IMG/VR virus record: IMGVR_UViG_2718218402_000003
Length of the DNA stretch: 33,125 bases
Strand: one strand, 5' to 3'
Origin: a virus
Taxonomy: Duplodnaviria > Heunggongvirae > Uroviricota > Caudoviricetes
Under the pieces are notes generated by a model, which saw only the letters and a program-made list of their open reading frames with translations, did not search any database and was not told where the DNA came from. This document shows positions 1 through 33,125 of this stretch, in pieces. The number at the start of each line of letters is the position of its first letter. Within the stretch, counting starts at the first letter, position 1. The translations under genes were made by a program, and so were the position numbers.

Positions 1-234
1 ATGCCGGGTTACACAGAGTATGTCCTGGCTGAAGGATCTTTCTCATACGGGCAGGCGGTTGCTGTCATAACCGCTTACCGCAATGTGTTTATCCAGGATG
101 ACCCGGGAATGCATTTCCGTCGGGTTATCCGCAACGCGGAAGGTCAGCGACGCTGGCGCTGCCGGAATTCTGAACCCGATGCCGGAAAGGTGCTTAATAC
201 GCGGCTCGCCAGTGACGGTCTTCTCAGACAATAA
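1..234 (+). CDS. Possible 3' fragment of an upstream gene running into the window (partial, unidentified)
   Basis: Open frame from position 1 to a stop at 232-234; no recognisable family; could also be non-coding. Confidence 0.25.
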
Positions 235-333
235 ACGTCATTCATTTCACCCATCAGGCCGCGTCTTCTCCGGGAGACGTGGCTTTTTCATTTATTACAC
301 CAGTAAATCTTAACCACCGATAAGGAGCAAATT

Positions 334-1152
334 ATGCGACTAGCCAGTCGTTTTGGTTATGCGAACCAGATACGCCGTGACCGTCCGCTGACACACGAAG
401 AACTGATGCACTATGTGCCGGGGATTTTCGGGGAAGATAAACACACGTCCCGAAGCCAGAACTATACGTACATCCCCACCATCACCGTACTGGAAAGCCT
501 GCAGCGGGAAGGCTTTCAGCCATTCTTCGCCTGCCAGACCCGTGTGCGCGACCCGGGCCGCCGGGGATACACAAAACACATGCTGCGTCTGCGGCGGGCC
601 GGAGAGATAAACGGAGAACATGTCCCTGAAATTATTCTGCTCAACTCTCATGACGGTACCTCCAGCTACCAGATGCTGCCGGGTTACTTCAGGTTCGTCT
701 GCCAGAACGGATGCGTCTGTGGTCAGTCTCTGGGGGAAGTGCGTGTTCCGCACCGGGGAAATGTGGTGGACAGAGTCATTGAAGGGGCTTACGAGGTGGT
801 GGGGGTTTTTGACCGGATTGAGGAAAAGCGTGATGCCATGCAGTCGCTGATTCTGCCGCCACCGGCACGCCAGGCGCTGGCACAGGCGGCACTGACTTAC
901 CGTTATGGTGACGAACATCAGCCCGTCACCACCGCCGACATTCTGACGCCACGACGCCGGGAGGATTACGGTAAGGACCTGTGGAGTGCTTATCAGACCA
1001 TTCAGGAGAATATGCTGAAAGGCGGAATTTCAGGTCGCAGCGCTAAAGGAAAACGTATCCATACCCGTGCCATTCACAGCATTGACACTGACATTAAGCT
1101 CAACCGCGCATTGTGGGTGATGGCGGAAACGCTGCTGGAGAGCCTGCGCTGA
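334..1152 (+). CDS. DUF932-family protein (YafZ/YfjQ-like) of CP4-type islands
   Basis: 272-aa ORF; sequence and position (immediately upstream of antirestriction/RadC/CbeA/CbtA genes) match the conserved CP4-44/CP4-57/CP4-6 module as I recall it. Confidence 0.7.
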   Translation: MRLASRFGYANQIRRDRPLTHEELMHYVPGIFGEDKHTSRSQNYTYIPTITVLESLQREGFQPFFACQTRVRDPGRRGYTKHMLRLRRAGEINGEHVPEIILLNSHDGTSSYQMLPGYFRFVCQNGCVCGQSLGEVRVPHRGNVVDRVIEGAYEVVGVFDRIEEKRDAMQSLILPPPARQALAQAALTYRYGDEHQPVTTADILTPRRREDYGKDLWSAYQTIQENMLKGGISGRSAKGKRIHTRAIHSIDTDIKLNRALWVMAETLLESLR

Positions 1153-1206
1153 TTCAGCCATTACCCTGAAAACCACGCATTTATTTGTCCTTTAAGGAGT
1201 CATTTC

Positions 1207-1692
1207 ATGAAAACCATTTCACATAATTCCACCACATCTTCTGTTTCCGTAACCGCTGCATCAGGGAATGACCAGCCTCAGCTGGTTGCCACCATAGTCC
1301 CTGATGAACAGCGCATCAGCTTCTGGCCGCAGCATTTTGGCCTCATTCCACAGTGGGTGACCCTAGAGCCCCGTATCTTCGGCTGGATGGACCGTCTTTG
1401 CGAAGACTACTGCGGTGGTATCTGGAATCTGTACACACTGAACAACGGTGGCGCATTTATAGCGCCCGAACCGGATGACGATGATGGCGAAACATGGGTA
1501 CTGTTCAATGCCATGAACGGTAACCGCGCTGAAATGAGCCCGGAAGCCGCCGGCATTGCCGCCTGTCTGATGACGTACAGTCATCATGCCTGTCGTACGG
1601 AGTGTTATGCCATGACGGTCCATTATTACCGGTTGCGGGATTACGCCCTGCAGCATCCGGAATGCAGCGCCATTATGCGCATCATCGACTGA
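1207..1692 (+). CDS. Antirestriction protein, KlcA/ArdB-like (YfjX/YafX family)
   Basis: 161-aa ORF with acidic DDDDGE stretch; conserved position between DUF932 and RadC-like genes. Confidence 0.7.
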   Translation: MKTISHNSTTSSVSVTAASGNDQPQLVATIVPDEQRISFWPQHFGLIPQWVTLEPRIFGWMDRLCEDYCGGIWNLYTLNNGGAFIAPEPDDDDGETWVLFNAMNGNRAEMSPEAAGIAACLMTYSHHACRTECYAMTVHYYRLRDYALQHPECSAIMRIID

Positions 1693-1707
1693 ATGGAGAG
1701 AAGCACA

Positions 1708-2184
1708 ATGCAACAACTTTCCTTTCTGCCCGGAGAGATGACGCCCGGCGAGCGCAGTCTCATTCTGCGGGCCCTGAAAACCCTGGACCGCCATCTTCAT
1801 GAACCCGGCGTGGCCTTCACCTCCACCCGTGCGGCACGGGAATGGCTGATTCTGAACATGGCGGGACTGGAGCGTGAAGAATTCCGGGTGCTGTATCTGA
1901 ATAACCAGAATCAGTTGATTGCCGGTGAAACCCTCTTCACCGGCACCATCAACCGCACGGAAGTCCATCCCCGGGAAGTGATTAAACGCGCCCTGTACCA
2001 CAATGCCGCTGCCGTGGTGCTGGCGCACAATCACCCGTCCGGTGAAGTCACACCCAGCAAGGCAGACCGCCTTATCACGGAACGTCTGGTACAGGCACTG
2101 GGCCTGGTGGATATCCGGGTGCCGGACCATCTGATAGTCGGTGGCAACCAGGTTTTCTCCTTTGCCGAACATGGTCTGCTTTAA
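1708..2184 (+). CDS. RadC-like JAB/MPN domain protein (YeeS/YkfG/YfjY family)
   Basis: HNHPSG JAMM-type motif in translation; GGAGAG Shine-Dalgarno 7 nt upstream of ATG at 1708; the track ORF starts 15 nt earlier at 1693. Confidence 0.85.
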   Translation: MQQLSFLPGEMTPGERSLILRALKTLDRHLHEPGVAFTSTRAAREWLILNMAGLEREEFRVLYLNNQNQLIAGETLFTGTINRTEVHPREVIKRALYHNAAAVVLAHNHPSGEVTPSKADRLITERLVQALGLVDIRVPDHLIVGGNQVFSFAEHGLL

Positions 2185-2246
2185 CCCGTCACAACCACAT
2201 CACGCTTGTTTTCACTTTTATCTTCTGTCTTCAGAGGTATCACACT

Positions 2247-2468
2247 ATGAAAATCATCACCCGTGGTGAAGCCATGCGTATTCACCAACAACATCCGGCA
2301 TCCCGTCTTTTTCCTTTCTGTACCGGCAAATACCGCTGGCACGGCAGCACTGAAGCGTATACCGGTCGTGAAGTGCAGGATATTCCCGGTGTGCTGGCCG
2401 TGTTTGCTGAACGCCATAAGGACAGTTTTGGCCCGTATGTCCGGCTGATGAGCGTCACCCTGAACTGA
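2247..2468 (+). CDS. DUF987-family protein (YeeT-like)
   Basis: 73-aa ORF in the conserved position between RadC-like and antitoxin genes. Confidence 0.65.
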   Translation: MKIITRGEAMRIHQQHPASRLFPFCTGKYRWHGSTEAYTGREVQDIPGVLAVFAERHKDSFGPYVRLMSVTLN

Positions 2469-2630
2469 TGTTCCGTCACCCGGAAAACGAGTACGACCAG
2501 ATGGACTCAGACGCCGCTGTGGATGAGGCCATTCTCGTCAATGCATACATCTTCACCGAAACCGGTCAGCGCGCCGGCTGACCTGTCATCGTTAAACCAT
2601 TCTTAACCACTTTTCAGAGAGGATTTTATC

Positions 2631-2999
2631 GTGTCAGACAAACTCTCCGGGATAACTCATCCCGACGACAATCACGACCGCCCCTGGTGGGGGCTTCCCT
2701 GCACAGTGAGGCCCTGTTTCGGGGCACGTCTGGTGCAGGAGGGTAACCGCCTGCATTACCTTGCCGACCGCGCCGGTATCAGAGGCCTGTTCAGCGATGC
2801 AGATGCGTACCACCTGGACCAGGCCTTTCCGCTGCTGATGAAACAACTGGAACTCATGCTCACCAGCGGTGAACTGAATCCCCGCCATCAGCATACCGTC
2901 ACGCTGTATGCGAAAGGTCTGACCTGCAAAGCTGACACCCTCGGTAGCGGTGGTTACGTTTATCTGGCTGTTTATCCGACGCCCGAAACGAAAAAGTAA
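2631..2999 (+). CDS. cbeA: Type IV antitoxin CbeA (YeeU/YfjZ/YafW family)
   Basis: 122-aa translation near-identical to my recollection of E. coli YeeU ([11 protein letters not shown]...[11 protein letters not shown]); GTG start as given by the track. Confidence 0.85.
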
Positions 3000-3088
3000 A
3001 CCACCGGAATAACCTTCTGCTCCGGCCTGGTGCTTTCACCACGCCACTTTTCCATTTTTCATCTCTGCATATCAGGAAAACCTTCAGT

Positions 3089-3463
3089 ATGAAAACATTA
3101 CCCGATACACACGTACGGGAGGCATCGAGCTGCCCGTCTCCCGTCACCATCTGGCAGACTCTGCTCTCCCGACTACTGGGCCAGCATTACGGCCTTACAC
3201 TGAATGACACACCGTTCGCCGATGAACGTGTGATTGAGCAGCATATTGAAGCTGGCATTTCACTGTGTGATGCGGTGAATTTTCTCGTGGAAAAATACGC
3301 GCTGGTGCGTACCGACCAGCCGGGATTCAGCACTTGTCCCCGCTCTCAGTTAATAAACAGTATTGATATCCTCCGGGCTCGCCGGGCGACCGGCCTGATG
3401 ACCCGCGACAATTACAGAACGGTAAATAACATTACCCTGGGTAAGCATCCGGAGAAACGATGA
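3089..3463 (+). CDS. cbtA: Type IV toxin CbtA (YeeV/YpjF/YkfI family, cytoskeleton-inhibiting)
   Basis: 124-aa ORF immediately downstream of cbeA; recognised family. Confidence 0.85.
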
Positions 3464-3948
3464 AACTTTCCCTGATGCTGGAAGCCAACAGAATTAATGT
3501 GCAGGCACTGAACATGGGGCGAATTGTCGTTGACGTCGATGGTGTTAATCTCACTGAACTGATTAACAAGGTCGCTGAAAACGGTTATTCACTCCGCGTG
3601 GTGGAGGAATCCGACCAACAGTCAACCTGCACACTACCACCGTTTGCAACCCTTGCCGGCATACGCTGCAGTACCGCACATATCACGGAAAAGGATAACG
3701 CCTGGCTGTACTCGCTGTCACACCAGACCAGTGACTTCGGTGAATCAGAATGGATTCATTTCACAGGTAGCGGATATCTGTTACGTACCGATGCGTGGTC
3801 ATATCCGGTTCTGCGGCTTAAACGCCTGGGGCTGTCAAAAACGTTCCGTCGTCTGGTTATCACACTTACCCGACGTTATGGCGTCAGTCTCATTCATCTG
3901 GATGCCAGCGCTGAATGCCTGCCGGGTTTACCCACTTTCAACTGGTAA
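3460..3948 (+). CDS. YeeW-like protein
   Basis: 162-aa ORF overlapping the cbtA stop by 4 nt; conserved position downstream of cbtA. Confidence 0.55.
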
Positions 3949-3959
3949 CCAGGAACAAC

Positions 3960-4157
3960 ATGAAATCATTAACCACGGAAACCGCACTGGATATTCTGAT
4001 TGCGTGGCTGCAGGACAATATCGACTGCGAATCGGGAATTATCTTTGACAACAATGAGGATAAAACGGATTCAGCAGCACTGTTGCCCTGTATCGAACAG
4101 GCCAGAGAGGATATCCGTACCCTGCGCCAACTGCAGCTTCAGCACCAGAACCGGTGA
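3960..4157 (+). CDS. Small hypothetical protein (65 aa)
   Basis: ATG at 3960 (MKSLTTETALDIL...) inside the track ORF 3915-4157; followed by a terminator-like hairpin. Confidence 0.4.
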   Translation: MKSLTTETALDILIAWLQDNIDCESGIIFDNNEDKTDSAALLPCIEQAREDIRTLRQLQLQHQNR

Positions 4158-4199
4158 GTCTCACTCATCATCTCACTCACCAGACTTCATTCCACTGAC

Positions 4200-4230
4200 G
4201 CCAGCCTGAACACGGCTGGCGTTTTCATTT
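4200..4230 (+). terminator. Rho-independent terminator-like hairpin
   Basis: GCCAGCC-tgaacac-GGCTGGC stem-loop followed by GTTTTCATTT. Confidence 0.5.
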
Positions 4231-4253
4231 ATCTGCAAAAAGGAATATCGATT

Positions 4254-4823
4254 ATGTCTGAAATCACAGTCTCCCGTCCGGAAGTGGTCAACGAGAATAC
4301 GGACGTTATCTGCTCCACCTCAGTCAGGTACAGGTCACTGGAATATGATAATTTTCCGGAAATCAGCGAAGCGAACATTCTGAGCACATTTGAACAACTG
4401 CACCAGAACAAAGATGAAGTGTTTGAACGGGGAGTGATCAACGTCTTCAAAGGGCTGAGCTGGGATTACAAAACCAACTCACCCTGTAAATTTGGCAGTA
4501 AAATTATCGTCAACAATCTGGTGAGATGGGACCAGTGGGGATTTCATCTTATCAGTGGAATGCAGGCAGATCGCCTGGCTGACCTGGAAAGAATGTTGCA
4601 TCTGCTCAGCGGTAAACCGATCCCCGACAACCGAGGGAATATCACCATTAATCTGGATGACCACATACAGTCCGTTCAGGGTAAAGGACGCTATGAAGAT
4701 GAGATGTTCATCATTAAATACTTTAAGAAGGGATCTGCACACATCACTTTCAAAAGGCTGGAGCTGATTGACAGAATTAACGATATAATAGCCAGGCACT
4801 TTCCTTCTGTGCTCTCAGCCTGA
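4254..4823 (+). CDS. Hypothetical protein (189 aa)
   Basis: Clean ORF with AGGAATA RBS-like sequence upstream; no family recognised with confidence. Confidence 0.5.
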   Translation: MSEITVSRPEVVNENTDVICSTSVRYRSLEYDNFPEISEANILSTFEQLHQNKDEVFERGVINVFKGLSWDYKTNSPCKFGSKIIVNNLVRWDQWGFHLISGMQADRLADLERMLHLLSGKPIPDNRGNITINLDDHIQSVQGKGRYEDEMFIIKYFKKGSAHITFKRLELIDRINDIIARHFPSVLSA

Positions 4824-4885
4824 CCCCGAGTTTGATTCCCTTTCGATATCAAAAGGGACTGCGGGTACAAAAGAGGGTACATATT

Positions 4886-5125
4886 TCACCAAACCAAACA
4901 AAATAAACTAATATCAACATGATAGAAGCATTCTTCGATTCCGAGTCCGGCACCAAACCCTGCAGCCATTACAGTGAGGTGTGTTGTTTCGCCATTTGGA
5001 TATTCACGCATGATGGTGTTAACTCCGGTCATCACTGGCACTACCATTGCTGGTTCAGAGTTAAAAAAAACTATTATTTTTTTCATAATGTTACCGTAAT
5101 ATGTGAGTATCCATCGACTAGACAC
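4886..5125 (-). CDS. Doubtful small ORF in the AT-rich island/prophage junction
   Basis: 79-aa frame overlapped by an equally plausible plus-strand ORF (4919-5128); neither recognised. Confidence 0.15.
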   Translation of the reverse strand: MSSRWILTYYGNIMKKIIVFFNSEPAMVVPVMTGVNTIMREYPNGETTHLTVMAAGFGAGLGIEECFYHVDISLFCLVW

Positions 5126-5127
5126 TA

Positions 5128-5150
5128 AGCAAAAAAGCTCCCGAAGGAGC
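5128..5150 (-). terminator. Rho-independent terminator (minus-strand sense)
   Basis: GCTCC-CGAA-GGAGC hairpin at 5137-5150 followed on the minus strand by TTTTTT (plus-strand A-run 5131-5136); lies about 200 nt downstream of cspI. Confidence 0.45.
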
Positions 5151-5357
5151 CTTCATTTTCACTTTCTTAAATCTAACGACAGATGGCTAACATTTAAGTA
5201 TTGTGAAATATTATCAAATGTAATCATCATTGATTTACAAAAGATACATTTTGCCCCGAAAGGATTTCTGTCAGAAACATCAAAAGATGATGTTCTATAC
5301 TGAGAACCATGGCAACACGGGCATCTAAAGTGAATATGGTTTGTAATATTTTCTACC

Positions 5358-5570
5358 TCAAAGTGCCACTACATGAACAGCTGCAGGGCCTTTAGGTCCG
5401 TTCTCAATACCAAATTCGACTTCCTGATTCTCAGTTAACGTTTTGAAATCGTTGCTCTGAATAGCTGAGAAATGCACAAACACATCTTTGCTACCATCTT
5501 TCGGCGTGATGAAACCAAAACCTTTTTCAGGGTTAAACCATTTCACTAAACCAGTCATTTTGTTAGACAT
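5358..5570 (-). CDS. cspI: Cold-shock protein, CspA family (Qin prophage CspI-like)
   Basis: 70-aa [21 protein letters not shown]...; RNP1-like KGFGFI motif; long AT-rich 5' leader upstream. Confidence 0.85.
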
Positions 5571-5933
5571 CATTATTACCTTTTGAAGAAGTTAGCCCTT
5601 GGGCAGAATGGTCCGAAAAAAAATATCAGAGAGAAAAACCAACAAGGAAATCTCAAGAGGTACAAATAATAAAATTATAACAATGACTGCTTCAGATAAT
5701 TTTGTAACAAACCAGAACACCATTAACGCATGATTAACCAACCATAGCAAGGATTACTTTTGTAAAGAAAAACACACGAATGAAACAATAGCTTTATTTA
5801 TTAATAAAACGTGTCATTCTGTCTAATGACCTTTTATCTTACCCCTAAGATTTCAAGGATTTTGACTCATGGAAGAGTCCTTTTTATTTAAATTTCACAT
5901 TCAGCGCTAAAAATAATCCGATTTAATATTAAT

Positions 5934-6957
<1,024 letters not shown>

Positions 6958-6961
<4 letters not shown>

Positions 6962-7269
6962 AGATATTTATGATGAGGACGCTCGTGCTTATTGGCAGGA
7001 TTTTCAATCTTAAAGGAGTACTGATGCTGCAGATAAGACTCAACTTTTTCTGACAATTTTTCTGCTACTTCCAGGAAGACTTGCCGGACGCTCATTCTGG
7101 CTGCTGCCTCATAAAACTCCAGCGCAGCTCCTTCAACACGGTCCATGGCGACATCCAGGCCAAAAATTTCACCGTCAAAGCGTTCTTTGTCCTGTAAGGC
7201 TACAGTTACCGTAACTTTATTCTCAAAATTACGGACTCCTTTCACAACCAGTTCATAGTCTTGAGTCAT
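6958..7269 (-). CDS. ydfR: DUF1327-family protein (YdfR-like)
   Basis: 103-aa ORF between holin and lysozyme, as in Qin. Confidence 0.6.
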
Positions 7270-7273
7270 TGGA

Positions 7274-7489
7274 TTACTCTCCTCTCGCAGCCTTACGCCT
7301 GTCTTCTTTAATCTTGAAATAAAGATTTGTCAGATACGTCAGCATGCCAAATACCAGACTACCCAATACACCTATTGCCGCCCACTGTGAGGGCGTGACT
7401 TTATCGAGCAACTGTAAAAACCAGTAGCCAGCACTGCCTGCAGAGGTGCTGTAGGCGATGCCCGTTGTTAACTTATCCATGGATTTCAT
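7274..7489 (-). CDS. essQ: Class II holin (EssQ/EssD-like)
   Basis: 71 aa from ATG at 7489 ([13 protein letters not shown]...) preceded by GGAGGTGA Shine-Dalgarno; the track ORF is extended upstream. Confidence 0.8.
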
Positions 7490-7679
7490 AGCCTCACCTC
7501 CGCAGATAACGGATGGTGTACACGGTTTGGTTCGAAGAAGGAAAGAAGTTACATTAGCGTAAGGCCCGAACATCTATTCAAAAAGAAAAACGCCAGCAAT
7601 TATTCTGGCGTAGCTAAAAATATCGTATAATCTTACACTTCAAAAAATAACTTTATAAAATGCCATCACATCATATCTT

Positions 7680-8402
7680 CTAAGAAAATCTTGATAAATA
7701 TTGGTGCGGAGGCACACCAAAATATCCTCTAAAAACACTTACAAAATATGATGCATTGTCATACCCGCATATTCCCGCCACCTTGCCGACAGTATGGTTA
7801 CTGTAGATCAATAATCTTTGCGCCATCATCATTCGTTCTTCAAGAATTAATTTACTAAACGATAATCCTTCGTCTTTTAATTTTCTTTTTAACAAACTCT
7901 CGCTCATATATAATCTTGAAGATATATCACAAAGTCTCCATGACGCTGAGATATCCGAGTGAATAATAGCCTTAACTTTACAACCTAAGCTATTAAGACT
8001 TCCGAACAAAAAACTTTGCACCATTTTCTCTGAAGATAAGACAGCAAGACATGCAAGTGATATTTGATTGCTAACTACATCCACGGTTTTGCTATCACAA
8101 TTCAAGCATGCAACCAAGTTCTTTAACAATGAAAAATCTTCACATTCTACTATCAAGTATGACGGATAAAACCTTCTTACAGAAAAAGGTGAGAGTGTGT
8201 AGTTTTTAAAGAAATCATTAACTGTTTTCTCCTCAACATCTACGATCATTAGATGATCTGTATTTGACGAAAAAAGATCTTTTAAATTGTATTCAATGAG
8301 GACAGCATTTCCTTTTTTAAACAAAATATCTTCTTTACCAATTCGGACACCAAACGAGTTCAACACCAAAATGATAGAACATATGTATGGCATATTATCC
8401 AC
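7680..8402 (-). CDS. AraC-family transcriptional regulator (AppY/EnvY/PerA-like)
   Basis: 240 aa with C-terminal AraC-type HTH region; gene is markedly AT-rich relative to flanks. Confidence 0.75.
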   Translation of the reverse strand: MDNMPYICSIILVLNSFGVRIGKEDILFKKGNAVLIEYNLKDLFSSNTDHLMIVDVEEKTVNDFFKNYTLSPFSVRRFYPSYLIVECEDFSLLKNLVACLNCDSKTVDVVSNQISLACLAVLSSEKMVQSFLFGSLNSLGCKVKAIIHSDISASWRLCDISSRLYMSESLLKRKLKDEGLSFSKLILEERMMMAQRLLIYSNHTVGKVAGICGYDNASYFVSVFRGYFGVPPHQYLSRFS

Positions 8403-8799
8403 CTGATATCATTGGGGTTACACCAGGTAAGTATAGGTGGAAAATCAATATTCGCCAGTTCAACAATAAGGAAAATCTCATTGCATCACAACTATAAAAC
8501 CATGTGTTTAACTCACAAAAAACAAATCATTAAACTAATCTGTTATATTATAATAGCTGCGTGCAATAATAATATTATATGCTCTTAATATTCACTTGAA
8601 ATATCTTCATATAAAAACAGATTGAATAAAATCTTTTGGGGCTGGTATGTTTACCAACATTAAATTGCATCTCAATGTTTTCTTTAGCGTGAACAGGATT
8701 TTTATAAAAACTGACACTATGAGCATCATAGCGTAGTTTTTACGATTGTAAATATCCTGCATACAGGAACTCATCACTTTCAGATGATATCGCATACAG

Positions 8800-9759
8800 T
8801 TAATTCACCATCAGTCTTAGAGCCAGTTCTTCCGGATAGGGATCGAAGTAATTCTGTGTAAGCAAGTAATCATTAGGATACTCACCCAGATAATGCTTCA
8901 GCAGAGTCAACGGCGCAAGAAGAGGCAATGTGCCAAAGCGATAGTTAAGTATAACCTCGCTCAACTCTTTACGCTGGCGTGTACTTAAGTAATTACTAAA
9001 ATACCCCTGTATATGCATCAGCACATTCGTGTGATTTTTACGTGATGCTGGTTTTCTGAGAATCGCCATCAGATTATCACGATACACCTCAAAGTATGAT
9101 TCAAGGTCCGCCCACTCGTGTATTGCAGCCACAAATGGTCCCATATCTTTATAGCCTGCCTGGCTATGCGCCAACAACTGAAGCTTATAACGACTATGAA
9201 AAGCTAATAACTCTCTTCTTGATAATTTCTCCTTGTAAAGGTGATTGAGCTCATGCAAAGCAAAAACTCTTTCAATAAAATTCTCACGAAGCACTGGATC
9301 ATGTAATCGCCCATCCTCTTCAACCGGTAGCCAGGAAAACTTTTCCATCAAAGTGCTCGTAAATAGTCCCACTCCATCTTTACGACCTCGATTACCATTT
9401 TCATCATAGACACGCACGCGCTCCATGCCACAGCTGGGAGATTTAGCACAAACCACAAACCCCGATACATCCTTTAATTTGTCCATATAAGAACGACTAA
9501 ACTCTGTCATTCTCTCTGTCACATCCTCATTCTGGTCGTGGCTGAAACACATCCGTATATTTCCTTGCTTCGAGCGCACAAGTCGTAGAGCAGGACGCGG
9601 AACTGGCAGCCCTATAGCCATTTCCGGACATACTGGTCTGAATGTTACCCATTCCACTAATTTGTCCATTAAAAAGTCATCTCTTTTGTGACCACCATCA
9701 AAACGAACAGCAGAACCGCCCAAACAACCGCTGATCCCAATCACAGGTTTTTTTATCAT
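8800..9759 (-). CDS. Fused DUF523/DUF1722 protein (YbgA-like; DUF523 domain resembles thiouracil desulfurase family)
   Basis: 319 aa; N-terminal GISGCLGG...RFDGGH motif; GGAGGA Shine-Dalgarno upstream of ATG. Confidence 0.6.
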   Translation of the reverse strand: MIKKPVIGISGCLGGSAVRFDGGHKRDDFLMDKLVEWVTFRPVCPEMAIGLPVPRPALRLVRSKQGNIRMCFSHDQNEDVTERMTEFSRSYMDKLKDVSGFVVCAKSPSCGMERVRVYDENGNRGRKDGVGLFTSTLMEKFSWLPVEEDGRLHDPVLRENFIERVFALHELNHLYKEKLSRRELLAFHSRYKLQLLAHSQAGYKDMGPFVAAIHEWADLESYFEVYRDNLMAILRKPASRKNHTNVLMHIQGYFSNYLSTRQRKELSEVILNYRFGTLPLLAPLTLLKHYLGEYPNDYLLTQNYFDPYPEELALRLMVN

Positions 9760-10160
9760 TTCCTCCCCCTTGACTAATTCATTAACACATAAACTTTGTA
9801 GTGCACGGACTAAATTGCCTTTCTGGCTTCATCACTGACAATTTTTCTGTTATTGACTATTCCTAATATAGTAGGAAAGTTCTTTAAGTGATCGGTCGTA
9901 CTCATCTATCTTTCATACTTACTCTCAACTATCAAAAGTACAGGATTTATTATGAAGTTATGGCCTGTGTTGACTGGCATTGCACTCTCTTTCACTCTTA
10001 TAGCATGTAAGGCCCCGACACCACCTAAAGGTGTGCAGCCGATTACAAATTTTGACGCCAACCGCTACCTCGGAAAATGGTATGAAATAGCTCGCTGATC
10101 TTACCCAGCAATAGTGGACACGCGGCTAAGTGAGTAAACTCTCAGTCAGAGGTGACTCAC

Positions 10161-10460
10161 ATGACAAAAACAGTATCAACCAGTAAAAAACCCCGTAAAC
10201 AGCATTCGCCTGAATTTCGCAGTGAAGCCCTGAAGCTTGCTGAACGCATCGGTGTTACTGCCGCAGCCCGTGAACTCAGCCTGTATGAATCACAGCTCTA
10301 CAACTGGCGCAGTAAACAGCAAAATCAGCAGACGTCTTCTGAACGTGAACTGGAGATGTCTACCGAGATTGCACGTCTCAAACGCCAGCTGGCAGAACGG
10401 GATGAAGAGCTGGCTATCCTCCAAAAGGCCGCGACATACTTCGCGAAGCGCCTGAAATGA
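10161..10460 (+). CDS. insE: IS3 OrfA (InsE-like)
   Basis: 99 aa from ATG 10161; HTH plus leucine-zipper-like region. Confidence 0.85.
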
Positions 10461-11323
10461 AGTATGTCTTTATTGAAAAACATCAGGCTGAGTTCAGCAT
10501 CAAAGCAATGTGCCGCGTGCTCCGGGTGGCCCGCAGCGGCTGGTATACGTGGTGTCAGCGGCGGACAAGGATAAGCACGCGTCAGCAGTTCCGCCAACAC
10601 TGCGACAGCGTTGTCCTCGCGGCTTTTACCCGGTCAAAACAGCGTTACGGTGCCCCACGCCTGACGGATGAACTGCGTGCTCAGGGTTACCCCTTTAACG
10701 TAAAAACCGTGGCGGCAAGCCTGCGCCGTCAGGGACTGAGGGCAAAGGCCTCCCGGAAGTTCAGCCCGGTCAGCTACCGCGCACACGGCCTGCCTGTGTC
10801 AGAAAATCTGTTGGAGCAGGATTTTTACGCCAGTGGCCCGAACCAGAAGTGGGCAGGAGACATCACGTACTTACGTACAGATGAAGGCTGGCTGTATCTG
10901 GCAGTGGTCATTGACCTGTGGTCACGTGCCGTTATTGGCTGGTCAATGTCGCCACGCATGACGGCGCAACTGGCCTGCGATGCCCTGCAGATGGCGCTGT
11001 GGCGGCGTAAGAGGCCCCGGAACGTTATCGTTCACACGGACCGTGGAGGCCAGTACTGTTCAGCAGATTATCAGGCGCAACTGAAGCGACATAATCTGCG
11101 TGGAAGTATGAGCGCAAAAGGTTGCTGCTACGATAATGCCTGCGTGGAAAGCTTCTTTCATTCGCTGAAAGTGGAATGTATCCATGGAGAACACTTTATC
11201 AGCCGGGAAATAATGCGGGCAACGGTGTTTAATTATATCGAATGTGATTACAATCGGTGGCGGCGGCACAGTTGGTGTGGCGGCCTCAGTCCGGAACAAT
11301 TTGAAAACCAGAACCTCGCTTAG
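10457..11323 (+). CDS. insF: IS3 OrfB transposase (InsF-like, DDE catalytic domain)
   Basis: 288 aa in the -1 frame relative to orfA with TGA/ATG overlap; matches IS3 InsF as I recall it. Confidence 0.9.
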
Positions 11324-11765
11324 GCCTGTGTCCATATTACGTGGGTAGGATCACGCCTCGAGAACTGGTTCGAACGTGGTCTGGAACAGGTCAGCGCTAC
11401 TTATGAAAAACGGAACGACGGAGGGATTCGCGTACTTAACCGTGGATACGATCCAACGAAAAACAAATGGAGCGAGAGCGAAGGTAAAGCATACTTTACT
11501 GGAGATACTAAAACTGCAGCGTTGAAAGTTTCGTTTTTTGGCCCCTTCTATGGTGGCTATAATGTAATCAAACTGGATGATGAGTATAAGTATGCTCTTG
11601 TCAGTGGTCCGAACAGAGAATACCTATGGATTCTGGCAAGGACCCAAACTATTCCAGATAATGTAAAAGCAGACTATGTGCGTACCGCTCAAAAGTTGGG
11701 ATTCAATGTCAATGAACTATTATGGGTTAAACAATAAAATCCCCACCCGAAATGATACTTATTAG

Positions 11766-11792
11766 AAAAAAACCAGCCTTTGGGGAGGCTGG
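11766..11792 (-). terminator. Terminator-like hairpin between blc 3' end and Q gene (probably bidirectional)
   Basis: A-run, then CCAGCCT-ttgggg-AGGCTGG; a T-run follows on the minus strand. Confidence 0.45.
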
Positions 11793-11892
11793 CTAAATCA
11801 GGAAACAAGCTGTTATATGATAATAACTACGTTGCGATTCCAACATTTAAAATGTTAGACTAATGAAAATCAGACAGCAACTTTTCCTTTAA

Positions 11893-12270
11893 TTATTTCG
11901 AACAATCAGCATCCATCTCCAATCGGAGATCCAACACCATCAGCATGCCCTCCACTACGCCCTCAGCTTTCTGGAGCATCCTGCCAACCCAACAATCAGA
12001 TCGCCCATGCTTACGTGCAAGCGCCATAAAAGTCATGCCGCCGACATAATAGTTCACCAATAAATCATGTAAATCGCTGTTGTTTTTTTTCAGGCGAGCC
12101 ATACATTCACAAATGATCATCGCGTCATCGTCACAGCATTGCGGACGAGATCTTACTTTTGAAGGAATTAATCCCTTAAAACCGGCGGCAATGGACGACC
12201 AGGTCACATCTTCATGATTATTAGCCGCCCATGCCCCCCAACGCTCAAGAACCATCTGAATATCACGCAT
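11893..12270 (-). CDS. quuQ: Late-gene antiterminator Q (QuuD/QuuQ, phage-82 Q family)
   Basis: From [26 protein letters not shown]..., matching DLP12/Qin Q proteins as recalled; sits upstream of the lysis/cargo region. Confidence 0.8.
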
Positions 12271-12287
12271 CAACTTACTCCACAAAA

Positions 12288-13337
12288 TTAGGCCAGCACA
12301 CCAATTGCCAGCGCGCGATCGATAAATCGAAAAATCAGCTCCAGTTGGGAGCCATACTTCTCTTCAAATGCCACGGTATCCGTATGCAACTCGTCGTGAT
12401 GCTTTCTGCACAAAGGCAAAACAAAGAGATCATGTGCTTTGGTTCCCATTCCGCCCTGCCCGTGACTAATCAGATGATGCGGATCGTCGGCTGGCATACC
12501 GCAGCAAGCACACGGCTGTGTCTTAACCCAGCGTGTGTATTTCTCCTTAACCCACCGGTGACGTTTAGGCAGCTTCATGAAAGATTCCGGAGACTCTGGA
12601 TCAACGGTGATGCTTACCACCGTCTTTTCCTGTGATGGGTTTTGTTGCTGGTGGGCGTGAGGCAACGGTGCAAGATTTTTTGTGCACTGTTTCAATATGC
12701 TGGTGGCGGTCTGCTCTCCCGGTACGATGTCGCTTTCGCGGTACACCGAGCAGATTTTTTCCGCTGGTAATCCCAGCGAGCGACGTAATACCGCTTCCGG
12801 TAGCGCGTCCGCCAGCTGATTGCGGACCGCCCACCAGGATAATTCAGCCAGAGATAATTCACGCTCCTGCGTACCGCTTATTGCGTGACCGATGACGTCA
12901 ATCATCCATGCTGACAGGTTTTGATGAGCAAGTTGCTCGAGTGATTCGGATGTCTGGTCACGCAGCTGGTTGTCGCAGTGCCAGCACAACACCATTGCGC
13001 CGGTACCATATCGGTGAATAACGGTTTCGCTGTGATGATAATCGCCGTGTGGCCACTGGCAGGATTTAATATGGCGCAACAGCCAGTCAGACAATGCACC
13101 AGCACCACCAGCAGCACGAATTACCCGTGCGTTACTGAAAAACGGCAGCAATGTTTTGTCTTCCACCAGCGGCTGGCGAACGGCAGGAACGACCCCGGAC
13201 GGCAGATTACGCATGCTTTTCGGTTCCGGCTCCACCAGTACCCGGGTATTGTGGAATACCGGCATGGATTCACGGCCCGGCTTAACGACCACCAGCCCGA
13301 GTTCCGGTACCAGAACAGGTCGAAGTAATACCCGCAC
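12288..13337 (-). CDS. ydfU: DUF968-family protein (YdfU-like)
   Basis: 349-aa ORF directly upstream of Q, as in Qin; start codon not verified. Confidence 0.6.
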
Positions 13338-13338
13338 G

Positions 13339-13728
13339 TTACCTCCAGAGGCGTTGCTGGAATGTACGGGACGGACGCGGTGGGCGTTCGGAGTAAGGCA
13401 ATCTGACTGAGATTATCCAGTGACGGTAGTCGAGGCTAAGGGCTTTTTTAACCTCGTATCCGCGCCTGCGGTAACACTGAATTATCCATTCAGCCTGCTC
13501 TTCAGTGCATGGTGGATGCTGGAACCAGTCCGATTTGAATGCATGAAAACGCCGTCCGCACCTGCTGGCAAAGACGGCAGAATCATCAGAATTGTGTAAT
13601 TTGGTATCGTGCGCCATCGGTTGTCTCTGCTGGCGCAGCAGGTGCCAGTTGTTCAGGCTGGCGTATAAAGTATAAATAAACTGGTTCCAGTGTAAAGCCC
13701 CTACATTAATGGAATAAAAGTCAAACAA
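13339..13728 (-). CDS. Hypothetical phage protein (Cys/His-containing)
   Basis: 129-aa ORF tightly coupled to ydfU; true start may be the internal Met. Confidence 0.35.
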   Translation of the reverse strand: MFDFYSINVGALHWNQFIYTLYASLNNWHLLRQQRQPMAHDTKLHNSDDSAVFASRCGRRFHAFKSDWFQHPPCTEEQAEWIIQCYRRRGYEVKKALSLDYRHWIISVRLPYSERPPRPSRTFQQRLWR

Positions 13729-13980
13729 CAGATTGTTGGGATAAACACAACGCTTATTATTAAAAGCGATTAGATAAATTAAATTTTAATGTTATGCAAT
13801 TTTACCAGATCACCATAACATCTCGTTTGAAACCACCAAAACAACAACCATATCAATATTGATTATGTTAAAGTGAGTAAATATGGAAAACAACAAATCT
13901 GCACATTACGCTCCTTTTTTATCTGTGATACTTTTTGTTTTATGCTGTGTGTGGGCATTATTTTTATAAAAATATTTACA

Positions 13981-14007
13981 GATAAAATAAACCCGCCGAA
14001 GCGGGTT
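13981..14007 (-). terminator. Hairpin downstream of hokD (terminator / 3' fold-back element)
   Basis: AACCCGC-CGAA-GCGGGTT followed on the minus strand by a T-rich run; a second hairpin GCGAGGGA-tttct-CCCTCGC lies at about 14049-14069. Confidence 0.5.
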
Positions 14008-14075
14008 AAGTGCGGGTGCATTGAGGATGCCTGACACATCAGAGGTGGCGAGGGATTTCTCCCTCGCCTGGTCTC

Positions 14076-14231
14076 TTACTCCTCAGGTTCGTAAGCTGTG
14101 AAGACAGCGACCTCCGTCTGGCCGGTTCGGATTCGTACCTCGCAGAGGTCTTTCCTCGTTACCAGTGCCGTCACTATGACGGTTAAACAGATGACGATCA
14201 GGGCGATTAACATCGCCTTTTGCTGCTTCAT
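14076..14231 (-). CDS. hokD: Hok/Gef-family type I toxin (HokD/RelF-like)
   Basis: 51 aa MKQQKAMLIALIVICLTVIVTALVTRKDLCEVRIRTGQTEVAVFTAYEPEE; AAGGAGAAG Shine-Dalgarno before ATG 14231; the track ORF extends upstream in frame. Confidence 0.85.
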   Translation of the reverse strand: MKQQKAMLIALIVICLTVIVTALVTRKDLCEVRIRTGQTEVAVFTAYEPEE

Positions 14232-14906
14232 AGCCTGCTTCTCCTTGCCTTTCGGCACGTAAGAGGCTAACCTAGATTTGCCGTTCATAGATTGAGCCTC
14301 AGATTAATGTTAAGCGTCTTGCAGGACGCGTAATGTTAACTGGGGCTTTTCTCTATCTGCCGTTGGTGTTCATGCCTGAGACAGATAGCCTCAAGCACCC
14401 GCAGCCATTCTACTTAACTCCCGTCACCTCGCCAATATGAAATCAGTCAGAAAGGCGATCCATAAGAACAACAGCAAGGCAATAAATTGCCATTACAGCA
14501 GCAATAGCCAGCGCACATTTGAGAACCAGCACCACAACCTCCTGTATTGGACGTACACCAGTCCTGATAAATATGAGGCTGTCTCGTCAGTGATTCAATA
14601 CAACTATTGGGTATAGTTTCTGTGATTTTGTTCTGTAGAAATGGAACACAACAACCAGTCACCACCAGCACTTCTTTAAATACGCCAAGTCCGACGCAAG
14701 CTAACCTTCTAGGCCGCTTTGAGCGAAGAGCGGACGCTCGCATCTGTCCCAACACACTGAGGGCTTCACGAACACCTAGGTGTACTCGTCAACTGGGAAA
14801 AAGTCAGATTATCTGTAAGCGTACAGCCTGAACCGTCTGGTCAGAATCTGACGAATTAGACAAAGTGGTGTCCACCAAATAAGTAGTGGGAACCAAAGTA
14901 TCAGAT

Positions 14907-15287
14907 ATGCAGAAAAATGTGACTCCCGGCAGGCGAAAAGGCTGCCCTAATTATCCTCCCGAATTTAAACAGCAGCTCGTTGCTGCCTCCTGTGAACCCG
15001 GGATATCCATCTCAAAACTTGCTCTTGAAAATGGCATTAACGCCAATCTGTTGTTCAAATGGCGACAACAATGGCGCGAGGGAAAGCTGCTATTACCTTC
15101 TTCAGAGAGCCCCCAGCTACTTCCTGTGACTCTCGATGCAGCTGCCGAACAGCCAGAATCGCTCGCAGAGGACCCGGAAACCCTCAGTATCAGCTGTGAG
15201 GTAACGTTCCGGCACGGGACGCTCCGCTTCAATGGCAATGTCAGCGAAAAGCTCCTGACTCTGCTGATACAGGAACTGAAGCGATGA
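14907..15287 (+). CDS. IS66-family TnpA (orf1)
   Basis: ATG at 14907 (MQKNVTPGRRKG...); the track start at 14886 is a GTG. Confidence 0.8.
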   Translation: MQKNVTPGRRKGCPNYPPEFKQQLVAASCEPGISISKLALENGINANLLFKWRQQWREGKLLLPSSESPQLLPVTLDAAAEQPESLAEDPETLSISCEVTFRHGTLRFNGNVSEKLLTLLIQELKR

Positions 15288-15631
15288 TCCCGTTACCTTC
15301 CGGGACCAAAATTTGGCTGGTTGCCGGTATCACCGATATGAGAAATGGCTTCAACGGCCTGGCTGCGAAAGTACAAACGGCGCTGAAAGACGATCCCATG
15401 TCCGGCCATGTTTTCATTTTCCGGGGCCGCAGCGGCAGTCAGGTTAAACTGCTGTGGTCCACCGGTGACGGACTGTGCCTCCTGACCAAACGGCTGGAGC
15501 GTGGGCGCTTCGCCTGGCCGTCAGCCCGTGATGGCAAAGTGTTCCTTACGCAGGCGCAGCTGGCGATGCTGCTGGAAGGTATCGACTGGCGACAGCCTAA
15601 GCGGCTGCTGACCTCCCTGACCATGCTGTAA
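15284..15631 (+). CDS. IS66-family TnpB (orf2)
   Basis: 115 aa, overlapping tnpA stop; characteristic IS66 orf2. Confidence 0.85.
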
Positions 15632-15680
15632 ATCTCTTTATCCTGGTTGTCACAGAATAAGCCCGGTAAAATACGGGCTT

Positions 15681-17219
15681 ATGAACGACATCTCTTCTGA
15701 CGACATCTTCCTGCTGAAACAGCGCCTGGCCGAACAGGAAGCGCTGATCCACGCCCTGCAGGAAAAGCTGAGCAACCGGGAGCGCGAAATAGACCATCTG
15801 CAGGCGCAGCTGGATAAACTCCGCCGGATGAACTTCGGCAGTCGTTCCGAAAAAGTCTCCCGCCGTATCGCACAAATGGAAGCCGATCTGAACCGGCTTC
15901 AGAAAGAGAGCGATACGCTGACTGGTAGGGTGTATGACCCGGCAGTACAGCGTCCGTTGCGTCAGACCCGCACCCGTAAGCCGTTCCCTGAATCACTACC
16001 CCGTGACGAAAAGCGACTGTTGCCTGCGGCGCCGTGCTGCCCGAACTGCGGCGGTTCACTGAGCTATCTGGGCGAGGATACCGCCGAACAGCTGGAGTTG
16101 ATGCGTAGCGCCTTCCGGGTTATCCGGACGGTACGGGAAAAACATGCCTGTACTCAGTGCGATGCCATCGTGCAGGCACCTGCACCTTCGCGGCCCATCG
16201 AGCGGAGTATCGCCGGACCGGGGCTGCTGGCCCGCGTGCTGACCTCGAAGTATGCAGAGCACACCCCGCTGTATCGCCAGTCAGAAATATACGGCCGGCA
16301 AGGTGTGGAGCTGAGGCGTTCACTGCTGTCGGGCTGGGTGGATGCATGCTGCCGGCTGCTGTCTCCGCTGGAAGAGGCGCTTCATGGCTATGTCATGACT
16401 GACGGCAAACTCCATGCCGATGATACCCCGGTCCAGGTACTGCTGCCGGGTAATAAGAAGACGAAGACCGGGCGGTTGTGGGCGTATGTTCGTGATGACC
16501 GCAATGCAGGGTCAGCGTTGGCACCTGCAGTGTGGTTCGCTTACAGCCCGGACAGAAAAGGCATCCATCCGCAGACTCATCTTGCCTGCTTCAGCGGTGT
16601 GCTGCAAGCGGATGCGTACGCCGGGTTCAACGAGCTGTATCGCAATGGTGGGATAACGGAAGCTGCCTGCTGGGCTCATGCCCGCCGAAAGATCCACGAT
16701 GTGCACGTCCGCATCCCGTCAGCACTGACGGAAGAAGCCCTGGAGCAGATCGGTCAGTTGTACGCCATAGAGGCGGATATAAGGGGAATGCCGGCAGAGC
16801 AGCGGCTTGCTGAACGTCAGCGAAAAACGAAACCGTTGTTGAAATCCCTGGAAAGCTGGTTGCGTGAAAAGATGAAGACCCTGTCGCGACACTCAGAGTT
16901 GGCGAAGGCGTTCGCGTACGCACTTAACCAGTGGCCGGCACTGACGTACTATGCGAACGATGGCTGGGTGGAAATCGACAACAACATCGCTGAAAATGCC
17001 CTGCGGGCGGTCAGTCTGGGTCGTAAAAACTTCCTGTTCTTCGGCTCTGACCATGGTGGTGAGCGGGGAGCGCTACTGTACAGCCTGATCGGGACGTGCA
17101 AACTGAATGACGTGGATCCAGAAAGCTACCTTCGCCATGTGCTTGGCGTCATAGCAGACTGGCCGGTCAACCGGGTCAGCGAACTGCTTCCGTGGCGCAT
17201 AGCACTGCCAGCTGAATAA
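15681..17219 (+). CDS. IS66-family transposase TnpC
   Basis: 512 aa with N-terminal leucine zipper, CxxC...CxxC zinc finger and DDE region. Confidence 0.9.
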
Positions 17220-17280
17220 CACATCCCCGTCAATACGGCCCTCGCTGTACGCTTACGATTATCTGCGTAAGTTTCAGCGT

Positions 17281-17308
17281 AAAAATTGGGCACTATAAAA
17301 GTGCCCAA
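17281..17308 (-). terminator. Rho-independent terminator of the large NTPase gene
   Basis: TTGGGCAC-tataaaa-GTGCCCAA hairpin followed on the minus strand by TTTTT; 22 nt downstream of the stop at 17330. Confidence 0.55.
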
Positions 17309-17329
17309 ACTGTAGAAAAATACATAATG

Positions 17330-20300
17330 CTATGTATCTGAGCCAAACATAGAGCGCCGCCTTGTTATTTTATAATAAGTGGGATTTTCATTATCCACCT
17401 CAAAATCAGAGAAGAAGTGGTTATCTCTTAATGCTGTTAATAAACTTTGATTAGTTGAATCAACTTCAATTTTAGGTTTGCCTCGCCCCAAAATTTTACT
17501 GAACTCCGATAAACCAAGCAGATCAAGATACTCTTTGCAAGTCGTCTTACTCAAATCCTTACCCGGCAACAAAGCGATTAGCAGTGCTATTTTATTCTGC
17601 ATATTCAGTCCCTCTGCGACAAACAGGTTTTTTAGTAACGGTTCAGAAACATCATTAGGACTTGCTATCAATGCTGATATATCCTGTATTGCTCGACTCA
17701 AGATGAGCGACTGAGTAGAGGTTCCCCAAGTTTTATAAGATGACGTCAAGATTAGAAGTTCATCTGGTTTAAAATTATTTTCTAAAATATAGTCATTAAC
17801 GACCTGAGAGTAATTCTTACTATAAATAGCCAACGGAGTTTTAACAAACTCGAGTAGCTTAACTTTCAAATCATCATCAACTTTCCAAGAAAGTATTGAT
17901 ATAGCCTCATCCAAAATAAAGTTATCAATCGTCATTAATTCAACGTATGCCCTGATATTCTTATGAATATAATAGGAAAGTTGCTCTGAATAGTTATCTC
18001 GTATGAAATTAAGTGGCGCAACATTCATACGAATAATATTTTTATCCACTAATATTTTGAACTTATCACTCGCGATATTACTAGCGCTAAAGGATGTTTT
18101 ACAAATAATATTTAGTGAGCAAATTAATTTTTCATATTTATCATTTGATAAATCATTACAGATAACAATCGATTTAAATAATTTACCTTTAAGCTCGTTA
18201 TCAATATTAATATTTTGAAAATTCAGGTCTACATCAGTTCTATTGATAAATTCGATAAGTGAGTCATCCAGTCCATCAACATGTTCAAAATAAGAGACAA
18301 TATTTTCCTCAGAGCACACTGCTCTATCTTTATCCAACAAAGATGACCATAAAGATTCGCTCTCAACCTCACTCAGAGATGTCACGAAAGTTTGCAAAGC
18401 GTTTATATACTGGCCTTTTTGTTCATCAGATATTCCCTCATTATTAAGAACGGATAAAACAATGGATTCATCATCCACGATTGAACCATCACAACTAGAT
18501 AAAACCATATCCAGATAGTCCCTAATATGGTTATTAACATAACTAGCCAAGGGAGAATCAGGTTGTGACATCACTAGTGTATAGTTCTTATGGCGAATAT
18601 CATCTTCACTATTAAGCGTGTAAACCTTACTCAGCATTAAGGTCAGGTTGGAAAAATTAATATCATAAAGTGAATGCTGGTAAACCGCATCAAAGAGTAC
18701 TTTATTTGCGTTTTCAAATTTAATACTGACAAAAGAAACGTTAAGCAACTTAAAACCACTAATTAATTTGTCAACCTTCGGTTCTGATATTGCTAAATAA
18801 CCTGCCGAATCAGAGATGTAATCAGTCAGACAATCATCAATATTAATGGCCTCGATGGCGTCATTGGCAGAATAATAAAACGTGCCTATAGAGTAGAGTT
18901 TAACCCAATCAGCAGAAAATTCACTCTCTGTCAGCGCATAAGAAAAAAACTCAGGCCACTGTGTATTTAATCGATTAATGAAGACAGGCTGAGCCCTCTC
19001 AGTTTCAAAGTAACCACGAATAAACTCAACTCTTCTATCTTTTCTTAGTTGTTTGAATAAACGTTTTATTAAGTTTACCTGGGCTGGCGTTTGAAGCAGA
19101 TAAGCTAATAAATCAAAATTAAGCGCCTCTTCCTGTTCAAAATCCACTTCTCGAAGGCGGGCAACGACCAGCTTGGGGTTCTTGAGTTGATAAGTGAACT
19201 CTTTGCCTTTTTGATCGGTAATGCTGCGTAAAAACATCTTATCAATTCGACTCAGGCTATTTTCATAAAAATAGGTCATATAGTCGGTATAGGTTTCATC
19301 AATATAACCATCACGAATAAGGTATTTAAGCAAGTCAAAATACTCACTGCTTTTTATTTCATTAAAGTCTCTTTCCTCTCCAATTTCATTGGTATAGGTG
19401 AGTTTAAATATTTCATCAATGTTTTCTCTAGTTATTACTTCTTTAAGTCTTTTGTTTCTAGAATCAACCAAACTTTCTCTTGATCTTGATATAAGCTCAT
19501 TAATTTCTTCTATTTTACCATTAAATTTATTTTCAACACTTTCTTTTCTAGCCGCCCTTCTCTTTGCTATATCAGCTTTCTCAGCCTGATTATAGTGAGG
19601 ATGATTATTATATCTAGATAATTCCTTATCGTATATAGCATCAACCTCCTGACTAGAGTTGAGTATTTCATCATTGATTGCCTCAATCTCTTTTTTTCTA
19701 TCTCTAATATCTTTTTCTATTTTCTTTATTTCTTCAATAATAAGGTTGTCTTTTTCACTAAATATGGTATAAACCATACCTTGATTAAGTTGCAACTCAC
19801 TAAAATCTCTTGGGAAAATATTCTTATAGGCAATAATGGCCAACATTTTATTACAGTCAAGTTCTGTCGTGTTTAATTTGTTATAATAAATTTGAAATTC
19901 GTTATAAATATTCTTCAATATTCTCATATCATCAATATATAAAGACATCCCTTGTAGAAATCTTTCATTGAACAACTTGAGAATACCACCACCATCAAAA
20001 TGTGTGATAAACTGATCGTAAGAGTTAGAACTATCAACAACAGGAATAACTGGAATGATATAATCAAAGAATTTGGTTCTATCCTTCGAAATGAAGATAT
20101 CATCACGAAGCAAGTAAATAAAACGTAACGTCGATTTCTTGTGCCCTGCTGTGTCCCGTTGAATATTAACCAGTCTGTTAACCTCATGAAGACGTTCAAA
20201 GATGTTATTACTATTAAAACGGTCCATGTCTTCAAAAACAATGGCATCAGCATCAACGTTCTCGAAAAGGTACAATACTTCATTTAAATATCTATCGAAA

Positions 20301-20962
20301 TAAGACTCGTTACTTTCTTCAAAAATCTCTATTTCATTACCCTGTAAATTTATTTTCTTAAGAACATTACGATTCTTTTGGGTTTTTATTAACTTGTAAA
20401 TGAAAATACAAGATAGGATAGTACATATAAACCCACTAATTAAAAGCGTATCGTATTTAGTTGATAATGTAAGTAGTGTCTTTATATTACCTTCAGATAA
20501 AAGTGAAACAAACTTTTCCCACTTATTAAATAGCGTGATATGTAGTATCATAGCGATAAATAACACCGTAAAGATGGTGTTTATCACAATGTTGTTAGTT
20601 TTTATTTTTTTCTTTACTTTAAAATGTGTCTGGGGAATATCATCAGCATTAATTTGGTGAATTAACTGGTTAAGAACTTTACCTTCTAACGCGGTTTCAT
20701 TTATATCTTTACTTGGTTCATTAGTTTCAGCTTCCTCAATCGATCTGAAATGAGCAAGTGAGATATGAACAAACTTTATATTTGAATGACTTTTCTTATA
20801 GGATTCGATAAGACTACTTTTTCCTGCGCTATATTGCCCTGATATCGCAACATTTTTTAGATCGTTATTGGCAAAAACAAAATCTATCGCATTTTTATAT
20901 ACACCCAGCTCAACATCGCTGAACGGCGTTAACTTTTGAAATTTATAGCTATCATCACTCAT
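17330..20962 (-). CDS. Large (1210 aa) membrane-inserted P-loop NTPase, KAP/YobI-like; candidate stand-alone phage-defence or abortive-infection protein
   Basis: Walker A GQYSAGKS (aa 42-49, nt about 20816-20839), two predicted TM helices (aa about 125-145 and 172-192) between Walker A and Walker B IVFEDMD (aa 241-247); coiled-coil-like segment aa about 400-500; about 950 aa of unassigned C-terminal sequence; strongly AT-rich by eye; SD GGAAGGGA upstream; own terminator. CDS is certain, function is inferred. Confidence 0.6.
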   Translation of the reverse strand: MSDDSYKFQKLTPFSDVELGVYKNAIDFVFANNDLKNVAISGQYSAGKSSLIESYKKSHSNIKFVHISLAHFRSIEEAETNEPSKDINETALEGKVLNQLIHQINADDIPQTHFKVKKKIKTNNIVINTIFTVLFIAMILHITLFNKWEKFVSLLSEGNIKTLLTLSTKYDTLLISGFICTILSCIFIYKLIKTQKNRNVLKKINLQGNEIEIFEESNESYFDRYLNEVLYLFENVDADAIVFEDMDRFNSNNIFERLHEVNRLVNIQRDTAGHKKSTLRFIYLLRDDIFISKDRTKFFDYIIPVIPVVDSSNSYDQFITHFDGGGILKLFNERFLQGMSLYIDDMRILKNIYNEFQIYYNKLNTTELDCNKMLAIIAYKNIFPRDFSELQLNQGMVYTIFSEKDNLIIEEIKKIEKDIRDRKKEIEAINDEILNSSQEVDAIYDKELSRYNNHPHYNQAEKADIAKRRAARKESVENKFNGKIEEINELISRSRESLVDSRNKRLKEVITRENIDEIFKLTYTNEIGEERDFNEIKSSEYFDLLKYLIRDGYIDETYTDYMTYFYENSLSRIDKMFLRSITDQKGKEFTYQLKNPKLVVARLREVDFEQEEALNFDLLAYLLQTPAQVNLIKRLFKQLRKDRRVEFIRGYFETERAQPVFINRLNTQWPEFFSYALTESEFSADWVKLYSIGTFYYSANDAIEAINIDDCLTDYISDSAGYLAISEPKVDKLISGFKLLNVSFVSIKFENANKVLFDAVYQHSLYDINFSNLTLMLSKVYTLNSEDDIRHKNYTLVMSQPDSPLASYVNNHIRDYLDMVLSSCDGSIVDDESIVLSVLNNEGISDEQKGQYINALQTFVTSLSEVESESLWSSLLDKDRAVCSEENIVSYFEHVDGLDDSLIEFINRTDVDLNFQNINIDNELKGKLFKSIVICNDLSNDKYEKLICSLNIICKTSFSASNIASDKFKILVDKNIIRMNVAPLNFIRDNYSEQLSYYIHKNIRAYVELMTIDNFILDEAISILSWKVDDDLKVKLLEFVKTPLAIYSKNYSQVVNDYILENNFKPDELLILTSSYKTWGTSTQSLILSRAIQDISALIASPNDVSEPLLKNLFVAEGLNMQNKIALLIALLPGKDLSKTTCKEYLDLLGLSEFSKILGRGKPKIEVDSTNQSLLTALRDNHFFSDFEVDNENPTYYKITRRRSMFGSDT

Positions 20963-21361
20963 TGATATCCCTTCCCAATCTTCACCGAGAGAGCTGGCTT
21001 TCGGAGTTAATCAAACAAAATCATGCAGATAAAATTTCGCCTTATTATAGCAGACACAACTGCAAAGATTAGCTAAAGCCTCGTTGTTTTCTTCATCTAT
21101 CCCTATAATTTTACACTACAGTTAGCACTTACTATACCTGAAAGCTTTGCTCGTAAAGAGCACAATCGCAAGTCAGCAAAGCACGACTTTGCAATCGAGC
21201 GCCGCTAAAACAGTGCTGAATCGCTACGACTTAGGCAGCCATCTTATCGGTTGGCAGATAATTTCTAACTTCCGCTTCTGGCACAAAGCGGACAACCACG
21301 ATAGCTCTATCCTGTGCCACAAAATGTCAATTCACATCTTAACTAATGCATTTTAATCTCG

Positions 21362-21784
21362 TCACTTTAATAAATACCGAACATTCCCCTGATAAAACGA
21401 CAATATGCGCTGCATAACTTCGCTTTTACGACACTCAGTACAAATTATATTATGATGCCTGTCGTAACGACGTATTTCTCCATCAGGTAATGACCAGATA
21501 AGGTCCGGATCAACCGCAGATGGTTTCTTCAGCTTTGCCCTTGAGAGCTTTTTACGGGCATTTTGCCAGTCCTTACGCGCCTGTTCAGACGGGAATAACC
21601 CGTAACCAGAATTGTATACATCACCGCTGGCAACCAGCTCTCTCGCGAGAACGCTCATCAGATATCTTGTCGCACCTGTCTTGACTTCCAGTTGTCGTAA
21701 CGTCTCACGCCCACTCTGGCGTACGAGTTCAACAACCTGCCCTTTAATTTTTTCTCGCTCTTCTTGTGTAAAAACTTTTGCCAC
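21362..21784 (-). CDS. Hypothetical phage protein (140 aa)
   Basis: ORF downstream of the replication gene on the minus strand; basic C-terminus; no family recognised. Confidence 0.4.
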   Translation of the reverse strand: MAKVFTQEEREKIKGQVVELVRQSGRETLRQLEVKTGATRYLMSVLARELVASGDVYNSGYGLFPSEQARKDWQNARKKLSRAKLKKPSAVDPDLIWSLPDGEIRRYDRHHNIICTECRKSEVMQRILSFYQGNVRYLLK

Positions 21785-21824
21785 AAGACCTCCTGAAAAT
21801 TACCTCATGACCAGAAATTAACAC

Positions 21825-22814
21825 TTACCCCCTGAAGCCCGGCGGAATTTCGGTATCCGGCTCAGAAATATGATTCACACAACGCTGTACAGACGAACGC
21901 CCCAGGCGGATAACCAGTTCATCCCATTTTTCGCGAAGCTTTGACGGACTCATGATATTTTTTACCCAGAATGGATCCCGCTGCACCCGACCAAACATTT
22001 CACAAATTTGTCTGTGAGTTCTGCCATCCAGCATCCGCATTGTGCGCACGTCGTTGGCCCATGCGGTCCAGTTGGGTTCTTTCGGTCGCGAAATCTCGCC
22101 ATCATCGCTGGCGGCCTGCTCGTAAAGACTCACGATTCGCCCCCAGATCCACTGCGCACACGCCAAATCTTCCTGGCTGCCCCACTGGCGTTTTTTCGCA
22201 CTGAACACAACCGCGTCAGGGTGTCGGGTTAAAAAATCCTGTTCAACCGTCTGCGGGTCCGGTTGCGAAGCTTCCGGACGAGAAGTCTTTTTATTCTCTG
22301 TAGTAATCTCTGTTGTATTCTCTGTAGTAATCTCTGTTGTATTCTCTGTAAGATCATCAGGCCATTTTGACCCGATGACATTGAGTCGTTTTGAACCAAT
22401 GGAGCGTTTCATTTTGACCTCTTCCATCGTGTCATTTTGACCTGATGGAGCGGCGCATTTTAAACCGATGGATTCGCTCAATTTGCCACCATCTAAAAGC
22501 TCGCTCCCGTAGTTGATCGTGTAGAAATTGGTCATATCGCGCTTTGATTTATTGAGCTTTTCACAACGCAAAAGCCCCAGCGTTTTCAGACTTGCAAACG
22601 CGCGCTTTAACGTTGACTCTGACCAGAATGGGAACTGTTCCAGCCATTGTTCCGTTGTGTTATAAATCCAGCGAACACCATCACATTCCATGCCGGAGTT
22701 GGTATCTCTCAACCAGTAGTGCAGTTGTTGCAAAACAATGGCTTCGTTTAAGCCAATTTTCATTGCCAGCTGCGTGTTTATAACCAGTGGGCGTTCAGCA
22801 AAAAGAAGACTCAT
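21825..22814 (-). CDS. Phage replication initiation protein (replisome-organiser-like) with internal ori iterons
   Basis: HTH-like N-terminal domain (LAMKIGLNEAIVLQQLHYWL); tandem DNA repeats inside the ORF; position downstream of cro-like and cII-position genes. Start taken at the internal ATG 22814 to avoid overlapping the YdaT-like gene. Confidence 0.5.
   Translation of the reverse strand: MSLLFAERPLVINTQLAMKIGLNEAIVLQQLHYWLRDTNSGMECDGVRWIYNTTEQWLEQFPFWSESTLKRAFASLKTLGLLRCEKLNKSKRDMTNFYTINYGSELLDGGKLSESIGLKCAAPSGQNDTMEEVKMKRSIGSKRLNVIGSKWPDDLTENTTEITTENTTEITTENKKTSRPEASQPDPQTVEQDFLTRHPDAVVFSAKKRQWGSQEDLACAQWIWGRIVSLYEQAASDDGEISRPKEPNWTAWANDVRTMRMLDGRTHRQICEMFGRVQRDPFWVKNIMSPSKLREKWDELVIRLGRSSVQRCVNHISEPDTEIPPGFRG
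22293..22494. repeat. Iteron-like direct-repeat array (candidate origin of replication) within the replication gene
   Basis: 2.4 copies of the 24-bp unit ATTCTCTGTAGTAATCTCTGTTGT (22293-22351), then about 6 degenerate CATTTTGACC-N-GATGG-like repeats at roughly 23-24-bp spacing (22363-22494). Confidence 0.6.
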
Positions 22815-23316
22815 AATTCCATCCAGCTTTTTGTTGGTATTGCTGTCGATACGCAAGCTTGAAAGCAATTGCTTTTTCTATAAGTTCGTCAGTTTCACGA
22901 TCTACAACGGCAGGATCTGCAAAAAGCAGTCCGGATTCCACCACATCGCCATATTCTTTATTTAACCCGGCGATCATGTACGTAATACTTTTTCCATCAC
23001 TGATCTCACGATACAACCTGAAATCACTAATCCGGATAGCCTCCATAATCGCAGGCACTAGCGCCGTGAACTTTTCACGCTTATCCCTGGTGTCGATAGC
23101 CTTCCAGCGTTCGAATATCTTCACTCGATTAACGCCAAGCGCTCGCTGATCAACCGCGCCACCTTCATCTGTGACACGCTGAACATCGATGTTCGGGCGC
23201 TCTTTCAAAGCCCAGAATGCTTCAGTGATTAATATCGTCGCCTGCTCCTGTGTCATTCCTGGTCGACATATCCAGGCATCCAGAGCCTCACGAGCCTGTT
23301 CAGGAGTGATTTTCAT
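22795..23316 (-). CDS. YdaT-like protein (cII-position gene of Rac/Qin-type prophages)
   Basis: 173-aa ORF directly downstream of the cro-like dicC; pattern resembles Rac YdaT as recalled. Confidence 0.5.
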   Translation of the reverse strand: MKITPEQAREALDAWICRPGMTQEQATILITEAFWALKERPNIDVQRVTDEGGAVDQRALGVNRVKIFERWKAIDTRDKREKFTALVPAIMEAIRISDFRLYREISDGKSITYMIAGLNKEYGDVVESGLLFADPAVVDRETDELIEKAIAFKLAYRQQYQQKAGWNYESSFC

Positions 23317-23530
23317 TGTTCAACCGCCCCGCCCGCTTCGTCTTACGATATTCATCATAAACTTTGGGATCATACTGAAGCTCCCCGCCAGATGCCTCCT
23401 GTAGACGCATCGCGCGACCTTCGGGAACTAAATCCCCTTTCCAGCTATAAAGCGAAGCCAAACGAATACCTGCTGCTTGTGCAAGTTTTGTTTTTGAACC
23501 GAAATACAAAAGAGCGTCAGTTTTAAGCAT
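23300..23530 (-). CDS. dicC: Cro-like repressor DicC
   Basis: 76 aa MLKTDALLYFGSKTKLAQAAGI...; divergent from dicA. Confidence 0.85.
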   Translation of the reverse strand: MLKTDALLYFGSKTKLAQAAGIRLASLYSWKGDLVPEGRAMRLQEASGGELQYDPKVYDEYRKTKRAGRLNNENHS

Positions 23531-23544
23531 TTAAAACACCTTTA

Positions 23545-23564
23545 TTGTTAGTCATGACTAACAA
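23545..23564. promoter_or_regulatory. Perfect 20-bp palindrome TTGTTAGTCATGACTAACAA in the dicC-dicA divergent region (candidate operator)
   Basis: Exact dyad symmetry read from sequence; a related TTAGC-N4-GCTAA element lies at 23598-23611. Confidence 0.5.
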
Positions 23565-23613
23565 AATAGATGTTAACAAAAACATAGTCAATACGATTTA
23601 GCATTAGCTAACT

Positions 23614-24021
23614 ATGGAAACAAAAAATTTAACTATCGGCGAACGCATTAGGTATCGTCGGAAAAACCTCAAACACACCCAAAGGTCTCTTGCTAAAGCC
23701 CTGAAAATCTCCCATGTGTCTGTATCACAATGGGAACGGGATGATAGTGAACCTACAGGGAAGAACCTTTTTGCCCTCAGCAAAGTATTGCAATGCTCAC
23801 CAACATGGATTCTATTTGGCGATGAAGACAAGCAACCAACACCACCTGTTGAGAAGCCAGTTGCCTTATCCCCCAAAGAACTAGAGCTCCTTGAGCTGTT
23901 TAATGCACTGCCAGAATCAGAACAGGATACCCAGCTCGCCGAAATGCGAGCTCGAGTAAAAAACTTCAATAAACTCTTTGAAGAATTACTAAAAGCCCGT
24001 CAGCGGACAAATAAAAGATAA
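23614..24021 (+). CDS. dicA: cI-like immunity repressor DicA (XRE-family HTH)
   Basis: 135 aa METKNLTIGERIRYRRKNLKHTQRSLAKALKISHVSVSQWER...; matches DicA as recalled. Confidence 0.9.
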   Translation: METKNLTIGERIRYRRKNLKHTQRSLAKALKISHVSVSQWERDDSEPTGKNLFALSKVLQCSPTWILFGDEDKQPTPPVEKPVALSPKELELLELFNALPESEQDTQLAEMRARVKNFNKLFEELLKARQRTNKR

Positions 24022-24093
24022 CATCATCAATGAGTTATCTTTTACCACATCAATCATGTTAGCAATAACATACAAAATCACTTGACCTATATG

Positions 24094-24107
24094 TTAGCCA
24101 TGGCTAA
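24094..24107. promoter_or_regulatory. Palindrome TTAGCCATGGCTAA upstream of ydfA (candidate DicA operator at the dicB-operon promoter)
   Basis: Same TTAG-CATG-CTAA architecture as the core of the 23545 palindrome; imperfect dyad ATGTTA-N4-TAACAT at 24056-24071. Confidence 0.4.
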
Positions 24108-24187
24108 TCTTATTTGCATCAACACACCGCACGGTGTTCTCAGCAAACAGTTCCGCTACCCCGGCGTTAAGGGGAAATGAGGTCAAC

Positions 24188-24343
24188 ATGGATACTATCG
24201 ATCTTGGCAACAGCGAATCTCTGGTATGTGGCGTGTTCCCCAACCAGGACGGTACGTTCACCGCGATGACGTATACCAAAAGCAAAACGTTTAAAACCGA
24301 ATCTGGAGCGCGTCGCTGGCTGGAAAGAAATTCAGGTGGGTGA
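24188..24343 (+). CDS. ydfA: YdfA-like small protein (DUF1391)
   Basis: 51 aa MDTIDLGNSESLVCGVFPNQDG...; ATG at 24188 inside the track ORF. Confidence 0.7.
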   Translation: MDTIDLGNSESLVCGVFPNQDGTFTAMTYTKSKTFKTESGARRWLERNSGG

Positions 24344-24344
24344 T

Positions 24345-24473
24345 ATGGATTTCGACACAATCATGGAAAAGGCTTACGAAGAATACTTCGAAGGTCTTGC
24401 CGAAGGCGAAGAAGCTCTCAGCTTCAGCGAATTTAAACAGGCACTTTCCAGTTCGGCAAAATCTAACGGCTGA
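24345..24473 (+). CDS. ydfB: YdfB-like small protein (42 aa)
   Basis: Hand translation: MDFDTIMEKAYEEYFEGLAEGEEALSFSEFKQALSSSAKSNG; below the track length cutoff. Confidence 0.6.
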   Translation: MDFDTIMEKAYEEYFEGLAEGEEALSFSEFKQALSSSAKSNG

Positions 24474-24502
24474 TAAGCGAAACAGCACCGCGAGGAATCA
24501 GT

Positions 24503-24721
24503 ATGCAGAAACGAGAACCCGTCATCATCGCGCCAGACTATACCGATGATGAACTTTATGAGTGGATGCGCCAGAAAATTAATGCAGCGCAGGATCTGAA
24601 ATGGGCCAATGAAGCCAGGGCTAAGCAGGCTGAAAATCTGTCCGCTCTGGAGCAGGATATCACTAATCTGGAAAAAGCAGCGACATTAAGCATTGCCAGA
24701 ATGATTACATACCCGCGTTAA
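24503..24721 (+). CDS. ydfC: YdfC-like protein
   Basis: 72-aa ORF in the conserved position before dicF. Confidence 0.7.
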   Translation: MQKREPVIIAPDYTDDELYEWMRQKINAAQDLKWANEARAKQAENLSALEQDITNLEKAATLSIARMITYPR

Positions 24722-25061
24722 TAGCTAACCAACGAAGCTAAGGTTGGTAATTAAGGAGTTCTCCACGGATGAGGTGGAGTGCGTGCGCCGGACACGGGTG
24801 AGCATCCGGCACTGACAGTTTACTGAAAGGATATTTCCCTGAAAAGTCAGACCATAACGCGAAAGCGCACGGCGAGGTAGCTGGTTCATAGATAGCCTGT
24901 CGTTAAATTTTCGTCGACCGTGCGCTTCCGGTTGTGGCAATCCGCGAAATGGCGCGGCGGTAAGTATGGCGGGGTTATTCCTTCCCCGTTGAGGACACCG
25001 GGTTGTCAGGTTGACCATACGCTTAAGTGACAACCCCGCTGCAACGCCCTCTGTTATCAAT

Positions 25062-25124
25062 TTTCTGGTGACGTTTGGCGGTATCAGTTTTACTCCGTGA
25101 CTGCTCTGCCGCCCTTTTTAAAGT
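25062..25124 (+). ncRNA. dicF: DicF small regulatory RNA (ftsZ-targeting) with intrinsic terminator
   Basis: TTTCTGGTGACGTTTGGCGGTATCAGTTTTACTCCGTGACTGCTCTGCCGCCC followed by TTTTT; matches DicF as recalled; between ydfC and dicB. Confidence 0.8.
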
Positions 25125-25288
25125 GAATTTTGTGATGCGGTGAATGCGGCTGAGCGCACGCGGAACAGTTAAAACCAAAAACAGTGTTATGGGTGGATTC
25201 TCTGTATCCGGCGTTAATTGTTAACTGGTTAACGTCACCTGGAGGCACCAGGCACTGCATCACAAAATTCATTGTTGAGGACGCGATA

Positions 25289-25477
25289 ATGAAAACGTTA
25301 TTACCAAACGTTAATACGTCTGAAGGTTGTTTTGAAATTGGTGTCACTATCAGTAACCCAGTATTTACTGAAGATGCCATTAACAAGAGAAAACAAGAAC
25401 GGGAGCTATTAAATAAAATATGCATTGTTTCAATGCTGGCTCGTTTACGTCTGATGCCAAAAGGATGTGCACAATGA
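25289..25477 (+). CDS. dicB: Cell-division inhibitor DicB
   Basis: 62 aa MKTLLPNVNTSEGCFEIGVTISNPVF...; ATG at 25289 within the track ORF. Confidence 0.85.
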   Translation: MKTLLPNVNTSEGCFEIGVTISNPVFTEDAINKRKQERELLNKICIVSMLARLRLMPKGCAQ

Positions 25478-25665
25478 ATTCAGCATTTGTGCTTGTTCTG
25501 ACAGTTTTTCTTGTTTCCGGAGAGCCAGTTGATATTGCAGTCAGTGTTCACAGGACAATGCAGTAGTGTATGACTGCAGCAACCGAACAGAAAATTCCCG
25601 GTAACTGTTACCCGGTCGATAAAGTTATTCACCAGGATAATATCGAAATCCCGGCAGGTCTTTAA
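25474..25665 (+). pseudogene. ydfD: ydfD-like lysis gene with in-frame TAG at codon 31
   Basis: MNSAFVLVLTVFLVSGEPVDIAVSVHRTMQ-TAG(25564-25566)-CMTAATEQKIPGNCYPVDKVIHQDNIEIPAGL; overlaps the dicB stop (ATGA). Confidence 0.55.
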
Positions 25666-27116
25666 AACAGTTCCGTAATAAATATCCGGTTTCATTCTTA
25701 TATGCCAGCAATGGCAGGGATTTGTTCATCCTTAAATCTGTCATGAGGTTAAAACAAATGAGTAAAGTCTTTATTTGCGCCGCTATTCCTGACGAACTGG
25801 CAACAAGGGAAGAAGGCGCTGTGGCTGTAGCCACAGCCATTGAAGCTGGCGACGAACGCCGTGCTCGAGCAAAATTTCACTGGCAATTCCTGGAACATTA
25901 TCCGGCTGCTCAGGACTGCGCTTATAAATTTATTGTCTGCGAGGATAAACCTGGCATACCCCGCCCTGCCCTCGATTCATGGGATGCTGAATATATGCAG
26001 GAAAACCGCTGGGATGAGGAGTCTGCTTCTTTTGTCCCGGTTGAGACTGAATCCGATCCGATGAACGTCACTTTTGACAAGCTGGCCCCTGAAGTACAGA
26101 ACGCTGTCATGGTTAAGTTCGACACATGTGAAAAAATCACCGTTGATATGGTTATTAGCGCACAGGAATTGTTGCAGGAAGACATGGCAACATTCGACGG
26201 ACATATCGTTGAAGCGTTGATGAAAATGCCAGAAGTTAACGCCATGTATCCGGAGCTTAAGTTGCACGCCATTGGGTGGGTTAAGCATAAATGTATTCCT
26301 GGTGCTAAATGGCCCGAAATTCAGGCAGAGATGCGCATCTGGAAAAAACGTCGCGAAGGTGAACGCAAGGAAACCGGAAAATACACGTCTGTTGTTGATC
26401 TCGCCCGCGCCAGAGCCAATCAACAGTACACTGAAAATTCAACAGGAAAAATCAGCCCGGTCATTGCTGCCATTCATCGCGAATACAAGCAGACATGGAA
26501 AACACTGGATGACGAACTGGCCTACGCTCTCTGGCCTGGTGATGTGGATGCTGGAAACATTGACGGCAGCATCCATCGCTGGGCAAAAAAAGAAGTTATC
26601 GACAACGACCGCGAAGACTGGAAGCGTATCTCGGCATCAATGCGCAAACAGCCTGATGCCCTTCGCTACGACCGCCAAACTATTTTTGGCCTTGTCCGTG
26701 AGCGTCCGATCGACATTCACAAAGATCCCGTAGCACTGAACAAATATATCTGCGAATACCTGACGACAAAGGGCGTGTTTGAGAATGAAGAAACAGACCT
26801 GAGCACTGTTGATGTTCTCCAGTCATCAGAAACACAAACTGATGCAGTGGAAACTGAGGTATCTGATATCCCAAAAAATGAAACCGCGCCGGAAGCTGAA
26901 CCATCTGTAGAGCGTGAGGGGCCGTTCTATTTCCTCTTCGCAGATAAGGACGGAGAAAAATACGGTCGCGCAAACAAACTTTCTGGTCTGGATAAGGCAC
27001 TGGCTGCTGGCGCCACTGAAATCACAAAAGAAGAATATTTTGCCCGAAAAAATGGCACATACTGAACCGCCCCGGGAATCCTGGAGACTAAACTCCCTGA
27101 GAAAGAGGTAAACAGG

Positions 27117-27443
27117 ATGACTAAAAATACACGTTTTTCCCCCGAGGTCCGTCAACGGGCAGTTCGTATGGTTCTGGAAAGTCAGGGCGAATATGACTCA
27201 CAATGGGCGGCAATTTGTTCCATTGCCCCAAAGATTGGCTGTACGCCAGAGACTCTGCGAGTGTGGGTTCGTCAGCATGAACGGGATACCAGGAGTGGTG
27301 ATAGTGGACTCACCACCGCTGAACGTCAGCGTCTGAAAGAGCTGGAACGTGAAAATCGTGAACTGCGCCGCAGTAACGATATCCTTCGCCAGGCTTCCGC
27401 TTATTTTGCGAAGGCGGAGTTCGACCGCCTCTGGAAAAAATAA
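27117..27443 (+). CDS. IS629-like OrfA
   Basis: 108 aa [22 protein letters not shown]... Confidence 0.85.
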
Positions 27444-28330
27444 TGCCACTGCTGGATAAGCTGCGTGAGCAGTACGGGGTCGGACCGGTATGCAGTGAAC
27501 TGCATATTGCCCCGTCAACGTATTACCACTGTCAGCAACAGCGACATCATCCTGATAAACGTAGTGCCCGTGCGCAGCGCGATGACTGGCTGAAGAGAGA
27601 GATACAGCGCGTATACGATGAAAATCATCAGGTGTACGGTGTGCGTAAAGTCTGGCGCCAGTTGTTACGCGAAGGTATCAGGGTGGCCAGATGTACAGTG
27701 GCGCGCCTCATGGCGGTTATGGGACTTGCCGGTGTTCTCCGGGGTAAAAAGGTCCGTACTACCGTCAGCCGGAAAGCCGTTTCCGCAGGCGACCGCGTAA
27801 ACCGTCAGTTCGTGGCAGAACGTCCTGACCAGCTGTGGGTGGCTGATTTTACTTACGTCAGCACATGGCAGGGCTTCGTCTATGTGGCGTTCATCATTGA
27901 TGTGTTTGCCGGATGCATCGTGGGGTGGCGAGTCTCATCGTCTATGGAAACGACATTCGTGCTGGATGCACTGGAGCAGGCGTTGTGGGCCCGTCGGCCG
28001 TCCGGCACAGTCCATCACAGTGATAAAGGTTCTCAGTATGTATCACTGGCCTATACGGAGCGACTAAAAGAAGCAAAACTGCTGGCATCAACAGGGAGTA
28101 CAGGTGACTCGTATGACAACGCGATGGCGGAGAGCATCAATGGTCTTTACAAAGCGGAGGTAATACACCGTAAGAGCTGGAAAAACCGTGCAGAAGTGGA
28201 ACTGGCCACACTCACGTGGGTGGACTGGTATAACAATCGACGATTGCTGGGAAGGCTGGGTCATATCCCTCCGGCAGAAGCAGAAAAAGCTTATTATGCT
28301 TCCATCAGAAACGATGATCTGGCAGCCTGA
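27443..28330 (+). CDS. IS629-like OrfB transposase (DDE)
   Basis: 295 aa in the -1 frame relative to orfA (TAATG overlap). Confidence 0.9.
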   Translation: MPLLDKLREQYGVGPVCSELHIAPSTYYHCQQQRHHPDKRSARAQRDDWLKREIQRVYDENHQVYGVRKVWRQLLREGIRVARCTVARLMAVMGLAGVLRGKKVRTTVSRKAVSAGDRVNRQFVAERPDQLWVADFTYVSTWQGFVYVAFIIDVFAGCIVGWRVSSSMETTFVLDALEQALWARRPSGTVHHSDKGSQYVSLAYTERLKEAKLLASTGSTGDSYDNAMAESINGLYKAEVIHRKSWKNRAEVELATLTWVDWYNNRRLLGRLGHIPPAEAEKAYYASIRNDDLAA

Positions 28331-29614
28331 GTTCACAGATAAAACACTCTCCAGGAAAACCGGGGCGGTTCATACACGGGCTTACCGCAAAATGTAGATA
28401 CCGCTGAAGATTCAGAACAACCAGAGCCGATAAAAGTTACCGCTGACGAAGTAAACAAAATTATGCAGGCAGCCAATATCAGCCAGCCTGACGCCGATAA
28501 GTTGCTTGCTGCATCACGTGGTGAATTTGTTGAAGGGATTAGTGACCCGAATGATCCGAAATGGGTTAAGGGGATCCAGACCCGCGATTCTGTGAACCAG
28601 AACCAGCATGAATCGGAACGGAACTACCAAAAAGCGGAACAAAACAGTCCAAATGCGTTACAAAACGAGCCAGAAACGAAACAGCCTGAACCAGTGGCGC
28701 AACAGGAAGTGGAAAAAGTCTGCACCGCCTGCGGTCAGACCGGCGGCGGCAACTGCCCTGATTGTGGCGCGGTGATGGGCGACGCAACATACCAAGAAAC
28801 ATTCGATGAAGAGTATCAGGTTGAAGTTCAGGAAGATGATCCGGAGGAAATGGAAGGCGCTGAACATCCACACAAGGAGAACACTGGCGGCAATCAGCAT
28901 CACAATAGCGATAATGAAACTGGCGAGACGGCAGATCACCCAATTAAGGTGAACGGTCATCACGAAATCACATCCACCAGCAGGACGTGTGACCATCTAA
29001 TGATCGACCTTGAAACCATGGGAAAAAATCCTGATGCCCCGATCATCTCAATAGGTGCAATATTTTTCGATCCGCAAACCGGAGATATGGGACCGGAATT
29101 TAGTAAGACTATCGATCTGGAAACTGCTGGCGGAGTCATTGATCGGGACACCATTAAATGGTGGCTTAAGCAATCACGCGAAGCGCAATCTGCCATTATG
29201 ACCGATGAAATCCCGTTAGATGATGCACTGTTACAATTGCGGGAATTTATCGACGAAAACTCCGGTAAATTTTTTGTTCAGGTTTGGGGAAATGGAGCCA
29301 ACTTCGACAACACGATTTTGCGCCGTTCATACGAACGGCAGGGGATCCCCTGCCCGTGGCGTTACTACAACGATCGCGATGTACGCACAATCGTTGAGCT
29401 GGGGAAAGCCATAGACTTCGATGCCAGAACGGCTATTCCATTCGAAGGTGAGCGCCATAATGCACTTGATGACGCCCGTTACCAGGCAAAATACGTTTCA
29501 GTTATCTGGCAAAAACTGATCCCGAGTCAGGCTGATTCTTAATGTTCAACTGTCGCCGGTTGTGACTGGTATTCTGCAACCGGCGCTCGTCTGATGTAAG
29601 AGATAAAGAAATCG

Positions 29615-29905
29615 ATGAGCGAAGTAATCATGATTGTCTCTCCCGGCAAATGGGTATCCGAAGAGCAGTTAATTGCGCTGAAAGGAATAAAAAAAGGTAC
29701 GTTAAAAAAGGCCCGGGAAAAATCGTTTATGGAAGGAAGGGAATATAAGCATGTCGCTCATGACGGTATGCCATGGGATAACAGTCCATGCTTTTACAAC
29801 CTGGAAGAAATTGATCGCTGGATTGAGCGCCAGGCATCAGCGAGACCAAGAGTAACCGGCTCATTTAAACCGTCTGGTCTGTTTCCTCCGGCTCTACAAA
29901 AATAA
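29615..29905 (+). CDS. Excisionase-like protein (putative Xis)
   Basis: 96-aa ORF between the exonuclease and int; assignment by position and size only; its 3' end abuts an IS remnant. Confidence 0.4.
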   Translation: MSEVIMIVSPGKWVSEEQLIALKGIKKGTLKKAREKSFMEGREYKHVAHDGMPWDNSPCFYNLEEIDRWIERQASARPRVTGSFKPSGLFPPALQK

Positions 29906-30582
29906 TGTCCATCATTTTTAATGGACACTATCGTATGAAACACCGGACCTGGATCACTGAAGCTTTACGTCTTCACTTTGAAGAACATTTACCCCGGGTT
30001 GTGGCCGGGCGTCGCCTGGGTGTACCAAAATCAACAGTTTGTAGTATGTTCGTGCGCTTTCGGAGAGCTGGCCTTTCGTGGCCTTTGCCCGCAGGCATGT
30101 CGGAGCAGGAACTTGATGCCTGCCTTTACGGACAATTTTCCACGGTACCAGTCGTACGTCCTGAAAGCACCGTTATATCCGAAGCCCCCGTGGTAAAAAA
30201 ACGTCCCCGGCGGCCCAACTTCCCTTATGAGTTTAAAATCGCCTTAGTGGAGCAGTCACTGCAGCCCGGAGCCTGTGTGGCGCAGATCGCCCGGGAAAAC
30301 GGAATCAACGATAACCTGCTCTTCAACTGGCGCCATCAATACCGGAAAGGTGGCCTGCTGCCTTCCGGAAAAAATATGCCGGCACTGCTTCCCGTGACGT
30401 TAACGCCGGAGCCGGATAATAAAATCCCGGCCCCCGCACAGGAACCAGAGCAGATAAATACACCGTCCGACAGTCTGTGTTGTGAGCTGATTCTGCCGGC
30501 CGGAACTCTCAGGCTTAAAGGTAAACTGACGCCGGCGTTATTACAGACACTTATCCGCGAAATGAAAGGGAGCAGCCACTGA
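29905..30582 (+). CDS. Chimeric ORF: unidentified HTH-like N-terminus fused to an IS66-family TnpA homologue
   Basis: C-terminal part (from about aa 95: [20 protein letters not shown]...[16 protein letters not shown]...) parallels TnpA at 14907-15287; N-terminal part ([11 protein letters not shown]...) does not. Confidence 0.45.
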
Positions 30583-31787
30583 TGATATCTCTCCCTGCCG
30601 GTTCTCTGGGATGTGATGTGTCAGAGCAACTGGAGCTTATCAGCAGCGCCTTTAAGGTTATCGAAACACAACGTCCGAAACTGGCCTGTTGCCGGTGCGA
30701 CCATATCGTGCAGGCACCGGTGCCTTCAAAACCCATTGCACGCAGTTATGCCGGAGCGGGGCTCCTGGCCCATGTCGTCACCGGAAAATATGCAGACCAT
30801 CTGCCGTTATACCGCCAGTCAGAGATATACCGCCGTCAGGGTGTGGAGCTGAGCCGTGCCACACTGGGGCGCTGGACTGGTGCCGTTGCTGAACTACTGG
30901 AGCCGCTGTATGACGTCCTGCGCCAGTATGTGCTGATGCCCGGTAAAGTCCATGCTGATGATATCCCCGTCCCGGTCCAGGAGCCGGGCAGCGGTAAAAC
31001 CCGGACAGCCCGGCTGTGGGTCTACGTCCGTGATGACCGTAACGCCGGTTCACAGATGCCCCCGGCGGTCTGGTTCGCGTACAGTCCGGACCGGAAAGGT
31101 ATCCATCCACAAAATCACCTGGCCGGTTACAGCGGTGTGCTTCAGGCCGATGCTTACGGTGGTTACCGGGCGTTATACGAATCCGGCAGAATAACGGAAG
31201 CCGCGTGTATGGCTCATGCCCGGAGAAAAATCCACGATGTGCATGCAAGAGCGCCCACCGACATCACCACGGAAGCCCTGCAGCGTATCGGTGAACTGTA
31301 TGCCATCGAGGCAGAGGTCCGGGGCTGTTCAGCAGAACAGCGTCTGGCGGCAAGAAAAACCAGAGCCGCGCCACTGATGCAGTCACTGTATGACTGGATA
31401 CAGCAACAGATGAAAACACTGTCGCGTCACTCAGATACGGCAAAAGCGTTCGCATACCTGCTGAAACAGTGGGATGCACTGAACGTGTACTGCAGTAATG
31501 GCTGGGTGGAAATCGACAACAACATCGCAGAGAACGCCTTACGGGGAGTGGCCGTAGGCCGGAAAAACTGGATGTTCGCGGGTTCCGACAGCGGTGGTGA
31601 ACATGCGGCGGTGTTGTACTCGCTGATCGGCACATGCCGTCTGAACAATGTGGAGCCAGAAAAGTGGCTGCGCTACGTCATTGAACATATCCAGGACTGG
31701 CCGGCAAACCGGGTACGCGATCTGTTGCCCTGGAAAGTTGATCTGAGCTCTCAGTAAATATCAATACGGTTCTGACGAGCCGCTTAC
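30140..31787 (+). mobile_element. Defective IS66-family element (internal deletion; left end degenerate)
   Basis: Right IR ...CAATACGGTTCTGACGAGCCGCTTAC ending 31787; left-IR-like sequence only partially recognisable around 30136-30170; tnpB and the 5' third of tnpC are absent. Left boundary is approximate. Confidence 0.55.
30582..31757 (+). CDS. N-terminally truncated IS66-family transposase (tnpB-start/tnpC fusion)
   Basis: 391 aa; MISLPAGS resembles the TnpB start MIPLPSGT; from [16 protein letters not shown] it aligns to TnpC residues about 128-512 of the intact copy. Confidence 0.8.
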
Positions 31788-31844
31788 GACCAAGACGTCA
31801 TCTTACTTGACTAAAAGCCACACTAACTAATGAGAGAAGTTGAA

Positions 31845-33125
31845 ATGAAATATCCGACAGGCGTGGAAAACCATGGAGGGAAATTACGTATCTGGTTTGT
31901 TTATAAAGGCGTAAGAGTCAGGGAAAATCTGGGGGTTCCTGACACAGCAAAAAACAGGCGCGTTGCAGGTGAACTACGCTCCTCTGTTTGTTACGCAATA
32001 AAAACTGGTGTTTTCGACTATGCAAAACAGTTTCCCTCCTCACGCAATCTGGAAAAATTTGGTGAGGCCCGACAAGATTTAACCATAAAAGAACTGGCTG
32101 AAAAATTTCTGGCACTGAAAGAAACTGAAGTCGCCAAAACATCACTCAACACATACCGTGCCGTCATCAAAAATATCCTGAGCATAATCGGTGAAAAAAA
32201 TCTTGCCTCATCGATTAATAAAGAAAAATTACTGGAGGTTCGTAAAGAGCTACTGACTGGATACCAGATCCCCAAAAGTAACTATATTGTTACACAATCA
32301 GGGAGATCGGCTGTAACTGTAAATAATTACATGACAAATCTTAACGCCGTGTTCCAGTTTGGTGTTGATAACGGTTACCTGGCAGATAATCCGTTTAAGG
32401 GGATCTCGCCATTAAAGGAATCAAGAACCATTCCGGATCCTCTTTCGCGGGAGGAATTTATCCGTCTTATCGATGCGTGCAGAAATCAGCAAGCAAAAAA
32501 TTTATGGTGTGTTTCTGTTTATACTGGCGTTCGCCCTGGTGAGCTGTGTGCACTTGGATGGGAGGACATAGATCTGAAAAATGGAACAATGATGATCAGG
32601 AGAAATTTAGCAAAAGACCGTTTCACGGTACCAAAAACACAGGCGGGAACCAATCGGGTCATTCATCTTATTAAGCCAGCAATCGACGCTCTCCGGAGTC
32701 AGATGACATTAACGAGACTGAGCAAAGAGCATATCATTGATGTTCACCTCAGAGAGTATGGCAGAACAGAAAAACAAAAATGCACCTTTGTTTTTCAACC
32801 TGAAGTGTCAGCGAGAGTAAAAAATTATGGTGACCATTTTACCGTTGACTCAATAAGGCAGATGTGGGACGCAGCGATAAAACGTGCCGGACTCCGCCAT
32901 CGAAAATCATATCAGTCGAGACATACTTATGCCTGCTGGTCGCTGACAGCTGGTGCTAACCCGGCATTTATAGCAAACCAGATGGGCCATGCAGATGCGC
33001 AAATGGTATTTCAGGTATACGGAAAATGGATGTCTGAAAACAATAATGCACAGGTAGCTTTGTTAAATACACAGTTAAGCGAGTTTGCCCCAACCATGCC
33101 CCATAACGAATCAATGAAAAATTAA
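31845..33125 (+). CDS. intQ: Tyrosine-type phage integrase (IntQ-like, apparently intact)
   Basis: 426 aa from MKYPTGVENHGGKLRIWF...; C-terminal catalytic region with SRHTY...GHADAQMVFQVYGKW; stop codon is the last 3 nt of the window. Confidence 0.85.
   Translation: MKYPTGVENHGGKLRIWFVYKGVRVRENLGVPDTAKNRRVAGELRSSVCYAIKTGVFDYAKQFPSSRNLEKFGEARQDLTIKELAEKFLALKETEVAKTSLNTYRAVIKNILSIIGEKNLASSINKEKLLEVRKELLTGYQIPKSNYIVTQSGRSAVTVNNYMTNLNAVFQFGVDNGYLADNPFKGISPLKESRTIPDPLSREEFIRLIDACRNQQAKNLWCVSVYTGVRPGELCALGWEDIDLKNGTMMIRRNLAKDRFTVPKTQAGTNRVIHLIKPAIDALRSQMTLTRLSKEHIIDVHLREYGRTEKQKCTFVFQPEVSARVKNYGDHFTVDSIRQMWDAAIKRAGLRHRKSYQSRHTYACWSLTAGANPAFIANQMGHADAQMVFQVYGKWMSENNNAQVALLNTQLSEFAPTMPHNESMKN

Follow-up and report, generated by a model that had tools for sequence, protein, structure and literature searches.

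A defective ISCro1 copy with a 763-bp internal deletion in a lambdoid prophage xis gene

To our knowledge, the mechanism of IS66-family transposition is poorly characterized, and genetic work on IS679 by Han and colleagues in 2001 reportedly found tnpA, tnpB, and tnpC each to be required. ISCro1, a member of this family, was first named in Citrobacter rodentium and is widespread in E. coli, Shigella, and Salmonella. In C. rodentium ICC168 it is an expanded insertion sequence (IS) with 24 copies (PMC3072379). IS66 elements are reported to generate, as a rule, an 8-bp target-site duplication (TSD) (PMC6778807), and single-ORF relatives, the ISBst12 group, transpose without tnpA or tnpB (PMC12898284). 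Like the element described below, members of the ISBst12 group have an IS66-type transposase without a tnpB partner and an 8-bp direct repeat, but they are natural, multicopy, and active, whereas the copy described here keeps tnpA and appears to derive by recent deletion from a three-ORF element.

The window, the whole 33,125-nt stretch of viral DNA that was analyzed (IMG/VR record IMGVR_UViG_2718218402_000003), carries an ISCro1 copy that occupies 1,936 bp of prophage DNA at positions 29852-31787. All 1,936 retained bp showed 100% nucleotide identity with a 2,699-bp full-length copy (FORC 064, locus L001): window positions 29852-30604 aligned with L001 3438-4190 and positions 30601-31787 with L001 4950-6136, each with 0 mismatches. 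RefSeq labels the genes of the L001 copy as tnpA (225 aa), tnpB, and "IS66-like element ISCro1 family transposase," and the name ISCro1 for the window element rests on such RefSeq/PGAP "ISCro1 family" labels of 100%-identical copies; near-identity to a named IS is the ISfinder rule for isoforms. As an annotation case it is routine, a defective copy of a catalogued IS.

A first-pass annotation of this DNA had described an IS66-family element with an intact right inverted repeat (IRR) ending at 31787, which was borne out when the two ends were aligned, but it had begun the element at 29615 and had recognized no canonical left repeat or TSD. Position 29615 proved to be the start codon of xis. The element begins at 29852, where the left inverted repeat (IRL) opens with GTAACCGGCTC (GTAACCGGCTCATTTAAACCGT), which differs at one position from the usual GTAAGCG. 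Full-length copies at 12 public loci have exactly this left end. The reverse complement of IRR starts GTAAGCGGCTC, and 19 of the first 26 positions match between IRL and IRR. The TSD is perfect, and L001 runs uninterrupted across the insertion point of the window with a single copy of the duplicated octamer (3295-3302), representing the empty site. Twelve other full-length ISCro1 copies had the same ends, each with its own 8-bp TSD. Coordinates of all features are collected in Table 1.

Table 1. Features of the ISCro1 copy and of the flanking prophage genes (window coordinates)
Feature	Position	Strand	Basis or remarks
xis (DUF1233 excisionase), altered 3' end	29615-29905	+	Pfam PF06806, E = 2.5e-31
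TSD, left copy	29844-29851	.	GACCAAGA, 8 bp
IRL	29852-29877	+	GTAACCGGCTCATTTAAACCGTCTGG; aligned with reverse complement of right end
tnpA, native long-type IS66 accessory protein	29905-30582	+	Pfam, NCBIfam NF038385, pairwise comparisons
Leader inverted repeat TGTCCAT-N8-ATGGACA	29906-29927	+	native ISCro1, just 5' of probable tnpA start
Fusion ORF, 391 aa	30582-31757	+	translations: TnpB residues 1-7/8 in frame with TnpC residues 140/141-523
Deletion junction, 4-bp microhomology GTTC	30601-30604	+	arm alignments to L001 overlap by 4 bp
IRR	31762-31787	-	reverse complement GTAAGCGGCTCGTCAGAACCGTATTG
TSD, right copy	31788-31795	.	GACCAAGA, 8 bp; then displaced last 15 nt of native xis
Tyrosine integrase, full-length prophage int	31845-33125	+	Pfam Arm-DNA-bind_2, Phage_integrase

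The window copy shares with full-length ISCro1 the inverted repeats, the TSD length, and the 225-aa TnpA, but lacks 763 bp, which in the 2,699-bp element correspond to positions 754/758-1512/1516. The deletion removed tnpB from codon 8 onward, the spacer between tnpB and tnpC, and TnpC residues 1-139/140, corresponding to the first ~140 of 523 codons (27%), and the sequence across the junction reads TCTCCCTGCCGGTTCTCTGGGATG. An internal deletion joining the 5' end of tnpB to mid-tnpC, with loss of tnpB and the N-terminal third of tnpC, had been proposed from the letters alone and was upheld, the reading frame being kept across the breakpoint. The surviving ORF had been noted to start, like TnpB, with MISLPAGS; this is the TnpB start itself, from which the frame continues into TnpC, and the start codon of the ORF shares bases with the tnpA stop, the two together reading TGATG. 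Breakpoints and microhomology, which had been put forward for checking, were obtained with the full-length public ISCro1 copy. The alignment suggested for this purpose, against the "intact copy" at 14815-17256 of the window, yielded no breakpoints. That copy is ISEc8, another IS66-family element, which resembles ISCro1 in its tnpA-tnpB-tnpC order, its GTAAGCG-type ends, and its 8-bp TSD (GATTATCT), but the two are just ~68% identical in nucleotide sequence over tnpC and 78% over tnpB, and the 133-aa TnpA of ISEc8 lacks the IstA-like N-terminal domain of the ISCro1 protein. ISEc8 was rejected as parent of the deleted element on these grounds, and its low identity over tnpC makes it a poor reference for breakpoint mapping.

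With respect to domain content, the fusion ORF retains DDE_Tnp_IS66 (E = 7e-104) and IS66_C by Pfam and matches NCBIfam NF033517, while the LZ_Tnp_IS66 leucine-zipper domain was absent by Pfam. Only profile positions 14-46 of zf-IS66 are represented, the first CxxC of the zinc finger having been deleted, and a CCPAC motif sits immediately upstream of the deletion breakpoint. Among the features by which IS66/ISCro1 elements are recognized, the window copy thus has terminal repeats starting 5'-GTAA(G/C)CG, an 8-bp TSD, and the accessory gene tnpA, together with only codons 1-7/8 of tnpB (PF05717) and less than a full-length TnpC. As tnpB was lost secondarily, the copy is classed as a defective member of IS66/ISCro1.

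Intact ends and a TSD would equally be found in a naturally two-ORF member of the family, and IS66 relatives with fewer ORFs are known, such as the single-ORF ISBst12 group. That the window copy is such an element, rather than a deletion derivative, is nonetheless barely credible: both arms match three-ORF ISCro1 without a mismatch on either side of a clean gap with 4-bp microhomology, the second ORF opens with seven tnpB codons, and the junction turned up in none of 5,426 complete E. coli genomes and 72,556 plasmids, nor in the metagenome contigs and GTDB representative genomes searched. Assignment as a natural short element of the ISBst12 type was likewise rejected, tnpA being present and the second ORF being the tnpB'-'tnpC product of the 763-bp deletion. 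The uniqueness of the junction, together with the frequent misassembly of IS elements, could also point to a full-length ISCro1 whose 763 bp were lost only in assembly or sequencing. However, assemblies as a rule collapse at repeats, and the two sides of the junction, which is clean and in frame, have just 4 bp in common; we consider such an artefact very unlikely.

The history that best accounts for the locus, and which we hold with high confidence, is that a full-length ISCro1 inserted in xis and then lost 763 bp, leaving what is now a defective, non-autonomous copy; none of the observations is at odds with the anatomy. The 2,699-bp element, with tnpA-tnpB-tnpC, would have transposed into the 3' end of xis in a lambdoid prophage carried by an E. 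coli-type genome, duplicating GACCAAGA, and the later loss would have occurred between two GTTC tetranucleotides by illegitimate recombination or slippage. The presumed outcome is a 1,936-bp remnant with both ends and tnpA intact, no TnpB, and an N-terminally truncated TnpC whose translation probably begins at the former tnpB start. Both intact inverted repeats and the TSD would also be expected if the deletion had preceded insertion and the derivative had been mobilized in trans by a complete ISCro1 that the cell also carried, ISCro1 often being multicopy in E. coli (median 2, up to 36 places per genome). We regard this order of events as unlikely, because no second copy of the junction was found anywhere searched and no other ISCro1 sequence was found within the window. 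The ISCro1 insertion site of the window also had no second occurrence in the collections searched, and an exact-protein look-up of the fusion ORF returned no record. Since neither junction nor insertion site was found elsewhere in these searches, deletion in situ is favored and the copy is read as private, defective, and non-autonomous. A MITE-like mobilizable derivative, to which intact inverted repeats and an incomplete gene set would correspond, was rejected, the short form being present in no other searched genome, plasmid, or contig.

Insertion followed by deletion in situ would have left the element without autonomous transposition, a reading that rests on the reported IS679 requirements. 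Because the ISBst12 group moves without tnpA and tnpB, the truncated TnpC is not inactive by definition. The remnant might still be mobile, but only with proteins provided by a full ISCro1 at another location. The Inh protein of Tn5/IS50 is a transposase that lacks the N-terminal DNA-binding or dimerization part and keeps the catalytic core. By analogy, the in-frame TnpB'-'TnpC protein, which is likely to be expressed, may act as a trans-dominant inhibitor of ISCro1, a weaker possibility than the insertion hot spot considered below; Inh is an evolved product of an intact element, whereas the truncation in the window is an accidental deletion.

RefSeq copies of tnpA start at 29905 (225 aa), and the true start is probably the ATG at 29935, giving 215 aa. 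The 225-aa protein of the window is identical to RefSeq WP_001373818.1, with 100% identity to L001 tnpA. The canonical IS66 TnpA portion occupies residues 99-221, with HTH_Tnp_1 (PF01527, E = 8.5e-15), and the NCBIfam equivalog NF038385 spans residues 13-206 (E = 2.1e-88). An IstA-like HTH domain at residues 17-76 aligned with residues 11-69 of IS21 IstA (38% identity; pairwise BLASTP E = 5e-12; tblastn E down to 8e-7), whereby the matches fall at the IstA N-terminus and AGL(S/K)WPLPAGMS is common to both. Pfam and NCBIfam gave no IS21-like recognition of this domain, in contrast to tblastn and pairwise BLASTP, and a PDB sequence search with TnpA returned nothing meaningful. Judged from sequence similarity, the N-terminal domain of TnpA is anciently related to the N-terminus of IstA.

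This relationship bears on two suggestions of the first-pass annotation, namely that the tnpA-like segment is fused to about 90 unrelated residues and that IS21 is involved. The extra ~90 aa relative to ISEc8 TnpA and the resemblance of residues 17-76 to IstA are both real; the fusion is not, the long protein being the native ISCro1 TnpA. A composite locus, in which an IS66 remnant without left end or TSD had its tnpA locally fused, from the palindrome onward, to ~90 aa of another IS such as IS21, would explain why the N-terminal ~75 aa resemble the N-terminus of IS21-family IstA and are missing from ISEc8 TnpA. Such an origin has next to no likelihood, as the left repeat and TSD are both present, the 753 bp between 29852 and the breakpoint are 100% identical to TSD-flanked full-length ISCro1 copies, NF038385 treats the two-domain protein as a single family, the two-domain architecture recurs in an IS66 relative with 41% identity, and the locus has no IS21 inverted repeat, istA, or istB sequence. 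The HTH-like segment lies inside ISCro1, 53 bp from IRL, in all copies. By these comparisons, the IstA-like domain is a family-wide, constitutive part of long-type IS66 TnpA (NF038385). An IS21 remnant was also rejected: only the N-terminal HTH resembles IstA, no IS21 ends, istA DDE, or istB adjoin it, and TnpA, unlike IstA, has no DDE (rve) domain.

The palindrome reported at 29907-29928 exists, but its coordinates were one base off (arms 29906-29912 and 29921-29927). Situated 55 bp within the element, it has a core (GTCCA...TGGAC) that related IS66 elements conserve in their tnpA leaders, contrary to the idea that the palindrome marks the end of another IS remnant. The leader palindrome folds as RNA with dG of -15.5 kcal/mol (z = -4.1). 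Two 7-bp inverted repeats were observed against ~1.25 expected per element, so that statistics alone are uninformative; it is the conservation in relatives that suggests a function. No sigma-70-like site was found in a promoter scan of positions 29500-32000.

The element had been described as lodged between xis and int, which is approximately right, but the insertion lies within xis, at nt 237 of the gene (252 nt when intact, as in L001 by RefSeq) and 15 nt before its stop. The native part (29615-29851) amounts to 79 codons, beyond which 17 residues encoded by the IS stand in place of the native final four (RHLT), giving 96 aa versus 83. The DUF1233 domain is whole despite this new tail, and an exact-protein look-up of the altered Xis returned no record. 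The integrase gene, at 1,281 nt and with the RefSeq-type start MKYPTG, equals in length the intact int of locus L002, and ISCro1 now places it 1.9 kb from xis. Although intact, int is thereby displaced from xis and its upstream transcription signals, and an excision module split in this way, with an altered Xis tail, may help to fix the prophage in the chromosome. By itself the locus is of little importance, and its value as an annotation case is corrective: boundaries of 29852-31787, a disrupted xis, a long TnpA that is native, and ISEc8 as the wrong reference. Possible interest for IS66 biology lies in the recurrent xis-int hits and in the conserved leader palindrome beside the IstA-like HTH domain.

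The homologous prophage in relatives adjoins rspB at the Qin site, although among complete E. coli genomes none had a match extending over 80% or more of the window's prophage. The xis-int module as a real regional insertion hot spot for ISCro1, with the window copy as one instance, is a tentative and rather doubtful proposition. If true, transposition of IS66-family elements may be directed to some feature of the local DNA or nucleoprotein in the excision module, or else insertions that lock the prophage in place may have been selected repeatedly. In the neighboring exo gene, of which 1.3 kb were scanned as a control, no forward-orientation ISCro1 insertions were found. An apparent orientation bias within xis-int (12 of 12 loci forward) was rejected as a hit-ranking artefact, the reversed query finding 81 genomes versus 77 forward.

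Across the rspB-adjacent lambdoid prophage family, ISCro1 was found at no fewer than 15 different sites in the ~1.3-kb xis-int module, a count made up of the window site and 14 forward sites in public genomes. One 8-bp target, CGTTAAAA, was occupied by ISCro1 in both orientations in different lineages.

The feature that the first-pass annotation had placed at 29615-31787 as a defective IS66-family element proved real and was correctly sensed, but its bounds were wrong. When 29550-31850 was compared by megablast with 5,426 complete E. coli genomes, thousands of matches annotated 'IS66-like element ISCro1 family transposase' were returned, with both tnpA and tnpB. Alignment to a locus of E. coli FORC 064 (L001), which carries a full-length ISCro1 as well as the empty site for the window's insertion, limited the element to 29852-31787. 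It measures 1,936 bp, versus 2,699 bp for the full-length copy in L001. It is an ordinary ISCro1 that carries an internal deletion, keeps both ends and its target-site duplication (TSD), and sits in the 3' end of xis, a feature of a known kind.

Open reading frames and L001-aligned blocks in the xis-int region of the window
Feature	Window	L001	Basis or identity
DUF1233 excisionase ORF (xis)	29615-29905		ORF listing, domain scan
225-aa ORF, IS66 TnpA-type HTH	29905-30582		ORF listing, domain scan
391-aa ORF, IS66 DDE and C-terminal domains; without leucine-zipper domain, zinc finger partial	30582-31757		ORF listing, domain scan
Tyrosine integrase (int)	31830/31845 to window end		ORF listing, domain scan
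exo 3' end and xis	29400-29851	2851-3302	100%
ISCro1 left part	29852-30604	3438-4190	100%
ISCro1 right part	30601-31787/89	4950-6136/38	100%
xis end, spacer, int start	31788-31931	3295-3438	99.3%, one mismatch

The left end of the element begins at 29852 with GTAACCGGCTCATTTAAACCGTCTGG, and the right end, read as its reverse complement, is GTAAGCGGCTCGTCAGAACCGTATTG. The right inverted repeat at 31787 is thus intact, as had been reported, and the left repeat said to be missing is present; a C-for-G mismatch at position 5 of the left end is probably why it was overlooked. Directly outside both ends lies the octamer GACCAAGA (29844-29851 and 31788-31795), a perfect 8-bp TSD that had also gone unrecognized. 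L001 was taken as the empty site because it holds a single GACCAAGA and is continuous across the insertion point. Identical ends, each pair with its own perfect 8-bp duplication, were found in 12 public full-length ISCro1 copies in the same region, in agreement with the length reported for IS66 (PMC6778807). The insertion point follows nt 237 in xis (252 nt), and the element therefore lies inside this gene rather than between xis and int, although int does follow downstream. The native Xis C terminus, ...ARPRRHLT*, is replaced by ...ARPRVTGSFKPSGLFPPALQK*, which reads into the element and stops at a TAA overlapping the first ATG of the tnpA ORF. The DUF1233 domain of Xis (residues 5-73) is unaffected, and int is intact (31845-33125), its length of 1,281 nt equal to that in uninterrupted relatives, with the xis-int distance 1.9 kb greater through the insertion.

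Relative to full-length ISCro1, 763 bp are absent between two GTTC tetranucleotides, the L001 sequence at the two breakpoints being ...CCCTGCCGGTTC|GCGTATC... and ...GAACTCAGTTC|TCTGGGA.... The deletion joins the TnpB start, MISLPAG(S), to TnpC at residue 140/141 of 523, bearing out the earlier reading that tnpB and the N-terminal part of tnpC are missing and that the tnpB 5' end was fused to mid-tnpC; the microhomology sought at the breakpoints is the GTTC on both sides. Alignment to the second IS66-family element of the window (14815-17256), proposed as the check, could not have shown these breakpoints, since that element is ISEc8, a different IS with only ∼68% nucleotide identity to ISCro1 over tnpC. 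ISEc8 is intact with the three normal IS66 genes, is 100% identical to reference copies, and is flanked by the 8-bp TSD GATTATCT (14807-14814 and 17257-17264). Directly adjoining it on the minus strand is a 1,210-aa ORF (17330-20962), a YobI-family P-loop NTPase by the annotation of its relatives, which may be a prophage-borne defence-type gene.

The portion of TnpC lost from ISCro1 includes the LZ_Tnp_IS66 domain and one half of the zinc finger (CCPAC); the second cysteine pair (CCRC) is retained, as are the DDE domain and the C-terminal element. Because the fusion ORF keeps the tnpB start codon, overlapping the tnpA stop (TGATG), it would be translated the way TnpB normally is. According to Han et al. 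(2001), tnpA, tnpB, and tnpC are reportedly each required for transposition of IS679, and by analogy the window copy would be non-autonomous. As the ISBst12 group, natural single-ORF relatives of IS66, is active (PMC12898284), the likely but unproven inactivity of the window copy is deduced mainly from what TnpC has lost, half of its zinc finger and its leucine zipper.

A 121-bp probe over the deletion junction was nowhere matched contiguously among 5,426 E. coli genomes and 72,556 plasmids, and a 35-mer across it had no exact counterpart in metagenome contigs or GTDB representative genomes. No identical protein was recorded for the 391-aa fusion or the altered Xis, two IS/host junction probes matched only in split pieces with no intact junction, and no complete E. 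coli genome matched the adjacent 12.6 kb over ≥80%. Judged by these searches the allele is restricted to the window's source, which favours insertion of a full ISCro1 into xis followed by loss of the 763 bp in situ. Mobilization in trans of an already deleted copy could also have produced the locus, and an assembly error could lie behind the gap.

The upstream ORF had been described as chimeric, with a TnpA-like segment fused to unrelated sequence. Its 225-aa product is, however, identical to TnpA of full-length ISCro1 copies (RefSeq WP_001373818.1), and the NCBIfam equivalog NF038385 ('IS66-like element accessory protein TnpA') covers residues 13-206 (E = 2.1e-88), matching even the first 100 residues alone (E = 2.5e-28). 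The ∼90-aa extension is real, since ISEc8 TnpA (133 aa) aligns only to residues 99-221 (43% identity, E = 1e-29). A distantly related, plasmid-borne IS66 element of E. coli (L015) encodes a TnpA with 41% identity that can be aligned along the full length, extension included, which indicates a domain conserved within a TnpA subfamily rather than a local fusion. The extension also matched annotated IS21-family IstA proteins at their N termini, ranked after the IS66 matches (tblastn, 72,556 plasmids; E down to 8e-7), and pairwise alignment of TnpA 17-76 with IstA 11-69 gave 38% identity (E = 5e-12). On this sequence evidence, the N-terminal domain of long-type IS66 TnpA (29953-30132) is homologous to the IstA N-terminal HTH; Pfam and NCBIfam IS21 models reported no link between the two. 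The suspicion of an IS21 link was thus reasonable for the ancestry of the domain but wrong for the locus, the extension being native to ISCro1.

The palindrome TGTCCAT-N8-ATGGACA (29906-29927), suggested to be the end of another IS remnant, lies 55 bp within ISCro1, and its core is kept in related leaders. It is unremarkable by statistics alone, with two 7-bp inverted repeats observed in the element versus 1.25 expected. When tnpA leaders of six long-TnpA IS66 elements were compared (the window, L015, L016, L017, L018, and L020), the core GTCCA...TGGAC was invariant at equal position, including in two with just 41% TnpA identity and an otherwise diverged leader, and the right arm lay 9-10 nt upstream of the tnpA start codon. 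In two relatives an A-to-G change in the right arm would still allow U·G pairing in RNA, AU is replaced by CG at one flanking pair, and the window leader folds at -15.5 kcal/mol (z = -4.1). Two relatives have one extra nucleotide in the loop, which places the equivalent of the upstream ATG (29905) out of frame; the true tnpA start is thus probably ATG 29935 (215 aa), the equivalent of which RefSeq annotates in one strain. The sole GGA upstream of ATG 29935 falls within the right arm. The palindrome may be either a leader hairpin that hides the ribosome-binding site or an operator bound by the TnpA HTH, and is a modest lead.

In the prophage next to rspB, the xis-int module (window 29596-33125; loci L001-L012, L021, and L022) was also seen to harbour full-length ISCro1 at numerous different sites. 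Twelve public sites were mapped, the outermost 19 nt upstream of xis and at int nt 956, and each has its own TSD; public E. coli genomes together show at least 14 distinct forward sites in the ∼1.3-kb module, besides the window's own. An exo-anchored probe detected forward insertions in 77 genomes and reverse insertions in 81; the 30 reverse matches listed all had the same span. The two that were mapped (O26:H11 11368 and WS3294A) carry ISCro1 at CGTTAAAA (xis nt 86-93), and Cn5 has it at the identical 8-bp target in the opposite orientation, so that both orientations occur at this octamer in different lineages. As a control, a probe based on the first 600 nt of the adjacent exo was used; in the 1.3 kb that follow, it detected forward insertions in zero genomes. 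GC content is 42.7% in the target region versus 49.2% in exo. The repeated insertions could stem from a preference for this target or from selection to disable excision, and this hot region is likewise a modest lead. The exonuclease ORF upstream of xis (28463-29542) encodes 359 aa, whereas exo in most related prophages is 2,472 nt (823 aa); by this comparison the window exo appears to be N-terminally shortened or replaced.
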